This document shows, one piece after another, positions 1-64,000 of a DNA stretch of 64,000 bases (positions within the stretch are counted from its first letter, which is position 1; every line of letters starts with the position of its first letter). The position numbers and the translations under genes were made by a program. The stretch is from Patescibacteria group bacterium (GTDB lineage: Bacteria; Patescibacteriota; WWE3; UBA101185; UBA10185). Under the pieces are notes generated by a model. The model was not told the DNA's origin. It searched no databases and saw nothing but the letters and a program-made list of their open reading frames with translations. Location of the stretch: contig JAHJEV010000001.1 in assembly GCA_018825365.1 (NCBI GenBank), positions 57,601 through 121,600 of the forward strand, given 5' to 3'.

Positions 1-1040
1 CTTTTTTTACAGCCTCAAAAATATCCGGTATCTGGGATCCGCATCCGGTTAGGCATATCTTTGGAGCAAAGGTTTTTACCCCGGAAAAGTCTTCAAATAA
101 CAGTTTTAAACCACTTACCCATATTTTTATTGGTTCTGAAAGGCAGTTTTTGACCACAGAGGTTTCGCTGGTTGTTAGGTTGCCCAAGTTATATGTTTCA
201 AGAATATTTTCAACCTCGTTTCTGGAAAGTCCCATCGTAGTTTTGATGGAATCAATAAAATGAAGATAGCCTATATTTAGTGTTTTCGTTGAAATTATTC
301 CTCCTCCAAACACCACCCCTACATCTGTTGAGTCTTCCGCCACGCTTATTACGACAAAATCGCTTAATTCCTTTGGAGGAAGTTTTAACCATTCAACCAA
401 GGTGTACATTTGGGACCCGATTGCAATTAAGCTAAGGCCGGCTTTTTTAATCAGATTCTGAAGACTTCTTATATGGTAGGAGGGAGAAAAAGCATTATAA
501 ACACAAGCTTCTACGTTTTCTCCACGCTGACCTTCAAGTACTTCCACACTTTGTCCTTCCACCTTTAGATAAATTTCAGAAGTTGTGATTATCTCAAGCT
601 CGGTTTCGGGATTTCCTGTTATCTGCATAACTTTGTTGTGGGCCTGAATGTATGAAGCCTCCGTTATTTTTGAGTATAGTTCCTCAACCTCTTCTTTCTG
701 AATAGGTCCGTTTGTTGGTCTTTTAAGCCTAATGGTTGTTGCAAGTCCAAGTGTCTCTCCTCCGTCTAGCCCCACAATTGCTCTGTTTAACTTTCCTCCT
801 AAGTCCTCTGTTGCTTTTTCTACGGTATTTTTTAAAGCTTGTGTGACAATATCTTTGTCAAGCACAACCCCGTTTCTTACGGCGTTTTCTGGGAGATTTG
901 TCTTTCCGGATCCAACGATCTTAAACACATCCCCATCAAAGTAAAACGCAAGACATCTCACATCTTTTGCGTTGATATTTATCGATAGGAACCTATTTTC
1001 ATCAGACGAGGCTTTTTCCAAAAAAGGCAGTCTCAGCATT
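1..1040 (-). CDS. Actin-fold ATPase, PilM/FtsA-like (C-terminus truncated by window edge)
   Basis: Manual reverse translation from ATG at 1040 (revcomp) gives MLRLPFLEKASSDENRFLSINI...KIVGSGKTNLPENAVRNGVVLDKDIVTQALK. The N-terminal pattern resembles the PilM/FtsA actin-like N-terminus ('plPegavvdGeI.D'). No stop codon before position 1. Not in the ORF track because the reading frame runs off the window. Confidence 0.45.
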
Positions 1041-1084
1041 ATTTTGATTATACAGAGATATCAGCATACCTTCCAGAAAGGGTC

Positions 1085-3490
1085 TTAGAATGGAAATTTA
1101 TCCAAAGGATTTTTTACCGGTTCTTTGGGTTCGTCTAAAGCCAGTCTTTTGTTTATCGCAGCTTCAACTTCTTCAACCGGGACCCCGTATTTATTTCTTG
1201 ATAATTCTCTTATTTGTTGTGCGGTTTTTGGATCTTTCTTAGGTGAAGATATTTCGTCCCAATCAATAAAAAGTGAGAATGGTGGAGTAGGTTGTCCTTT
1301 GACCAAAAGTCTCATATAAGCATTTCCTACCGGTAGGTTACTTAAATCTTGTTTGGTAAAATTTGGCTGGAATTGCGGTTCCAGATACTCTGCGTCGTCA
1401 ACCCCTACCCTAAAGGCACATATAGTTCCTACATTTCCAAATATTGCGTCTTTTATTTCATCGGTTAGTTGCTGAATGAATTGGTGAACCACCGTAAGAT
1501 TAAGTTTGTATTTTCTTGCCTCGGAAAGAATGGTGGCAAAATCCGGAGTCGCAAAGTTTTGGAACTCATCAACAAAAAGGAAGAAATTGGGAAAGTCCCC
1601 CTTTATCTTATGTCTTTTTAATGCGGCCGCAAGTATTCTTGGAACAAACAAAAGACCGATGAAATTTGAGTTTTCCTCTCCTATTTTCCCTTTCGCCAAA
1701 TCAATAAGAAGGATTTTCTTTTGTGACATCACGTCGTCAAAATTAAACGAGGATTTTGATTGGCCGATGATGTTTCTCATTGTTTTATCTGTCAAAAACC
1801 TATCGAACTTGGAAACGAAATACCCCATTGTTTCACCTTTTCTGCTTTGAGATGTGTGTGCAACCTCATCAATCCAGTACCTTTTCACAAGTGGGTCTGT
1901 AAGTTTGTCCAAAAACTTTTTATGGTAACTTTCGTCTATTAAAAGACGTAAAACATCGACCATCGTTGACTCCGGATCAACCATCGCGGTAAGCATCACG
2001 TTTCTGATTGTTCTTTCAAGCAGTGGACCCATAATACCCTGTTTGTTTGGATCATAAAGCTTGTACAAAAGTGCGATGAACGCATTTATAAGAATGTTTC
2101 TTTCTTCTTCAGTGTGTGCTTCCAGGAGGTTTAAGCCACAAGGCCTTTCTGAGTCTGCGGCATCAAATAAAATAACATCATCCATTCTTTCAGGAGGAAT
2201 TTTTTGTAATATATCATCTATATCAGTTCCGTGAGGATCGATAATGGCAACTCCCTCTCCGCGTTTAATATCCTGAAGAGCTATCCATTTCATAAGCTCC
2301 GACTTACCCGTACCTGTTTGTCCAATAATATAGCAATGTCTTTTTCTATCCTCATCTCTCATAAATACCTTCTTTTCCACACCTCTAAATACACTTTTTC
2401 CAAGATAAACTCCTTCGTTTTCATTAGGCAGTTCTATTGGAGCTGAAGATCTTCTTGCTCCAAGCCATACAATATTGGGGGTCCCGACATTTTTATTAGG
2501 GAAGTGAAAGACTGTTGCCATCTCCACGTTATTTAAAATGGAAACGTTTGAGTAGAGCTGGATACCCATGATCGGGAGCTCTATCTTTTTGATACTAATT
2601 TTTCTGTATATAAAATCTCTAATTAGTTTTTTAGAGGAGATGAAAGTTTTTTTGGCAAATCTGTTGTATGTCGCATCTGTAAATTGTTCAAAAGCTGTTA
2701 CAAGATTTTGAATTAGGGATTCTGCTTCCTGTTTAGTATCGGATATGGAAACGATTCTTATTTTCGTATTAAAGCCGGGGTTCCCAATTTTGCTCTCGAC
2801 CCCCTCTAAAAATTTCTCATCAACATTTGTGCGTTTTTCTGGATTTGCAACGCGTGCTTTTACGCTTGATATAAATCTTCTTCCGGCCATTCTCCAGCTA
2901 TCATCTGCCGGCTGGATAACATACTGAACGGCGATGACTTCTCCGGGTCCCATTTTGCTCATCGCTGAAGTAATAGAGCTTAAAGAATCATTCTTTAAAT
3001 TTTCATAAACTTTTATTGGGTAGTAAGCCGGTGCTTTTAGTTTTAGCTCTGTTATTTTTGTGTATTTTCCTCTGTCCCATATCTCAACCGGTTTTACGAT
3101 ATCTATTTCTGCCGAAGGGTAGGCGGCATTTATTTGTTTTTCAACCAGGGATGATATTTCATCCGGTGTCACTACATAAAACGAGATGCCTTCCGCTTTT
3201 GAGATAATTTCAAAAGCTATTCTGTTTTGACCGGTGAATAAAGACTTCCAAAAGCTTTTTTTAAAACCCATCAGATTAGAAAACATGTGTTCGGCTGCTT
3301 TTGTTTCTATCTCATTATCCGGGGGAAGTTTTATTTGAAGGAAGGTAAGTTTGTACTGGTCTGTTTTCTCGTTAACTCTCCTTTTCCAAGCGGCGAAACC
3401 AAAAACAATTGCTGTCGAGAGGAATACGAGTAGTATCAGGTAAACGGAGATCCAAAATGTATTGTATATAAGGCTATTTGGTTCCACCAT
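1085..3490 (-). CDS. Membrane-anchored P-loop ATPase of the HerA/VirB4/TraC (AAA_10/DUF87-like) class
   Basis: 801 aa. N-terminal TM helix. Walker A 'GQTGTGKSEL' followed by 'AIIDPHGTD' (the 'iiDPkGEy' signature of AAA_10/HerA-VirB4). Walker B-like 'FLFVDEFQNF'. Confidence 0.55.
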   Translation of the reverse strand: MVEPNSLIYNTFWISVYLILLVFLSTAIVFGFAAWKRRVNEKTDQYKLTFLQIKLPPDNEIETKAAEHMFSNLMGFKKSFWKSLFTGQNRIAFEIISKAEGISFYVVTPDEISSLVEKQINAAYPSAEIDIVKPVEIWDRGKYTKITELKLKAPAYYPIKVYENLKNDSLSSITSAMSKMGPGEVIAVQYVIQPADDSWRMAGRRFISSVKARVANPEKRTNVDEKFLEGVESKIGNPGFNTKIRIVSISDTKQEAESLIQNLVTAFEQFTDATYNRFAKKTFISSKKLIRDFIYRKISIKKIELPIMGIQLYSNVSILNNVEMATVFHFPNKNVGTPNIVWLGARRSSAPIELPNENEGVYLGKSVFRGVEKKVFMRDEDRKRHCYIIGQTGTGKSELMKWIALQDIKRGEGVAIIDPHGTDIDDILQKIPPERMDDVILFDAADSERPCGLNLLEAHTEEERNILINAFIALLYKLYDPNKQGIMGPLLERTIRNVMLTAMVDPESTMVDVLRLLIDESYHKKFLDKLTDPLVKRYWIDEVAHTSQSRKGETMGYFVSKFDRFLTDKTMRNIIGQSKSSFNFDDVMSQKKILLIDLAKGKIGEENSNFIGLLFVPRILAAALKRHKIKGDFPNFFLFVDEFQNFATPDFATILSEARKYKLNLTVVHQFIQQLTDEIKDAIFGNVGTICAFRVGVDDAEYLEPQFQPNFTKQDLSNLPVGNAYMRLLVKGQPTPPFSLFIDWDEISSPKKDPKTAQQIRELSRNKYGVPVEEVEAAINKRLALDEPKEPVKNPLDKFPF

Positions 3491-3866
3491 GGGCAGTGAC
3501 TACTCCTGTAATAAATTCCTTTTGTTCTATTTTGTCCGCCTCATTTGTTAGGGTATCTGTGGTTTCTAGGGCTATTGTTTCTACCGCTTCTCCCTGAACC
3601 AATTTGTTCACGACACCTGCCTGTGGCTTTTGATCTGAGATTAAGGTTTCGACCATTTCTTCTTGTGGTGCGGTTTCTATAGGCTCACCAGAAATAGATT
3701 CTACCCGCTCCGTATTAGGGGGTTCTCCAGCCTTAACAACCGCATCCTCTTTTTCCAGCGAGGTTTCTTCTAGCCATTCAGGAACCCGGGTCCCACTTGT
3801 AGGGGATGCTTCGCTCTTCTTATCTTCTAATAAAGAATTAATCACCTGGACAGGAACATTACTCAT
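3474..3866 (-). CDS. Hypothetical acidic protein
   Basis: 130-aa ORF. Its stop overlaps the start of the downstream ATPase gene, so it looks operonic. No recognisable motif. Confidence 0.35.
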   Translation of the reverse strand: MSNVPVQVINSLLEDKKSEASPTSGTRVPEWLEETSLEKEDAVVKAGEPPNTERVESISGEPIETAPQEEMVETLISDQKPQAGVVNKLVQGEAVETIALETTDTLTNEADKIEQKEFITGVVTAHGGTK

Positions 3867-3912
3867 GAGAATATTCTAACACCTGAAGGATTAAAAATTA
3901 ACAAAGCGAGGT

Positions 3913-4329
3913 TTATCTTTTTCTTACACCTTTGAAATATCTCTTCTTTATCTTTTTTGCTTCGTCCTCCAATGTTTCCGCAAAATCCTGAATCTTATCC
4001 ATCACGGGACCTTTTTCCTTTTCTATGGTCTTTTCAATTTCTGAGATTTTTTCCTTTGCAGATTCGATATAAGGATCGGCTTTTTGTTTGTACTGCTGAT
4101 ATTTAACCTTTGCTTTTCCAGCCTCATTTTTGGCTACTACCAAAGCATCTTCTCCTTTTACCTTGTATTCCTTAGCCAGTTTTTTGAGTTTTTTCCTTGT
4201 CTCCTCTCCTTTATCTGGTGCAAAAAGCAGCCCCAAAATCCCTCCTATTACAACACCCCATGTAACTCCCTTAAAGAAGGTATCCCCGCTATGGTATCTC
4301 GGGTATTTTCTTTCCTCTGATTTTTTCAT
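3913..4329 (-). CDS. YtxH/DUF948-like small membrane-associated protein
   Basis: 138 aa. 'GVVIGGILGLLFAPDKGEETRKKLKKL' matches the YtxH-type N-terminal helix plus 'APksGketR' pattern. The rest is lysine-rich coiled-coil. Confidence 0.4.
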   Translation of the reverse strand: MKKSEERKYPRYHSGDTFFKGVTWGVVIGGILGLLFAPDKGEETRKKLKKLAKEYKVKGEDALVVAKNEAGKAKVKYQQYKQKADPYIESAKEKISEIEKTIEKEKGPVMDKIQDFAETLEDEAKKIKKRYFKGVRKR

Positions 4330-4598
4330 TCTTCTTCCTCCTCATCTTCATTGAAAATTGAACTTATGCTTTTTACAGCACTGAGGCCCTTTACCACCCC
4401 GCCCATCAGGCTCGATACCATTGCTACCGGAGCCACAACGTAGTTTGATAACCTTCTTATAGTTTTGGAAACTTCTTTAGCGTCCTCTAGGGTTTCTTTC
4501 ACATCTTTCAAGACAAAAATAGAGTAAACGGCTAAAGCTGTAAGCGTTATGCAAAGGAGGATCAGGATAACTATTAGAATTACTTGTAATATTTCCAT
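4326..4598 (-). CDS. Small membrane protein with poly-Glu C-terminus
   Basis: 90 aa. N-terminal TM helix (ILIVILILLCITLTALAVYSIF). C-terminal EEEEE tail. 4-nt overlap with the downstream gene. Confidence 0.35.
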   Translation of the reverse strand: MEILQVILIVILILLCITLTALAVYSIFVLKDVKETLEDAKEVSKTIRRLSNYVVAPVAMVSSLMGGVVKGLSAVKSISSIFNEDEEEEE

Positions 4599-4703
4599 AG
4601 GCAGTTCTTTCTACCTTAAATATAAACACCCTTTGCACCCGCAGTCAACTGGTCTGGTATACTAAAACATATAAAAATTGTTCTTGGAAGGGGGTTTTGT
4701 TAA

Positions 4704-4937
4704 ATGGATGATAATACACAAAAAACAATAGTTGATGATCAAGTTCAGGGAGATCCGCCTCAGGGGGATCAAGCTGCTCCTGCTACTCCTGTAGCACCGG
4801 CGGCTCCGGTAAGCCCGGCTGTAGAGGAACCTGGGGTTGAAGGAGCTGTTCCGACCCAAGTTTCGCCTGATGGGGAGACCGAGGAAGAGGAATCTTTTGA
4901 GGATTCTGACAACACTGATACAGCTCAAACTCAGTAA
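4704..4937 (+). CDS. Small acidic Pro/Ala-rich protein (orphan)
   Basis: 77-aa ORF preceded by a GGAAGGGGG RBS-like stretch and followed by a strong terminator hairpin. Locally GC-rich. Low complexity. Confidence 0.3.
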   Translation: MDDNTQKTIVDDQVQGDPPQGDQAAPATPVAPAAPVSPAVEEPGVEGAVPTQVSPDGETEEEESFEDSDNTDTAQTQ

Positions 4938-4957
4938 CTAATTATTGGAAAAAGAAA

Positions 4958-4982
4958 GGTCCGCCTGTCACGGACCTTTTTT
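4958..4982. terminator. Bidirectional rho-independent terminator (between the small ORF and the dnaK 3' end)
   Basis: GGTCCG-cctgtca-CGGACC followed by TTTTTT. An A-run precedes the hairpin, so it also reads as a terminator on the minus strand. Confidence 0.6.
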
Positions 4983-5001
4983 AGTTCTTCCTAAAAAGGA
5001 T

Positions 5002-6882
5002 TTATTCTACAACCTCGCCCTCGACAGGCTCGTCTTTTTTGTCCTCTTTTGATTTGTCGTTTTTTTTCTCTTCCCCTGGTTTAGTTTCGTTTTGCTTGTA
5101 CATGTACTGACCAATCTTTTGCATTGACGTAGATAATTCCTCTGTTTTTTTCTTCAACTCTTCAGCAGAGGCTGTTTGTAGCGCATCTTTAATTTCTTTT
5201 ACTTTATCCTCGACCTCTTTTTTCACATCTGCAGGAACCTTATCACCGGCATCTTTAAGTGATTTTTCTGCGGTGTAGCAAAGACCGTCCGCAAGATTTC
5301 TTGCCTCTACTTCTTCTTTTCTTTTCTTGTCTTCCCCAGCGTGGGCCTCTGAGTCTTTAACCATTTTTTCAACCTCATCTTTTGAAAGTCCCGTTCCTCC
5401 TTGAATGGTTATTTTTTGTTCTTTTCCCGAGGCTTTATCCTTTGCAGTTGCATTTAAAATTCCGTTTGCATCAATATCAAATCTAACTTCTACTTGAGGG
5501 ATGCCTCTTGCGGCTGGTGGAATTCCATCCAATATAAATCTTCCTAGAGATTTGTTGTCCGAAGCCATTTCCCGTTCTCCCTGCAACACGTTGATTTCAA
5601 CGCTCGTTTGGTTGTCGGAAGCTGTTGAAAATACTTGGCTTGTCTGGGTCGGAATGGTAGTGTTTCTCTTAATAAGAGGCGTAGAGATCCCTCCCAATGT
5701 TTCAATTCCAAGTGTTAGCGGAGTTACATCTAAAAGCAAGACATCTTTAACGTCTCCTGCTAAAACTCCTCCCTGAATTGCGGCTCCAACAGCAACAACT
5801 TCATCAGGATTTATGCTTTTGTTTGGTTCCTTACCAAAAAACTCTTTGACGATCTGAACAACTTTGGGCATCCTGGTCATTCCGCCAACTAAAACTATCT
5901 CATCGATTTGCTCTTTCTTTAATCCCGAATCCTTCATAGCGTTTTCGATAGGTTGAATTGTTCTTTGAATTAAATCATCAACAAGTTGCTCAAGTTTTGA
6001 TCTGGTCAGCTTAACATCCAGATGTTTTGGTCCGGATTTATCAGCTGTAATAAAGGGAATGCTTATCTCCGTTTCCATTGTGGAGGAAAGTTCGATCTTT
6101 GCTTTTTCAGCAGCATCTTTCAGTCTTTGCATGGCCTGTCTGTCCGTCGATAAATTTACCCCAGTTTCCTTTTTGAACTCTTCCAAAAGCCAGCTAATGA
6201 CTTTCTGATCAAAATCATCTCCGCCAAGATAGGTATCTCCGTTTGTAGCTTTTACTTCAAACACCCCGTCTCCGATTTCAAGAACAGAGACATCAAAAGT
6301 TCCTCCGCCCAAATCGTAGATGATTATCTTTTCATTCTTCTTTTTATCAAGTCCATACGCAAGAGAAGAAGCTGTTGGTTCATTAATAATTCTTTTTACC
6401 TCAAACCCCGCTATCTTTCCTGCCTCCTGAGTAGCGGTTCTTTGTGAGTCGTTAAAGTATGCAGGGACGGTGATAATGGCATCTGTTATTTTTTGACCCA
6501 GAAAGCTTTCAGCATCGGCTTTCATTTTGGTAAGTATTTTTGCTGAGATCTCTTGAGGTGTATAAACTTTTCCTTCAACCTCAACACATGCAAGACCGTT
6601 TTGTCCTTCGACAATTTCGTACGGATAGTTCTTTTTAATCTTTTGAATTTCAGGGTCTGAGTACTTTCTTCCCATCAGCCTTTTTATCGAAAAGACAGTG
6701 TTTTTCGGGTTTACTACCTGTTGTCTTTTTGCAGGTACTCCGACAATATTCTGATCCGGAACTACAATTGATGGGGTAGTATTCCCGCCCTCTGCGCTGG
6801 GGATTACTTTGGTAGTCCCGCCCTCCATAACGGCCATGCAGCTGTTAGTTGTCCCTAAATCTATTCCTAGTATTTTTGACAT
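5002..6882 (-). CDS. dnaK: Chaperone DnaK (Hsp70)
   Basis: [18 protein letters not shown]..., DLGGGTFD, and a full Hsp70 architecture. Start moved to ATG at 6882, which has a perfect GGAGGA RBS. The longer track ORF would overlap grpE. Confidence 0.95.
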
Positions 6883-6895
6883 AAAATCCTCCTTT

Positions 6896-7345
6896 TTATT
6901 CCTGGCCGACAATTACCTTTGCCGGTCGTAATAACTTTCCATTTAATAAATAACCTCTTAGTATAGTTTTCAAAACTTTGTTTTTCTCTCCTTTTTTGGT
7001 TTCTACAGCCTCCATAGTTTCGTGATCAAATTCCTTTCCTTCGGCTTCTACTTCCTGTACCCCCATACTGATAAGTGTTTTTCTAAACTCTCTTAATGTA
7101 AGTTCCAGACCTTTATCTTTAATATGTTTCTCGATTTTTTCCAAGTTATCCAAAAAGGGTAGGAACTCTTCGACCGTTTGTTTTTTTACATAAAAAACTA
7201 ATTGTTCTTTGTCTTCAGCTATTCTTTTTTCAAGATTTTTGTAGTCGGCTAAAGCTCTTTTCCAATTGCTTTCCAGATCAGAAACTTTCTGTCCAAATTC
7301 CTTAATTTGTTTGTGGTATCTCTCTAATTTATCTTTTTCTTTCAT
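6896..7345 (-). CDS. grpE: Nucleotide exchange factor GrpE
   Basis: 149 aa. Coiled-coil N-terminus and a GrpE-like C-terminus. Sits immediately upstream of dnaK in the canonical hrcA-grpE-dnaK order. Confidence 0.85.
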
Positions 7346-7372
7346 ATGAATTTCTGGGCAGTAAATTGGCTT

Positions 7373-8095
7373 TTACCAAGAACCCCCAAGTTCCTCTAAA
7401 AGTTTTTTTGTATACTTAACAATTGGGATTATTTTTTGGTAGTCTAGTCTTGATGGTCCAAGAATGGCTAGGAAACCTCCCTTGTCCCCCACTTTGTAGG
7501 GCGTGAATATAATTGTTGATTTTGTAAGGTTTTCTACGGGGATCTCATCACCAATTAGTGTGTAGATTTCTCTTCCTGGGGCCACACTCTGGAAAATTCT
7601 ATCTAAAATTTCGTAGCTGTCTAATATTCTTAGTGCTGATTTTGCTATATCTATGTCCCAAAATTCTTTATGCTCCAAAACATTTACTGTCCCCGCAGAA
7701 GTTACGAACGCTTCGTCAGTTGTAGCTATAGATAAGCATCCGGTTGCCTCTGCCATAGCAAGAGTAGTTTCTCTCAAAAGTTTTTCCATCTCAAATCTAT
7801 TTGTCCAAAGTCTTTGTTTTAATGCGACTTCTTGTAAAACAGGAAGCTCTTCTTCCTGCATAAGTTCGTCTATATACATTCGATAAGCCATTTTTGTAGG
7901 AACTCTTCCGGATGATGTGTGGAGCATTTCCAAAAATCCTTGGTCAATAAGTTTTGCCATCTCGTTTCTTATTGTGGCTGGGGAGCAATGGAGATTGTAT
8001 TTCTGAACTATCTCAACCGAGCCTACCGGTTCGGCCGTGTTTATATAATCGTCTATTATTGCTTGAAGCAATTGAACCTGTCTTTCGGTCAACAT
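7373..8095 (-). CDS. hrcA: Heat-inducible transcription repressor HrcA (compact)
   Basis: N-terminal 'LTERQVQLLQAIIDDYINTAEPVGSVEIV...ATIRNEMAKL' winged-helix typical of HrcA. Operon context with grpE-dnaK. At 240 aa it is shorter than typical HrcA. Confidence 0.8.
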   Translation of the reverse strand: MLTERQVQLLQAIIDDYINTAEPVGSVEIVQKYNLHCSPATIRNEMAKLIDQGFLEMLHTSSGRVPTKMAYRMYIDELMQEEELPVLQEVALKQRLWTNRFEMEKLLRETTLAMAEATGCLSIATTDEAFVTSAGTVNVLEHKEFWDIDIAKSALRILDSYEILDRIFQSVAPGREIYTLIGDEIPVENLTKSTIIFTPYKVGDKGGFLAILGPSRLDYQKIIPIVKYTKKLLEELGGSW

Positions 8096-8097
8096 AG

Positions 8098-8133
8098 TTA
8101 TCAGTATAGTATCACGAGTGCTAAGGTTGTCAA
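8098..8133 (-). promoter_or_regulatory. CIRCE-like inverted repeat overlapping a TTGACA -35 box upstream of hrcA
   Basis: Plus strand TTAtCAgTa-N9-GAGTGCTAA (8098-8124) against the CIRCE consensus TTAGCACTC-N9-GAGTGCTAA. One half-site is perfect; the other matches 6/9. On the minus strand TTGACA (8128-8133) sits 3 nt upstream. The hrcA ATG follows directly, suggesting a leaderless or short-leader transcript. Confidence 0.45.
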
Positions 8134-8143
8134 GAGAATTTGT

Positions 8144-9925
8144 TTACTTTGTGAGTATTTGTCTGAAAGCTTCTTGAGGAATATCGACCTGGCCTATTTT
8201 TTTCATTCTAGCCTTGCCTTTTTTCTGAATATCTAAAAGCTTGTCTTTTCTTTCTCTGTGCCCCCCAGACATTTTTGCCAAAACATTTTTTCGTAGTGCT
8301 GGGATATCTTCTCTTGCAATTATTTTTCCGCCAACAGTGGCTTGAAGTGATACAACGAATTGCTGCTTTGGTATTACACCTTTTAGTTTTCTAATTAATG
8401 ACTTCCCAATTTCGTCGGCCCTTGCCCTTAAAACTATGTTTGAAAGCGGCTCGACCATTTTCCCGTGCACTAAAACATCAAGTTTTACCACGTCGACAGT
8501 TTGGTAATCTGAAAATTCATAATCAAGACTTGCGAATCCTGAGGATATCGTTTTTAGGTCATCAAAAAAGTTATAGATAAGCTCGGATAGAGGGAGTTCG
8601 TATTCAAACACCACGTTTTGTTCATTTGGGTACTCCATTTTTTTCAAAACTGCTCTCCTATCTTTACAAAGATTCATTATTGACCCTGAGTATGCAGCCG
8701 GGGTTATTATCGTACAAAAGATCCAAGGCTCTTGTATTTCAAGAATGCTTGATCTATCGGGAAGTTGAGACGGAGTCCTCACATATAGTAGTTCGTTTCT
8801 TGTATTTGTGACTTTGTACTCAACGGTTGGCGTGGTTGATATCAAATTTAAATCATATTCCCTCTCAAGCCTTTCTTGGATTATCTCGGCATGTAAAAGT
8901 CCTAAAAACCCGCATCTAAAGCCAAACCCTAGGGCTGAGCTACTTTCGGGTTCAAAACTCAAGGATGAGTCTGAAAGGAAAAGTTTTTCCAAGGCGTCTC
9001 TTAGCTGGTTTGATTTTGATGTATCAATCGGGTACATGGATACAAACACGAAAGGTTTGATTTCCTTGTAACCCGAGAGTGGTTTTGAAATGTCATCTTC
9101 CCAGCATACGGTGTCACCAACTTTTACTGCGTGTATGTCCTTAAATCCCGTTGCGATGTACCCGACCTCTCCTGTTTTGAGTTCGTTTGTTTTTACTCTT
9201 TTAAGTTTAAAGTACCCTGCTTCTTCTGGAGAGTAGATTTTTTTTGTTGCTAAGAATTTTATTTTTCTTTTGCCGTTAAGTATAAATTCACCATCAACGA
9301 CTCTTATTGTTGCAACAACCCCCAGGTACTCGTCATAAGATGAGTCAAATACCAAAGCTCTTGATGATGCGTTCTTATCACCTTGGGGATAGGGTACTTC
9401 CTTTATAATTTTTTCAAGCATGTCAGAAACTCCCTCTCCTGTTTTCGCGGATACTTTCAAGATGTCTTCTTTCTTAAACCCGAAAGTTTTAACCATATCG
9501 ATCTCAGTTTTTTCAATGTCTCCAATTCCCATATCAATTTTGTTTATAACGGGAATAATTTTTAAACCTGCTTCTTTTGCCTTGTAATAATTGGAAACCG
9601 TTTGTGCCTGGATACCCTGAGTTTTATCAACAAGCAATACTGCACCTTCGCATGCGGCCAGGGATCTGAAAACCTCGTACGTAAAATCAACATGTCCGGG
9701 AGTATCGATAAGATTTAGTTGATATCCCTTGTATTCCATTCTTATAGCCTTGAGTTTTATGGTTATTCCTTTTTCTCTTTCCAGATCCATTGAGTCTAGC
9801 GTTTGCTTTACGATGTCTCTTTGATCAATCGCGTGAGTTAACTCCAATAACCTATCCGCTAAGGTAGATTTACCGTGGTCTATATGGGCAATTATGCAAA
9901 AATTACGAATATGGTCCTGACTCAT
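8144..9925 (-). CDS. lepA: Elongation factor 4 (LepA)
   Basis: N-terminus IRNFCIIAHIDHGKSTLADRLLE, a G-domain, and a LepA C-terminal domain. 593 aa. Confidence 0.95.
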   Translation of the reverse strand: MSQDHIRNFCIIAHIDHGKSTLADRLLELTHAIDQRDIVKQTLDSMDLEREKGITIKLKAIRMEYKGYQLNLIDTPGHVDFTYEVFRSLAACEGAVLLVDKTQGIQAQTVSNYYKAKEAGLKIIPVINKIDMGIGDIEKTEIDMVKTFGFKKEDILKVSAKTGEGVSDMLEKIIKEVPYPQGDKNASSRALVFDSSYDEYLGVVATIRVVDGEFILNGKRKIKFLATKKIYSPEEAGYFKLKRVKTNELKTGEVGYIATGFKDIHAVKVGDTVCWEDDISKPLSGYKEIKPFVFVSMYPIDTSKSNQLRDALEKLFLSDSSLSFEPESSSALGFGFRCGFLGLLHAEIIQERLEREYDLNLISTTPTVEYKVTNTRNELLYVRTPSQLPDRSSILEIQEPWIFCTIITPAAYSGSIMNLCKDRRAVLKKMEYPNEQNVVFEYELPLSELIYNFFDDLKTISSGFASLDYEFSDYQTVDVVKLDVLVHGKMVEPLSNIVLRARADEIGKSLIRKLKGVIPKQQFVVSLQATVGGKIIAREDIPALRKNVLAKMSGGHRERKDKLLDIQKKGKARMKKIGQVDIPQEAFRQILTK

Positions 9926-9991
9926 GAGGTGATTTTACTATAAAAGATAACAAAAAGTGCGGAAGTTTGGTTATGCTTCCGCATTGAATTA

Positions 9992-10195
9992 TTAATCAGC
10001 TGATCGAACACTTAATAAAACAGTCTCTGGGTCGAATTCGTCTGGGTTGAAAACAAAATTGATTCCGAGTTCTCTTGCCCAGGTTTTCGCTTGGGGTATG
10101 TCGACTATATTGTATTCACCCCAAAGCTCGTGTTGTCGAGCCTTTTTGATATATCTCAATTTACCAAGGGTGGAGGGATTGGTTTGTGTATTCAT
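9992..10195 (-). CDS. Hypothetical small protein
   Basis: 67-aa ORF sitting in the gap between lepA and murJ. No recognisable motif. Confidence 0.25.
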   Translation of the reverse strand: MNTQTNPSTLGKLRYIKKARQHELWGEYNIVDIPQAKTWARELGINFVFNPDEFDPETVLLSVRSAD

Positions 10196-10248
10196 TTATT
10201 CTCCTTTCTATTATTTTGTCTAGAATATACTAGTAAATTGATCTTTTA

Positions 10249-11913
10249 TCAAATCTTTTCCCGTCCCGTTTCTGTAAGGCTGATTGCTTCTGAAGGTAGC
10301 CCTCTGCTTGAAAGTTTTATCTTTCCTGCAAGTCTGTAAAACAACTGAATCTCTTTAACCTTGAATAGACTTGTGAACATGATGTATGTGGCTACACCTA
10401 AAACTCCGGCAATAATTGTAAGACCAAGCAAATTAATAGTTCGTGTAGTATCAAATACGAATTTGTCCAGGAATCTCATCGGAATGTAAAGCATTACGCC
10501 CATAAACATTGTTGACATGGATATTTTCACAAACGGATAGAGGATTTTTTTCTTATTGAACCCACCGATTTTTTTGTTAAGGAAAATAAACATAAATATC
10601 ATGTCTATCAGCGAGGTTATCGTGTAAGCAAGTGCAATCGACCACACCCCAAGTTTAAAGTGTGTGACGAATGCTATTGAAAGCGAGACGTTAATTAAAG
10701 CTGTAGCTACGTTTATGATGACTGGGGTAACAGTGTCTTTCAAAGCGTAATACGCCCGTGTTATTAGGTAGTTTGCGCTTTGAGAAAATATTCCGATGCT
10801 GAAAAATGCAAGGGTCCACGCAGTTTTTATAGTTGCGTCCCAAGGAAAGTTATGTACTCCATAAACCAATCTTACTACTGGAACTCTGAGTATTAAAAGA
10901 ATAGCGCTGATAGGCATGACAAGATACATCATTTGGAAAAACGATGTAATAAATGTGTTTTTAAAATCCTCTCTTTCATCAAGGGAGTTTTGAGCTGACA
11001 GGGTAGGAAGCGCTGCCGCAGCCATGGAAATTCCAAATAGAGTTATAGGTAAAGTTTGAAGTTGGTCTGCAAATTTAAGATATATTACTGATGATGTTGA
11101 TACCAAAATTGCCAAGCTGTTGTTTATCGTTTGCGTGACATTAGCTAAAAGTACGCTCATTATTCTTGGAGGAACCAAAGATAAAGTCTTTTTGAAGTTT
11201 GTATCTTTTAGATTTAGTTTTGGGCGGAACGAAAACCCCGCCCTTCTTAGGAATGGGGCTTGAATTCCAAAATGAAGCAAGGCACCTATCACAACCCCTA
11301 TTGCCGGTCCGTACATTCCCATTGTTTTTGAAAGAAAAACAATTCCCACAATCATTCCAAGGTTGTACGCAACTGGAGCTAAAGCAGGTATCGCAAAGTA
11401 TTTGAATGACTGCAAAATGCTTGTTGATAAACTTCCAACCACCAAAATCGTTTGAGCAATGAGCATTATTCTCATCAAATTAGATCCAAGTGTTATTTCT
11501 TCCTCAGAAAAATTTCCAAGGGATAAGAGTCTTATTATTTGAGGGGAAAAAATGAATATTATTAGACCTGCAAAAATAAAGAAAAGAAGTGTTGTGTTTA
11601 TTATCGAAGAGGCCACATCAAAAGCTTCTTGTTTGTCCTTCTTTAAAAGGCCCGTGAATACCGGAATAAAGACCGCTGACACCGCACCAACAATTAGGAT
11701 CGAGTATATTAGGTTTGGGACTCTATCTGCGGTATAAAAGACGGCTAAAACATTCGAAACCCCAAAGTAGGAGGCCAAAAGCCTTGTTTTAATAAACCCA
11801 AGAAGGGCACTCAATCCGCCGGCTACGGCCAGTATAAAAGTAGCTGAAAGTATTGAGTTTTGAGTGTTGAATAAAAACCCTCCGTTTGTTTTTTGTTTTA
11901 GTTCAATTTGCAT
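10249..11913 (-). CDS. murJ: Lipid II flippase MurJ/MviN-like polytopic membrane protein
   Basis: About 14 predicted TM helices and MurJ-like spacing. The track ORF extends to 12039 but would overlap rpsT. The start is placed at an internal Met (MQIELK...). The true start remains uncertain. Confidence 0.65.
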   Translation of the reverse strand: MQIELKQKTNGGFLFNTQNSILSATFILAVAGGLSALLGFIKTRLLASYFGVSNVLAVFYTADRVPNLIYSILIVGAVSAVFIPVFTGLLKKDKQEAFDVASSIINTTLLFFIFAGLIIFIFSPQIIRLLSLGNFSEEEITLGSNLMRIMLIAQTILVVGSLSTSILQSFKYFAIPALAPVAYNLGMIVGIVFLSKTMGMYGPAIGVVIGALLHFGIQAPFLRRAGFSFRPKLNLKDTNFKKTLSLVPPRIMSVLLANVTQTINNSLAILVSTSSVIYLKFADQLQTLPITLFGISMAAAALPTLSAQNSLDEREDFKNTFITSFFQMMYLVMPISAILLILRVPVVRLVYGVHNFPWDATIKTAWTLAFFSIGIFSQSANYLITRAYYALKDTVTPVIINVATALINVSLSIAFVTHFKLGVWSIALAYTITSLIDMIFMFIFLNKKIGGFNKKKILYPFVKISMSTMFMGVMLYIPMRFLDKFVFDTTRTINLLGLTIIAGVLGVATYIMFTSLFKVKEIQLFYRLAGKIKLSSRGLPSEAISLTETGREKI

Positions 11914-11977
11914 CTGTTTGGATGGGCAGAAATATACTTTGTACTCATCACTGATTATGTTATTATACATCCCGACT

Positions 11978-12319
11978 ATGGCCAATACTAAGTCAGCTAA
12001 AAAAGCGGTTAGAAGCTCAGCAAGAAAAAGGTCCCACAATTTAATGTGGAAGACGAAATATAAGCAGCAGCTAAAAGCTGTTTATAAAGCTGTTGCCGGA
12101 AAAGAGACAGAGGAAGTGATTTTGGAAAAGTTTAAAGCCTTGCAAAAATCACTTGATAAAGCTGCTAAGGAAAAAGCTATTCATAAAAACAAGGCTGATA
12201 GAGTAAAATCAAACTATGCTAAAAGAATTGCTGCTCACCTTAAAGGAGAAGATAAAACTAAATCGGAAAAAATCGCAAAAACAAGACCCTCAAAACCAAG
12301 GTCAAAACGAAGCCTTTAA
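11978..12319 (+). CDS. rpsT: 30S ribosomal protein S20 with a basic C-terminal extension
   Basis: MANTKSAKKAVRSSARKR... is the canonical S20 N-terminus. The 113-aa length comes from a roughly 25-aa lysine/arginine/serine-rich tail. Confidence 0.85.
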   Translation: MANTKSAKKAVRSSARKRSHNLMWKTKYKQQLKAVYKAVAGKETEEVILEKFKALQKSLDKAAKEKAIHKNKADRVKSNYAKRIAAHLKGEDKTKSEKIAKTRPSKPRSKRSL

Positions 12320-12845
12320 AACCTTAGGCCTAAATCTTCTATCCAACTTCCAGCCGGTAGTCGCGCCATTCAAAAGACACGAAGACGCCGTTTTAATTTT
12401 TAGAAAAGTTATTATTATCCTTAGTTTTATTCTTGGGATCCTTATAGTTCTAAATTATCTACTCTTTCTCCGTATCGGTAGACTCAAGGTAGAACAAGAC
12501 AGACTTTCAAATAATGTACTGTCCGAACTTGCATCTGAAAAAACAGCTGTGAGCATAGACAGAAAAGTCACGTATTACAAAGAAATACTAAAGCTTAGAA
12601 AGCTTTTAGCTCCAAGAGTGTCTTTTGTTTTCGAAAATGTTATCGAGGGTATAAAGTTGGATGAACTTAGAATTACATTTCCAAGTTTTGAAATTACCGC
12701 AACGGCCAAAAATATTTATGACTTCACAAAACTGATCACGAATTACCTTAGTGGTGATTATGTTTCTGAAATAGTTTTAAAAAAAGCGAATTTTAACCCG
12801 CAGACAAAAGAGTATGAGTTTACTATTGGAGGCGTATTCAAATGA
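12216..12845 (+). CDS. PilN-like type IV pilus assembly protein (start uncertain)
   Basis: 'LGLNLLSNFQP' resembles the PilN N-terminal INLLP motif. It is followed by a single TM helix, a coiled-coil and an alpha/beta C-terminal domain. The ORF overlaps the rpsT 3' end in another frame, so the real start may be internal or non-ATG. Confidence 0.35.
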   Translation: MLKELLLTLKEKIKLNRKKSQKQDPQNQGQNEAFKTLGLNLLSNFQPVVAPFKRHEDAVLIFRKVIIILSFILGILIVLNYLLFLRIGRLKVEQDRLSNNVLSELASEKTAVSIDRKVTYYKEILKLRKLLAPRVSFVFENVIEGIKLDELRITFPSFEITATAKNIYDFTKLITNYLSGDYVSEIVLKKANFNPQTKEYEFTIGGVFK

Positions 12846-13399
12846 AGGAAAAGATACAAAAAGTAAGCAACAACTTCGCTAGGTTAATAACCAATGAGGT
12901 TATATCTTATAAAATTTATCTTTATTGGGCAGCAATAGCAGTTTTGCTAATGGGAATTTTTGGAGTCTACCCTTTTACTAGGGAGCTGATTGGAAAATAC
13001 CAAATATCAAGGCAAATGACGAAGCTGAATAAGGATTTGTCGAAAAAATATAATGAGATTTCCGATGCTTCTGAAAAAATAAAGCTGGTTGGTACAGATG
13101 TTTTGTACCTCAATGGTTATCTGCCGGAGAACTTTGACCCTCAAAACTACATGATCGATTTTGTAACAGCATCCGGAAATGCAGGTTACTATGTAGACAC
13201 ATTTGTGCCGACGGGACAGGAAGGATCCGTTGTCGAAATAGTTGTCGCTCTGTTCGGAGAGGGGGACCTAACTCAACTAATGGAAAATCTCGAAAACTTA
13301 AATCGTGTCTCGGAAATACAAAATGTTGAGTTAGTCAAAAGAGGGGCATCAGATACTTTGAGGCTTAACATAAAAACTTATATTATGGAAAAACAATGA
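12842..13399 (+). CDS. PilO-like type IV pilus assembly protein
   Basis: 185 aa. N-terminal TM helix, coiled-coil, and an alpha/beta periplasmic-type domain. 4-nt overlap with the upstream pilN-like gene. Confidence 0.35.
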   Translation: MKEKIQKVSNNFARLITNEVISYKIYLYWAAIAVLLMGIFGVYPFTRELIGKYQISRQMTKLNKDLSKKYNEISDASEKIKLVGTDVLYLNGYLPENFDPQNYMIDFVTASGNAGYYVDTFVPTGQEGSVVEIVVALFGEGDLTQLMENLENLNRVSEIQNVELVKRGASDTLRLNIKTYIMEKQ

Positions 13400-13581
13400 A
13401 AAAATTTGTAAGTACTCTTGCGATATTTATACTAGTTTTAACACTTTGGTTGATGATTGGTATGAAAAAAGTAAACAAAACCGATTATGTCTCCCAGGCA
13501 GTGCTTGACATGTCCAAGCCCTTAGATGTTACTATTGATATAGAATTTATTAAAGGTTTGAATCCTGCCAATGGAAAATAA
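13396..13581 (+). CDS. Small membrane protein (operon member)
   Basis: 61 aa. N-terminal TM helix. Translationally coupled to flanking genes through overlapping stops and starts. Confidence 0.3.
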   Translation: MKKFVSTLAIFILVLTLWLMIGMKKVNKTDYVSQAVLDMSKPLDVTIDIEFIKGLNPANGK

Positions 13582-14056
13582 CAGCTACAGTGTACAAACA
13601 AGCGCCGGGAGAAGTTTTAGAACATTTTTACTGACATTGTCGGTGTCTCTGATTTTGTTCAGTACAGTTTATTATTTTCTTACAACTAATGCTTCCAGGC
13701 CAGAAGCTTTAGAAACTTCTCTTAACGAAAAAACTGTAAAAAAGGTTTCAGATGATTCTGAGGTTAAAAATCAGGGGGAGGTTGCAGGTTTGGCTACGAA
13801 AACTGTATTTGGAGAAATAGCCAGTAAGGAGACAGGCGGTCAGGTAAGACAGGTTCTTGCCGGCTCCACGGAGACTTCGCAAACCACAACTACCGCCCCC
13901 AGCACAGGAACAACCGGTGTGACGATCGGACTTTTTAGCGCGTTAATATTTTTCGTTGCTAGTTTATTTGTAGTATCCAAGAATCCGAGGAAGTTGGCAC
14001 TTAGTTCGTTTGAAAGGAAAATTTCAAACAGTATGAACGAGGACGGGTCACACTAA
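13571..14056 (+). CDS. Exported Thr/Ser-rich protein with sorting-signal-like C-terminus (candidate sortase substrate)
   Basis: N-terminal signal/TM segment. A Thr-rich linker (SQTTTTAPSTGTTG), then a hydrophobic stretch VTIGLFSALIFFVASLFVV, then a basic KNPRK patch. This is the architecture of a Gram-positive cell-wall sorting signal. It is convergent with the sortase gene. Confidence 0.4.
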   Translation: MENNSYSVQTSAGRSFRTFLLTLSVSLILFSTVYYFLTTNASRPEALETSLNEKTVKKVSDDSEVKNQGEVAGLATKTVFGEIASKETGGQVRQVLAGSTETSQTTTTAPSTGTTGVTIGLFSALIFFVASLFVVSKNPRKLALSSFERKISNSMNEDGSH

Positions 14057-14073
14057 TAACTAGTCTAATATTT

Positions 14074-14796
14074 TTAATTTTCCAAAATAGCTCTTACTTC
14101 TAGTCTTTCTGCTTTTGTTCCCGCCGGCCAACAGGTCATTAAAGTGATAGTTGATTCGTTAAGATACTTTGGTTTCCAGGGCTCTAGGGGTTTCACTTTT
14201 TCTGGTTTGAGGACAACTTGATTATCAACGATGTATTTTAATCTTTTATTGTTGTAGGTTATATAAATCTCGTCTCCCTGTTTTAAATCCCCAAGAGTTG
14301 AGAAAATGGTCTTGTAATTTTTTGGATTAAAAAACCATGGTAATACAGAATGACCAAAGATATATGAATTTCCGCTTTGACCAGGAAGAGAAGACCCTTT
14401 GTAGTGTCCAATGAATCCGTCTGGACTTGATCCATCAAAGTTAGTTTTAACCTTTGTGTTTTCGATCTTGAGCTTTGGGATGCTGATATAGAAATATTCG
14501 GGAACGTTTTGCTCATTTGATATGTCGGCAGTGTTTGTTTTTATTTCTGGGAAACTATAATCTCTAAATCCGGATGCCAGCCCTAAAATGGTAGATTCCA
14601 TGGGTTTTGCGACCTCGTTCTGAGTTTTGAAAGATATTAATGGTAATGCCACTTGAGTTCCCAATACGAGAAATCCCAATGCCATCAATCCGCCGGAGAG
14701 TATTCTAGTTCTGAAAAGGAAAGGGAGGTTAACCGATTTATATATCGGATCAAAAGATTCATCTTTTACATAAATTTTTGGTTTTGAGTCAGGCAT
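14074..14796 (-). CDS. Sortase family transpeptidase
   Basis: Membrane anchor. Conserved His (IFGHSV), catalytic Cys in 'TLMTCWP' (the TLxTC motif), and a downstream Arg (RLEVRA). Confidence 0.75.
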   Translation of the reverse strand: MPDSKPKIYVKDESFDPIYKSVNLPFLFRTRILSGGLMALGFLVLGTQVALPLISFKTQNEVAKPMESTILGLASGFRDYSFPEIKTNTADISNEQNVPEYFYISIPKLKIENTKVKTNFDGSSPDGFIGHYKGSSLPGQSGNSYIFGHSVLPWFFNPKNYKTIFSTLGDLKQGDEIYITYNNKRLKYIVDNQVVLKPEKVKPLEPWKPKYLNESTITLMTCWPAGTKAERLEVRAILEN

Positions 14797-14798
14797 TG

Positions 14799-15500
14799 TT
14801 ATGAGTTTAGCACCTTTTCTATGGCCATCGGAATCAGAAGTTCTTCACTAATCTCCGAAAGTTTTGATTTCATATCAATAATTCTAAGTTCTTCAAATAT
14901 TTCCTTGATTTGATTTTCTGTAAATAAGTTTGCCTGTGATAAAGCTTTTCGTTTTACGAAATTATGTAATTTGGAAAAGGAGGCTGACGAGAATTTAGCC
15001 GAAGACAGAGTTCTTAGTCCATAGAAAAACATCGATAATATCTCAAAAGATGAAACTTGGTCTTTCAGAAGTTTGGAAAGTTCTGAGTAAGCTTTTTCTC
15101 TTTGTCTATAAAAAACAGCATCTACAAAAGCGAATATATTACTTTGGGGTACCATCTCGTTTGCATTTATCCTGGCTTTAAGTCTTTCCGCATTTTTAAT
15201 AAATATGTTAGTTTGTGGAAGGCTTTTCCCGGAGAGAATTATGATCGTAGTTGCGATGGGAGCTTTTTCCAGCATCTCGATATATTTATCCATATTTGTT
15301 TTCCCCGCCGAGGTAATATTCAATACCATAAATGGGGGATTGTTAAAAAGATCATTCGAATGGCTTTTTTCATAGATCTCCTCAGGTGTTACGTTTGTTA
15401 TATCTATCTCGATACGGGATTCTATGTTTAGTTTCTTTTGCTGGTTTTGAATAAGTATTCTGGATTTGGAAATGTCGTCACCGTGAACTATGTATATCAT
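14799..15500 (-). CDS. holA: DNA polymerase III delta subunit-like (HolA-like, compact)
   Basis: N-terminus 'MIYIVHGDDISKSRILI' resembles the HolA 'iyllyGeD' start. Alpha-helical C-terminus. 233 aa. Confidence 0.4.
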   Translation of the reverse strand: MIYIVHGDDISKSRILIQNQQKKLNIESRIEIDITNVTPEEIYEKSHSNDLFNNPPFMVLNITSAGKTNMDKYIEMLEKAPIATTIIILSGKSLPQTNIFIKNAERLKARINANEMVPQSNIFAFVDAVFYRQREKAYSELSKLLKDQVSSFEILSMFFYGLRTLSSAKFSSASFSKLHNFVKRKALSQANLFTENQIKEIFEELRIIDMKSKLSEISEELLIPMAIEKVLNS

Positions 15501-15509
15501 TGTTTCATT

Positions 15510-16655
15510 TTACTGCTTCTCACCAAAAATATATTTTTGCATATACGCATGAATTTGTGAAAAATCTCCGGTTCTTGGAATTAAAACCCACTGATCCTCG
15601 TAAAGCTGGGTATCTACAGGAGAGTATAAAAGTCCCCCTTCATCTGCCTCACTTGTGTTATCCAAAACAACCGAAACGGTTTTATCAAATTTAATCTGCT
15701 GGGAGAGAAGGTAAAAGCTTTCCAGTGTTTTTAGATCCATGTTTGTATCAACGTTTTTGGCATAAGCATCATACAGACCTTTTAACTTTGTAGGGTTGAA
15801 AAGAGTTTGTATAGATATTGCCTTGTCCTTTATAGATACAATTACTTTCTGTTGTCTTTTTGCTCTTGCAAAGTCTGTACCTTCGTCATTGTCTCCGTGT
15901 CTTGATCTTGCGAAGTCCAAAGCTGTTATGGGGTCCATTGTTTGAACCCCGGTTGTGAAAGAGATGGTTTTCCATCTGCACGGGAAGTCGTTCTCGGTAA
16001 GTTTGTCTGCTTCTTCCGGTTTCATTCCACAAAGACTGTTTTCCATACCTTCAACCGGATAGTACCTATCTGTGAATGCGGTATCGACATTAACTTCTAT
16101 TCCCCCCAAGACCTCTATTGCCTGTTCAAAAAGATCAAACGTTACTAATACGTGATAATGGATCGGAATTCCGGTGATTTCTTGTACTACTCTTTTTATC
16201 TCATCGGCGCCGCCAAATTCATATACGGCATTTAGCTTATTTGATTTATATAAAGTTCCCCCACATATGTCTGTGGTGCAGTTGTAGTTTGTTATCCACA
16301 AATCTCTGGGAAGGGAAACCATTACTATGTTGTTATCCACCGCTCCTACTGAAACTACCATCATGGTATCGGTAAGAACATGACCGCTTTCTGCTCCTGC
16401 ACCCCTTTTATCCGAGCCAAGAACTAAAATGTTTGTCCTCCCATCTGTTTCTAAAATATTGGCAGCGGAAACGTTCGCAATTATTGAGATGGGATTAAAA
16501 GCCTGCTTGATTTTCCCCCTGAATACGTAAAGTACTGTTCCGATAAGAAGAAGTATTACCACCAAAAGGATGAATTTAGAAAACCCCTTATTTCGTGGTT
16601 CGTTTACAACCATCTTTTTTTGTTTTGAAATGTCCGTATACTTCATATTCTTCAC
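15510..16655 (-). CDS. LytR-CpsA-Psr (LCP) family cell-envelope phosphotransferase
   Basis: N-terminal TM helix. 'NILVLGSDKRGAGAESGHVLTDTMMVVSV...SLPRDLW' matches the LCP core motifs. Confidence 0.7.
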   Translation of the reverse strand: MKNMKYTDISKQKKMVVNEPRNKGFSKFILLVVILLLIGTVLYVFRGKIKQAFNPISIIANVSAANILETDGRTNILVLGSDKRGAGAESGHVLTDTMMVVSVGAVDNNIVMVSLPRDLWITNYNCTTDICGGTLYKSNKLNAVYEFGGADEIKRVVQEITGIPIHYHVLVTFDLFEQAIEVLGGIEVNVDTAFTDRYYPVEGMENSLCGMKPEEADKLTENDFPCRWKTISFTTGVQTMDPITALDFARSRHGDNDEGTDFARAKRQQKVIVSIKDKAISIQTLFNPTKLKGLYDAYAKNVDTNMDLKTLESFYLLSQQIKFDKTVSVVLDNTSEADEGGLLYSPVDTQLYEDQWVLIPRTGDFSQIHAYMQKYIFGEKQ

Positions 16656-17323
16656 TCAAACTTTTTGGAGTAAGCACTTATTATATCTGCAAAAGTTTTA
16701 GGATCAAGGCTTGCGTTTCCAACCAAAACTCCGTCCAGCTTTTCTATTTTTGAAAGTTCTCCGATATTGGTTTCATTTACGGAGCCTCCATATATTAAAG
16801 TGGAGGTGCTGGGGAGTTTCTTTCTTATTTCTCCCACTGTTTTTTCGATTTCTAGTGTGCTTTTAACGTTATAAACCCCATTTTTTGATATGTTTTTAGA
16901 ATCTTCCCAGACAAATATGCAGTTTTCTGAATATAAATCTTTAAGACCTCTCGGATTTACGAAACAGATAATAGGTGTAATGCCTTCTTTTAGACAAGCA
17001 TTTCTCTTTTTGATCACCGTTTTTTGATCTTCTTTTCTTTCGCTATGGCCTATTATCGCGTATTTACAGAATGCTTTTAGTTGAAAGGCACCTGTTTCTC
17101 CTGTGTGCGCGCCTTTTTCCTCAAAGGATACATCCTGAGAAGATAGTTTAAGTGAGGTTTTTTGCGAGAGTTCAAATATTGCCGGTATGTGTACAAAACT
17201 TGGTGCTAGAATCACTTCGACTGCCGGTGTTACACAGGCTTGGAGTTCTGAAAACCCGGCAACCCACTTCGTCAGGTCTTCAAAGTTCATATTCATTTTC
17301 CAGTTAGCGATTATGTATTTCAT
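16652..17323 (-). CDS. tpiA: Triosephosphate isomerase
   Basis: 'IIANWKMN', 'IGHSERK' and 'YGGSV' motifs. Confidence 0.9.
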   Translation of the reverse strand: MKYIIANWKMNMNFEDLTKWVAGFSELQACVTPAVEVILAPSFVHIPAIFELSQKTSLKLSSQDVSFEEKGAHTGETGAFQLKAFCKYAIIGHSERKEDQKTVIKKRNACLKEGITPIICFVNPRGLKDLYSENCIFVWEDSKNISKNGVYNVKSTLEIEKTVGEIRKKLPSTSTLIYGGSVNETNIGELSKIEKLDGVLVGNASLDPKTFADIISAYSKKFE

Positions 17324-17324
17324 C

Positions 17325-18173
17325 TTATAAAGAAAGCTTTCTTATTGTGTCCTCAATTAATTTCGGTAAGTTTTCCACGTCCTCGTGGGTGTGATTATAA
17401 CCCAAAACATTAAGACATGAAAAAACAATTCCGATATCAGTATATATTTTATCTGCAAATTGGCAGGCAACAAGACTGTCTATTAAAACATTTCCTCCTA
17501 TCTCGCCAACTCTTGATTTTCCGCATCCCATCGGACAGTTTGAACAGGAAGGGTAGACGCCCCTTTCAACTCTAAGATCAGAAGTTCTTGCAAGTATTGT
17601 TTTATATAATCTTTGATATTCTTCAAAATTTTCCGGGGAGTATACTTCGGTTCCTGTTATTACAAGGCCTTTTAGATTTTTTTGGACGAACGCCTTCTCT
17701 AGATGGTTTTCAGGAGTAGTAAAATAATTGTCCAGGAGAGTCTTATTGTTTTCGTGTCCAATTACACTTCTTTTTCCCGGAAGCCCCAAAGATCGAAGGT
17801 CCATAGCCTCGCCGTGAAAGGTCGTTTTAGTGTTTAGTATTTCTACTACCGTTTTCTCTTCCGCCTTTTTGCATATCACGATTGCGTCGATTCCTGCGAA
17901 TCTCATTCTAAGAGAAAGACTTCCGCCGATATAAAGGTCCTCAATTGAGCCTTCATCATTCAAAACCACAGCCGTTTTTGATGCAAAAGGAAAAAATCCG
18001 TTTAGAGGCCCAATTGCAAAGACAACAGGTTCCTTGTCGGCATAAATTTCAAGAAGCTTTAAACCTAACCCAACACCCCCAAGGTATTTATTTAGGTCAA
18101 CAAAGCTGTTAACATCGGACTCTTTTTTAGCTAGATCTATTACCAAGACTTTTTTAGCCGATAAATCAATCAT
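17325..18173 (-). CDS. Truncated aldehyde:ferredoxin oxidoreductase family protein (AFOR N-terminal domain plus CxxCxxxC only)
   Basis: 'GGVGLGLKLL...PVVFAIGPLNGFFPFASKTAVVLNDEGS...GGSLSLRMRFAGIDAIVICKKAEEKTVVEI' aligns to the AOR N-terminal domain. 'CSNCPMGC' matches the AOR [4Fe-4S] ligand motif. At 282 aa there is no room for the pterin-binding domains. Confidence 0.55.
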   Translation of the reverse strand: MIDLSAKKVLVIDLAKKESDVNSFVDLNKYLGGVGLGLKLLEIYADKEPVVFAIGPLNGFFPFASKTAVVLNDEGSIEDLYIGGSLSLRMRFAGIDAIVICKKAEEKTVVEILNTKTTFHGEAMDLRSLGLPGKRSVIGHENNKTLLDNYFTTPENHLEKAFVQKNLKGLVITGTEVYSPENFEEYQRLYKTILARTSDLRVERGVYPSCSNCPMGCGKSRVGEIGGNVLIDSLVACQFADKIYTDIGIVFSCLNVLGYNHTHEDVENLPKLIEDTIRKLSL

Positions 18174-18436
18174 TTAGCTTGGTTCTCCACCTCATCAACT
18201 ATTTCCAGCACACTTGTGGGGCAGATCTCGCAAATTTTATCAATATTAAGCATGTTTAGGCGCGGATCTATTTCCACACTATTAACCAAAGTTTGTGGAT
18301 CTTTACCTTTTTTCCTGAATATTCTAATTAAAGATTCTTCCAAGCCTACCTTTTTCAGTTGTCTCTGAGCTTCAAGAGAGCACAACTCGCACCCGTTGCA
18401 TTTATCGACTTGTGTTGCTTTAAGTGTTTTTGACAT
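18170..18436 (-). CDS. [4Fe-4S] ferredoxin
   Basis: 88 aa. 'CNGCELC' plus 'CEICP' gives the CxxCxxC...CP pattern. Overlaps the AOR-like gene by 4 nt. Confidence 0.6.
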   Translation of the reverse strand: MSKTLKATQVDKCNGCELCSLEAQRQLKKVGLEESLIRIFRKKGKDPQTLVNSVEIDPRLNMLNIDKICEICPTSVLEIVDEVENQAK

Positions 18437-19407
18437 TAGTTTAAGGCTGTTATGCCGGGAAGAGTGCCTTCTGCCAAATACTGAAGCATGGCGCTTCCGC
18501 CGGTTGACACGAAACTAAATTTATTCAATAAACCAAGTTTATCTAGGGCGCTTATTGTATCTCCGCCTCCGACTAGCGAGTAAATACCTTTTTCTTCTGT
18601 TTCTTTTGCTATTTCAAGAGCTATTTCTCTTGTTCCCACAATAAATTCTTCTTTTTCGTACATTCCCAACGGTCCGGCCCAAAGAACTGTTTTTGCGGTT
18701 CGAATATATTTTTTAAAGTCATCTATAGTTTCGGAGTCGATATCCGTTGATTTTAGGTCTATATTACGGGAAATAATTAGGTTTCGAGGAATTTCTTTAC
18801 TCCAACTGGCAGAAAGAAGCGAACTGAGAAGCACAAAGTCCGCCATCGCAAGTAATTTGTCTATTACAGGAATTTTACTTTCAGGTTTTGCTCCTCCTAT
18901 TATCACAATAAGTGGTTTTTCAGGTGTTTTTACTATTTTGTTCAATACTTCAATCTCTTTCTGGAGCCTAAAACCGGCATAAGAAGGTAGTATTTTTGGT
19001 AATTCTACAATTGAGGTGTGTTCTCTGTGGTCGTTGCCAAAGCTTTCGTTTACATACATTTCTGCTTTTGAGGCTAGTTCTTTTGCAAATTCTGGATCTT
19101 TTTCCTCCTCTCTTGGGTCAAATCGAAGATTCTCAAGGATCTCAAATCTGTTCTCACCAAGTTTTTCATTAAAATAGGGAAGAAAGTGTCTGGTGCTTAG
19201 TTTTTCAATGACCTGACCTTTGGGTCTCCCAACGTGCCCCGCTATTAAAGGAATTCCGCCTTTTTCTATAATGAATTTAAGGGTTTCTAACAAATTATCC
19301 AGTCTGAAGGTCTCTGCGATGGTCCCGTTTTCAATTGGAACGTCTATGTCACATCGAACGAAAACTCTTGTGCCTGATTTAATGGGTGCTTCTGATAAAG
19401 ATTTCAT
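18436..19407 (-). CDS. pgk: Phosphoglycerate kinase (compact)
   Basis: 'RVFVRCDIDVP', 'GHVGRP', 'GGAKPESKIPVI', 'GGGDT' and 'STGGSAMLQYLEG' motifs. 323 aa. Confidence 0.9.
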   Translation of the reverse strand: MKSLSEAPIKSGTRVFVRCDIDVPIENGTIAETFRLDNLLETLKFIIEKGGIPLIAGHVGRPKGQVIEKLSTRHFLPYFNEKLGENRFEILENLRFDPREEEKDPEFAKELASKAEMYVNESFGNDHREHTSIVELPKILPSYAGFRLQKEIEVLNKIVKTPEKPLIVIIGGAKPESKIPVIDKLLAMADFVLLSSLLSASWSKEIPRNLIISRNIDLKSTDIDSETIDDFKKYIRTAKTVLWAGPLGMYEKEEFIVGTREIALEIAKETEEKGIYSLVGGGDTISALDKLGLLNKFSFVSTGGSAMLQYLAEGTLPGITALN

Positions 19408-19492
19408 GTGAATATTTTAGCATTAATTGAAGTTTGACATGGGTGTTTCACTGAGGTATATTCTGAAAAAACCTATAGAAAAGGAGCATCAA

Positions 19493-19795
19493 ATGGATAA
19501 CTTAAATATTCGTGTCTATAAGGCCGTTTTTCCCGACGGCAGTTATTCTTTCCAATGCAAAACGAAGGACGAGTTTGGAGTAACAAGTATGTCGAACATG
19601 GAGCTGTTGGTTGGAGAGGTAGTGGATAACATACACTTCCTTTCCGCTTCTTGTCATGACGGCAAACTCGGTAATATATCCATCGACTTTCGCCCCTATC
19701 ATGATATAGAATGCTCGGGCGCTAAGCCAAGGCTTTGTATGCCTCTTACCGAGGGAAAGATCAAAACTTTTTGGGGTATTTTTATAACAAAGTAA
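19493..19795 (+). CDS. Hypothetical Cys-containing small protein (orphan)
   Basis: AAGGAG RBS 7 nt before ATG at 19493. About 100 aa. GC above the local background. Followed by a 9-bp stem hairpin (AAGCTAGAA...TTCTAGCTT). Confidence 0.3.
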   Translation: MDNLNIRVYKAVFPDGSYSFQCKTKDEFGVTSMSNMELLVGEVVDNIHFLSASCHDGKLGNISIDFRPYHDIECSGAKPRLCMPLTEGKIKTFWGIFITK

Positions 19796-19884
19796 CCGTT
19801 CTCCGAAGCAAAGCTAGAACACGCTGCAACAACAGGTGAAATTTCTAGCTTTCTTTTGTTTTCGGTTGCTGCTTTAGCCTGGGG

Positions 19885-20961
19885 TTATTCTGCCATCATG
19901 ACAGCCATTTCCACAAGTCTGCAGCTGTAACCCCATTCATTGTCGTACCAAGCAAACACCTTAATAAGGTTCCCATCGATGACCTTAGTCATCGTGAGAT
20001 CAGCAATTGCCGAGTATGTATTTCCGATAATGTCCGAAGAGACAATTGGCTCGTATGTGACTTGGAGTACATCTTTGTAAATCGGATTTTTTGAGGCATC
20101 TTCTAAGGCCTTGTTTACCTCATCGACAGTTACATTTTTTTCTACCAAGGCAGTAATGTCGGAAATAGAACCGGTCATTACAGGAACTCTCAAAGAAACG
20201 CCATCAAACTTCTCTTTTAGATTGGGCAATGCTTCAACCGTCGCATCCGCGGCCCCTGTTGTTGTAGGGATGATGTTGTATCCGCTTGCTCTTGCTCTTC
20301 TTAAGTCAACTTTTTCTCCGAAGGGTGGGCTATCTGCAACATTTTGATTGTTCGTTATTGCGTGGATAGTACTCATTCCTGCTTTTAATATCTTAAATTC
20401 CTTGTCAAGAATAGCTAGGATTGGAGAAATGCAGTTTGTTGTGCAGGATGCGTTTGAGATTGCGTTTTGGCCTAAATACTGAGAATCGTTGACGCCTTTC
20501 ATAAAGGTTTGAATAGTTCCGCCTTTTGTTGGAGCTGAAACCACAACCTTTTTGGCACCTGCTTTTATATGTTCAAGGGCGGAATCGTCTTTTGTGAACC
20601 TTCCGGTACATTCCAACACAACATCTATGTTAAGTTCCCTCCATGGAAGTTTTGTCGGATCTTTTTCTGAAATAACTAGAGTTTTTTTACCTTCCACGAC
20701 AATGTAATTTTCACTACCTTTAATATCAAAGAAATCTTTTTCACCTCTGTTATCTTCAAGTTTTATCTTTTTTCTGTCTTCTTCAAGCCAAATTTCTTTT
20801 CCATATACGCCGTACACCGTGTCGTACTTGAGTAGGTGAGCCAAAACTCGGGGATTTGTCAGATCGTTGATAGCAATAACATCTATTCCTTTACCGTGGG
20901 CGATCTTAAAGGAGGATCTTCCTATTCTTCCAAAACCATTGATTGCAATTCGGGCAGTCAT
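19885..20961 (-). CDS. gap: Glyceraldehyde-3-phosphate dehydrogenase
   Basis: 'INGFGRIGR' and active-site 'SCTTNC'. 358 aa. Confidence 0.95.
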   Translation of the reverse strand: MTARIAINGFGRIGRSSFKIAHGKGIDVIAINDLTNPRVLAHLLKYDTVYGVYGKEIWLEEDRKKIKLEDNRGEKDFFDIKGSENYIVVEGKKTLVISEKDPTKLPWRELNIDVVLECTGRFTKDDSALEHIKAGAKKVVVSAPTKGGTIQTFMKGVNDSQYLGQNAISNASCTTNCISPILAILDKEFKILKAGMSTIHAITNNQNVADSPPFGEKVDLRRARASGYNIIPTTTGAADATVEALPNLKEKFDGVSLRVPVMTGSISDITALVEKNVTVDEVNKALEDASKNPIYKDVLQVTYEPIVSSDIIGNTYSAIADLTMTKVIDGNLIKVFAWYDNEWGYSCRLVEMAVMMAE

Positions 20962-20983
20962 AAGTAAATTGTATATTTATTTT

Positions 20984-21247
20984 TTATAAATGCGAGTCGA
21001 TCCAGTTTTTTAACATTTCTTTTGGCATTGCAGCACTTTTTCTATCTAACTCTTTATCATTTTTTAGAATCACATACGTAGGAATATTCATAATTCCAAA
21101 TTTCCCTGCCATTTCGCTTTCCGCTTCTACATCAATCTTTTGGAATTCGACTTTTCCTTCATATCCTTTTTCCAATTCCTTAACTATCGGGGCCATTGCC
21201 TTGCATGGTCCGCACCAATCTGCATAAAAATCTAAAAATTTAATCAT
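20984..21247 (-). CDS. trxA: Thioredoxin
   Basis: WCGPCK active site. 87 aa. Confidence 0.85.
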   Translation of the reverse strand: MIKFLDFYADWCGPCKAMAPIVKELEKGYEGKVEFQKIDVEAESEMAGKFGIMNIPTYVILKNDKELDRKSAAMPKEMLKNWIDSHL

Positions 21248-21317
21248 TTTATCTCCTAAGTTAGAAAATAATTAGTACGTGATTGGACTATGATAACATA
21301 CTCTTTATATACCCTCT

Positions 21318-22295
21318 ATGGAAAATAATGCTAAGAAAAAATTTACCCTTTACATCTCAGTCGTTTTAGGCTTATTGCTGATTTTCCTTGTGTTTTGGCG
21401 GTTTTTTTCAAGCGTTTTTAGCAAAAGTATTTCTGTAAAAGAAGATTTGAGTGAGAAAAATTACTACACAACTTTACTTTTCAACGAGAATCTGACGTCC
21501 GATTGGAAACCCAGTGAGGTTTTCGGTACGAGCAACAAGCCGGAAATCTCAGGCCAAAGCGCTGTTTTGGTCGATATAAATTCCGGAAAGATACTTTACG
21601 AAAAAAATTCCGCTGAAAAAATGAAGATTGCAAGCTTGGTCAAAATGATGACTGCGGTTGTTGCACTGGAACACAAAAAAATTGGTGATGAGATTATTGC
21701 TTCTCCAAAGGCCGCAACAATAGGGGAAAATATTATGGGAATTTCAGCAAGTGAGGTTTACACACTTGAAGAATTGTTGTACGGATTAATTTTGAATTCC
21801 GGAAATGATGCTGCTTACGCAATTGCCGAGGGAGTTGCGGGGGATGTGGGAACTTTTGGTAAGTGGATGAACATGAAATCAAAAGAGCTTGGGTTAGGCG
21901 ATACATATTTTGCAGATCCAAGTGGCCTAAGTGATGAAAGTTGTAGCACTGCTGTTGATCTGGTTAAACTTGCAAGGTACGCAATGCAAAATGAAGATTT
22001 TAAAAGAATTGCCGGAACAATAAACATCGAACTTCCTTATAGTGATAAACATAAATATTTGTATTTGGAAAATCAAACCAACTTATTAACAACTTATCCG
22101 GGAGTTGCCGGGATCAAAACAGGATACACCGAAGAAGCGGGGTACTGCTTAGTTACTTATGCAAGAAATGAAAATATAGAGTTGATAGGCGCAGTATTGA
22201 AAAGTGAGAACAGAAAATTCGATATGATTTGGATGCTGGACCATGGGTTTTCTGTTTTAGGTTTACCTATTAACCACCCCTTGCTGATATTTTAA
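21318..22295 (+). CDS. D-alanyl-D-alanine carboxypeptidase (PBP5/S11-type)
   Basis: SxxK (ASLVK), SGN (LNSGNDAA) and KTG (GIKTGYT) motifs. N-terminal membrane anchor. Confidence 0.8.
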   Translation: MENNAKKKFTLYISVVLGLLLIFLVFWRFFSSVFSKSISVKEDLSEKNYYTTLLFNENLTSDWKPSEVFGTSNKPEISGQSAVLVDINSGKILYEKNSAEKMKIASLVKMMTAVVALEHKKIGDEIIASPKAATIGENIMGISASEVYTLEELLYGLILNSGNDAAYAIAEGVAGDVGTFGKWMNMKSKELGLGDTYFADPSGLSDESCSTAVDLVKLARYAMQNEDFKRIAGTINIELPYSDKHKYLYLENQTNLLTTYPGVAGIKTGYTEEAGYCLVTYARNENIELIGAVLKSENRKFDMIWMLDHGFSVLGLPINHPLLIF

Positions 22296-22336
22296 AAGAA
22301 TAGAAAAAGCTATGGGGCCAGCACTAACCTGTAGTG

Positions 22337-22365
22337 TTTGACTGCAACACATGTTTGTAATATAA
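22337..22365 (+). promoter_or_regulatory. Consensus sigma-70-type promoter (TTGACT-N17-TATAAT)
   Basis: TTGACT at 22337-22342, a 17-nt spacer, then TATAAT at 22360-22365. Lies about 45 nt upstream of the ORF at 22410, which carries an AAGGAG RBS. Confidence 0.5.
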
Positions 22366-22409
22366 TCACCCCAAGAAATAAAAAAATCAAACAAAAAGGA
22401 GATGAGTAG

Positions 22410-22799
22410 ATGAAGACATTTGAGAAGCTGAAAGGCAGGATAAACCAGATAATTTCCGACTTGCCGTGGTGGTGGGTACTGATTGCTGTGTCCCCCATAC
22501 TCGTTTTTATTCTTTTCACGGTTCTTGAGTCGCTGACGTATATAGATACACAACATATGGAAACCGTGAAACTTGAAAATAACGTAACGGTCGTATTTGA
22601 AGTAGACGGGAATGAATATCGAATATCTGGCGAAAACACCACTCCAGAGGGATGCATAGTAATTCCACTGGCGAAAAACCTGACCAACAGCGAAATAGGT
22701 TTTTTAAGCTGTGGTGGTCAAAGCCTTGGTACCCTTCAGTGTGTAGTTTACTGTACCATAACATCTAATAAAATTGTGCGAGTTGAACACCTGCCGTAA
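22410..22799 (+). CDS. Hypothetical membrane protein
   Basis: 129 aa. One TM helix (WWWVLIAVSPILVFILFTVL). Good RBS and a consensus promoter upstream. Confidence 0.4.
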   Translation: MKTFEKLKGRINQIISDLPWWWVLIAVSPILVFILFTVLESLTYIDTQHMETVKLENNVTVVFEVDGNEYRISGENTTPEGCIVIPLAKNLTNSEIGFLSCGGQSLGTLQCVVYCTITSNKIVRVEHLP

Positions 22800-22921
22800 C
22801 CCTCTCAAGAATTAATTTTGGGAGGGTTATTTTTCTCACACAAAACTAAGCGCCTCAACCAAACTTCGGATAAGGTTCTGTATTAGAATGGCCCCTTAAC
22901 AATAGATGTTATTATATCTTC

Positions 22922-24895
22922 GTGTCTGAAAATTCTTCCGAACTTTTTAAGAGATTAAATCCAAAGCAGGTAGAGGCCGTGAAACATCTTGACGGTCCCG
23001 CTTTGGTTGTTGCCGGCCCCGGAAGTGGCAAAACCAGAGTTCTGACCCATCGTGTTGCGTATCTTATTGAGGAGTGTAATGTTCCCGAGACAAATATTTT
23101 GTGTGTTACTTTTACAAATAAGGCAGCCAACGAGATTAAAACCAGAGTTTCCTTATTGCTATCAAAATCAGATGGTGACACTAAACTGCCTTGGGGAGGA
23201 ACCTTTCATTCAATCTGTTCGAAGATTCTAAGGAAGGATGGGTACGAAATAGGAATTGAACCCTCATACGTAATTTATGACACTGACGACTCCTCAGTTC
23301 TTATAAAAGGAATAATAAAAGACTTTGGAATAGATTCAAAAAGATTTAATCCAAGAGGTGTTTGGGAAACAATTTCCAGTGCAAAGTCAGAGCTTGTAGG
23401 ACCGTCAGATTATGATTCTTTCGCCCAAGGATACCATCAAAGAACGGTTGCAAAAATTTACCCCGAATACCAAAAAAGGATTAGGGATAACAATGCCTTG
23501 GATTTTGATGATTTGTTAATGGAAACGGTGAGGCTTTTTATTCAAGCTCCAAGGATTTTGGAAAAGTATCAGAAGCTTTTTAAATATATTTTGGTTGACG
23601 AATATCAAGATACAAACAAAGCTCAATATGTTTTAACAAAACAGCTATCCGATCTTCATAAAAATTTGTTTGTTGTGGGGGACATGTCTCAGGCTATTTA
23701 CAGTTTCAGAGGTGCCGATTTTAGAAACATTTTAAATTTTCAAAGGGATTATCCGAAAGCTAAGGTTTACAACTTGGAACAAAATTACCGATCAACCCAA
23801 ATAATTTTAGATGCCGCAAAAAATGTTATTAAAAACAATTCAACTCATATTCCTCTTGATTTATGGACGGAAAACAAGAGTGGGGAAAAGATTGTGGTTT
23901 ATTCCGGAGGTACGGACAAAGAGGAGGTCGAATTTGTTATTAGTGAGATCACAAACCAGCTCCTAACCGGAAAAGCTTTTTTGGACATAGCGATTTTGTA
24001 CAGAACCAACGCCCAATCAAGAAACATGGAAGAAGCTTTGATAAAAAACAACATTCCATACAGGATTTTTGGAGGTGTGAGGTTTTATTCCCGTAAGGAA
24101 ATTAAAGATGTTGTGGCATTTTTACGTGTAATTCACAATCCTAAGGATTCTGTTTCTTGGAAAAGGATAGTAAACACACCTCCTCGTGGGGTAGGTCAGA
24201 AATCCGTTGAAAAGCTAAAAGATAAAAAATGGGACTTAGAAGAAATTGAAAAAGTATCTAAACTTCCAATTAAAAAATGGATCGACAGCAAAAGCGTCCT
24301 TTCAACTTTAGAACTCATGGAGAGGGTTTTAGCGGACACGGGGTATATTAAATGGCTTGATGACGGAACAGAGGAAGCTTTAAGTAGAATAGAAAACATT
24401 AAAGAGTTAAAGTCCGTCGCATCTTTGTTTGTAGAACTTCCGGACTTTTTAGAGAATGTATCTTTGATAGAAAACTCTGAAAAGCCAAGTCAATCCAATG
24501 TCGAGGGAGTAACTCTTCTTACAGCGCACGCTTCAAAAGGTCTGGAATTTCCAGTTGTATTTATCATCGGAATGGAAGAAGGTTTGTTTCCTCATTCACA
24601 GTCGGTTGAGCAGCAGCAGGAGCTTGAGGAGGAAAGAAGACTTTGTTATGTGGCGATAACCCGCGCGAAAGAAAGGGTTTTTATGACAAATGCCAGGTCC
24701 CGTCTTTACTTTGGAAATATCCAGGCCAACCTTCCGAGCAGATTTTTGTCGGAAATTCCTAAGGAACTGATGGATTTTAAGGGAATTGATTTCACAAGCT
24801 ACTTTGGAAAAGGGATTAACGGAATGAAAAAAATATCGGATTCGGATTTTCTTGATGAGCCTGACGACGATAGGGGATTTTTTAGTTGGAACTAA
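22922..24895 (+). CDS. UvrD/PcrA-family DNA helicase
   Basis: 'VVAGPGSGKTRVLTHRVAYLI', 'LVDEYQDTN' and 'TAHASKGLEFPVVFI' motifs. 657 aa. Confidence 0.85.
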   Translation: MSENSSELFKRLNPKQVEAVKHLDGPALVVAGPGSGKTRVLTHRVAYLIEECNVPETNILCVTFTNKAANEIKTRVSLLLSKSDGDTKLPWGGTFHSICSKILRKDGYEIGIEPSYVIYDTDDSSVLIKGIIKDFGIDSKRFNPRGVWETISSAKSELVGPSDYDSFAQGYHQRTVAKIYPEYQKRIRDNNALDFDDLLMETVRLFIQAPRILEKYQKLFKYILVDEYQDTNKAQYVLTKQLSDLHKNLFVVGDMSQAIYSFRGADFRNILNFQRDYPKAKVYNLEQNYRSTQIILDAAKNVIKNNSTHIPLDLWTENKSGEKIVVYSGGTDKEEVEFVISEITNQLLTGKAFLDIAILYRTNAQSRNMEEALIKNNIPYRIFGGVRFYSRKEIKDVVAFLRVIHNPKDSVSWKRIVNTPPRGVGQKSVEKLKDKKWDLEEIEKVSKLPIKKWIDSKSVLSTLELMERVLADTGYIKWLDDGTEEALSRIENIKELKSVASLFVELPDFLENVSLIENSEKPSQSNVEGVTLLTAHASKGLEFPVVFIIGMEEGLFPHSQSVEQQQELEEERRLCYVAITRAKERVFMTNARSRLYFGNIQANLPSRFLSEIPKELMDFKGIDFTSYFGKGINGMKKISDSDFLDEPDDDRGFFSWN

Positions 24896-25002
24896 CCACC
24901 TTGGTGGTGTGGGTTTTAGTTGGTACGTTTGTTGTAATAAAAATAAGGAGCCTAGTTTTTATAACCTAAGCTCCTAACATTTACTCTCTATAGCACGCGA
25001 CG

Positions 25003-27300
25003 TTATTCCGGGTTGATTGAAAAATTCTCGGCATCCGCGGCCTTGATTTGAAGCTGAAGTGCTTTGATCTCACCCTTGGTTGTCTTTAGCGTAATCACTC
25101 CGGCAACCTTAATCTTGTCCCGCCTCTCACCGTTGAGAAAGTCAAAAACATCCGAATCCAATTCGTCAAATGTCCAAACGTTAGTGTCGATACTCGGCAG
25201 GTCATAATCTGTGTCAAAAAAGTAAACCACGGGCAGATAGGGCTCCTCAGGATCCTGATCAGTGATTTCGATCAACACGCCCTGAACACCATCGCCGTGA
25301 ACATTTTTGATGTTGCGTGCGAGAACAACATCTTCCTCGACCTCGGTGTATTCGATGGCGTATTGCTCCGTATCTTTGGTATCAATTTCGACCTTTACCA
25401 ACTTTGCAGACCCGCCGTAGTCAACAATATCGACGAACCTTAGCGACTTGGTGGACCCCGGATCCTTCATCGCTTCGCACAAGTCTGTGTCTATTTCTGT
25501 GATATCCACTTCCTCGAACGACTCAGAAGATCTGCTTAAATCAACGGTTTCCCCATCGAAAAGGTACAATTGATCGGAGTACTCTTTATTCACAGGCTGT
25601 TTGGTAATCACAAGGACAAAGCCTTGGATATCATCACCATATTTTTCCTTCAGGACACGCTCGATCATAACACTATCATCAACTTCTTCTCCCTCGATAT
25701 CGAATATGTTGCACGCGTCGTCCGCGGTGATTTCAACCACCAGCAACCTGACTCCATCGCCCAGTGTTTCTACACCCACAATCTTGGCACGATTTTGATA
25801 GTCGGTTCCCATGAGGAATTCCTCAAGTGATGAGAATGTTCCATCCAGGCTTTGATCATCATGAGTGGAGTCGATATTTTCAAGACCACTTATGTCTTCT
25901 CCCTCGAATGGAAACACAAGATCGTTGTAGTCGATGTCTTTGGGCTGGTCTACGATCCTCACGTACACGCCCTGTACCTCATTTCCGTATTGCGCACGGA
26001 TTTTCCGCTCAATGATCTCGCTGTTTTCCAGCTCCTCGCCTTCAATACCGAAACGATCCGCGTCGTCAGCTCGGATATGGACTTCAAGCAGTTTTGAGAC
26101 ACCAAGGTATGTTATGATTTCTGCAAAAACCACCTCGGGCCGTTCCTGCTCACCACGGAAAATTTCTTCCAAGTCAGAATCCGACATGTTGTCGAGCTCG
26201 CGAATGTGAAATTCAGTACCTGAAGCTTCTAGGGCATCCAATGCCTGCACTGTCTCCTCATCGAAGGGATAGACTTCGTCTGGGTAGCAGTAGTTGTCAG
26301 GGACGTCAATGATTTTGACAACAAGTCCCCGAACTGACGAGTTCCTTGCTAAGATTTCTCGGACACGTTTTACAACGACCGCACTGGTCTCGACTTTCTC
26401 GTACGGAAGGTCATATTCCTCAGCCGCTTCTACATCTATTTCGATCTTCAGTAGCTGCACAACGTTTGCAAAGTTGACCAGTCCGACGATTTTCGACAGC
26501 GCCGGTGTATCTCCAGTGAGAAGAGCGTTTGTCAGTTCGTGAGGCATATCATCAAAGCTGCGGAGATTTCCAGGATCTTCAACTTTCCGAAGCCTGTCAT
26601 CGGTCTCCGTATTGAAGGTATAGATCTGCGGAAGATAGACCACAGTATCAGGAAAACCTGTTACAACAAGGACTACGCCCTGAGTCTGCGAACCATATTT
26701 CCTTCGCAGTTTTCGGGAAATGCGGGTAGCCTCGTCCTGGTATTCCGGCAAGATGTCAAAAAGTTCGGCATCTTTGGCCTTAATACGAATCTCCAGAAGC
26801 AAAAAATTACCAACTCGCGTAGTTCCAAAGTCCTGTGCGAGGGTTTCGCCCTGATTGATAACGGTTTCGTCCCGTCTTTCTAGCATAGCTGCTAGTTCCG
26901 GATTAAGATCGGCCATTCTTTCTACATCATACTCGGTGAATCCTCCTTGTAAGCCCGTAGACCTTGGTGTACCTCCAAAAAGGTAGATTCTCGAGCGGTA
27001 TGACTCGTCTTCAGGCACATCGGTAATCGTAACCAAAATGCCTTTTACAAAGTTGCCGTACTTAGATGTGATGGCAGATACCACTGTCGAGATACTCGCG
27101 AGATTGCTGCTAACCACCTTTTTAATGGCGAAAGCAAACAGTCTTGCTAACACAAACGCTGGAAACGCAAACAGCAAGAACAGCACAAGAAGGGTTTCAG
27201 CAGTTACCTTCACGATCTCCCTTCCCACTAAGAACGCCAGAAATGCGTACACTGTCAGTACCAGCGTTCCGACGACAAGTAAAGTACTAAGTTTCTTCAT
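25003..27300 (-). CDS. Membrane-anchored acidic tandem-repeat protein (6 x ~115-aa repeats), unknown function
   Basis: 765 aa. Two N-terminal TM helices. A repeated module appears at least five full times plus partial copies. Each module has a core 'LL.VEI.A.DAE.F.IEGEE...IERKIR..YG..VQGV.V.I.D.P...Y.D.VY.FD.E'. Coding GC is about 50% against a roughly 35% background. AAGGAG RBS. Confidence 0.6.
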   Translation of the reverse strand: MKKLSTLLVVGTLVLTVYAFLAFLVGREIVKVTAETLLVLFLLFAFPAFVLARLFAFAIKKVVSSNLASISTVVSAITSKYGNFVKGILVTITDVPEDESYRSRIYLFGGTPRSTGLQGGFTEYDVERMADLNPELAAMLERRDETVINQGETLAQDFGTTRVGNFLLLEIRIKAKDAELFDILPEYQDEATRISRKLRRKYGSQTQGVVLVVTGFPDTVVYLPQIYTFNTETDDRLRKVEDPGNLRSFDDMPHELTNALLTGDTPALSKIVGLVNFANVVQLLKIEIDVEAAEEYDLPYEKVETSAVVVKRVREILARNSSVRGLVVKIIDVPDNYCYPDEVYPFDEETVQALDALEASGTEFHIRELDNMSDSDLEEIFRGEQERPEVVFAEIITYLGVSKLLEVHIRADDADRFGIEGEELENSEIIERKIRAQYGNEVQGVYVRIVDQPKDIDYNDLVFPFEGEDISGLENIDSTHDDQSLDGTFSSLEEFLMGTDYQNRAKIVGVETLGDGVRLLVVEITADDACNIFDIEGEEVDDSVMIERVLKEKYGDDIQGFVLVITKQPVNKEYSDQLYLFDGETVDLSRSSESFEEVDITEIDTDLCEAMKDPGSTKSLRFVDIVDYGGSAKLVKVEIDTKDTEQYAIEYTEVEEDVVLARNIKNVHGDGVQGVLIEITDQDPEEPYLPVVYFFDTDYDLPSIDTNVWTFDELDSDVFDFLNGERRDKIKVAGVITLKTTKGEIKALQLQIKAADAENFSINPE

Positions 27301-27413
27301 GTCTCTCTCCTTTTATATGGGATATGTAAAAGAGACTCTACTACGGGTTAATTTGCTTGTCAAACCTGTTTTATATGGTTAAATTTGTAGCGGGGTATTT
27401 GTGAGCTTATAGT

Positions 27414-27442
27414 TTGACAAACAAACTGGCATATGTTATAAA
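27414..27442 (+). promoter_or_regulatory. Promoter of the nfeD-flotillin operon (TTGACA-N17-TATAAA)
   Basis: TTGACA 27414-27419, 17-nt spacer, TATAAA 27437-27442. A mirror-image TTGACA for the divergent gene sits at 27358-27363 on the minus strand. Confidence 0.45.
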
Positions 27443-27495
27443 TCACGTTAACAATAAGGGAGCAATCCCATACTCATGTAGAAAAGGAGAGAACT

Positions 27496-28062
27496 ATGAT
27501 ACTTTCGTGGATTTTTGCTGGACTGATGATCCTTGGAGGCAGCTTTTTTGTATTTAGCCTGCTCCTCGGAGGCGTTGGAGACTCGCTCGGGGATATGTTT
27601 CACGGGCTTGATTCAGCGCTTGAAAGCATCGGGCTTGACTTAATACCTGACAGTTTCGAACACGGCTCGGGAGGCGCCGGATGCATTACCATCCTGGCCT
27701 TCATCACTGGGTTCGGAGCTGCTGGCTTGGTGGCATCATTATTCGGCGCGAACGCTTTAATTTGCGTTTTGGCCGGGATTCTATTTGGTGTCATCGTCGG
27801 CGGAATTTACGCTGGGATCACTAAACTGATCATGAGTCAGCAATCAAATTCGTCAACTACCGATGCAGACATAGTCGGCAAGACAGCGCATATAACGGTC
27901 GAAATACCGAAAGGCGGTGTCGGACAAGTAATGCTGACTACCCAAGGCGGAACCCGCCCCTACCCGGCCTGTTGTGTAAATAACCAGGCGGTCGTGAGAG
28001 GGCAATCCGTAAAAGTCATCTCTGTGGAAGGAGGCAGGTTATACGTAGAAAAAGTTGAGTAA
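27496..28062 (+). CDS. nfeD: NfeD-like membrane protein (short form, C-terminal OB-fold)
   Basis: Glycine-rich TM helices. C-terminal 'KTAHITVEIPKGGVGQVMLT...GQSVKVISVEGGRLYVEKV' is a beta-barrel. Sits immediately upstream of an SPFH gene. Confidence 0.7.
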   Translation: MILSWIFAGLMILGGSFFVFSLLLGGVGDSLGDMFHGLDSALESIGLDLIPDSFEHGSGGAGCITILAFITGFGAAGLVASLFGANALICVLAGILFGVIVGGIYAGITKLIMSQQSNSSTTDADIVGKTAHITVEIPKGGVGQVMLTTQGGTRPYPACCVNNQAVVRGQSVKVISVEGGRLYVEKVE

Positions 28063-28118
28063 ACTTTTACCGTAAGCTACCTCAATCATATTCAACTCTA
28101 GATAAAGGAGAAGGTTCT

Positions 28119-29633
28119 ATGGATCTAACTGGATTACTTCCTACGATCGCATTGGTGGTAGGAATCATTGTCGTACTCCTGGTAGCGTTCTTTGCAATTT
28201 CCAGGGCTACGCGTCTCTATCACCGTGTACCTCCCAGCCAAGTGCTGGTTGTCTTCGGACGTGGTAAAACACAGTTCGATGCAGACGGAAAACAGGAAAA
28301 GACCGGCGTACGTTTCATCACCGGTGGTGGCGGCGTAGTGCTTCCAATTCTGGAAGAATGCACCACTATCGACCTGACCGTAATGACGATTACACAGAAC
28401 AAGGACCGAGTGTATTCGACCGACGGTGTTGCTGTCAACCTCGATTGGGTTGCACAGGTGAAGATAGCTGAAGATCAGCATTCACTCGCAACAGCCGCGC
28501 GTACTTTCCTGGGAAAAAGTACGAACCAAATTGTCCAGGTGATTACCGAAACCCTTTCGACGAACTTCCGGGCCATCGTGGGCCAGATGACTGTTGAAGG
28601 CGTGCATCGTGATCGCGATGCCTTCGTCCAGGCTGTCCAGAAATTGGCAGCGGATGAAATGACGGCCATGGGTGTGCGGATTATTTCCATGGGAGTCAAA
28701 GAGATCACCGATGACCTCGGTTACTTTGAAGCAATGGCTGCTCCGAAGATCGCTGAAGTGATGCGCGATGCCAAAATCGCTAAATCTTTGGCCGACCAAG
28801 CTGCCCGCGAACAAGAGGCAAAATCTATGTTGACCGCTCGTGAAGCTGAACTTCACACTGATGAAGTTATCGCTCAGAAAGAACGCGATGTTGAGCTTCA
28901 GAAGGTCGATAAGAATAAGCAGGTCGGTCTCGCCCAAGCAGACGCGGACAAAGAAGTGCAAACCAAAAAGGCTCTGGCCGTTGCACAACAACAGGAAGCC
29001 GAAGTACTGGTTCCTGCTCGCGCTGCCAAGGAAGCTGTCGAGATCAATGCGAATGCGGCAAGGTCGAAGACAGAAACAGAAGCTGACGCAAATGCCTATT
29101 CGAAGAAGACAGCAGCTCAGGCTGAAGCCCAAGCTGTAACACTCACCGGACAGGCTACAGCCGATGCCAATAAGGCAAAACTGTTTGCTGAAGCTGAAGG
29201 CACGAGGGCAAATCTTCTCGCTGAAGCCGAGGGCAAGCAGAAGATCGCTGAGGCCACCGCCGCCGAAGGTGAAGTTAACCTTCGTCAGTTTGTTGCGGCT
29301 GAGCTTATCAAAGCTCAGCAGGCAACTGGCATTGCTTTTGCTGCTGCCATGGGCCAGATTGGTGAAAACGTCAGGATCGTTCAGATTGGCGATATTCCAG
29401 CCGAAAAGAACGGACTTCTCGGTATACTGCAACAGGCCCCGCTCATTGCTGTTCAGCTCAACGAGCAAGTCAAGGCCCTCACCGGCGGTATGTCGATCGA
29501 ACAGGTTCTTACACAGGTTGCTGGTACTCTCAAACTGGCTGGGAAAACCCAAGCAGATGTTAAGACACCGAGTAGCAACGAAGAATCTGCCGCTGACATT
29601 TCTGGAAAGAAAGGTAAGAAGCTGACAAAGTAA
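28119..29633 (+). CDS. floT: Flotillin-like SPFH/band-7 protein
   Basis: N-terminal TM helix, an SPFH domain, then long Ala/Glu-rich coiled-coil with 'AEAEG' repeats typical of flotillins (FloT/YqiK). 504 aa. Confidence 0.8.
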   Translation: MDLTGLLPTIALVVGIIVVLLVAFFAISRATRLYHRVPPSQVLVVFGRGKTQFDADGKQEKTGVRFITGGGGVVLPILEECTTIDLTVMTITQNKDRVYSTDGVAVNLDWVAQVKIAEDQHSLATAARTFLGKSTNQIVQVITETLSTNFRAIVGQMTVEGVHRDRDAFVQAVQKLAADEMTAMGVRIISMGVKEITDDLGYFEAMAAPKIAEVMRDAKIAKSLADQAAREQEAKSMLTAREAELHTDEVIAQKERDVELQKVDKNKQVGLAQADADKEVQTKKALAVAQQQEAEVLVPARAAKEAVEINANAARSKTETEADANAYSKKTAAQAEAQAVTLTGQATADANKAKLFAEAEGTRANLLAEAEGKQKIAEATAAEGEVNLRQFVAAELIKAQQATGIAFAAAMGQIGENVRIVQIGDIPAEKNGLLGILQQAPLIAVQLNEQVKALTGGMSIEQVLTQVAGTLKLAGKTQADVKTPSSNEESAADISGKKGKKLTK

Positions 29634-29653
29634 AATAACATTGTAACCCTCGC

Positions 29654-29700
29654 TACGAGGATAGAGTTTCACAAAATTCTATCCTCGCTTTTTTATCCCT
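29654..29700 (+). terminator. Rho-independent terminator after flotillin
   Basis: GAGGATAG-(14 nt)-CTATCCTC followed by GCTTTTTTA. There is an additional short CCTCG/CGAGG stem just upstream. Confidence 0.5.
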
Positions 29701-29957
29701 TTAAGATGGTCGGACCTTACCCCAAACGTAATACTTAATTCATTCAAAATATTAAATAACTTCTCAGCATTGTATCTTCATATTTGATCTGAGTCATCTT
29801 TTTAAGATTCTTAGACTTGTGCTCGACTGGTTGCGTGGGAACCGGTCGGAACTTTACCTAGGATTGAACCCCTTTTTCTACCAGTTTCCGTTATTAAGTT
29901 TGTATACCCTCTGAATCCATATCCAATATCTTCTACCTTCTAGTGTAAAATATACCT

Positions 29958-30728
29958 ATGTACGAGCCGATAAAATCATTGGGCCAGAACTTTTTGGTAG
30001 ACAAACAGTTAGCAAGAGATATGGTGAGCGCGTTGGATATTGCAAATGGGGATATCATTGTTGAAATAGGGCCTGGACTTGGGTCATTAACTGAAATTCT
30101 TGCAGAAAGTATTAGTGGAACCAATAGCGAGTTGAATGCTGTTGAGGTGGACGAGAGGTTTTTTGGAAAACTAGTTTCAATGTACGCGGATGAGCAAAAC
30201 ATTAAAATTATCAATGCGGATATTTTGGAATGGCTTCCTAATTTTGAGTCACCGCACGATTTTAAAATAATAGGGTCGCTGCCTTATTACATTACTTCTC
30301 CAATTATTCATTCAATTATCAAAATGAAAAAAAGACCAGCTGTGTGTGTTTTATTGGTGCAAAAAGAGGTTGCCGGGAAGATAAAAAGTCCCGCTCCCGA
30401 TTCTTCTTATATGTCTTGTTTTATACAGACATTTTTTGATGTTTCTTATATCGGTAAGGTGCCTAAAAACAGATTTAGACCTGAGCCGGAAGTTGACGGG
30501 GGGATTTTGAAATTTGTTAGAAAAGAGGGGGATTTTTCGCCTGAATTTATCGTCAAATATGAAGCGTTTCTTCACAAAGCTTTCTCAAATCCAAGGAAAA
30601 TGCTAAATAAAATGTTCACAAAAGAGGAATTGGAAAAAGGAGGGATTGACCCCACACTGCGAGCTCAGAATCTTAATTCTTCTCAATGGCTTGAGTTTTA
30701 TAAAGTTTTAAATCAAGGAAATTCATGA
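29958..30728 (+). CDS. rsmA: 16S rRNA (adenine1518/1519-N6)-dimethyltransferase
   Basis: 'LGQNFLVD' and 'VEIGPGLGSLT' are KsgA/RsmA hallmarks. 256 aa. Confidence 0.9.
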   Translation: MYEPIKSLGQNFLVDKQLARDMVSALDIANGDIIVEIGPGLGSLTEILAESISGTNSELNAVEVDERFFGKLVSMYADEQNIKIINADILEWLPNFESPHDFKIIGSLPYYITSPIIHSIIKMKKRPAVCVLLVQKEVAGKIKSPAPDSSYMSCFIQTFFDVSYIGKVPKNRFRPEPEVDGGILKFVRKEGDFSPEFIVKYEAFLHKAFSNPRKMLNKMFTKEELEKGGIDPTLRAQNLNSSQWLEFYKVLNQGNS

Positions 30729-31465
30729 TCAAATTTAGTGTTTGTATCCCAACATTAAACGAAGAGAAGTATGTTGGGGGATTGCTTGATAGTCTTGTGC
30801 ACCAAAACCTTAAAGGATTTGAAGTTATTGTTGTAGATGGAAAATCAAAGGATAAGACTGAAGGCGCGGTTAATAAATATGCCGGTAAGTTGAATTTGAA
30901 ATTCATAAAATCTCCCAAAAGGGGAGTTTCTTTCCAAAGAAACTACGCTGCAAAACAGGCAAAGAATGATTGGATAATATTTTTTGATGCGGATGTGAAA
31001 GTAGGACCTGATTTCTTGGAAAAGATTTCCGATTACTTAGAGAAACACCCCAATACCGAGATCTTAACTACCTGGGAGGAACCTATATCAGATAAACCCA
31101 TTGATGACCTTGTTTTTGCAGCTATAAATCTTCTGATGCTTGAGATGATGAAGAAAAAAAGGCCCAACACAATCGGCTGTTTCATATGTGTTAAGAAGAA
31201 ATCTTTTTGGGAAGTAGGAGGATTTAGAGAACACATTAATTTTGGCGAAGATTTTGATTTGTCCGAAAGAATGCATAGTAAGGGTTGCAAATACGTCCTT
31301 TTAAAGACTCCAAGAATTAAAGTGTCTGTTAGGAGATTTAACAAAGAAGGAAGGTTTAATATGATTGTGAAGAATATGAGGGCGGCGATAATGTATCTAG
31401 CCCAGGGAGATGAGTTTTTTGATAAGGTTCAGGGGAAGATAAAGCACGAGTTTGGAGAATTCTAG
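30725..31465 (+). CDS. Family 2 glycosyltransferase
   Basis: 'FSVCIPTLNEE', 'VIVVDGKSKDKT' and 'FFDADV' are the GT-A fold motifs (DxD). Confidence 0.75.
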   Translation: MIKFSVCIPTLNEEKYVGGLLDSLVHQNLKGFEVIVVDGKSKDKTEGAVNKYAGKLNLKFIKSPKRGVSFQRNYAAKQAKNDWIIFFDADVKVGPDFLEKISDYLEKHPNTEILTTWEEPISDKPIDDLVFAAINLLMLEMMKKKRPNTIGCFICVKKKSFWEVGGFREHINFGEDFDLSERMHSKGCKYVLLKTPRIKVSVRRFNKEGRFNMIVKNMRAAIMYLAQGDEFFDKVQGKIKHEFGEF

Positions 31466-31487
31466 TTTTATTGGAAATAATAGATAA

Positions 31488-31522
31488 AGGCCCGTACAAG
31501 TGTTTGCGCGGGCCTCTTTTTT
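31488..31522 (+). terminator. Rho-independent terminator
   Basis: AGGCCCG-(14 nt)-CGGGCCT followed by CTTTTTT. Confidence 0.6.
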
Positions 31523-31637
31523 GGCCCAAATTCTCTTTTTAGGCCAGTACTCCATATATCCCGTCCCAAAGGACGATATTAAGTTGTAGTCAAAACATAA
31601 ACTATATGGGTTTATTAGTCAATGATATACTAGTTTT

Positions 31638-32573
31638 ATGGCAAGGCACGTTCTCCAGTCAGAACTTTGGGAAAAGTTTAAAAACAGCTACGGAACTCCC
31701 GCAGTGAGAGTAGGAAATGTCTTGTATACCAAACACAAAATACCATTTTCCTCTGACTTTTATGCGTATTCACCCCGAGTAAATCCTTTTGATATAGATT
31801 TTGATAGAGTTAAGGCTTCTTTGGAGGAAAACTCCTGCGTTGCAATTCATTTTGATGTTCCGAATGTTACAAAAGATAGCTCTGATTCGGAAAGAGCAAT
31901 CAATATTTTTAAAGATAGGTGCTCACCGTCTACAAGGGACGAATTTGCGAAGGGAAATTTTCTTTTAGATCTAACTAGGCCAGAGGAAGAGCTGTTGAAT
32001 AACATGCATAAGAAACACAGGTACAACGTTAAGTATGCACAGGGAAAGGGCGTGGTTGTAAGACAAAGCACGGATGACGCGGATTTTGATATTTTCTACA
32101 ATCTCTACTCCGAAACGGGTGGGAGAGCAAAGTTTTTTGCAAGGTCCAAAAACTACATGGAAAAAGCTTGGAGAACGTTTCGTGATGCGGGGTGTGGGCG
32201 TTTTGTAATAGCTGAGTTGGATGGCAAGCCTTTAACGGCTTGGTTGCTCATAAATTATGATAATGTCTTGTATTATCCCTATGGTGGGTCTACCAATGAA
32301 GACAGAAATGTTCAATCAAGCTGCCTGGTTGGATGGGAAGCAATTAAGTTAGGAAAGAAACTTGGATGCACATTGTTTGATATGTGGGGCGCTTCCGAGG
32401 ATATGAGTAATAAAAGTGATCCATATTTTGGATTTTCCCTATTTAAAGAGAAATTCGGCGCGAAACATGTTGTGTATATTCCCTCTTATGACTTTGTACT
32501 TAATGCCTCTGTATATAAGCTATTTACTGCAGCAAACGCTTTTAGATGGAAGCTGTTGAATTTATTGAGATGA
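31638..32573 (+). CDS. FemAB-family (peptidoglycan aminoacyltransferase-like) protein, paralog 1
   Basis: 311 aa. The C-terminal 'FKEKFGA' motif is shared with its downstream paralog. GNAT-like fold is predicted from the pattern alone. The assignment is tentative. Confidence 0.45.
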   Translation: MARHVLQSELWEKFKNSYGTPAVRVGNVLYTKHKIPFSSDFYAYSPRVNPFDIDFDRVKASLEENSCVAIHFDVPNVTKDSSDSERAINIFKDRCSPSTRDEFAKGNFLLDLTRPEEELLNNMHKKHRYNVKYAQGKGVVVRQSTDDADFDIFYNLYSETGGRAKFFARSKNYMEKAWRTFRDAGCGRFVIAELDGKPLTAWLLINYDNVLYYPYGGSTNEDRNVQSSCLVGWEAIKLGKKLGCTLFDMWGASEDMSNKSDPYFGFSLFKEKFGAKHVVYIPSYDFVLNASVYKLFTAANAFRWKLLNLLR

Positions 32574-33472
32574 CGCCAATTCAAGACATCAGGCAAAGTG
32601 AAAAATGGGGCCTTTATTTGAAGTCCTTGGGCTGGGAATATTCAAAAACGTCTTCTGGAATTTTGGTTGTTACTAAAAATATAAAAGTGGGAAGTGTTGC
32701 AAAAGTTCAAAGGCCCCAAAATCTAACCCAAAAAGATTTGAATGAAATAGATCAGATATGCAGAGAAAAGAAGGCACTTTTTGTTAAAATGGAGCCTTTT
32801 TGCTTTGAAGACACTAATCTTTTAGAACAAAACGGATATATTGCAAATACCAACCCTTTATCTCCACCATCAACTTTTTACATCGACCTTACAAAATCTG
32901 AAGAGGATCTTTGGAAAAACATCTCAGAAAGCGGACATTACTCAATAAATAGATCCAAAAGGGAAGAAACTAAAATGAGATTTTACCAAAATCCTCTGAT
33001 CGAAAAGCTTCAGCCTTACTTCAAAATGTGTCAGGAAACAGGGAGGAGAAATCGCTTTTTTATCCAGCCGTACAAGGATTTGCTTTCTAAAGTAAAGGTA
33101 TTCGGAAAAGACTCACACCTAATTTTGGCATACGATAAAAACGGAAATTTATTAAGCGGTAAGTTTTACTTGTGCCACAAAGATATGGTTTTGTATTCAA
33201 CCGGTGGCACATCTGCCTTAGGGAGGAAAGGTAAGGCGGGATACCAGCTTTTATGGGATTCAATTTTGTATTTTAAAGGTTTGGGGTACAAAGTTTTTGA
33301 CTTGGAGGGGAGAAGTGACGATAGATTTAAAGAAATTTCAAAAAACTGGGCCGGGTTTACTCACTTCAAAGAGAAGTTTGGTGCGGAAGTTATCGAATTT
33401 CCATATCCCTATAACAAATACTTTAGTCTGATTATGAAATTGATTGATAAGTTTTTTAAGATGCCTGTTTAA
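32546..33472 (+). CDS. FemAB-family (peptidoglycan aminoacyltransferase-like) protein, paralog 2
   Basis: 308 aa. Same architecture and the same 'FKEKFGA' motif as the upstream gene. Tandem duplicates. Confidence 0.45.
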   Translation: MEAVEFIEMTPIQDIRQSEKWGLYLKSLGWEYSKTSSGILVVTKNIKVGSVAKVQRPQNLTQKDLNEIDQICREKKALFVKMEPFCFEDTNLLEQNGYIANTNPLSPPSTFYIDLTKSEEDLWKNISESGHYSINRSKREETKMRFYQNPLIEKLQPYFKMCQETGRRNRFFIQPYKDLLSKVKVFGKDSHLILAYDKNGNLLSGKFYLCHKDMVLYSTGGTSALGRKGKAGYQLLWDSILYFKGLGYKVFDLEGRSDDRFKEISKNWAGFTHFKEKFGAEVIEFPYPYNKYFSLIMKLIDKFFKMPV

Positions 33473-36354
33473 TCTTTCTCTGCAAAAGGACAGATGTTTT
33501 TGTGATCACACCAGGTGCAGTGTCTTCCCGGAGTAGGTTCGAAATCTCCTTTCTTTATTCCCTTAACAACTTCTTTAATTTTTTCTTTTTCGGTTTGAAT
33601 TTGCTTGTCGTTTCTTGTTGTCGAAACCTTTTCTCCTGTTTCCACATAATAAAAAGTCATGTTTTTTGGGTTTAGGTTTAAAGCTTCCCTTGCACCCATT
33701 GCATAAATGGTCATCTGCGCATCTTTATCGGCCTCTACCTGTTCTTTTGGGTTTCCGGTTTTGTAGTCGATTATTTCGATATCTCCGTTTTTGTGTTCGT
33801 CAATTCTATCTATCTTTCCATAAAGCTTCGTCCCGTCTACTAAAATGTTAAAAGATTTTTCTATGCCCAGATGTTTTACATCCAAGCCTTTGTTTTTTTC
33901 GTAATACTCCTCAAGTAACTTCTTTCCGCTTTCAAACCTCATTTTTCTGTGTTTTTCGTCAAGATAGCCAAGCGGATTCCAGTTTTTCTCATAGATTTTT
34001 AGTAATTGGCTCAGACTCATATCCTTCCCAAACATTTTTTGAGTGTGAAATTCCTTAAGAGTGTCGTGGATTGTATTTCCAAAGCTTAGTGAGTGATTTG
34101 GAGCAGCCGGTACTTTAAGAACATAAGAATATTTGTACCTAAGGGGACAAATTTTGTAGTTATCTATTTGTGAGTAGCTGACAAAATCGGGGGTAAATCC
34201 CGAAAGTTTCCTTACATGTGCTTCTCTGAATCCTGTTCCGACGGCAAAAAGGGTGTGTTGTTCCTGTTTTCTTTCCTCCTTTTTGTCTATATTTTCTGTT
34301 TCAGTTTTTATACCTGTCTCCTGTAAGAAGCCGCCGGGTGTTGTTTTCCTTTTTCCTCCATAATCATGTCCATAAGTCATGAAAAGGTATTTTTTTGCTC
34401 TGGTCATTCCAACATAAAACAACCTTCTTTCTTCCTGAATATGGCTGTCTCCTGTTGGCAAGGACTCTTTTATCAGCTCGTCAGGAAGGTCAATTGTGTC
34501 TCCGCGATTTCTGGTTGGGAATCTTCCGGAGACAAGGTTTGACATGAAAACTACCGGAAACTCCAGACCCTTCGCGGAGTGAACGGTCATCAAATTAATC
34601 GTATCTATGTCTTCAATTTCAGCTTGGGCCGGATTTTCTCCCGCCTCAATCACAAGATCTACGTAGTCGATAAAATCTATTAATGTAGGCATTATTTTGC
34701 TCTCAGTGTGAAAATCTACCTCAAATTTCTGTATTTTGGTTAGAAAAAGGTTGATGTTTTTAATGCAAAGCTCGTTTTCAACTGTTTCTTCTTCCAAAAA
34801 CTGGTTAATGTAATTTGTTGACTCAACAAGTTCATACACAAGCTCTGTTGGGGTTGCTTTCGTTAGTCTTTCCTGAAAACTCTCAATTATTTTTCTCGTG
34901 TTTTGAACATTTACGTCCTTCGATTCTTTAACTTGTTCCCAAAGGTCCGTTTTTGTGACCCTTGTTTTTGACAGCAGGCTTGAAATTTCCTTGTACGGGG
35001 CACCCAAAGTTTGAATGCTCAGGGTTCGGTACAAACTTGTGCCGTCAAGTGGGTTCACAATGGCCTTTAGGAAGGCCAAAATGTCTCTAATTTCCTCCCG
35101 ATCATACAAACCGCGATTCCCAACCAGTTGATAAGGAAGGCCGTGTTTTCGCAGTGACATAACAAACGGATCCAGATGGTTGTTTGCCCTTGTCATAACA
35201 GCAAAATCTTTGTATGTGTATTGAGGTTCCTTGGCTAAAACATCTAAAATCTTGGAAATTATGAACTCAACCTCGTCTTCAAGAGTTTCAAGTTGAATTA
35301 TTTCAGGACTCGCACCTTTTTCTTTAACCTCGCTTTTTAACTCTTTTGAGATTCCAAGTTTAGACTCCAGTGTGTCAGGATTGTTGTTTTGAATTAGTTT
35401 ATACGCCGGGTCAAGAATCTTTTGAGTGGATCTGTAATTTTTGATAAGAGTCACGGTCTTTGCATGTTTAAACTCGTCCATAAATTGAAGAATGTTTGAG
35501 ATTGCGGCCCCCCTGAATTTGTAAATCGATTGTGAGTCATCGCCAACGACCAAAAGACTTCTGTTTTCATCCGTTTCTTGTATGGGGTAGAGCATTTTTA
35601 CAAGCTCATATTGTGCGTAATTTGTGTCCTGAAACTCATCAACGAGTATGTGTTTGAATTGTTGCCGGTATTTCTTGAGAATATTTGGTCTTTTTTTGAA
35701 TAGCTTTATTGACCACATTATCAAATCTCCAAAATCAAGCTTTGATTCCTTTATTTTGTATTCTTCATACCTCTCGTACACGTGGGAAAGCTCTTCCCAT
35801 CTTTGGTTATCTTCTTCGTTTTCAAAGTTCTTTTTAGTTTTGATAAATTTTTTGAAGTCGTTTGTAGAAATGTTTTCATCTTGAAGATGAGAAATGAATT
35901 TTAGTGTTGCCGAAATGAATTTGGTTGGATTCCCTAAGGGTCTGAAGTATTTTAAATTCAAATCAAACAGGTTTTTTCTAAGCAGCAGCCATTGTTCCGG
36001 GGCGGAGAGTATTTTGTAAGAAGGGTCCAGTCCGATTTCCAAACCTTCTGTTTTAAGAATTCTGTCAGCGAAGGAGTGAAATGTATAAACCCAGGGTTCC
36101 TCATATCCTAGTGGCATAACATCGTCAATTCTGTTTGTCATTTCTTGAGATGCCTTTTCAGTGAATGTTAGAGCAAGTAGTTCTTGTGGGCTGATATTTT
36201 TTTCTTGAATCAAATATCTGATTCGTTCGGTTATGACCCTGGTTTTTCCTGTTCCGGCACCCGCGATTACAAGAATGGGACCACCTTTATGCTCAACGGC
36301 TTTGATCTGATCTGAATTTAGTCTTGTTTCTTGCGCTTTCTTTTTTGGTGCCAT
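33469..36354 (-). CDS. UvrD-like helicase fused to a C-terminal PD-(D/E)xK (Cas4/RecB-like) nuclease
   Basis: 'VIAGAGTGKTRVITERIRYLI', 'LVDEFQDTN' and 'VHSAKGLEFPVVFM' are helicase motifs. The C-terminus has 'CPLRYKY', 'IDRID...DYKTG' and a Cys cluster 'CTWCDHKNIC' typical of AddB/Cas4-type nucleases. 961 aa. Confidence 0.8.
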   Translation of the reverse strand: MAPKKKAQETRLNSDQIKAVEHKGGPILVIAGAGTGKTRVITERIRYLIQEKNISPQELLALTFTEKASQEMTNRIDDVMPLGYEEPWVYTFHSFADRILKTEGLEIGLDPSYKILSAPEQWLLLRKNLFDLNLKYFRPLGNPTKFISATLKFISHLQDENISTNDFKKFIKTKKNFENEEDNQRWEELSHVYERYEEYKIKESKLDFGDLIMWSIKLFKKRPNILKKYRQQFKHILVDEFQDTNYAQYELVKMLYPIQETDENRSLLVVGDDSQSIYKFRGAAISNILQFMDEFKHAKTVTLIKNYRSTQKILDPAYKLIQNNNPDTLESKLGISKELKSEVKEKGASPEIIQLETLEDEVEFIISKILDVLAKEPQYTYKDFAVMTRANNHLDPFVMSLRKHGLPYQLVGNRGLYDREEIRDILAFLKAIVNPLDGTSLYRTLSIQTLGAPYKEISSLLSKTRVTKTDLWEQVKESKDVNVQNTRKIIESFQERLTKATPTELVYELVESTNYINQFLEEETVENELCIKNINLFLTKIQKFEVDFHTESKIMPTLIDFIDYVDLVIEAGENPAQAEIEDIDTINLMTVHSAKGLEFPVVFMSNLVSGRFPTRNRGDTIDLPDELIKESLPTGDSHIQEERRLFYVGMTRAKKYLFMTYGHDYGGKRKTTPGGFLQETGIKTETENIDKKEERKQEQHTLFAVGTGFREAHVRKLSGFTPDFVSYSQIDNYKICPLRYKYSYVLKVPAAPNHSLSFGNTIHDTLKEFHTQKMFGKDMSLSQLLKIYEKNWNPLGYLDEKHRKMRFESGKKLLEEYYEKNKGLDVKHLGIEKSFNILVDGTKLYGKIDRIDEHKNGDIEIIDYKTGNPKEQVEADKDAQMTIYAMGAREALNLNPKNMTFYYVETGEKVSTTRNDKQIQTEKEKIKEVVKGIKKGDFEPTPGRHCTWCDHKNICPFAEKD

Positions 36355-36446
36355 CGTAAAGGTATTATATCTTATCGATTGTCCGAAGTCCTAACGAATG
36401 TTATAATGTTGTCCCATCAATTAAAAGAGAGAGAAAGGAGAAAATT

Positions 36447-36605
36447 ATGGAACCAGATCCAATTGCTGTTTGTTGGGCATTCGCCTTTATTTTGGGGGCC
36501 TTGGGACTAATCGTCCTCGGCCTGGTTTGCATAGGCATTCTTACCAATGAGGGGAAAAATAATGAAAATGATAAGGCGGGAGAAATGATTGAGGAAGCAG
36601 TTTAG
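36447..36605 (+). CDS. Small membrane protein (52 aa)
   Basis: AGGAG RBS. ORF MEPDPIAVCWAFAFILGALGLIVLGLVCIGILTNEGKNNENDKAGEMIEEAV. A terminator follows immediately. Below the ORF-track size cutoff. Confidence 0.3.
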   Translation: MEPDPIAVCWAFAFILGALGLIVLGLVCIGILTNEGKNNENDKAGEMIEEAV

Positions 36606-36618
36606 TAGTAGTTCCTCC

Positions 36619-36652
36619 AGCCAAGGTGTCTTTCTAATGCCTTGGCTTTTTT
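36619..36652 (+). terminator. Rho-independent terminator
   Basis: AGCCAAGG-(13 nt)-CCTTGGCT followed by TTTTTT. Confidence 0.55.
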
Positions 36653-36692
36653 GTATTTAAATATTAGAATGAGTGAGTAGCGGGGAAGAAAT

Positions 36693-37835
36693 ATGATTGC
36701 TTTATATATCACTGTTGGAATAATAATAGGATTGGTGTTGACCATAATGGTAATTCCGGGTATCAGGAAAATGGTCTTTGGTTCTAATGAAGAGTCTTTT
36801 TCAATTATTGAGCAGAAGTTAAATGAGTATTTTCCAAAAGCTTTGCAATCAGCCACCGAACAACTTATTACCATGGCTGATCAGAAATTGGATGCCAAGA
36901 AGCAGACAATAGACGTTGATGTTGCAAATAAAAAAACTGCAATAGAAGATCTGATAAAAAATATTAAAGAAGAACTGACTGTCAGCAACAAAAAGCTTGA
37001 AGATGCGGAGAAAGAAAGAGTCGGGTCGTTTAGGGAATTAAAATCACAGCTGGAAAATCAAAAAATGATATCCGAGCAACTACGAGTTACGACAGAAAGT
37101 CTGAGAAAAGTGCTTTCCAACAATCAGTTGAGGGGTCAGTTTGGTGAACAGGTTGCCGAGGATTTACTTAAGATGGCGGGATTTGTCGGTGGAGTTGATT
37201 ATTTTTACAACAAGGCTCAAGAAGGATCCGGTACCAGGCCTGATTTTACAGTGCTTTTGCCAGATGGGGTAAAAATTAATGTTGACGCGAAGTTTCCCTA
37301 TTCGAACTTACAAAAGTATGTTGAAACAGAAGACAAAGAAGCTCAAAAAAACCATCTGAAAAGTTTTGAAAACGACATTAAAGAAAAAATTAAGCAGGTT
37401 ACAACAAGGGAATATATAAATCCGGAAGACAACACTGTTGATTTTGTTATTTTGTTCATCCCAAACGAAATGATCTTCTCTTTTATTTATGAAAAGATGA
37501 ATGACATTTGGACTGAGGCTATGAGGCAACGGGTGGTGTTTACAGGACCCTTTAGTTTTACCGCGACACTGCGGCTTATAAGACAATCTTATGCCAATTT
37601 TAAGATTCAAAACAATGTGCGCAAAATAGTCATGTTGATCAAAGAATTTGAGAAAGAATTTTCTAAATACAACGAGGAGTTTACCAAAATCGGAGACAGA
37701 ATTAACTCGCTTTCAGATCAATATGAGAGAGTAGACACAACAAGAACTAAAGTGTTGGTCAGAACTGTTGATAGAATAAGAATTGAAGAGTCGGAAGAAC
37801 TTCCGGAAATACCCGAAGAAACTGAGACGGACTGA
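36693..37835 (+). CDS. rmuC: DNA recombination protein RmuC
   Basis: N-terminal TM helix, a long coiled-coil, and a C-terminal RmuC-type nuclease-like domain ('DFVILFIPNE'). 380 aa. Confidence 0.6.
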   Translation: MIALYITVGIIIGLVLTIMVIPGIRKMVFGSNEESFSIIEQKLNEYFPKALQSATEQLITMADQKLDAKKQTIDVDVANKKTAIEDLIKNIKEELTVSNKKLEDAEKERVGSFRELKSQLENQKMISEQLRVTTESLRKVLSNNQLRGQFGEQVAEDLLKMAGFVGGVDYFYNKAQEGSGTRPDFTVLLPDGVKINVDAKFPYSNLQKYVETEDKEAQKNHLKSFENDIKEKIKQVTTREYINPEDNTVDFVILFIPNEMIFSFIYEKMNDIWTEAMRQRVVFTGPFSFTATLRLIRQSYANFKIQNNVRKIVMLIKEFEKEFSKYNEEFTKIGDRINSLSDQYERVDTTRTKVLVRTVDRIRIEESEELPEIPEETETD

Positions 37836-37869
37836 GCAAATAATTCCCCATCAATGATAAAATCAAGGT

Positions 37870-38232
37870 ATGCCCAAATTTATGTGGACAATTGTTGTGT
37901 TTTCGCTGGTGTCGTGGGGAGTTGTAGCAACGCTGGTTTGTAAATCCGCCCCAGATTCATATCTTAACATCGCAACCTTTTTGGTTGCCCTTTATGCTGC
38001 TTTAGATAGTACACTTTGCATTCCTTTTTATTTGATATACCGCAAACGTTTTATTAATTTCACAGATCAGAAAGTTCTTTTTAGGATGAGCTCCAAGTGG
38101 CCCGCGTTTATAAGTTTTGGTGTGGTAGGGATGCTTTTTTTGAAAGCTTTTCACTTAATAAATCTACTAAACGCCGGTTTGTTCACCCTCTTGTATATCG
38201 GTATTTTCTTCCAAATAAAAGGAAGAAAGTGA
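37870..38232 (+). CDS. Hypothetical membrane protein
   Basis: 120 aa. Three to four predicted TM helices. Confidence 0.35.
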   Translation: MPKFMWTIVVFSLVSWGVVATLVCKSAPDSYLNIATFLVALYAALDSTLCIPFYLIYRKRFINFTDQKVLFRMSSKWPAFISFGVVGMLFLKAFHLINLLNAGLFTLLYIGIFFQIKGRK

Positions 38233-38269
38233 TAAATCCGATCGTTAGAAATGTTAAAATAGTTCCGTT

Positions 38270-39688
38270 ATGAAAAAGAAAATACTTATCACAACCGCAA
38301 TAGACTACGTTAATGATGTAATTCATATCGGGCATGCTTATCAGAAAATACTAGCTGATTGTGTTGCCAGGTTTGAACGAGTAAGAAGAGGAAAAGACAA
38401 TGTATTTTTTGTTACTGGAACCGATGAGCATGGTCAGAAAGTTTATAACGCGGCCAAAGAGCAGGGTTTAGATGTCAGGGGTTTCGTGGATGATATTGCG
38501 AAAAAAGATCAAGATCAGCAAGATAGCTTACAGATTTCGTATGATAGATTTATAAGAACAACCGACGAGGATCATAAGAAGTTTGCGGGAGAGTTTTTCA
38601 AAAAAGTTTATGATGCAGGGTATATTTACAAAGGAACTTATAAGGGTTTGTACTGCGAAGGTTGTGAGGCTTACAAAACGGAGAAGGATTTAGTTGATGG
38701 GAAATGTTCCTTGCACCCAACAGGAGAAATCCAGGTTGTTGAGGAAGAAAATTACTTCTTTAAGTTTTCTAAATTCAAAAATTTCCTCAAAGATTTATAT
38801 GATAGTAATCCCGATTTTGTGCTACCAAAATCTCGTTTTAAAGAGATGTATTCGTTCATTGACAAGATTGAGGATATTCCTGTAACAAGGAGAAAAGAGA
38901 AGCTTCCGTGGGGTATAGAATGTCCGATTGATGGCGACCATGTTATTTGGGTTTGGTTTGATGCACTTGTTAATTATTTAACTTTTGGTTTGGAGAAAAA
39001 TATTTGGAATAAAAATATGGAAATAATTCACTTTGTGGGGAAAGATGTAGCAAGAATGCACGCACTTCTGTGGCCCTGTATGTTGAAGGCTGCTGGGTAT
39101 GAACTTCCTGATTGTATTTACGACCACGCATTTTTAAGTATAAACGGGAAAAAAATAAGTAAGAGTTTGGGAAATGTTGTAGCTCCTAAAGACTTGGTGG
39201 AAAAGTATGGAGTCGATCCTGTTAGATATTATTTCTTGAGATATGGTCCTATCGTTGAGGATGCCGATTTTAGTGAGGAGCATTTCAAAATTGTTTATAA
39301 TGCGGATCTCGCAAATGGGTTGGGGAACACAGTGGCTAGATTAGCCAAACTAGCCGAAAAGTCTGAATTGTCATTCGTTGGCATCACGAATGAAAATGAC
39401 AGATTGAGTAAAGAAGTGACTCAGCACTTTGATGTATTTCGAGTGGATTTAGCTATACAAAATGTGTGGTCTAGACTTTCTGAACTAGATAAACACATAA
39501 ATGGGAATACCCCATGGGCTATAACTGATGAAAAGAAACTTAAGGAAGTTTTGGAATATGAGATTAAAGAGCTTTGCGTAGTAGCCTCTCTTTGTAAGCC
39601 TTTTATTCCCGACACTTCACAAAAGATCCTTAATACATTTGGAAGTGAGAAGGTTACTGCTTCGGTGGGATTATTCCCAAGAATATAA
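38270..39688 (+). CDS. metG: Methionyl-tRNA synthetase (compact)
   Basis: HIGH motif 'IHIGHAYQ'. KMSKS-type 'KISKSLGN'. Zn knuckle 'CEGCEAY...GKCSLHP'. 472 aa. Confidence 0.9.
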   Translation: MKKKILITTAIDYVNDVIHIGHAYQKILADCVARFERVRRGKDNVFFVTGTDEHGQKVYNAAKEQGLDVRGFVDDIAKKDQDQQDSLQISYDRFIRTTDEDHKKFAGEFFKKVYDAGYIYKGTYKGLYCEGCEAYKTEKDLVDGKCSLHPTGEIQVVEEENYFFKFSKFKNFLKDLYDSNPDFVLPKSRFKEMYSFIDKIEDIPVTRRKEKLPWGIECPIDGDHVIWVWFDALVNYLTFGLEKNIWNKNMEIIHFVGKDVARMHALLWPCMLKAAGYELPDCIYDHAFLSINGKKISKSLGNVVAPKDLVEKYGVDPVRYYFLRYGPIVEDADFSEEHFKIVYNADLANGLGNTVARLAKLAEKSELSFVGITNENDRLSKEVTQHFDVFRVDLAIQNVWSRLSELDKHINGNTPWAITDEKKLKEVLEYEIKELCVVASLCKPFIPDTSQKILNTFGSEKVTASVGLFPRI

Positions 39689-41068
39689 ATGTCAAATACT
39701 CCTAAAAATTTTTCAAAGGTAATAAAAAAACTTGCAGATATTTTTGGTGAATATCAGTACGCCTTTAGAGGTACATCTAGTCTGGTTATGCAAGATTTAG
39801 ATATGAACGTCGATGACATTGATATACTGTGTGATGAAAAGACTGCTCTGGCAGCAAATAAACTATTAAAGGACTTTTTAGTTGAAGAGGTTAAGTATAG
39901 TGAATCTCCGAAGTTTAAATCCTTCCTTGGCAATTTTAATGTGGATGGAGTAAAGGTAGAAATAATGGGTAACTGGCAGATTCTTGATTCGAAAGAAGTT
40001 TGGAGCAGGGTTTACGATGCTAGTGATAGAGTAGAAGTGGAATATGATAATGAGAAAGTATTTGTTACATCTGTGAATCTAGAATTGGAAATGTTTGCCA
40101 AAATGGGTAGGTGGACAGCTTTCCAAAAAATTAAAAAGCAAATAAAACCTATGAAAAAAATGTTAATTATTGACACATATAATTTTCTCCACAGAGCTTA
40201 TCACGCAATTCCGTCAACATTCAAAGGACCGGACGGCCAACCTACAAATGCGATTTACGGTTTCACGTCAATGATAATTAACGTTCTGGATCAGGTAAGA
40301 CCTGATTACATGGTTGCGGCACTCGATGGGCGGGAACCCACATTTCGAGTAGCCGATTTTACCGCCTACAAAGCTCACAGAAAACCAATGGAAGAAGAGC
40401 TTGAGGTGCAAATACCCAAAGTTTTTGAAATCCTAGATGCCTTTGGAATCAAAAAAATTCTGGTTGAGGGTTACGAAGCCGATGATGTTATTGGGACTGT
40501 TGCTAAGAAGTTTTCAAATGAAGTTGAAGTGGTAATAATCTCTAACGACAAAGATTTATGGCAGCTTGCGGGAGACCATATCACAATAATGGTTCCGGGA
40601 CAAAAGGGACTTTTTGAGTTTATGGGGGATAAAGAAGTTGATGTCAGACTTGGTTTTGAGGCCGAAAAAATAGCGGATTATAAGGGTTTAAGAGGGGATC
40701 CGAGTGATAATATCCCGGGAGTTTATGGAGTGGGGGAGGTGACTGCAACAAGTCTTCTTAAGCAGTTTGGGTCAATTGAGGAGATCTACAAAAATATCGA
40801 GAAGGTAAAGCCCGATAAGTTGAAGGAAAAACTTCTTAACTCCTACGAACAGGCTTTGATGAGCAAAAAGTTGGCCCAGATTGTTTTGGATGTTCCTTAC
40901 AAACTGGATTTGGATGAGTGCAAGTACAGCACATTTAACATTGGCAGAGTTAAAGAGGAACTTCAGAAATATAATTTTAAGTCTTTGATTAGAAGGTTGG
41001 GTCTTGAGCCCGATGAAGGAAAGAAGAAAGAGAAGGAAGTACCGGATAGTCAACTTTCACTGTTATAA
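39689..41068 (+). CDS. 5'-3' exonuclease (Pol I/FEN-type) with an extra ~150-aa N-terminal domain (possible minimal nucleotidyltransferase fold)
   Basis: From residue ~153 'MKKMLIIDTYNFLHRAYHA...EADDVIG...GDPSDNIPGV' is the 53EXO/H3TH fold. Residues 1-150 contain 'RGTSSLVMQDLDMNVDDIDIL', the G[ST]...DxD pattern of pol-beta-type NTases. It is a single continuous ORF. Confidence 0.75.
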   Translation: MSNTPKNFSKVIKKLADIFGEYQYAFRGTSSLVMQDLDMNVDDIDILCDEKTALAANKLLKDFLVEEVKYSESPKFKSFLGNFNVDGVKVEIMGNWQILDSKEVWSRVYDASDRVEVEYDNEKVFVTSVNLELEMFAKMGRWTAFQKIKKQIKPMKKMLIIDTYNFLHRAYHAIPSTFKGPDGQPTNAIYGFTSMIINVLDQVRPDYMVAALDGREPTFRVADFTAYKAHRKPMEEELEVQIPKVFEILDAFGIKKILVEGYEADDVIGTVAKKFSNEVEVVIISNDKDLWQLAGDHITIMVPGQKGLFEFMGDKEVDVRLGFEAEKIADYKGLRGDPSDNIPGVYGVGEVTATSLLKQFGSIEEIYKNIEKVKPDKLKEKLLNSYEQALMSKKLAQIVLDVPYKLDLDECKYSTFNIGRVKEELQKYNFKSLIRRLGLEPDEGKKKEKEVPDSQLSLL

Positions 41069-41073
41069 AAAGG

Positions 41074-41117
41074 AAATCGCCCAGTCTTTATATGCAAATC
41101 CGGGCGATTTTTTTTGG
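41074..41117. terminator. Bidirectional rho-independent terminator
   Basis: AAATCGCCC-(19 nt)-GGGCGATTT followed by TTTTTTT. Sits between convergent genes. Confidence 0.6.
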
Positions 41118-41138
41118 TCAGATTCTGTTTTCATTTTT

Positions 41139-41474
41139 TTATCCAAGTAGATACTTGAAGTAGAGTTGCCAGTCGTTCCGCGATGGGTCTACAATTCCTA
41201 GCAACACAGCACCCTTTTGCTTCAGGTTGGCATATATACGTGAGAAACTACCTAGGCTGAAATCCCCGCTTGCGATCAAAACGGCCTGTTCCTTCTTGGG
41301 GAATTTTCTCTTAGCCAGTTCGCTGAAACCACTTGGGTCGAAAACGTTGATCACCTGCGAGCCATTGGTGGGTTGTTCTTTCTCGACCGTACTCACTTTG
41401 AGTTGTTCGAGGACCGCTCTGACCTGCGGTTCTGCGTCTTTATCGAGAAACAACCTTACTACTACGGTACTCAT
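41139..41474 (-). CDS. Hypothetical protein (GC-rich orphan)
   Basis: 111-aa ORF with about 50% GC. No recognisable motif. Confidence 0.3.
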   Translation of the reverse strand: MSTVVVRLFLDKDAEPQVRAVLEQLKVSTVEKEQPTNGSQVINVFDPSGFSELAKRKFPKKEQAVLIASGDFSLGSFSRIYANLKQKGAVLLGIVDPSRNDWQLYFKYLLG

Positions 41475-41557
41475 ACGACCTCCTTTCCTTTCTTTCGGAG
41501 ATTATACTACACAATTTAGGTTTACATGCAAGTTACATTGTGTGAAAGTATAGTGAT

Positions 41558-42193
41558 ATGGAAAATCTCAATGAAAAAGCAGAAGAAATAGCAAGGATTC
41601 TTGAAAAAAACTATCCAAATCCTAAAACTGAGTTAGTACACGCCAATGAGTATGAATTGGCTGTTTCTGTTGTGCTTTCAGCCCAGACGACTGACAAAAA
41701 AGTTAATCAGGTTACTCCTGCGTTGTTCAAAGAATATCCAACATGGCAGGTACTTTCAAATGCTGAAGTGGCTGATGTTGCAAACTTCATAAGACAAGTT
41801 AATTTTTATAAGGGAAAGGCGCAAAGGCTGGTAAAAGCAGCTCAGAGGGTTGTTGCTGAGTATGAAGGTGTTCTTCCTCACTCGATGGAAAGTCTTATGA
41901 CTATACCCGGTATTGCAAGAAAAAGTGCCAATGTAATAATGCAGCAAGCTTGGGGAATAGCCGAGGGGATTGTTGTAGACACACATGTTATAAGAGTTTC
42001 AAACAAACTTGGGTTAACTATTCATAAGGATCCCGCGAAGATAGAAAGGGACTTGATGAACATATTTCCAAGGAAATATTGGAGAAATATCTCAAGCGCG
42101 CTGGTTTTACACGGTCGATATATCTGCATTGCCAGAAAGCCAAATTGTGGTGAGTGTTGTTTGAATAAGATTTGTCCCAGCGCTTTTAAGTAG
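41558..42193 (+). CDS. nth: Endonuclease III
   Basis: HhH-GPD core. C-terminal [4Fe-4S] motif 'CIARKPNCGECCLNKIC'. Confidence 0.85.
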   Translation: MENLNEKAEEIARILEKNYPNPKTELVHANEYELAVSVVLSAQTTDKKVNQVTPALFKEYPTWQVLSNAEVADVANFIRQVNFYKGKAQRLVKAAQRVVAEYEGVLPHSMESLMTIPGIARKSANVIMQQAWGIAEGIVVDTHVIRVSNKLGLTIHKDPAKIERDLMNIFPRKYWRNISSALVLHGRYICIARKPNCGECCLNKICPSAFK

Positions 42194-42197
42194 GGGA

Positions 42198-42716
42198 TTA
42201 CTGGACTATTTCAAAAACTCTGATTGTCGCGAAATACTTGCTTTGGTTTTCATCGTAGTTCCAATCACCGACTACCGTCATTCTTAACTCAAAACTTTTT
42301 TCCGGGTCTATTCTTATCAGCTCCGCAAGGTCCTTGTATGAGGGTGTTCTTTGTCTGAAAAATATCTCTTTGTTTGTTTTATTTGTCCACATGACTTTCT
42401 GATCTTTCGCTACATCAACAAATTTAGGTACCCAGCCAAAGTCTGTAAATTCAACATTTACGACTCCCAAAGAGGCATCAATTTCTGCCTCTGTTTGAGC
42501 TTTGATTTGGGCACTTTCACTTGCCTGTTTTGTTTCTAATTCTTGTGCTGTTTCTTCCTCAGTTACACTGTAGGAGCTTTCGTTTCCAATTCCTTTCATC
42601 TCTGTTAACTTGTTATGAGATTTTAAAGCATAGAAAAAAATCAATCCAAGAAACACCGTGAGTGTAATAAGTCCGATTGTGAATACTGGTTTGTTTCGCT
42701 CAAAAAACGCTTTCAT
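42198..42716 (-). CDS. Hypothetical membrane-anchored protein
   Basis: 172 aa. N-terminal TM helix. Extracytoplasmic beta-rich C-terminus. Confidence 0.35.
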   Translation of the reverse strand: MKAFFERNKPVFTIGLITLTVFLGLIFFYALKSHNKLTEMKGIGNESSYSVTEEETAQELETKQASESAQIKAQTEAEIDASLGVVNVEFTDFGWVPKFVDVAKDQKVMWTNKTNKEIFFRQRTPSYKDLAELIRIDPEKSFELRMTVVGDWNYDENQSKYFATIRVFEIVQ

Positions 42717-42733
42717 TGGTAGATTATATCAGT

Positions 42734-43729
42734 TTAGGCAATTGAGCTTACGCTATCTTTCAGCAGCTCTTTATTTACCAGATATTTTGGTGGGTTCTTA
42801 TTAATTAATACATCAATTACGTTCTCTGCTGCCATTCTAGCCATCTGAATTCTTGCTTCCCAGGTTGCGCTGGCAATGTGCGGAGTTAGAAGCACGTTGT
42901 TTAGTTTCAAAAGGTCTGGATGGATTTTTGGTTCTTCTTCAAACACATCAAGAGCCGCTCCGGCAATGTAGTTTTCTTTTAGAGCTAAAGCCAGAGCGTT
43001 TTCATCAATCACCGGACCCCTTGCCGTATTTATGAGTATAGCGCCGGGTTTCATAAGTTCAAATTGAGCACTATCTATCATGTGCTTTGTTTCTTCGGAC
43101 AGGTTAACGTGCAGGGAAATCACATCGCTATTTTGTAGCAAGTAATCCAAACTTACCTTTTCTGCATCTAACAGATTTTCGGCTTCTGGATGTGGGGCGA
43201 TATCGTAATAAAGAATTTTCATGTTAAGACCGTGTTTTGCCATTCGCGAAAAGAACTGTCCAATCCTTCCAAAACCGATAATTCCCAGTGTCTTTCCCAT
43301 GAATTTTGGTCCTATAAATGTCATGGGGTCCCAGTATTTGTATTTTCCATCTCTGCAGAATTTATCTGCCTCCGCAAGTCTTCTTCCAAGTCCCAGCATC
43401 ATGGAAAGTGCGTGTTCAGCAACAGCCTCTGTTAGATCACCCGGGGTGTTGGCAACATAAATATTTTTCTTCGTAGCTTCATCAAGGTCAATGTTGTCAT
43501 AACCCACAGAGTAGGTTGCAACAACCTTTAAGTTTTTAGCTACTTCAAATACGGACTTGTTAATCTGGTCGGGTATTACCGGAATGATCGCGTCAGCGTC
43601 TTTAATAGCTTTTTTTAACTCTGCGGGCGACAGAGGAGCACCTTTTCTGTAATCAAGCTCCAAGTTTTTGTGCTCTGTTAAAAGGTTTATTCCTGCTTGT
43701 GGTATTTCTCTTGTAATTAATACTTTCAT
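42734..43729 (-). CDS. D-isomer-specific 2-hydroxyacid dehydrogenase (glycerate/hydroxypyruvate reductase-like)
   Basis: NAD-binding 'GIIGFGRIGQ'. Catalytic R/E/H spacing typical of the family. 331 aa. Confidence 0.8.
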   Translation of the reverse strand: MKVLITREIPQAGINLLTEHKNLELDYRKGAPLSPAELKKAIKDADAIIPVIPDQINKSVFEVAKNLKVVATYSVGYDNIDLDEATKKNIYVANTPGDLTEAVAEHALSMMLGLGRRLAEADKFCRDGKYKYWDPMTFIGPKFMGKTLGIIGFGRIGQFFSRMAKHGLNMKILYYDIAPHPEAENLLDAEKVSLDYLLQNSDVISLHVNLSEETKHMIDSAQFELMKPGAILINTARGPVIDENALALALKENYIAGAALDVFEEEPKIHPDLLKLNNVLLTPHIASATWEARIQMARMAAENVIDVLINKNPPKYLVNKELLKDSVSSIA

Positions 43730-43744
43730 GGGCAGTTTCCAGCT

Positions 43745-44695
43745 TTATTCCACTAACTTATTTACCAAATTTTCCATCTTATCTTTAGTATAAAGACCAG
43801 TATCTGTTCCTGCTACTTCTATTTCACCTCTGGCGTTAACAACCCCCCAGGCTAGCGCTTCTCTTAGAGGTCTTTTGTGAAATATTGCCGACACAAAACC
43901 CGATGAGAAAGCATCCCCAGCTCCGGTTTTATCAACAACCGGCCGTCCATCATCATATGCAGTAAGACTTACGAGATTTTCCCCATCAAACGCACTAACA
44001 CCTTTTTCGCCATCGGTTATTACGGTGAGTTTTGGTCCTAACTTTTGCAAGTCAATGTGTATTTGCGGAAGTGGTTTTTCTCCGACAATTTTTGCGGCCT
44101 CTTCCATATTCAAGATTAAAATATCGGTAACTTCCATGAAGCTTTTTAGTGATTCAACACCGGCTTTTAGCTGGTATGTACCGGGATTAAAGACGATTCC
44201 CACACCCGAATTTGATTTAATATATTTAATTAGTTCGTCCTGAAAACTCTGAAACCCATCTCCAATTGAAGTGTAGTAGAGAAGTTTGGGTTTTTCCCAA
44301 TCCCTTACCATGTAATTTCTTTTTCCGTGGTAGGAGAAGATTGTTCGTTCCTTGTTATAAACAATGATTGAGTGAATATCAGTCGTAGTGGCAGCATTTT
44401 TTACGCAGTATCTTGTATCAACTCCAAGTTTCGCCAGTTCTTTAATTATTCTTTCTCCGTTTTCATCATCTCCGATTTCAGTATAAATCGAAGTTTTAAG
44501 ACCCAGATAGTTGCAACCAATACCCACATTTACCGCGTTTCCGGCAATTGATGTTGTAAGGCTTTCAACTGGTATTTTTGTGCCGTGAACAAAACATATT
44601 TCTGAATCACCAGAGGTGGTTACCTTTTCATCAACCGTGTTTACGTGCAGCGTTATATCTATTGACGAATCTCCTATGGTTAGAATGTCACTCAT
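43745..44695 (-). CDS. PfkB-family carbohydrate kinase
   Basis: C-terminal 'DKTGAGDAFSSGF' anion-hole motif. N-terminal GG motif region. 316 aa. Confidence 0.75.
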   Translation of the reverse strand: MSDILTIGDSSIDITLHVNTVDEKVTTSGDSEICFVHGTKIPVESLTTSIAGNAVNVGIGCNYLGLKTSIYTEIGDDENGERIIKELAKLGVDTRYCVKNAATTTDIHSIIVYNKERTIFSYHGKRNYMVRDWEKPKLLYYTSIGDGFQSFQDELIKYIKSNSGVGIVFNPGTYQLKAGVESLKSFMEVTDILILNMEEAAKIVGEKPLPQIHIDLQKLGPKLTVITDGEKGVSAFDGENLVSLTAYDDGRPVVDKTGAGDAFSSGFVSAIFHKRPLREALAWGVVNARGEIEVAGTDTGLYTKDKMENLVNKLVE

Positions 44696-45687
44696 ATTTT
44701 CTCCATATTTTTTAGAAACTTATAAACCTTATCTTCTATATGATGGGCGCTAAGACCGTATTTGTCTTTAAGCTCCTCGTATTTTCCGGACTCTAGAAAA
44801 GTGTCATTGATACCTATTCGAAGCAGCGGGAGGGGATTTTTATCGCTCAAAAGCTCGGCTATTGCTCCTCCCAGCCCCCCGTTTATTTGATGCTCCTCGA
44901 CAGTTACTACGCATTTTGTTTTTTTAACGCTTTGTAAAATTGTTACCTCGTCCAGGGGTTTGATTGTTGGACTTGAGATTACCTCCGCTTCTATTTTGTA
45001 CTTTGCTTTTAGATGTTTTGCAGCAAGTAGCGTCTCATATATTATTGGTCCGCAGGAAATTATTGTGACATCTTTTCCCTCTATGAACACATCCGCTTTT
45101 CCTATTTTAAATAGAGTTTCCCTGGTTGTGATTAATGGTGTTTCTGCTTTTGAAAATCGAAGATACACGGGGCCTTTGTGTTTTGAAATTTCAACAACTG
45201 CTTTTTGTGTTTGATTAGAATCAATTGTGTTTATAACTACCATGTTTGGCAACACTCGCATTGTTGCGATGTCTTCAAGAGGCAGGGCATTTGCTCCGTC
45301 AGGAGCGTTTGATAATCCGGCGTGGGATCCGCATATCTTAACATTCGCATTTTGAAGACAAACAGAGAGTCTTATTTGATCCCAATTTCTTGTAGTGGTG
45401 AATATTGCGTGAGTTGCAACAAACGGGATTTTTCCTGACATCGAAAGACCGGCGGCTATTCCCATCATATTTTGTTCGGCAATACCGCAATGTATGAATC
45501 TTTCGGGATATTTTTCCATGAACCCCCCAAGTCTTACTGAATATGATAAATCGGCGCCAAGAACTATGATGTTTTTGTTTATGGCCGCCGCATCTAAAAC
45601 TCCCTCTCCAAAGCCGTCTCTTGAAGCTTTGAGTTTAACATCACTACTGAATATATCTTGATCAAGTTTGATTTTTTGGTTCAGCAT
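44692..45687 (-). CDS. Transketolase, C-terminal (pyrimidine-binding) subunit
   Basis: Pyr-binding and C-terminal domains ('ERFIHCGIAEQNMMGIAAGL'). Split-type transketolase. Confidence 0.85.
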   Translation of the reverse strand: MLNQKIKLDQDIFSSDVKLKASRDGFGEGVLDAAAINKNIIVLGADLSYSVRLGGFMEKYPERFIHCGIAEQNMMGIAAGLSMSGKIPFVATHAIFTTTRNWDQIRLSVCLQNANVKICGSHAGLSNAPDGANALPLEDIATMRVLPNMVVINTIDSNQTQKAVVEISKHKGPVYLRFSKAETPLITTRETLFKIGKADVFIEGKDVTIISCGPIIYETLLAAKHLKAKYKIEAEVISSPTIKPLDEVTILQSVKKTKCVVTVEEHQINGGLGGAIAELLSDKNPLPLLRIGINDTFLESGKYEELKDKYGLSAHHIEDKVYKFLKNMEKI

Positions 45688-45705
45688 TGGGCAGCGAAGA
45701 AGTAA

Positions 45706-46239
45706 TTAATTGCATTCTAAAGTTTTTGTAACCTTATCAAATCTTATATCCCAATCGGTTTTTGATAGAGTTATAATGTCAACAGCGACGTTCATACCCG
45801 GTTGTGGTGTGCATATATCTCCAGGCACTGTCTCTTCAACTAAAACAAGAAGTCTCTTTTTGGCCTTTTCTTCATAAACTTTTCTTATTTTTACCTTTAC
45901 CCCCTTAAACTCATTAGTGTCTGACGTCGCGGCAATTACCACATCATTGTCGAAATTAATATTTTCTTGTACCTTCAGCAGACCACTTTCATCAATAGAA
46001 TTTAAAAATTCATTTAGTTGTTCGTTTGTGGTAATAACCTCTCTTCGTTTTTCTAACTGTTTTGTTGTGGTAACTGTAGTGGGGAAGTCGGTCAGCCTTG
46101 TGATTGTCGGTTCTTTGTTAAAGTTTGGTAATTTTATTTCGTCTTTAAGAAGAAAAGACCCCACTCCCAATATCAGAAGTATAATGATTGCCAGAGGGAT
46201 CAAACTTACGTTTAATACTGCTTTTTGTTTTTCAATCAT
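45706..46239 (-). CDS. Hypothetical membrane-anchored protein inserted between the transketolase halves
   Basis: 177 aa. N-terminal TM helix. Overlaps the stop of the upstream transketolase N-terminal subunit gene by 8 nt. Confidence 0.35.
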   Translation of the reverse strand: MIEKQKAVLNVSLIPLAIIILLILGVGSFLLKDEIKLPNFNKEPTITRLTDFPTTVTTTKQLEKRREVITTNEQLNEFLNSIDESGLLKVQENINFDNDVVIAATSDTNEFKGVKVKIRKVYEEKAKKRLLVLVEETVPGDICTPQPGMNVAVDIITLSKTDWDIRFDKVTKTLECN

Positions 46240-47098
46240 AAAGTATTTTACCTTTCAAAGTTTTTAGTTCTTCCAGCGCGGTTTTCGCCTCTTTGGAATT
46301 GGGAGCTATTCCGTGCCATCGAAAATCGTTCTCCATAAATTTTACACCCTTACCGGGTATCGTATGTGCAATTATAGCAGTTGGACGCTGTGTTATGGTT
46401 TTTGCCATATTAAATGCACTTATGATCTCAGCTATGTTGTGTCCGTCTATCTCAATTACAAACCAATTGAAACTCTCAAGCTTCTCTTTAAGGTTTTCCA
46501 GCGGCATTACATCTTCGGTATTTCCGTCACTTTGAATATTATTTCTGTCTATGATCCATGTGATATTGTTTAGTTTTTTGTTTGGGGCAAACATTGCGGC
46601 TTCCCACACCTGTCCCTCATCTAGTTCTCCGTCTCCTGTCATACAGTAAATTCTGTAATTTTGTTTATCCATTTTTGCTGCTAATGCCATGCCTATAGCC
46701 TGGGAGAAGCCTTGTCCTAAAGAGCCGCTTGTATTTTCGATTCCGGGAACAGTTCCCAAAACAGGGTGCCCCTGAAGTTTGGAATTAATTTTTCTCAATG
46801 TCCAAAGCTCCTTTTCAGGAAAAAACCCTCTGTGTGAAAGAGTGGCGTACCAGATCGGAACTATGTGTCCATTTGATAGTACAAACCTATCCCTGTTTTT
46901 CATATTTGGATTTTGAGGGTCTATGTTGAGAGTGTGAAAGTATAGGGCAGTAAAAATCTCAGCAGTTCCCAAAGATCCTGCTGTGTGTCCGGTACCGGCT
47001 TCCAGAAGCATATCCACAACAAGTTGTCTTAGTTTGTTAGCAACTTGATAAAGTTTTTCAGTATCCAAAACAGGTTCTTTTTTTTGGGATGTGGGCAT
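46232..47098 (-). CDS. Transketolase, N-terminal (TPP-binding) subunit
   Basis: 'GHTAGSLGTAEIF' and 'GDGELDEGQVWEA' are the TPP-binding motifs. Confidence 0.85.
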   Translation of the reverse strand: MPTSQKKEPVLDTEKLYQVANKLRQLVVDMLLEAGTGHTAGSLGTAEIFTALYFHTLNIDPQNPNMKNRDRFVLSNGHIVPIWYATLSHRGFFPEKELWTLRKINSKLQGHPVLGTVPGIENTSGSLGQGFSQAIGMALAAKMDKQNYRIYCMTGDGELDEGQVWEAAMFAPNKKLNNITWIIDRNNIQSDGNTEDVMPLENLKEKLESFNWFVIEIDGHNIAEIISAFNMAKTITQRPTAIIAHTIPGKGVKFMENDFRWHGIAPNSKEAKTALEELKTLKGKILYD

Positions 47099-47430
47099 TA
47101 AGATGAGTATAAAAGTTTTGGATTTTAATTACAAGAAATGTTTGATATTTAGCTCTTTACTTAAAATGTTCTAATGCAGGTGTTTGACTTTTGGGGATAT
47201 TTTCGGTAGTACTACCGTCGATAGGTGCACATGAAAGCTCGTCAGGTCAAATTAGACCCGCTCGGTTCAACGGTTTCTCTCCTTTTTAAAGTTGGACTGT
47301 TTTTACGAGCCAGTGCACCCTTCCTCCTCAAAGCGTGCGGTGAGTTGTCTGCCAAGGATGCTGTAATCATTGCCCCCCAGGTAGATACAACCTCTGCACG
47401 CTTCTTTTTATTCAACTGCTTCTGGGAAAT

Positions 47431-48027
47431 TTATTTTCTGTTCTTATCGAATTCTTTTAGGTAAGCCAAAACTTCTTCTGGGGTAGTGCATATTTTCAGT
47501 ATTTCTCTTTCTCCTATTTTTAGTATCATATTTCTTTCTATAGCGTCCAAAATGTCATTCCAAAAGCTTCCAAAAAGGATTATCGGTTTGCTGTTTGGTT
47601 CGTGTATCCATGAACTCACCCAGGTCATTCCAAACTCACTTAAAGTTCCAATACTTCCTTTAAATATGATGTGAACATCGGAAGTTTGAAGCATTACCTT
47701 CGTTCTATCAAAATAATCAAGAGTTATAACTTCAAAGTCAAAGTTATTGTCTAAAGCAACCCCCTCGTAGTGCCTCTTGGGTTTATTTGGATGGTAGGTT
47801 ACTGCAAGTGCTTTTGCACCTCCGGCATGAGCTCCGTTTGTTGCTGCATCCATGATTCCCGGACCACCCCCATCAACTATTTGGTATCCGTTTTCAGCTA
47901 AAAGTTTTGCGGTTTCAAAGGCTTGGATGTATGGTTCCTCGTCCATTTTCCAGGCAGCGCCACCCAGAATGCACACCGTTAATGGTTTTTTATCCTTTAT
48001 ATTGTTAATAGTTGCTACTTGATCCAT
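47431..48027 (-). CDS. LOG-family (TIGR00730) Rossmann-fold nucleotide-binding protein
   Basis: 'VCILGGAAW' and 'VDGGGPGIMDAATNGA' motifs. Start set to the internal Met (MDQVATINN), which leaves a 23-nt overlap with the rpe stop; the track ORF start at 48093 overlaps by 89 nt. Confidence 0.65.
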   Translation of the reverse strand: MDQVATINNIKDKKPLTVCILGGAAWKMDEEPYIQAFETAKLLAENGYQIVDGGGPGIMDAATNGAHAGGAKALAVTYHPNKPKRHYEGVALDNNFDFEVITLDYFDRTKVMLQTSDVHIIFKGSIGTLSEFGMTWVSSWIHEPNSKPIILFGSFWNDILDAIERNMILKIGEREILKICTTPEEVLAYLKEFDKNRK

Positions 48028-48679
48028 GGGCAGTTTTTGAAAATTCCCTATACTTTTCTTTGGGATTTTCTGAATTAAATATTGCAGAACCAATGACTAT
48101 ATTGTCAACTCTGGTGCTTAGTATCTGAGGTAGGGTAGTGTCATTTACCCCGCCATCTATTTGTATTGTTATAGAGGGATGCTCCTTTTTAAAGGCTGTA
48201 ATTTTTGGGAGTACTGCCTGAATAAAGCTATTTCCCTGCTTTCCCGGAACTATTGCCATGAACTGAGCAAAATCTATGTTTTCTACATAAGGGTTAATGA
48301 GTTTATTGTCTTGATCTGTGTTTATGGACACACCCGTTTTATACCCAAGTTTTTTTGCAAGTTTAATAAAAGTTTTCATTTGCAACGGATCTACAAGCTG
48401 GGTAAACACGGTACTCACATTCTTGATTTTTACTGTTTTGGAGGGAATAAACTTTCTATTCTTGTTTAAGAAATCAACTGGATTTATAACCATCAAATGT
48501 AACTGAAGTTCCGCTTGCGTCTCGATCTTATCCAGTTTTTCTATTTCCAGAAATGTTTTTCCATCAACAAGCTTGTCGTCAGCTATGTCTATTTGAATAA
48601 TTGAAGCCACGTTCTCAATGATTTTGATTTTCTCGACAACTTTTTCAAATGTGGGTTCCAATATAACTGGAATTATCAT
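48005..48679 (-). CDS. rpe: Ribulose-phosphate 3-epimerase-like TIM-barrel
   Basis: 'IIQIDIADDKLVDGKTF' and 'LHLMVINP' resemble the RPE metal-binding motifs (hlDvMDG / HLMV). Context with rpiB and transketolase supports the call. Confidence 0.65.
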   Translation of the reverse strand: MIIPVILEPTFEKVVEKIKIIENVASIIQIDIADDKLVDGKTFLEIEKLDKIETQAELQLHLMVINPVDFLNKNRKFIPSKTVKIKNVSTVFTQLVDPLQMKTFIKLAKKLGYKTGVSINTDQDNKLINPYVENIDFAQFMAIVPGKQGNSFIQAVLPKITAFKKEHPSITIQIDGGVNDTTLPQILSTRVDNIVIGSAIFNSENPKEKYREFSKTAHGSSSNY

Positions 48680-49116
48680 TTTAGTAGGGAATCTAGTTTG
48701 TCCAACCTTCTTTTTCTTCTTTCTTCTGTACCAAAAGGTGTGTTTAACCAGCTGTCCGTTATTTCTACAGCTTTCGTTTCGTCTATGTAGTCGGCCGGCA
48801 GCACTAGTATATTAGAAAAATCATCGTGTCTTGATGATGCAGCTTGCTTCGGATCCCATGATAAAGCTGCTCTGACGCCTTTAAACCTGTTTGCGACGAC
48901 ACTCATACCGACACCGTTTCGGCATAACAAAATACCGATATCCTCCGAGTTCTTGTCGATTTTCTTGGCAAGTTGTACTGCAAAATCAGGGTAATCATCA
49001 TCCATATTCAGTTTCGTAGGGCCCAAATCTTCAATTTTAATCCCTTTGTTCTTGTAATAATCCACAAGGTAGTTTTTTAACTTAAATCCTCCATGATCGG
49101 ATGAGATGTATATCAT
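48676..49116 (-). CDS. rpiB: Ribose-5-phosphate isomerase B
   Basis: 'MIYISSDHGG' and 'ILLCRNGVGMSVVANR' are RpiB/LacAB motifs. Confidence 0.85.
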   Translation of the reverse strand: MIYISSDHGGFKLKNYLVDYYKNKGIKIEDLGPTKLNMDDDYPDFAVQLAKKIDKNSEDIGILLCRNGVGMSVVANRFKGVRAALSWDPKQAASSRHDDFSNILVLPADYIDETKAVEITDSWLNTPFGTEERRKRRLDKLDSLLK

Positions 49117-49853
49117 TTTGTTCCTTTTAGGCTAAGAAATATGACGGATAAGCCTAATACAAGTATAGAGACACATTGAGATACGTTCAAGCCCGATATC
49201 GTCCAAGGATCTATTCTTAAGTATTCTAAAAAGAAACGAATTGTAGAATAAAAGCTAAGATAAATGGCCAAGAATGTGCCGTTTTTGAAAATGCATTTCT
49301 TACTTTTGTATAAGGAAAATAGAACGAGGAACAAAACGAAATTTAATACAGATTCGTATAAGAAAAGCGGATGGAATTTTTCAAAATTTGCAAATGGTGC
49401 GGGTCTGTTTTGCGGTTCGATAAATATTCCCCAGGGTAGGTTAGTTGGGAGTCCGAAGATTTCCTGGTTTAAAAAGTTTCCCCATCTACCTATTGCCTGT
49501 CCCAAGGGTAGTGATATCGCTATTAAGTCAAACCACAGGAGCACCTTTTGTTTTTTGATCTTAAGATATAAAAAAGCACCCGCTGCTCCTCCTAATATTG
49601 CTCCCCATATTCCAAGTCCACCCTTAGAAATTTCAAATACTTTTAGTAGGTTAGTTGAATAGTAGGGTAAACTGCTTACTACATGATAGAGTCTGGCACC
49701 GATTATTCCGCACAATATAGACCAAAAAGTAACCCCCCAGAAAATATTACTATCTTTACTTTTTACAAAAGATCTGACAACAAAAAGACAGGAAATTATG
49801 GACAGAGTTATCAAAAGACCGTAAAGATTTGGCACTAGAAGATGTATAAACAA
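49113..49853 (-). CDS. lgt: Prolipoprotein diacylglyceryl transferase
   Basis: Lgt signature 'GRWGNFLNQEIFG'. Polytopic membrane protein. Confidence 0.8.
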   Translation of the reverse strand: MFIHLLVPNLYGLLITLSIISCLFVVRSFVKSKDSNIFWGVTFWSILCGIIGARLYHVVSSLPYYSTNLLKVFEISKGGLGIWGAILGGAAGAFLYLKIKKQKVLLWFDLIAISLPLGQAIGRWGNFLNQEIFGLPTNLPWGIFIEPQNRPAPFANFEKFHPLFLYESVLNFVLFLVLFSLYKSKKCIFKNGTFLAIYLSFYSTIRFFLEYLRIDPWTISGLNVSQCVSILVLGLSVIFLSLKGTK

Positions 49854-50380
49854 TAAATCAGAACTAACATCAAAAACATGATAAATCCAATGATTCCTGT
49901 TTTAGTCGGTTTTACTTTCATAGCCCAAAACCATTCTGCTGTTTTACCTTCAAACAAACTTTCGATAAGTTTGTAAATAGAACTTGCGAAGGTAGAAAGT
50001 ATTAAGGCCTTTATCAGAAGAGACTGGGAAGCATACACTGCAAAGATGGCAATTGGTACCAAAATTGCTTGAAACAGGGCGCTATTTAGGGCTCTGTCCG
50101 TTAGCTCACTTTTATGTGTGTTAACAAATCCGATAAGCCCGCCAAAGTCTTTGTGTTTAATGTACCCGATGATTGATTTTGAAAATTCTGTATTTGGTTC
50201 AAGTATGTATGCATACATTACATACTCCAGATCAAGAACGAATGTTCCCAGAAGACATCCGATTACAATTTCGGATATTGGCCATGGTCTTCTAATAACC
50301 CCAAGAGCAAGTAGGGTAATAGTTAAAGTCGCTGAAATTAATAGAGGTAGTTTGTAATAATTAAGGATTTTTCTAATCAC
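49835..50380 (-). CDS. Hypothetical polytopic membrane protein
   Basis: 181 aa. Four to five TM helices. Overlaps the lgt start. Confidence 0.35.
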   Translation of the reverse strand: MIRKILNYYKLPLLISATLTITLLALGVIRRPWPISEIVIGCLLGTFVLDLEYVMYAYILEPNTEFSKSIIGYIKHKDFGGLIGFVNTHKSELTDRALNSALFQAILVPIAIFAVYASQSLLIKALILSTFASSIYKLIESLFEGKTAEWFWAMKVKPTKTGIIGFIMFLMLVLIYCLYIF

Positions 50381-50417
50381 AATTTAATAATACTATCACG
50401 GAAGATAAGTTCAACAT

Positions 50418-50705
50418 CTAGGGCTTTTTCGTGTTGGTTTTTTCATCCTTGGCTTTTTTTAATTGCCCGAGTTTCCACATAAAAAGCCTTCCTTTGGTTG
50501 TTGCCTTTTTAGACTCCAAAACTGAAACACGCGCTTCTTCAAGAAGGTTCCTGTCCTCATTCTTGGCCAGTTTTATATATAGGGTTCTATGTTTTTTATC
50601 GTTTAGTTCCTCAGCAAGTCTGTTTCCATAAGCCTGAAACTCATGAGAACATCTGTAGTCGCGTGCCATTTTCCTGCTTTGTAGTATTTCAGAAAGTTTT
50701 TTCAT
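50418..50705 (-). CDS. Hypothetical basic protein
   Basis: 95 aa, lysine-rich. Lies directly downstream of the ligase gene. Confidence 0.3.
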   Translation of the reverse strand: MKKLSEILQSRKMARDYRCSHEFQAYGNRLAEELNDKKHRTLYIKLAKNEDRNLLEEARVSVLESKKATTKGRLFMWKLGQLKKAKDEKTNTKKP

Positions 50706-50708
50706 TCT

Positions 50709-52520
50709 TTAAGAGTTTTTCGAAAGCTTGTTTTTGTTTTTATACATTTTTACTATTTCATTAAGTGTTGTTGCATCGGTGGGGCTTTTATCCTCTCTAA
50801 ATTTTAAAAGCCTTGGGAATCTTAAGGCATATCCTGCCGTATGGGTAGGGGAGATACTTATCTCATCAGCTCCGATCTCAACAACGATTCTTGGTTCGAC
50901 GAAAACTGCAGGTTTAAATATTTTATCCATCTCAACACTTGCAGGTTTTTCCTTGATTTTTATCTTGTCACACATCAATTTTAGCTTTGTCCAGTCTTCT
51001 TCTGTAAGACCCGTGCCGATTTTTGAAATAGTTTTGAATGTGTCTTTTTCATTGTCATAGACGCCTACAAGAAAACCCCCGATACCGAATTTTGATCTCA
51101 CACCTTTTCCTGAGTAGTAGCCAAGGACAACGCAATCAATTGAATCATTTATAAGGTTTTCGTCTGCGGTTTTGTATTTAACCCACGAGAATGATCTGGC
51201 TCCGGGGTGATAGGAGTCTTCGGGAGTTTTAACCACAAGGCCTTCCAAACCTTTGGATTTGGCTAAATCATAGTATTTCCTAAGCTCCTCAAGTTTTGTT
51301 GTTTCAAATTGCTCATCAACACTTATAACTTCTCCGGGCTCGATAACTTTTTTAAGAATTTCCTTTCTCTCCTTTAAAGGTTTGTCCATTAATGACTTTC
51401 CGTTAAGAAACAAGATATCAAAGATTAAATATTTAAATGGAATATTTTTTGCAGTTTCTGCAACATCATATTTCCTCTTTCTTTGAATAGTTTCTTGGAA
51501 GTGGAGGAATCTTCCAGTTTTTCTATCAAAGCCAATTCCCTCACCATCCAAAATTACAGAGTCTGCTTTGATTTGTTTTTTTGCCGCCGCGATTATTTCC
51601 GGGTACTGGTGAGTGGTCTCCTCAAGATTTCGTGTAAAAGTTTTGATCATAAAATCATTTTTTGTTGTTCCAAAAAGGTCTGATTGTTCATCTTTGTCAT
51701 TCTTTGGCTTCTTATTTTTGTCAAAATGCATCTGAATTCTGGTTCCATCAAACTTAAACTCCGCCCACATGTTTTTTATCCTTTCAGGAATTTCTTCAAT
51801 TCCGCTGACCCTTTGGCATCTTTGGGAAAGAATCGGAACTCCTGTTTCCACATCTATTTTTTCAACACCTCCCATTCCGTCAGTCTTTATCTTTTTAGCG
51901 ATGAGTCCTATGTCCGGGTATATATAAAACTTAGATTCGATTTTCTTTGCCAGTTTTCTATCTTTTAAAAGATTTGCTAAAGACGCAATTATTGTAAGTT
52001 CAGTAAAACCAAGTCGCATTGTGTCCAGGATTATTCTTGTTACGTATTTGGCAGAGAGGGGATCAAGCTCCTTTATCAGTGCGCAGGCCTTTGTGGCTTT
52101 CTGTTCCTGCGACCCGGTTCCTTCGATTTTGGTTATTTCTAGAAGTTTTGAATAAACCTTCGTTATAGAAAGATCGCTTTTGCCTGATTTCTTAAGCTCA
52201 AAAACTACACTTCCCAAATCCCCATACTTTTTATAGAGAGTTGATACCTTTCCTTTGAGGTTTGTCTCTTTCAGGGTAGAGAATGCCTGTTCGATGATTC
52301 GGGTCATCATTTTTTCGGCGATATTGAATTTAACTCCTGCAAAAGCCGATTCCAAATGTCCGGATGCAAGATAAATCGCTTTGTCAGTCTCTTGAGGTGA
52401 TAGGTTAGAGATTAGGTCTGTAAGTATGTCGGTAATTTCCAATCTCTTGGTGGTTTCCTCCAGTTTTTGGAGGTATTTTGCAAGTTCACTAAACTTCATA
52501 TTGGCCTTATTATACTGCAT
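50709..52520 (-). CDS. ATP-dependent DNA ligase (archaeal/eukaryotic Lig I type)
   Basis: Adenylation motif 'AEFKFDGTR' (KxDG). N-terminal DNA-binding domain. OB-fold C-terminus. 603 aa. Confidence 0.8.
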   Translation of the reverse strand: MQYNKANMKFSELAKYLQKLEETTKRLEITDILTDLISNLSPQETDKAIYLASGHLESAFAGVKFNIAEKMMTRIIEQAFSTLKETNLKGKVSTLYKKYGDLGSVVFELKKSGKSDLSITKVYSKLLEITKIEGTGSQEQKATKACALIKELDPLSAKYVTRIILDTMRLGFTELTIIASLANLLKDRKLAKKIESKFYIYPDIGLIAKKIKTDGMGGVEKIDVETGVPILSQRCQRVSGIEEIPERIKNMWAEFKFDGTRIQMHFDKNKKPKNDKDEQSDLFGTTKNDFMIKTFTRNLEETTHQYPEIIAAAKKQIKADSVILDGEGIGFDRKTGRFLHFQETIQRKRKYDVAETAKNIPFKYLIFDILFLNGKSLMDKPLKERKEILKKVIEPGEVISVDEQFETTKLEELRKYYDLAKSKGLEGLVVKTPEDSYHPGARSFSWVKYKTADENLINDSIDCVVLGYYSGKGVRSKFGIGGFLVGVYDNEKDTFKTISKIGTGLTEEDWTKLKLMCDKIKIKEKPASVEMDKIFKPAVFVEPRIVVEIGADEISISPTHTAGYALRFPRLLKFREDKSPTDATTLNEIVKMYKNKNKLSKNS

Positions 52521-52550
52521 TTTTGGGGTATTTATCTCTTTGAGGGTTGG

Positions 52551-53561
52551 TTATCTCAGCTCGTATCTAGAGGATTTAGTGCTTCCCACTTTTTGTACTA
52601 TATCCATATCTATCAATACCTTAAGATCTCTCAAAACTGTATCTTCCGATACATCGGGAAAAAGAATTGGGAAGTCCTTGTTTTGTAATAAACCATAATC
52701 TTGTATGTGTTCCACAATTTTTTCTTGCCTTAAACTTAGTCTGGTTCTTCCTGTAGCTTTTGCTATCTTTATATCCTTTGCAAGAAGCTTCACATTTTGT
52801 GCTGTTGTTGAAACCTCTGATGATAACCCATCTGAAAAATATTCTATCCATCTTGTAAAATCCGGCTCCTCCAAATCAAGAGAGTCTATTTGGTTCTCAT
52901 ATTCGTTTTTTGTATTTTTGTAATAATTTTCCAAAGATATAAAGTCTTTAAAACCATATCCCAGTGTTTTGAGACTGATATAGGTAAGTAGGTTAGAGGA
53001 GACATTGTTTAGTTCCTCAAAAGGCTTGATGACTTCAAGGTAAGCTTTTATTATTGCGGATGTTATTATGGGATGGGTTTCTTTAGCATCTAGGCTGTTA
53101 TACCAATCAAAAAGCTGAACCATCTGAGCCAGTATTTTTTCTGGGGATGTTTTGCCTTGGATTTTTGTTCCTCTGTAAGCCCCCTGTTTTACCTTAGGAA
53201 GTATTCCTTCGGTCAGTGTTTTGTGAATATATTTAAGGTCCACTTCTTCTATTTCGTTGTTTTTTGAAATCTCTTCAGCCAGTTGAGCGGCCACTATTAT
53301 GTTTGTGGTCTCCCGATGGTTTGATCTGCTTACATTATCTATCGAGGCTTTTATTTTTTGTTGATCACCATTTATTCCCAAAAGCTGCAAAGATCCATAA
53401 ATTATTTTTACCAAAGCCTCCTTTTTTAGTTGTAACTCCCACGAGGGCAGTATCGTGGTGTTTTCTATAATGGCTTTGCCATACTCAATAGAGGAGATGT
53501 TTTTAAGTGTCTTTGGGGTTATTGAATATTCCGGCAGAAACATACTGAATAATTCTCGCAT
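52551..53561 (-). CDS. Fic/DOC-family-like protein with degenerate motif and C-terminal winged helix
   Basis: 'THPIITSAIIKAYLEVIKPFEELNNVSS' occupies the place of the Fic HPFx[DE]GNGR motif but lacks GNGR. The C-terminus is wHTH-like. Start placed at the internal Met (MRELFSMF). Confidence 0.35.
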   Translation of the reverse strand: MRELFSMFLPEYSITPKTLKNISSIEYGKAIIENTTILPSWELQLKKEALVKIIYGSLQLLGINGDQQKIKASIDNVSRSNHRETTNIIVAAQLAEEISKNNEIEEVDLKYIHKTLTEGILPKVKQGAYRGTKIQGKTSPEKILAQMVQLFDWYNSLDAKETHPIITSAIIKAYLEVIKPFEELNNVSSNLLTYISLKTLGYGFKDFISLENYYKNTKNEYENQIDSLDLEEPDFTRWIEYFSDGLSSEVSTTAQNVKLLAKDIKIAKATGRTRLSLRQEKIVEHIQDYGLLQNKDFPILFPDVSEDTVLRDLKVLIDMDIVQKVGSTKSSRYELR

Positions 53562-53635
53562 ATTTCCCGCAAAAAAGTAAATATTTTGAATGTTGTGATA
53601 CAATGTTGCCAAAACTAGAGAAAAGGAGAAGAGAT

Positions 53636-53935
53636 ATGGAGACAATCGTTTTGCACTCTTTTAGCAACGACAACTTTATGATTTACCTGGTGAGGCGGGG
53701 AGGGGTGCTCCTCGATCGTGTCGTGGTCAAGATCTGCGTTCGGGGTTCCGAGGTTTTCAAAAAAGAAGTTTTAATTCACCCCGGCTTCCTTGGCTTCAAC
53801 CTGGTGGGGCTCGCCCAGGTGCCAGTAGACCCCTCTGTCCTTAAGGGAGAGGGTGCAGATTTAAGCATCCTTGTGCTCAAGAATGAAAGAGAAGTGTGTC
53901 CCCCCGTGCCTTTCCTGGTTCCACTATCTTCCTAG
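53636..53935 (+). CDS. GC-rich orphan ORF (alternatively part of a structured RNA)
   Basis: AAGGAG RBS 7 nt before ATG. About 99 aa. About 55% GC. Followed by a terminator. No recognisable domain. Confidence 0.25.
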   Translation: METIVLHSFSNDNFMIYLVRRGGVLLDRVVVKICVRGSEVFKKEVLIHPGFLGFNLVGLAQVPVDPSVLKGEGADLSILVLKNEREVCPPVPFLVPLSS

Positions 53936-53958
53936 GCTGAGATTGCGAGAATCTGTTG

Positions 53959-53994
53959 GGCCTCCGGTTTAATATTTAGACCGGAGGTTTTTTA
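53959..53994 (+). terminator. Rho-independent terminator
   Basis: CCTCCGGT-(12 nt)-ACCGGAGG followed by TTTTTTATT. Overlaps the recF stop codon. Confidence 0.55.
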
Positions 53995-55080
53995 TTCTAT
54001 CGGTAGTAAAACTACTCTCAAAGCTTTATCTTTTATAAACTCCAGATTTGCAGTACTTGTTATGGTTGTTTGTTGTCCCTCGATTGTTTGAAGAACCGCT
54101 TCCTGATGTTTTGCATCAAGTTCGGAGAAAATATCATCTAACAAAAGAACTGGTCTTTCTTTTTTAATCTTTTCTATGTATTCAATCTCGGCTAGTTTTA
54201 AAGCTAATACACATGTTCTTTGTTCTCCTCGGGACCCAAATTCAGAAACATTGTGCTTATTAAAATGTATTTCAAAGTCGTCTCTGTGAGGACCTATTAG
54301 ACAGGTTTTTGCTGCTATTTCGCGGTTTTTATACTCTTCTAATCTTTCTTTACTAATCTCATTTTTTTTGTATTCAAGTTCAAGTTTTGTTCCTTCTCCT
54401 CCCAGTTTGATTCCGTTATCGCCAATTATAGATTTTATGTTTTTAAACATCTTGCCTCTTTTTTCCTGAATAAGCATTCCGTTAGTCAGAATCTGGTTTG
54501 TATAAAAATCGATTTGATCCCAGCCACCGGTTCCCTGCGAAATATTTTCTAACAATTTATTTCTTTGTCTAACTGCTTTAACGTAATCGTTTAGTGCTCG
54601 TTTGTAATTTATATCTACCTGAGAAATTAAGTTATCAATATATTTCCTTCTTTCTGATGGAGAACCTGTTGTAAGCTGTATGTCTTCGGGAGAGAAAAGA
54701 ACTGAATTAAATATCCCTGTAAAGTATTGAATGCTTTTTGCAACCTTATTTATTTTCGCTTTTTTTATCGAAAGGTTCCCACCTTTTTCACTACCAATTA
54801 TCTGAAGTTCTAGATCAAATTTCTCCTCGCCCGTGCTTACTTTTGCTGCTACCGTACAAAAGAATTTATTATATTGAATAAGGTCTCTGTCATACCTTGA
54901 CCTGTCAGACCTTCCTGTTGAAAGTAGGTGAATTGCTTCCAATATGTTCGATTTTCCCGAGCCATTGGGTCCTGTTATTAAGGTAAGTTTATCATCAAAA
55001 TCCAGGTTAAGTTTTGAGTGGTTCCTATAATTTGTAAGTTTTAGATTGTATATTTTCATAGGGTTTTTAACGGCTGACAT
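53992..55080 (-). CDS. recF: DNA replication and repair protein RecF
   Basis: 'LTLITGPNGSGKSNILEAI', 'LLLDDIFSELD' and the SMC-like signature. 362 aa. Confidence 0.85.
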   Translation of the reverse strand: MSAVKNPMKIYNLKLTNYRNHSKLNLDFDDKLTLITGPNGSGKSNILEAIHLLSTGRSDRSRYDRDLIQYNKFFCTVAAKVSTGEEKFDLELQIIGSEKGGNLSIKKAKINKVAKSIQYFTGIFNSVLFSPEDIQLTTGSPSERRKYIDNLISQVDINYKRALNDYVKAVRQRNKLLENISQGTGGWDQIDFYTNQILTNGMLIQEKRGKMFKNIKSIIGDNGIKLGGEGTKLELEYKKNEISKERLEEYKNREIAAKTCLIGPHRDDFEIHFNKHNVSEFGSRGEQRTCVLALKLAEIEYIEKIKKERPVLLLDDIFSELDAKHQEAVLQTIEGQQTTITSTANLEFIKDKALRVVLLPIE

Positions 55081-55892
55081 GTGGGACAGAAGTATGTGCC
55101 TCTTCCGTTAATTTTAATAAATTCAACCTTACCATTACACACGTCACAAATATTTTTTAGATAGATTCTAAAGTGGTCCTGTTGACTTCCCGAGTTTCCA
55201 AAAATATCTACGTACATTTTGTCGGGTAGAGTAGAGCCCCTGTTTTTGATTCCCTCATTTAAGATTTCACGGATAGATTTTAAAAGCTTTTTGGCAGACT
55301 CTGGTGTAATATCTTGGGTTGAAGTTTTTGGATTTATATTTGCTAAAAATAAAGCATCTGTTGCATAAATATTGCCCAAACCGGAGATAATTTTTTGGTC
55401 AAGTAGAACATTTTTAATGGTTGTTTTCTTGGATTTAATCGCTTTTAGAAAATTCTCCATCGAGACCGTTTCGTTTAAAGGCATTAACCCATATTTAGAG
55501 GTCAAAATGTCAAGATTATTCTTGCTTAATACTGCCACCTTACCAAACTGTCTCATATCACAGAATTTTAAATGCTTAATTTTGTTATCTTTTTGTAGCT
55601 CTAGTACAATTTTTACCCAATTATCGGTTTCATCAGGTGGTTCTCGTAACAAAATCCTGCCTGTCATTGCAAGGTGGAACACCAAATAACTGTTTTCACC
55701 TAGTTTTAGAACAATATTTTTGGCAATATTGTCTACATCTTGAATTTCTTTACCAATAAGTTCTTTTAAACCCACCTGTACGCTACTGGGTATTTTGTAG
55801 TATTTGGAGATTTGTATGTTTTTTACCTTAAATCCAACAATATTTTTCTTTAAATCTTGTGAAATTGTATGTACTTCTGGAAATTCCGGCAT
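55056..55892 (-). CDS. mutM: Formamidopyrimidine-DNA glycosylase (Fpg/Nei family)
   Basis: N-terminal 'MPEFPEV'. H2TH. C-terminal zinc finger 'CDVCNGKV...CPTCQ'. Confidence 0.85.
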   Translation of the reverse strand: MPEFPEVHTISQDLKKNIVGFKVKNIQISKYYKIPSSVQVGLKELIGKEIQDVDNIAKNIVLKLGENSYLVFHLAMTGRILLREPPDETDNWVKIVLELQKDNKIKHLKFCDMRQFGKVAVLSKNNLDILTSKYGLMPLNETVSMENFLKAIKSKKTTIKNVLLDQKIISGLGNIYATDALFLANINPKTSTQDITPESAKKLLKSIREILNEGIKNRGSTLPDKMYVDIFGNSGSQQDHFRIYLKNICDVCNGKVEFIKINGRGTYFCPTCQPLKTL

Positions 55893-55893
55893 A

Positions 55894-57030
55894 TTAGTTT
55901 TGAGCAGTTTCCTTCTTTTGCATTTCCTCCCATTTTTCTCTTACAAAGTTTTCAAACTCAGTTTTAAATCTCTCTTTCGAGAACTTTTGAGCATATTCTT
56001 TTATTTTTCCATGATCAAATTCCCTATTTTTAATAGCTTTATCAAATTCGACAAGTTTTTCTGATAGGGAATCAACTGTTTCCTCATCGAAAAACATTCC
56101 GGTTTCGTTTTCAATTATCGTTTCCAAATGACCGCCGGATCTGTGAGCAAGTACCGGTTTTCCATGTGCCATTGCTTCAACCGGAACTATTCCAAAATCC
56201 TCATCCGTAACCGGGTTTATGAGTCCCGCAGAATCTTCTAATATTTGATGCTTTTCTTCTTCTGATACCTTTCCCTTAAAGACTATATTTTCTTTTGCTA
56301 TGTCCTTGAGGTGAACCTCTTCTAATCCCGTTCCTATAATAACCAGAGGGAATCGGATGTTATTAAAGGTTTCTACGAGAAGGTCAAAGTTTTTGTATTT
56401 TGATAATCTCCCAACCGCTACGAAGTATGGAACAACTGCCTTTTTTAAACCGTCTTTGGAATTGAAGGAAAAATCAACTGGGGGATGAATAACTTTTGCG
56501 TCTCTACCATAAAATTTGTGAATTCTTTTTCTTGTGGTCTCAGAGTTAGTGATTATAAAGTCAGGTCTTTGTGCAGCAACGTAATCCCAGATTCTAATAA
56601 AGTTTACAAGATAGCTGTAAAAGGGCTTAAAGAATGGTTTTTCCCATTTGGTGGATTCTTGAGAGTATTTGTATAAAAATCTCGGGGGAGTGTGAATATA
56701 AGAAATATGTAGTTGATCTGGTCTCGTGAGTATCCCTTTGTTCCAGGTTGTTCCGTCTGAGATTACAATATCGTATTTTCTGAAATCAAAGCTTTCGAAT
56801 ATTGTTGGCATTGAGAATAGGAAACAAAGCTTTGAGGATAACTTATGAATCAAGCCTTTAGGATAAATAATTTCTTTACCGTTAATATACTTCGACATGT
56901 CATTCGATTTGTATTTGGCGGTGTATATGGGTGAGTCGGGAAATATCTCAGATATTGCCTCAAGGGTTTTTTCTGCCCCTCCGTATTGAACTAAAAACTC
57001 ATGGGCAAGCGCTACTTTGGGTTGTTTCAT
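55894..57030 (-). CDS. GT-B fold glycosyltransferase (GT4-like)
   Basis: C-terminal 'EDFGIVPVEAMAHGKPVLA...SGG' is the E-X7-E-type motif. Confidence 0.8.
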   Translation of the reverse strand: MKQPKVALAHEFLVQYGGAEKTLEAISEIFPDSPIYTAKYKSNDMSKYINGKEIIYPKGLIHKLSSKLCFLFSMPTIFESFDFRKYDIVISDGTTWNKGILTRPDQLHISYIHTPPRFLYKYSQESTKWEKPFFKPFYSYLVNFIRIWDYVAAQRPDFIITNSETTRKRIHKFYGRDAKVIHPPVDFSFNSKDGLKKAVVPYFVAVGRLSKYKNFDLLVETFNNIRFPLVIIGTGLEEVHLKDIAKENIVFKGKVSEEEKHQILEDSAGLINPVTDEDFGIVPVEAMAHGKPVLAHRSGGHLETIIENETGMFFDEETVDSLSEKLVEFDKAIKNREFDHGKIKEYAQKFSKERFKTEFENFVREKWEEMQKKETAQN

Positions 57031-57151
57031 GTTTGTATTATATCTTATTTAGTAATCAATTTTTCGATAGATCCGATATTTAGTAGTCTGATTTCGGGTT
57101 TTATGTATGCAAACTCTTGACACTCCTTCCGAAATATGAGTCCATTTAAAC

Positions 57152-57661
57152 ATGAAGAAAAGCCCCCTAATACCCCTTGTTTTTATAGTTAGTTTGTTTT
57201 TAGTCGTTCCTGCTGCTTTCTGGGTGCTTACCTCAAAAACCTCAGATGAAAACGTCCAGGGTGTCACCATCAAATCCAATGTTAGGGGAGTTTTGGTAAG
57301 GATAGATTCAAATTATGGCAATTGGGACATGGCTAAGTATCTTTGCAAGGATAAAGAAACCTGTGAGGTTTCTCTGATTTCCGGAAAAGGTTTAGATACA
57401 ACAAGTGGAGGACAGGTAGAAAATAGGGATGTTGCGGTTGAGTACACATCTGAGTGGAAAGATTACCAGTATTTAAAAATCTATGTCAGGTCGGGGTGGG
57501 GTTCCCAGGTCAGAGAATTTAAAGTCTCAAAGATCGGAAGTATCCCCGGCATGACTATCGAAAAAATGACTTATGGGGGTTCTGATTATAGTGTTGTTTT
57601 TATTCCGCTTGATAGTATTAGAGAGACCTTATTACCCACAGTCAGATTTTCGGATTTATAA
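57152..57661 (+). CDS. Secreted hypothetical protein
   Basis: 169 aa. N-terminal signal peptide/anchor (LIPLVFIVSLFLVVPAAFWVL). Confidence 0.4.
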   Translation: MKKSPLIPLVFIVSLFLVVPAAFWVLTSKTSDENVQGVTIKSNVRGVLVRIDSNYGNWDMAKYLCKDKETCEVSLISGKGLDTTSGGQVENRDVAVEYTSEWKDYQYLKIYVRSGWGSQVREFKVSKIGSIPGMTIEKMTYGGSDYSVVFIPLDSIRETLLPTVRFSDL

Positions 57662-57712
57662 CTCAACACCCAAGCGTTTTGATTTTCCCGTCTATTGTTC
57701 TAATATTTACTC

Positions 57713-58201
57713 ATGCAGATCATTGCCCGAGATTCCCAGCTATGGATTTATATGACGCCGGAAGTGCGCGATCTTATAGAGGATGGGGAGGTTGTGTTGA
57801 ATTTTGTTTATGAGAATAAGGAAAGGTCCAAGGCCGGTATCTCTGATTATTCATTTATGGTATTTCCATTTGCGAAAGCATTTGAGGGGTTCTTAAAAAG
57901 ATTTTTTTGGGATGCAGGTTTGATTACAAAAGCCGAATATTTTTCAGATGAGATAAGAATAGGAAGACTTTTAAATCCCGGATATGAAGATAACTCTAGT
58001 ATTTACAAAAAGATATGTGGCGGAAAAGAAATTCCGGATAAATTATGGAAAGCTTGGAAGAGGGGAAGAAATTTGGTTTTTCATTACTTTCCCCATAATT
58101 TTAGAAGACTGGGTTACAATGAGGCGCTAGATGTGGTTAATGAAATAATAAAAGCAATGGATGCGGTTGTGTCTCACTGTTCCGTAAAGGTCAAAGATTA
58201 G
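57713..58201 (+). CDS. Hypothetical protein
   Basis: 162-aa ORF. No recognisable motif. Confidence 0.35.
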   Translation: MQIIARDSQLWIYMTPEVRDLIEDGEVVLNFVYENKERSKAGISDYSFMVFPFAKAFEGFLKRFFWDAGLITKAEYFSDEIRIGRLLNPGYEDNSSIYKKICGGKEIPDKLWKAWKRGRNLVFHYFPHNFRRLGYNEALDVVNEIIKAMDAVVSHCSVKVKD

Positions 58202-58204
58202 GGA

Positions 58205-60598
58205 TTAATTATTCGTTTCGAATCTAGAGCCTATAACTTTAATGGTTTTTGTAATTTTTCCCTGGGTGTTTACACGGATAACATAGTTTTTGGTATCTTC
58301 CATATTTCCGTTTATGTCCTGTGACTTATACAAAAAGTCAGTAACACCTTCTTTTTGGATTAAAATTGGTTCTTTATATAATTCCCATGTTTCTCCATCG
58401 TCGATTGAATAAAAAATACCTTCAATATCAGTGCTTTCCTCGTTGTCACAAGATAGATTAATTAAAGGGTATTCTACAAACCAGCCGTTTAATTGGTCTC
58501 CTTGAACTAAAATAACGGTTTCAGGTGGTAAGATATCTGCTTTTTCTGCAAATGCTGCAAACTTGCTAAAGTGATTGGTATATGAGGTAAGGGTATTAGT
58601 AACAGTATCAAAGGTGCTTTCTAAAGATTCCCATAAACCTGAGTTTTGATTCCAATAATACAGTTTTATAGTGCTAGTAATTACGTTGCTTAGTGACAAA
58701 GGATTTATTTGTATAGATATTTTTATCAAATTATCAAAGTTTGAAATTATGTCTCCGCTTTGGTCGAAAGCTTCCAAAATGAAAGACGTGCTTTCTATAT
58801 ATTTTAAATTTTTTTGAACGCTGTTTAATGTAGGTTGGATATAAGAAACAATTTTTGCTGTAAAGTTTTTCGCTGAATTTTGAAAATTTTCAAAAGAAAC
58901 CTTTTTGTTGTCTAATACCAAGTCGTCGGAATCTTCCGGATTTGAACCCGAACTAATAAAACGAGAATTCTTTCCAATATCGGTTTTCCACAAATACGAA
59001 CTTTCACTTCCTCGATGATTTCCTAATGAATCATTCCAAGTAAAATTTTTCCACGGATCAGAACTTATTAAACTTTGCCACCCGAATGGATCGACTCTTC
59101 CGATAGGGAAGTCGTTTAAGTAATCTCCATCCAATCCCAAATCCCTCAAAATTTCAAAATGAAGATGGGGCCCGCTTGTCTTTCCCGTCATACCCACTTT
59201 TCCTATTTTGTCACCGGCATTTACCCATACTTTGTCATATTTTGTTATTAATTCATCACTTTGTAGATGTTCATATATTGACTGATATCCTTGCGGGTGG
59301 TCTATCTTAATAGTGTTTCCGCATGCACTGCAGTAGTAATAACTGGCATATCCGGAAGCCGGGGCTACTATCTCCGTTCCATATTTTAGAGCAAAATCGG
59401 TTCCGCTGTGGGAGCTATAATAAATGTTAGGTTCTGAGTCTTTGTACCCTAAAAAATTTTGAGTAGTAGTTTTGTCACTTTCCGGTTCAACAAAATACGC
59501 ATAACCTAAAAGAGGGTAACTGTGATCGAAGTACGCAGTAATTTTGTCGATTAATTCCTGATCCCCTTGACTAGTCCAAGGAATGTCAAAAATTGGAAGT
59601 TTGGGAATCGAATCTTCCGGTAGTTGATATCTGTAAACTCCTTCGTATAAGACTGCCGCAAATAAATATGCAGGTTCCGAATAAATCCAATTTATATCTC
59701 TCGTTTTATTAAAGGGATCCGAGATTTCTAAGCCCGTGTTTTCCCAAGTGTTTCCTAGGTTTGAAGTAGAGTAGACAGTATAAGTTTGATTAATCGGATT
59801 TTGTCTGCCAACATAATATTTATTTCTGAAATGCGTGATATTCCCAACCGCATAGTTTCCAAAACTGTCAACTTTATTCCAAGTTGTTCCCAAATCCATT
59901 GATGCGTAAATGCCAGTAGTTGCCGAAGATCCGGCAAATACCTCAGATTCATTTATAGCAAAATAGTACAAGGATTTATTTAATAAAGAGGACATTTCTG
60001 TCCACGTCTCCCCATGATCTACAGATCTGTAAACCGATCTTAAAGTTGCAACAATTGCTAAATTGTCACTTGAGGCCAGTGCGTATATTTTTGTTCCGTC
60101 ACAGGAAATCCCGATTCTCTGAGTCCATGTATCCCCTTTGTCTTTTGAAATCCAAAGCCCGCAATTTTCAGTTCCCAGATATATAGTTTGTGAGTCTGTT
60201 GTAACCTTATTTGTAGAGTACGGCGGACCAATGTAGCTCCAGGTTGCGCCTTTATCCGATGAGACAAAAAGCCCGTTTGTGTTGTTTTGAGTGTAGTAGG
60301 TTGTTGCATATATTTTTCCATCGTAATATTTAATATCCGTGATTCCTCTGCCAGAAAGACCAAGTGTTTGCCAGGTTTGCCCCAGGTCTTTTGATATATA
60401 AAGTGCGTTTTTGGGAGGCGGCACCTCCCAGATATTTGTATTTAATTCCCCGGCAAGGATACCAAAGGGAGTGTTTTCCAAAGAAGTTATTGATTGCGAG
60501 GCTAAACCCGTTTTAATCCAGGAAGCCCCAGTCTTAAAAAGAGAAGAGAAAGTAATTAATATAGCCAAAACAGTTAGATATTTTAAATATTGTTTCAC
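58205..60598 (-). CDS. Secreted BNR/Asp-box beta-propeller fused to an M23 (LytM-type) metallopeptidase
   Basis: Signal peptide. At least six Asp-box repeats (SKDLGQTW, SSDKGATW, SKDKGDTW, SVDHGETW, SMDLGTTW, STSNLGNTW). The M23 domain has 'HSGTDFA' (HxxxD) and 'GPHLHFEI' (HxH). Then a roughly 300-aa C-terminal domain. Confidence 0.7.
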   Translation of the reverse strand: MKQYLKYLTVLAILITFSSLFKTGASWIKTGLASQSITSLENTPFGILAGELNTNIWEVPPPKNALYISKDLGQTWQTLGLSGRGITDIKYYDGKIYATTYYTQNNTNGLFVSSDKGATWSYIGPPYSTNKVTTDSQTIYLGTENCGLWISKDKGDTWTQRIGISCDGTKIYALASSDNLAIVATLRSVYRSVDHGETWTEMSSLLNKSLYYFAINESEVFAGSSATTGIYASMDLGTTWNKVDSFGNYAVGNITHFRNKYYVGRQNPINQTYTVYSTSNLGNTWENTGLEISDPFNKTRDINWIYSEPAYLFAAVLYEGVYRYQLPEDSIPKLPIFDIPWTSQGDQELIDKITAYFDHSYPLLGYAYFVEPESDKTTTQNFLGYKDSEPNIYYSSHSGTDFALKYGTEIVAPASGYASYYYCSACGNTIKIDHPQGYQSIYEHLQSDELITKYDKVWVNAGDKIGKVGMTGKTSGPHLHFEILRDLGLDGDYLNDFPIGRVDPFGWQSLISSDPWKNFTWNDSLGNHRGSESSYLWKTDIGKNSRFISSGSNPEDSDDLVLDNKKVSFENFQNSAKNFTAKIVSYIQPTLNSVQKNLKYIESTSFILEAFDQSGDIISNFDNLIKISIQINPLSLSNVITSTIKLYYWNQNSGLWESLESTFDTVTNTLTSYTNHFSKFAAFAEKADILPPETVILVQGDQLNGWFVEYPLINLSCDNEESTDIEGIFYSIDDGETWELYKEPILIQKEGVTDFLYKSQDINGNMEDTKNYVIRVNTQGKITKTIKVIGSRFETNN

Positions 60599-60676
60599 TA
60601 TTTTTTAATATTCTTTATCACAGACTTATTCAATTAAGGAAACTCTATTTTCCGTAGAGTGTAGTAAAATACCCCT

Positions 60677-61999
60677 GTGAGTAATTTGATTGAGCAAATA
60701 AAAATACAAAACCCAGATCTTAAAATCTCTGAAATTGAGGGACTCCTATTTATATTAAGAAACGAACCCGAAATCTCAAACAACGCTTTAATCAGAAAAT
60801 CAGGGCTACCTAAAGAAACACTAAAGTTATTTAAAAAATCCATATCCGATTATTTAGAAAACAGCGGAGAAGATGAAGTAACCTTAAACAAAACGGGAAA
60901 AGAGGTGCTCTCTGGGATAGAGTTGCCCCCTTATAAATGGACTTTATATCCATCTGATGAGTTAACCTTGTCATATAATAAGGTGTTGGAAATAAGGAAT
61001 AAATATGACATAGTGGCCAAAAGAGAATACGACCAATTTCTTGCTACGCCTGAAACTACTTACAATAAGGCTCGGGTTGCCATTGACAAGGGTGTGGTCC
61101 AGGGAAAGAACATTGCGTTTATCGGAGACGATGATTTAGTTTCTTTGGCACTTGCTTCAGTTTGTAGTTCTTATAAAAGTATTACAGTTTTTGATATTGA
61201 TGGGGATCTTCTATCCAAAGTAGAGACAGGAGCAAAGGATTTAAATTTTAAAAATCTATTTACTGCTAAATATGATGTTAGAAAAGAGTTAAATCAAAAA
61301 TATTTGGGAAGATTCGATACTGTTATCTTTGACCCACCCTATACGAAGAGTGGGGTAACGTTATTTTTGCAAAGGGCCGTGGAATTGCTTGGGAAAGTTG
61401 GGGGATTTGAAGGTAAGTATATTTTCATGTACTACGGAAACAGTTTTAAGTCTCCGGAAAAAACTCTAAAAATACAGGAAATTGTGAATAGATTTAATCT
61501 TGTTATCGAGGATAAGATAAATAAATTTGCACAGTATGAAGGTGCGGAGTCTGTTGGAAGCTCAAGTTCTTTGTATGTTTTGAAAGCCGACAAGTTTACC
61601 CACCCAGTTGATATCACGTTTGATTCCAAGAACATTTATACATACGAAAAGCAGGAAGATGAGAAGTTTCCTTTTGTAGATCATGTCGTTCTTAAGGTTC
61701 ATGACGTAGCTTCGGATCTTTTAATATCAAAAGGAAGGTTAATGGGGTCGATGGAGAAACTATGTAAGATGCATAGGTTTAAGGTCGTAAGCAAAGAAAT
61801 TTCAGTATTTGCCGGAGGTGGCATGACAGCAACGTTTGTTTTAGCAAACTCCAATTTGGTTGTTCATACATGGCCGGAGTTTAAAGCTTTACATATAGAT
61901 TTGATCACATGCTCACCAATATTTAAAAAGGAAGTGTTAAGAGAAAGTGTTTGTGAGGTCTTTGGTACTGATAGGGTTGAGTATCTATATATAGAGTAG
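60677..61999 (+). CDS. Three-domain fusion: wHTH-like N-terminus + class-I SAM-dependent transferase-like domain (DPPY) + pyruvoyl-type S-adenosylmethionine decarboxylase-like domain
   Basis: Residues ~140-230 have 'IAFIGDDDLVSL', 'ITVFDIDGD' and 'FDTVIFDPPY' (motifs I, II, IV of amino-group-directed MTases/aminopropyltransferases). Residues ~330-439 have 'VFAGGGMTATFVLANSNLVVHTWPEFKALHIDLITCSPIF'. This matches SpeH-type AdoMetDC ('GvsgvvlLaESHisiHTWPE...DvftCg'), except that E-S is replaced by N-S. Confidence 0.65.
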   Translation: MSNLIEQIKIQNPDLKISEIEGLLFILRNEPEISNNALIRKSGLPKETLKLFKKSISDYLENSGEDEVTLNKTGKEVLSGIELPPYKWTLYPSDELTLSYNKVLEIRNKYDIVAKREYDQFLATPETTYNKARVAIDKGVVQGKNIAFIGDDDLVSLALASVCSSYKSITVFDIDGDLLSKVETGAKDLNFKNLFTAKYDVRKELNQKYLGRFDTVIFDPPYTKSGVTLFLQRAVELLGKVGGFEGKYIFMYYGNSFKSPEKTLKIQEIVNRFNLVIEDKINKFAQYEGAESVGSSSSLYVLKADKFTHPVDITFDSKNIYTYEKQEDEKFPFVDHVVLKVHDVASDLLISKGRLMGSMEKLCKMHRFKVVSKEISVFAGGGMTATFVLANSNLVVHTWPEFKALHIDLITCSPIFKKEVLRESVCEVFGTDRVEYLYIE

Positions 62000-62038
62000 A
62001 GAATATAGATCAGTACCTTTGATTTTTAGGCGATTTTG

Positions 62039-62067
62039 TTGACAACGCACTTAGTTGTTGCTATTTA
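62039..62067 (+). promoter_or_regulatory. Candidate rRNA promoter (TTGACA-N17-TATTTA)
   Basis: TTGACA 62039-62044, 17-nt spacer, TATTTA 62062-67. Lies about 155 nt upstream of the 16S 5' end. Confidence 0.35.
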
Positions 62068-62221
62068 TTTAATGCTGAAGTACTATTCAGCTCTTGTACA
62101 TTGAAAATTTCCTTTGAGATTTTGAGTTTTCAAGATCATTAAGGCGAAAAGAACGGGTGCTTTGATGAATATCCCCTAACGCATTTGTGGATATTCATTA
62201 AAAGTAATTTAGCTTTTTATT

Positions 62222-63895
<1,674 letters not shown>

Positions 63896-64000
63896 AAAGA
63901 GAAAATTCGTTTTCTCTCCTTGGATTAGACAACTTAAGTATATTTATATGCTTAAGTGTCGGTCGGATGGGAGGAAAGTAGTTTCACCAAATAGGAATCT

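Follow-up and report, generated by a model that had tools for sequence, protein, structure and literature searches.

A probable small RNA gene with exposed anti-Shine-Dalgarno-like motifs between LOG-like and transketolase genes of a Patescibacteria genome

Transcription signals in the gap between the LOG-like gene and tkt

The 64,000-nt stretch of DNA analysed here (the window) carries two minus-strand open reading frames, for a LOG-like protein and for the N-terminal part of transketolase (tkt), which are separated by 332 nt (47099–47430). A preceding reading of the letters alone (the sequence-only reading) had described a gap of about 330 nt holding a block of roughly 190 nt at about 50% GC amid AT-rich DNA, and had proposed a small structured RNA, either a plus-strand sRNA or a leader or riboswitch of the minus-strand tkt operon. 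The measured base composition agrees with that description, the GC content in 100-nt windows being 0.46–0.53 across 47200–47400 versus 0.27 at 47050–47199 and 0.32–0.34 at 47400–47599. The signals described below led us to conclude, with high confidence, that the gap holds a predicted plus-strand gene for a structured sRNA, which is oriented divergently from tkt and convergently with the LOG-like gene (Table 1).

Relatives were gathered with the window tkt protein as anchor, and the syntenic LOG–tkt gaps were compared. The tkt relatives labelled Patescibacteria or candidate division WWE3 ranged from 100% to 87% identity and then from 78% to 69%, and 12 loci were analysed among the more than 100 listed tkt proteins with at least 70% identity. 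The assemblies are derived from SRR29054607, SRR26275510, SRR22387751 and SRR30681628 and from JGI 3300069122, 3300063114 and 3300062706. The gene order rpiB-rpe-LOG-gap-tktN-ORF177-tktC-PfkB was kept in 12 contigs of five lineages, in which the LOG–tkt gap measured 296–368 nt and had no gene called inside. These gaps comprise eight close homologs and four diverged positional counterparts in related Patescibacteria. Transketolase itself is split in the window into N and C halves (44692–47098), between which lies a conserved 177-aa ORF (45706–46239) with no Pfam or NCBIfam match, and this layout was common to all fetched relatives extending that far.

The TTGACT box pointed out in the sequence-only reading lies exactly where it had been placed, and the occurrence of a −10 hexamer at the same spacing in all 12 loci indicates that it is a genuine −35 element. 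TTGAC was constant in the alignment of close loci while the flanking bases varied. The −10 hexamer of the window is the poorest among the 12, the others reading TATCAT (three loci), TAGCAT (two loci), TAGGAT, TATGAT, TAGTGT, TACCAT, TAAAAT and TATAAT. The pair TTGACT-17-TAGTAC (47184–47212) is a predicted sigma-70-type promoter. A conserved GAUAGGUGC begins 7–8 nt past the −10 box in all eight close homologs, suggesting that transcription probably starts at G47220. At the other end, each of the 12 loci finishes in a hairpin with a T-run behind it, on the same strand. The second helix of the sequence-only reading, drawn between AAGCGTGC (47331–47338) and GCACGCTT (47396–47403) and followed by CTTTTTATT, was recovered exactly and showed compensatory changes in homologs; together with CTTTTT it forms a predicted intrinsic terminator. 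As judged from sequence conservation, a promoter and an intrinsic terminator bounding a predicted short non-coding transcript are present in 12 of 12 loci.

Table 1. Predicted features of the LOG–tkt gap and its flanking genes (window coordinates)
Feature	Position	Strand	Basis or remark
SLOG/LOG-like protein	47431–48093	−	ORF and domain search
Transketolase_N protein (tkt)	46232–47098	−	ORF and domain search
tkt promoter TTGTAA-17-TATACT	47134–47106, ATG 7 nt on (feature 47096–47134)	−	Promoter scan
−35 box TTGACT	47184–47189	+	TTGAC invariant in the alignment of seven close loci; TTGAC followed by T, C or A in 12/12 syntenic loci
−10 box TAGTAC	47207–47212	+	Exactly 17 nt past the −35 box; spacing kept in 12/12
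Predicted sRNA transcript, about 190 nt	47220–47409	+	Inferred 5′ end; 3′ end set at the U-tract
5′ domain (P1 47224–30/47313–19, P1b 47237–42/47305–10)	47224–47319	+	Closes a three-way junction
P2 hairpin GGUC/GACC, loop (C)AAAUUA(G)	47245–47258	+	Loop invariant in the alignment; stem covaries
P3 hairpin CGGUUCAAC/GUUGGACUG, 19-nt loop	47263–47299	+	8/9 pairs changed on both sides; 94.4% of cells pair
CUCUCCUUU, anti-Shine-Dalgarno-like motif in the P3 loop, putative seed	47277–47285	+	Conservation and predicted exposure
CUUCCUCCUC, second CU-rich single strand, interdomain linker	47320–47329	+	Unpaired in the MFE fold of the trimmed RNA
P4 long hairpin and U-tract, intrinsic terminator (predicted)	47331–47403 and 47405–47409	+	Conserved in homologs

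Fold, covariation and distribution of the element

On the plus strand, the segment 47190–47415 gave a minimum free energy (MFE) of −79.6 kcal/mol (z = −5.8), which was equalled by none of 200 dinucleotide shuffles; the minus strand gave z = −3.0. The nested long-range complementarity described earlier thus stands, with its helices kept in homologs. The pairing of GGTGCAC with GTGCACC had been placed exactly on P1 (GGUGCAC/GUGCACC), which is conserved with compensatory changes in homologs, and that of GCTCG (47237–47241) with CGAGC (47306–47310) falls exactly within P1b (GCUCGU/ACGAGC). In the covariation count, the first five pairs of P1 were paired in 97.5% of cells, and P1b in 93.8%, with both sides changed in five of its six pairs. 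The P2 stem occurs as CGGUC/GAUCG, GGGUC/GACCC and GGAUC/GAUCC around a loop that reads CAAAUUAG across close homologs, the P3 loop measures about 20 nt across independent folds of close homologs, and 9 of the 21 pairs of P4 changed on both sides, with 91.3% of cells pairing.

A covariance model based on nothing but the window sequence recovered eight loci at full length (E = 5e-71 to 1e-8), matched once in the window and found no other match in 236 kb. In the resulting alignment, which is fitted to the model and holds only eight related sequences, 91.9% of cells pair and both sides changed in 32 of 53 pairs, against 12.5±2.5 in shuffles (0 of 500 reached 32) and 1–9 in slid-partner controls. 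Covariation in the homologous gaps, which the sequence-only reading had proposed to look for, is seen in these eight sequences. Separate MFE folds of the eight close homologs led to the same helices P1, P1b, P2 and P3, the C/U-rich linker and P4, and RNAalifold on a plain MAFFT alignment recovered P1b, P2, P3 and P4, both sides having changed in 16 of 30 pairs; both results agree with the model-fitted alignment. Four helices other than the terminator carry compensatory changes. When the 5′ domain was aligned on its own with MAFFT, the 3′ strands of P2 and P3 came out misplaced, and that alignment was left out. The proposal of a small structured RNA is in this way upheld by promoter, terminator, covariation and z-scores together.

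Some further structural candidates were tried and rejected. The outermost helix of the MFE fold (UUGGGGA/UCCUCAA) is not conserved, shows no covariation and lies inside the promoter spacer, which places it outside the RNA. The strands of the three-way junction, inspected by eye for a hammerhead-like ribozyme core, are not conserved, and a pseudoknot between the P2 loop and P4 fails because its pairing is absent in the window and in locus L163.

The element was also compared with known RNA families. With Rfam 15, the whole window returned only 16S rRNA and a group I intron at gathering score, the region 47050–47500 returned only a spurious snoRNA match outside the element at E ≤ 10, and the eight homologous loci returned no match at E ≤ 1; ARAGORN detected no tRNA or tmRNA. 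The Rfam scan suggested in the sequence-only reading thus gave no family match to the element, and the failure of that reading to recognise SRP, 6S, TPP or RNase P by eye has its counterpart in an empty Rfam result even at E ≤ 10. 6S RNA has a rod-like fold with paired 5′ and 3′ ends and a large central bubble. Here the 5′ end pairs with nt ~97–103 of the trimmed RNA (47313–47319) and not with the 3′ end, the 3′ third forms a separate hairpin in all eight homologs, unlike the 6S rod, and no Rfam 6S match was found, so that 6S RNA was rejected.

As to distribution, the promoter, the terminator and the exposed motif were retained in all 12 loci, the motif either as CUCUCCUUU or with one or two bases changed. 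The four diverged lineages (L168, L169, L170 and L002) could be neither aligned nor detected by the covariance model, whose best score among them with filters off was a non-significant E = 0.55, at the right place in L168; their homology is argued from synteny, promoter, motif and terminator only. A search of the region against 80 genome loci with nhmmer gave no match, indicating that similarity is limited to very close relatives. Scanning genomes with the tkt anchor yielded two loci at 72–73% identity, L001 and L002, and the element was found in L002 only; at L001 (73% tkt identity), 66 nt (3935–4000) separate the upstream gene from tkt and the element is absent. Likewise, among 17 more distant CPR loci (L003–L008 and L081–L091) the gap upstream of tkt was at most 129 nt, except for 227 nt in L082, and no CU-rich motif was present. 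These observations suggest that only one clade carries the sRNA gene at all and, from L001, that at least one member of that clade lacks it or has it elsewhere. The metagenome scan with the tkt anchor gave no locus closer than 63%, a pattern scan of viral contigs gave no match, and contig P0116 (82% identity) ends inside tkt and does not cover the gap.

Exposed CU-rich motifs and the alternative readings

The motif CUCUCCUUU is the only segment retained across all five lineages. Ten of the 12 loci have it unchanged, the exceptions being L165 (UUCUCCUUU) and L002 (CACUCCUUA), and it lies 42–75 nt from the RNA 5′ end. Its bases are unpaired with a mean probability of 0.94 in the window RNA, and in 11 of 12 loci this probability exceeds the mean of the whole RNA. 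The linker CUUCCUCCUC is C/U-rich with a CCUCC-like core in all eight close homologs.

From these features we propose the following mechanism. Transcription would start about 7 nt past TTGACT-17-TAnnAT, near G47220, and would stop at the P4 hairpin and U-tract, near 47409. The RNA would fold into a 5′ three-way-junction domain, in which P1 and P1b close P2 and P3, and a 3′ terminator hairpin, leaving two C/U-rich stretches single-stranded, CUCUCCUUU in the P3 loop and CUUCCUCCUC in the linker. These seeds would pair with purine-rich Shine-Dalgarno sequences (SDs; AAAGGAGAG, GAGGAGGAAG) in a subset of mRNAs, and the pairing would occlude 30S binding. Trans base-pairing, the direction of the effect and the identity of the targets are what we infer from the exposed motifs. 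For the full explanation, an independent plus-strand sRNA gene with CU-rich seeds that pair with SDs, we judge the balance to tip slightly in favour, and anti-SD pairing taken as a mechanism in its own right is put forward tentatively, at somewhat below even chances.

Candidate targets were then considered in the window. The two best duplexes of the P3 loop with translation initiation regions (TIRs) coincide with the SDs of a divergent gene pair (27300 and 27496): a 14-bp duplex of −20.9 kcal/mol with the 765-aa ORF 25003–27300 (AAAAGGAGAGAGAC directly before AUG), and a duplex of about 12 bp and −18.8 kcal/mol with an NfeD-like gene. The 16S tail reached only −10.7 and −11.4 kcal/mol on these two sites, and when the flanks of the loop were shuffled around a fixed CUCC core, only 1.8% and 0.7% of the resulting loops equalled or beat those duplexes. 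The linker could in turn pair over 10–11 bp with the SD of a YtxH-like gene (−20.8 kcal/mol). Any anti-SD-like seed finds SDs, however, which makes the target predictions weak. Moreover, NfeD, flotillin and the neighbouring ORF have no close orthologs in the sRNA-bearing relatives, with one distant homolog only for NfeD, so they do not represent the conserved function, and any conserved targets must lie elsewhere in the genome.

The same region (25003–29633) merits a description of its own. The NfeD-like gene (27496–28062) is followed by a flotillin/SPFH gene (28119–29633), and the SD AAAAGGAGAGA is common to NfeD and the divergent 765-aa ORF. The nearest outside relatives of the NfeD–flotillin pair show about 53% identity, and those that are named belong to Anaerolineales or other Chloroflexi, which suggests that the pair was horizontally acquired. 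Pfam and NCBIfam searches of the 765-aa protein, of a 188-aa protein and of the small ORFs identified no families.

The motif also resembles the window's own 16S 3′ tail GGAUCACCUCCUUUCU, and in L161 it reads GGAUCCUCUCCUUUCU. CUCCUUU(C)U is common to the sRNA and the window tail CACCUCCUUUCU, and both would pair with AAAGGAG. The sRNA has CUCUCC where the rRNA has CACCUCC, which implies that its preferred partner would be AAAGGAGAG rather than AAGGAGGUG, and it is predicted to be a separate small gene that has a promoter to itself and precedes the rRNA operon by about 15 kb. This resemblance bears on the alternative that the plus-strand RNA binds or titrates a protein or the ribosome, for example as a 16S 3′-tail decoy, instead of pairing with mRNAs. 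Such a role, which we consider unlikely although worth weighing, would suit the likeness of the P3 loop to the 16S tail, the large size of the RNA with its conserved multi-helix scaffold, and the conserved P2 loop, which the seed model leaves unexplained. However, outside the close homologs the scaffold gives way to others and the CU motif alone persists, a combination that is typical for seed-driven sRNAs and unusual for protein-recognised folds, and no partner protein gene is linked to the element. A related and rather improbable possibility is that the sRNA is a mimic of the 16S 3′ tail, acting as a global brake on mRNAs led by an SD, a minority in this lineage, or as a decoy for a factor recognising that tail; as a brake, it would compete with the ribosome for SDs, including those of the putatively horizontally acquired NfeD–flotillin mRNAs.

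The 16S rRNA gene of the window (62216–63897) is itself split near its 3′ end by a group I intron (RF00028, 55 bits, 63588–63842), and the mature tail GGAUCACCUCCUUUCU lies past this intron, at about 63880–63895. In the spacer after the 16S 3′ end (63899–63925), a hairpin AGAGAAAAuucgUUUUCUCU is followed by CCUUGG, which makes a second copy of CUCUCCUU in the window.

On the question of strand, G·U or U·G combinations numbered 40 among the paired cells versus 11 for A·C or C·A, and the plus-strand z-score was more negative than that of the minus strand in all 12 homologs. This asymmetry and the z-scores, together with promoter and terminator, indicate that the plus strand is the functional one. 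It would be surprising, therefore, if the minus strand acted instead, through read-through from the LOG operon into a leader peptide or attenuator ahead of tkt, and we hold this for quite improbable. What speaks for it is that the minus strand has strong SDs (AAAGGAGAG, GAGGAGG) and that a tiny upstream ORF comes after each of them: AAGGAG, 8–9 nt and then UUG with an ORF of 5–9 codons occur in six of the eight close homologs, the mini-peptides reading MNRAGLI, MNQATI, MNQGV, MNQTA, MNQGI and MLNLSSALF, each before a stop codon, and the linker, read in reverse complement, likewise gives an SD with AUG or GUG after it. Yet the start codon is missing in L167, L168 and L170, the frame is long in L163, the peptides show no conservation and begin with UUG throughout; this reading would leave the conserved promoter and U-tract of the plus strand unexplained, and tkt is served by a promoter of its own, 7 nt from its ATG. 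An sRNA complementary to a TIR must moreover resemble a TIR on the opposite strand, so the SDs and UUG mini-ORFs can be read as the mirror image to be expected of an anti-TIR sRNA.

We give even less weight to the idea that the gap has no RNA function and is a spacer with the terminator hairpin of the LOG operon, or a small-protein gene, either of which appears very improbable. Only 28 nt separate the LOG stop codon from the P4 hairpin, which could thus terminate or stabilise the LOG mRNA, and stop-free frames of 55–79 codons exist. The compensatory changes in the four non-terminator helices and the conserved promoter argue against a spacer, as does the lack of a U-tract past P4 on the minus strand. 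No reading frame is conserved on either strand and the stop-free frames differ among homologs; between the window and its closest relative, indels of 1, 2, 1 and 2 nt shift and break every reading frame, indicating that the RNA is not coding, and Pfam gave no match for the two small ORFs in the gap.

The last alternative concerns the region immediately upstream of tkt. A stretch covering the tkt promoter with its 17-nt spacer, and some 12 nt above the −35 box (47103–47146), is near-invariant in relatives with 78–100% tkt identity. The promoter ends 7 nt before the ATG, which implies that the tkt mRNA is leaderless and has no 5′ UTR for a riboswitch. A TAnn(A/T)T box was found exactly 6 nt before the start codon in 14 of the 53 long ORFs of the window, versus 0–4 at other offsets, so that the first genes of operons appear leaderless. 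Hence it is hardly credible that the element serves the tkt operon as a cis-regulatory leader or riboswitch. Its place upstream of tkt is all that speaks for this, and a TPP riboswitch had come into view because transketolase uses TPP. Against it, the conserved promoter of tkt sits between the element and the ATG, 14 of 53 long window ORFs share this leaderless layout, no riboswitch family was found at E ≤ 10, the minus-strand fold is weaker, and the signals and fold of the element are on the opposite strand. Of the two options raised at the outset, the plus-strand sRNA was thus favoured by the transcription signals and the strand evidence, whereas the tkt leader or riboswitch was not supported, given the tkt promoter 7 nt from the ATG.

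Two observations may be added on these surroundings. The tkt promoter is far more conserved than the body of the sRNA, and a near-palindrome AAAAGTTTT in the promoter region (47103–47146) may be an operator. SDs in the window occur mostly on internal genes or on a few special genes.

Relation to known small RNAs

An independent plus-strand sRNA gene with CU-rich seeds is the reading that we carry into the comparison with known systems. To our knowledge, RNA-based regulation in Patescibacteria (CPR) is almost unexplored, and we found no sRNA described for Patescibacteria in the literature. The present element offers an sRNA family that is supported by covariation and has clear gene signals, a fixed address beside pentose-phosphate genes and a seed that mirrors the anti-SD. 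As the genome is largely leaderless in appearance, the sRNA could show how reduced organisms handle SD-led messages differently. It is a concrete candidate for metatranscriptome mapping and heterologous reporters, and it could seed a new RNA family model.

The C-rich sRNAs of Gram-positive bacteria occlude 30S binding by pairing with SDs. RsaE/RoxS and other Firmicutes sRNAs with C-rich seeds, such as IsrR, are like the present RNA in having their own promoter and intrinsic terminator and at least two unpaired C-rich loop or linker stretches complementary to SDs. They differ in that no sequence or structure match was found (Rfam, E ≤ 10), that the present RNA, which includes a three-way-junction domain, has about twice their length, and that its seed is CUCUCCUUU/CCUCC rather than CCCC, its host a member of the Patescibacteria and its targets putative only. 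The cia-dependent small RNAs (csRNAs) of Streptococcus, which measure about 90–150 nt and are driven by CiaR-dependent promoters, share with it an unpaired region between stem-loops that is complementary to both SD and start codon; in most homologs of the present RNA, CAU or CAC stands a few nt 5′ of the CCUCC-like linker. The csRNAs are shorter and depend on CiaR, whereas the present RNA has no Rfam match and carries its anti-start element inside helix P1. The 6C/B11 sRNA of Actinobacteria consists of two short hairpins of about 90 nt in total and likewise presents C-rich hairpin loops to G-rich ribosome-binding regions, but it belongs to another phylum and another scaffold, and Rfam gave no match between the two. 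With its predicted promoter and terminator, its fast-evolving scaffold and its fixed, exposed anti-SD-like seed, the element would by analogy fit among the C-rich-seed sRNAs that block ribosome-binding sites, and it is a previously undescribed RNA family of a known kind of sRNA.

Follow-up and report, generated by a model that had tools for sequence, protein, structure and literature searches.

Introduction

BpsA (EC 2.5.1.128), with solved structures from Thermococcus kodakarensis (5xnc) and Thermus thermophilus (6j27), is an aminopropyltransferase with a three-part fold that belongs to the Pfam family PF01861 and converts spermidine into N4-bis(aminopropyl)spermidine with ping-pong kinetics. 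Its GDDD motif positions the aminopropyl group of decarboxylated S-adenosylmethionine (dcSAM), and a 2026 review describes BpsA and the branched-chain polyamines as confined to thermophiles (PMC12979288). The canonical thermophile protein is about 350 aa long and ends with an acidic C-terminal lid. The class-1b (SpeH-type) adenosylmethionine decarboxylase (AdoMetDC), represented by T. maritima 1tlu and 1vr7 and A. aeolicus 2iii (PF02675, TIGR03330), is a small pyruvoyl enzyme, in which the Glu of the H-x-(W/Y)-P-E motif binds ribose (PMC1282579) and the His of the HTWPE-type motif is required for processing (PMC1282579, PMC10407285).

Fusions of AdoMetDC with SpeE-type aminopropyltransferases are known, for example in Ca. 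Pelagibacter ubique, and both activities have been demonstrated for the Pelagibacter fusion proteins (Li et al. 2024, PMC11107197). SpeDC and SpeDA, the ornithine and arginine decarboxylases derived from SpeD, which have the same small pyruvoyl SpeD fold and may carry a residue other than Glu before the processing Ser (T-S in SpeDC), occur in the candidate phyla radiation, sometimes in fusions, and go together with genes for agmatinase or homospermidine synthase (Li et al. 2023, PMC10407285).

Here we describe a gene of a tiny, uncultured Patescibacteria group bacterium, lying in a stretch of 64,000 nucleotides (the window), in which a BpsA-like transferase part is joined to an AdoMetDC-like part. 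No description of such a BpsA and AdoMetDC fusion was found in open-access papers. We think it reasonably likely that the gene encodes a self-processing bifunctional enzyme that both makes dcSAM and transfers its aminopropyl group.

The fusion gene and its product

The whole gene occupies positions 60677..61999 of the plus strand, on which all the features given below also lie, and it is a single open reading frame of 440 aa with a GTG start and a TAG stop that contains both domains. The GTG start at 60677 is supported by the homologues, which align across residues 1-440. Identical proteins are present at NCBI (MBU0534703.1 and others); the name of MBU0534703.1 is 'bis-aminopropyl spermidine synthase family protein [Patescibacteria group bacterium]', while a homologous fusion of Xenorhabdus is named 'adenosylmethionine decarboxylase', and the current database names of the fusions cover only one of the two activities. 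The AlphaFold model of the 440-aa protein (pLDDT 88.9, pTM 0.80) matches the whole of Thermococcus BpsA and also Thermotoga AdoMetDC.

A sequence-only reading of this DNA had proposed that a transferase-like domain is fused here to an AdoMetDC-like one of the SpeH type, and had offered BpsA/DUF43 enzymes as a candidate to compare with the transferase. Both proposals hold: PF01861 and PF02675 are found by Pfam in the same protein, both far above their cut-offs, and the BpsA match extends to the solved structures and to nearly the whole fold. The nucleotide positions that it gave for the DPPY and Asn-Ser motifs are also right, and the HTWPE motif and the distal Cys that it mentioned are present.

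The BpsA-like transferase

The BpsA_C (PF01861/DUF43) Rossmann-fold aminopropyltransferase domain lies at 61013..61594 (aa 113-306; Pfam E=4.7e-35, 121.4 bits, cut-off 27). The solved BpsA structures 5xnc and 2qm3 are matched by sequence with E ~1e-20, and with 4.6e-35 when the family profile is used; the family-profile alignment to P. furiosus 2qm3 begins at profile position 17. In the Foldseek comparison with Thermococcus kodakarensis BpsA (5xnc_B) the alignment covers 347 columns of the 354-residue target (E=2.5e-22), and the overall fold of BpsA is kept, with an N-terminal domain, the Rossmann domain and a C-terminal segment. The helical, winged-helix-like domain at 60677..61006 (aa 1-110) is identified by the profile alignment and by Foldseek as the equivalent of the BpsA N-terminal domain; Pfam HTH_24 matches it weakly in the fusion protein and above threshold in the Asgard and Bathyarchaeota homologues. 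No Spermine_synth domain (PF01564) was detected in the fusion protein by Pfam.

Two motifs are present in all 120 of the 120 homologues. The GDDD motif (G150-D153, 61124..61135) is aligned to G157-D160 of Tk-BpsA, and DPPY (D219-Y222, 61331..61342) is placed so that D219 falls on Asp225, the acceptor-activating residue of Tk-BpsA. GDDD is the stronger aminopropyltransferase signature of the two. It had not been mentioned in the sequence-only reading. A further acceptor-activating residue, Tyr290 of Tk-BpsA, is conserved as Y287. In canonical BpsA, in contrast, the loop reads DPPE, and Glu259 and Tyr316 of the Thermococcus enzyme fall in gaps of the alignment for every DPPY-type sequence. Because these two residues have no counterpart and DPPE is replaced by DPPY, the acceptor of the fusion protein may be other than the N4 of spermidine.

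The catalytic domain is followed by a flexible linker (61592..61678, aa 306-334), delimited by pLDDT and by the alignments, in which an I-Y-T-(F/Y)-E ... E-E-K-F-P-F motif is conserved and whose blocks have the lowest pLDDT of the model (63-80). In the alignment the linker lies opposite the acidic lid with which canonical BpsA ends, (L/I)-Y-N-D-E-E; a Tyr-containing acidic segment comes after the catalytic domain in both proteins. The sequence I-Y-T-Y-E-K-Q-E-D-E-K is, however, poorer in acidic residues than the (D/E)-L-Y-N-D-E-E-S-S-T-T of BpsA, and it runs on into the fused domain instead of ending the protein.

A conventional RNA/DNA methyltransferase was considered for the N-terminal part and rejected. 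Such a match had been named in advance as evidence against an aminopropylation enzyme, and the corresponding families all score below their Pfam cut-offs (Cons_hypoth95 21 against 24, N6-adenineMlase 19 against 23.2, RsmB-F 15.8 against 27), with the NCBIfam matches likewise sub-threshold. The glycine-rich SAM motif I of the (D/N)PP(Y/F) methyltransferases is not seen either; the motif I found here is the GDDD of BpsA.

The AdoMetDC-like domain and its predicted processing site

The class-1b AdoMetDC-like domain occupies 61679..61996 (aa 335-440; Pfam AdoMet_dc E=5.6e-15), with the PF02675 match covering residues 336-438 and scoring 56 bits, where the cut-off is 25. The profile match to 1tlu (E=3.8e-9) extends over residues 7-107, and the Foldseek superposition on 1vr7, the T. 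maritima AdoMetDC, gives a TM of 0.80 and an rmsd of 2.0 A. The score against the NCBIfam equivalog TIGR03330 (44.9 bits) remains below the cut-off of 75.65.

The predicted serinolysis site N391|S392 (61847..61852) is aligned to E62-S63 of T. maritima and stands in the local sequence V-L-A-N-S-N-L-V-V-H-T-W-P-E. The HTWPE motif (H397-E401), whose Glu aligns with the one that binds ribose in AdoMetDC, is found at 61865..61879, and C412 (61910..61912) corresponds to Cys83, which donates the catalytic proton in the T. maritima enzyme; the distance from S392 to C412 (S+20) is the same as that between S63 and C83. Ser392, His397, Trp399, Glu401 and Cys412 are invariant among 68 aligned relatives and P400 is conserved in at least 90%. 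G382 is invariant as well, so that the 68 sequences retain the Gly/Ser/His/Cys set which Li et al. (2023, PMC10407285) use as a criterion for processing and catalysis.

Asn-Ser is less unusual than the sequence-only reading supposed. That reading placed the site at the right nucleotides but one residue too early (N390-S391), and its statement that the site is normally Glu-Ser proves too strong: among the 116 stand-alone SpeH-like representatives nearest to the domain, 62 have E before the Ser, 20 have Q, 12 S, 11 T and 5 N, and the aligned relatives show N, S, T, Q, K or A there. E. coli SpeD is cleaved at Lys-Ser. With the Ser invariant and the residue before it variable both in the relatives and in the stand-alone SpeH-like proteins, the alignments argue that Asn-Ser is no defect.

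Several other positions distinguish the clade from the class-1b enzymes with which it shares the fold, the Ser/His/Cys spacing and HTWPE. The N-S-N of the fusion domain replaces E-S-H, N393 being invariant in place of the His. K340 (61694..61696) is an invariant Lys specific to the clade, at a position taken in most SpeH-type proteins by Glu or Asp (Glu11 in T. maritima), and His366 and His406 are additional invariant residues. The proline of the F-x-P-x-G segment is replaced by Gly (G380) in the fusion protein, which keeps the Phe and the last Gly of the segment, and this position varies between P, G, K and N within the fusion clade. The mean pairwise identity is 52.5% for the AdoMetDC-like domain and 55.7% for the transferase domain; by this measure the two are equally conserved. 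A SpeDC-type ornithine decarboxylase was rejected as an identification of the domain, which lacks the diagnostic Gln, Thr, Phe (of GHFAN) and Tyr of SpeDC and retains HTWPE.

Recurrence of the pairing and gene neighbourhood

Among 80 GTDB species-representative genomes with a DPPY-type BpsA-like gene, an AdoMetDC-like partner was fused to it in 26, adjacent in 40 (27 on the same strand and 13 divergent) and located within ~1 kb in 2. The two parts are therefore linked in 68 of the 80 genomes, which belong to many phyla and include Patescibacteria, Actinomycetota, Chloroflexota, Bathyarchaeia, Asgard archaea and Xenorhabdus, and their pairing is not accidental. A rough NJ tree suggests that the fusion may have arisen independently at least four times. 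None of the canonical thermophile BpsA proteins was fused among the 120 listed, the fusion protein falling in a separate clade, and no adjacent AdoMetDC gene was present at the two canonical bpsA loci examined. BpsA-type enzymes are thus not limited to heat-loving organisms, and the same parts are paired in many microbes that are not heat-loving; the G+C content of the 16S rRNA of our Patescibacteria host (51%) is not thermophile-like.

The partner found in Xenorhabdus is a fully canonical AdoMetDC domain (A-E-S-H, FPGS, HWPE; AdoMet_dc E=2.4e-35), and this fusion adjoins a PKS, while the pair of Actinomycetota and Chloroflexia adjoins a PP-binding carrier protein. At archaeal, actinobacterial and Chloroflexia loci GNAT acetyltransferases occur as fusions or as neighbours, which agrees with a small-amine product.

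In the host lineage the gene is always located directly upstream of the 16S rRNA gene. The flanking genes are those of an M23 peptidase, a glycosyltransferase, small proteins of no known function and the rRNA operon, among which no functional clue was found in this Patescibacteria lineage. In the window, ~0-46 kb and 50.7-64 kb were annotated; these parts contain nothing but housekeeping genes, and no other polyamine gene was found in them or beside the relatives, whose neighbourhoods covered stretches of at most ~20 kb. Exact-protein look-ups of two genes of the window returned no match.

Discussion

The sequence-only reading had suggested a self-contained aminopropylation enzyme, and the linkage of the two parts in 68 of the 80 genomes lends independent support to this idea of an aminopropyltransferase that would make its own dcSAM. 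We propose that the SpeH-type domain would cleave itself between N391 and S392 with conversion of S392 into the pyruvoyl cofactor. The predicted products are chains of residues 1-391 (44.2 kDa) and 392-440 (5.8 kDa), and since the domain is fused to the C-terminus of the transferase, the large chain would, unlike that of a class-1b AdoMetDC, still carry the transferase after cleavage, with the small alpha chain remaining packed against it in the beta-sandwich. The pyruvoyl enzyme would decarboxylate S-adenosylmethionine to dcSAM, which would be handed over within one complex to the BpsA-like domain and bound there via GDDD, the use of dcSAM being presumably common to BpsA and the fusion protein. 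An amine acceptor activated by D219 of the DPPY motif and by Y287 would then receive the aminopropyl group, methylthioadenosine would be released, and the IYTxE/EEKFPF linker may act as the counterpart of the flexible acidic lid of BpsA. By homology the likeliest acceptor would be a small polyamine-type amine such as spermidine, putrescine, agmatine or a similar compound, and the product may be linear or branched. The AdoMetDC-SpeE fusions offer an analogy to the proposed union of dcSAM-making and dcSAM-using parts in one polypeptide, but they place the AdoMetDC first and use a transferase of the SpeE/spermidine-synthase family, whereas in the present protein a BpsA/DUF43-type transferase comes first and the AdoMetDC-like domain last.

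The enzyme may alternatively be bifunctional as proposed but act on a macromolecule (at an exocyclic or an amide amino group in RNA, DNA or protein) or on a carrier-bound or natural-product intermediate, a reading that we regard as unlikely, though it accounts for several features of the protein. DPPY corresponds to the (D/N)PP(Y/F) motif of amino-group methyltransferases, METTL5 and RsmD-type enzymes are the next-best structural and sequence neighbours, and the acceptor residues E259 and Y316 of BpsA have no counterpart; the winged-helix-like N-terminal domain is conserved too, but canonical BpsA shares this domain, has a DPPx loop too and nevertheless acts on polyamines, and the methyltransferase families score below their cut-offs. 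The PKS of Xenorhabdus and the PP-binding carrier of the Actinomycetota and Chloroflexia pair would suit a natural-product acceptor, the associated GNATs a small amine. That the gene directly precedes the 16S rRNA gene throughout the lineage also speaks for this reading, but may reflect no more than lineage synteny. We know of no BpsA relative that carries out dcSAM-dependent aminopropylation of a nucleic acid or a protein.

It is still less probable that the AdoMetDC-like domain has been neofunctionalised in the manner of SpeDA and SpeDC and decarboxylates arginine, ornithine or another amino acid, in which case it would supply the amine acceptor and dcSAM would come from elsewhere. The absence from the clade of the F-x-P-x-G proline and of the acid equivalent to Glu11 of T. 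maritima, together with N-S-N in place of E-S-H, is compatible with such a change. In the study of the Sulfolobus arginine decarboxylase by Giles and Graham in 2008, the specificity determinants were reportedly placed in the beta chain. Neofunctionalisation is widespread and known from the candidate phyla radiation, and true AdoMetDC is separated from arginine decarboxylases by a single proline of unspecified position (Li et al., PMC10407285). The F-x-P-x-G position, however, is no fixed switch, since it varies within the fusion clade itself. The HTWPE motif is kept with its Pro and ribose-binding Glu, the ornithine decarboxylase diagnostics are absent, the partners found in other phyla resemble canonical AdoMetDC, and neither the 80 loci nor the window showed a second SpeH-like gene that could provide dcSAM. 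Whereas SpeDC and SpeDA are associated with agmatinase or homospermidine synthase genes, the domain described here is consistently found with a dcSAM-type transferase.

That the domain is a non-cleaving, non-catalytic SAM- or dcSAM-binding, regulatory or oligomerisation module serving a transferase that uses dcSAM or SAM made elsewhere, an option that the sequence-only reading had kept beside its main proposal, is very improbable, for although degenerate SpeD-like domains that do not process exist (for example in a SpeD-SpeDC fusion of Victivallis and in eukaryotic AdoMetDC, whose C-terminal half is of this kind; PMC10407285) and the site departs from the textbook Glu-Ser-His, such domains lose Ser, His and Cys, all of which are invariant here down to 46% identity in a domain as constrained as the transferase.

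Returning to the self-processing bifunctional enzyme, our data indicate a distinct BpsA-like subfamily that is linked physically to an AdoMetDC of its own in many lineages that are not thermophilic, among them the minimal-genome Patescibacteria, the Asgard and Bathyarchaeia archaea, Actinomycetota and the cultured Xenorhabdus. The fusion provides a natural case of an AdoMetDC whose processing would take place at Asn-Ser-Asn, and if the enzymes are active, the cultured Xenorhabdus homologue beside the PKS (X. budapestensis, WP_209027226.1) gives a ready experimental handle. A more speculative, and in our opinion doubtful, extension is that the pair is a portable cassette, used in Patescibacteria on a macromolecular or otherwise unusual amino group in place of a classical polyamine (for example on a base of RNA or DNA, a protein or a part of the cell envelope) or else for the synthesis of branched polyamines in cold-living ultra-small bacteria; if this were true, either a dcSAM-based modification chemistry or a polyamine class would be new outside thermophiles. 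Should the fusion enzymes prove active, aminopropylation with dcSAM via the BpsA fold would be far commoner than has been described, and ultra-small symbiotic bacteria would be investing, with one gene, in the synthesis of an aminopropylated product from SAM.

Domain organisation of the fusion protein

The fusion gene (60677..61999, forward strand) is a single ORF of 440 aa with a GTG start, which appears to be correct since relatives of the same length align with it over residues 1–440. Pfam recognises BpsA_C (PF01861, formerly DUF43) at residues 113–306 (E = 4.7e-35, 121 bits against a cut-off of 27) and AdoMet_dc (PF02675) at residues 336–438 (E = 5.6e-15, 56 bits against a cut-off of 25), the latter domain falling under the NCBIfam AdoMetDC equivalog cut-off. 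Sequence comparison matches the N-terminal two-thirds to two branched-chain polyamine synthases of solved structure, that of Thermococcus kodakarensis (5xnc) and that of Pyrococcus furiosus (2qm3), with E~1e-20; a family profile lowers this to E = 4.6e-35, and the alignment extends into the N-terminal domain. For the C-terminal 110 residues, the matches are the AdoMetDCs of Thermotoga maritima and Aquifex aeolicus. With 68 relatives as input, AlphaFold2 gave a confident model (mean pLDDT 88.9, pTM 0.80), which is soft only at the linker 306–334. In Foldseek searches of the PDB, BpsA ranks first (E = 2.5e-22, ~347 aligned columns, 354-residue chain), and T. maritima AdoMetDC is recovered with a TM of 0.80 and an rmsd of 2.0 Å over 107 columns. 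The BpsA/DUF43-type match that the sequence-only reading had put forward as a candidate is thus borne out by Pfam, by solved-structure sequences and by Foldseek alike. A conventional RNA/DNA methyltransferase, which that reading had named among the results that would refute it, was rejected because the Pfam and NCBIfam families concerned score below their cut-offs and RNA methyltransferases such as METTL5 lie far behind BpsA in fold comparison.

The same reading had placed DPPY (nt 61331–61342), the Asn-Ser pair (nt 61847–61852), HTWPE (nt 61865–61879) and the distal Cys (C412, nt 61910–61912) correctly on the forward strand, with residue numbers one too low: the predicted processing site is N391-S392. 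Absent from its account was GDDD (G150–D153, nt 61124–61135, forward strand), the motif that positions dcSAM in BpsA (PMC12979288).

Donor and acceptor sites of the transferase

When 29 canonical BpsA sequences are aligned with the DPPY-type family (BpsA-like proteins with DPPY), GDDD, Asp225 (D219 here) and Tyr290 (Y287 here) are shared, whereas Glu259 and Tyr316 are without counterpart and the canonical DPPE is replaced by DPPY. The donor site is thus BpsA-like and the acceptor site altered. The canonical lid, (D/E)-L-Y-N-D-E-E-S-S-T-T, aligns with a conserved I-Y-T-(F/Y)-E; in canonical BpsA it is C-terminal, whereas in the fusions the segment continues via E-E-K-F-P-F into the decarboxylase. 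Judged by these residues, the fusion protein is not classed as BpsA sensu stricto.

The predicted Asn-Ser processing site

The Asn-Ser pair is indeed present, and it is less of an anomaly than the sequence-only reading held, the −1 position being variable. In 120 full-length relatives (46–88% identical), all of which carry GDDD and DPPY, the Ser is invariant and is preceded by N, S, T, Q, K or A, and by E in none. A search of the C-terminal domain against 1.8 billion representatives gave 597 relatives; of the 116 stand-alone SpeH-sized proteins in the best 150 of these, 62 have E at −1, 20 have Q, 12 S, 11 T and 5 N. E. coli SpeD is cleaved after Lys. In human AdoMetDC the Glu at −1 touches the adenine base (PMC1282579). 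S392, H397, W399, E401, C412 and G382 are invariant in the 68-sequence alignment; S63, H68 and C83 of the T. maritima enzyme are indispensable for both its processing and its catalysis (Li et al. 2023, PMC10407285). Asn-Ser should therefore present no problem for processing.

Recurrence of the transferase–decarboxylase pairing

Each GTDB species was represented by a single genome in a scan whose patterns came from the transferase domain only; it yielded 80 loci (L001–L080), which were sorted with HMMs built for this analysis. The AdoMetDC-like part is fused in the same ORF at 26 loci, adjacent on the same strand and often overlapping at 27, adjacent and divergent at 13 and within ~1 kb at 2; it was not found at 12, several of which end at contig ends. 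Pfam confirms both domains in the fusions of Xenorhabdus indica (501 aa) and Promethearchaeota (473 aa), and in separate overlapping genes of a complete Woesebacteria genome. The partner domain is fully canonical in Xenorhabdus (A-E-S-H, FPGS, HWPE), has Q-S-H in Woesebacteria, Shapirobacteria and Gaiellaceae, and N/S/T/Q-S-N in the clade of the window's protein. A rough neighbour-joining tree, in which canonical thermophile BpsA falls outside the DPPY-type family, suggests that the two genes fused independently in the WWE3-type clade, in Shapirobacteria, in Xenorhabdus and in an Asgard archaeon. Fusion to AdoMetDC occurs in none of the 120 matches listed for canonical BpsA homologues, and no AdoMetDC gene lies within 5 kb of canonical bpsA at the two loci examined (n = 2 only). 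Neither the 80 loci nor any part of the window holds a second SpeH-like gene. That the two parts have fused more than once and otherwise tend to stay adjacent is strong evidence, on comparative grounds, for a joint function, and since BpsA-type enzymes use dcSAM as donor (PMC12979288), the most straightforward interpretation is that this is what the partner makes.

Two further observations concern the partners. At L050, L055, L057, L059, L060 and L074 (Bathyarchaeia/Heimdallarchaeota) the SpeH-like proteins read E-T-H, with Thr replacing the pyruvoyl-precursor Ser, from which the usual chemistry would yield no pyruvoyl group. In WWE3 bacterium RIFOXYD1_FULL_39_9 a fused copy coexists with a distinct, unfused bpsA-like/speH-like pair (L013 and L046), suggesting that the genome has two aminopropylation modules and that their roles differ.

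AdoMetDC fused to SpeE-type aminopropyltransferases is known and characterised (PMC11107197); in the open-access literature we found no description of its joining to a BpsA/DUF43-type transferase, or of the wide spread of such a pairing. NCBI names cover one half each: 'bis-aminopropyl spermidine synthase family protein' for the window's protein and 'adenosylmethionine decarboxylase' for the Xenorhabdus fusion.

Proposed mechanism and its alternatives

The fusion protein is probably a self-cleaving bifunctional enzyme that makes dcSAM and transfers the aminopropyl group to an amine. The proenzyme would cut itself at N391|S392. The predicted products are a 5.8-kDa pyruvoyl chain and a 44.2-kDa chain, the larger one made up of the transferase plus the first half of the sandwich formed by the decarboxylase. 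The pyruvoyl group would decarboxylate SAM with C412 as proton donor, the transferase GDDD would bind dcSAM, and D219 and Y287 would activate the amine acceptor, the aminopropyl group being transferred and MTA released. Work by Bale and colleagues in 2010 is reported to place class-1b AdoMetDC active sites across the dimer interface, and BpsA is oligomeric; the fusion may thus be expected to act as an oligomer.

That the acceptor is something other than a polyamine seems rather unlikely. We consider it doubtful to a greater degree that the decarboxylase has been neofunctionalised and produces the acceptor. In the clade of the window's protein S-N replaces S-H, Lys340 is invariant at a position occupied by Glu or Asp in most relatives (T. 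maritima E11), and His366 and His406 are invariant too. SpeD-derived ornithine decarboxylases are told by Gln, Thr, Phe and Tyr and read G-H-F-A-N, not H-T-W-P-E (Li et al. 2023 and its Fig. S5, PMC10407285); these residues are absent from the fusion protein, so that an ornithine-decarboxylase derivative was rejected. True AdoMetDCs are divided from arginine-decarboxylase derivatives by one proline whose position the text leaves unspecified (Li et al. 2023, PMC10407285). The fusion protein retains the HTWPE proline but has lost that of F-x-P-x-G, which is Gly here and varies P/G/K/N within the clade, and the neofunctionalised reading keeps its small share of probability for this reason. A non-catalytic AdoMetDC-like module is very improbable: within the family the mean pairwise identity of this domain is 52.5%, against 55.7% for the transferase domain, and so similar a degree of conservation speaks against a part that is decaying or has only a structural role.

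Gene neighbourhoods

The surroundings of the gene in other lineages hint that the products are small amines and that secondary metabolism is involved. In Bathyarchaeota (L060, 9581-11239, forward strand) a 553-aa protein joins the BpsA-like part to a GNAT acetyltransferase, and the speH-like gene adjoins. GNAT genes lie beside the pair in Actinomycetota and Chloroflexia (L065, L067, L071, L080), with a PP-binding carrier protein in addition in Chloroflexia L067; a conserved protein of ~350 aa recurs in these lineages, with a weak HAD-like match in L065 only, and such loci look like a small biosynthetic cluster. In the cultured species Xenorhabdus indica (L051, 10001-18552; also L053, L054) the fusion neighbours a fatty-acid desaturase, a saccharopine-dehydrogenase-like gene and a KS-AT-KR-ACP polyketide synthase.

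The neighbourhood of the clade of the window's protein gives no such clue. The order at 58205-61999 and onwards, an M23 peptidase gene with BNR/sortilin-like repeats (reverse strand), the divergent fusion gene and the 16S rRNA gene (both forward), recurs in L001–L008 and is kept in relatives only ~50% identical; it may reflect either lineage synteny or a functional link. The 16S rRNA gene directly downstream (62216-63895, forward strand; RF00177, 1286.9 bits) carries a group I intron near its 3' end (63588-63842; RF00028, 55.1 bits), followed by the canonical terminus GGATCACCTCCTT at 63880-63892. Annotation of the window over ~0-46 kb and 50.7-64 kb found no other polyamine gene. Elsewhere in the window, two tandem FemAB-family genes (31638-33472, forward strand) are preceded by a family-2 glycosyltransferase gene and a KsgA-type rRNA adenine dimethylase gene.

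Organism and significance

An identical protein is on record from Patescibacteria-group MAGs, and close relatives are labelled WWE3 and Saccharibacteria. The G+C content of rRNA correlates with growth temperature; as the 16S exons have 51.4% G+C (the window 39%), the source organism is not a thermophile by this measure. BpsA is phylogenetically confined to thermophiles according to a 2026 review (PMC12979288). The DPPY-type subfamily represents a BpsA fold with its own predicted dcSAM supply that is common outside thermophiles, and its interest lies in its presence in mesophiles and minimal-genome bacteria.
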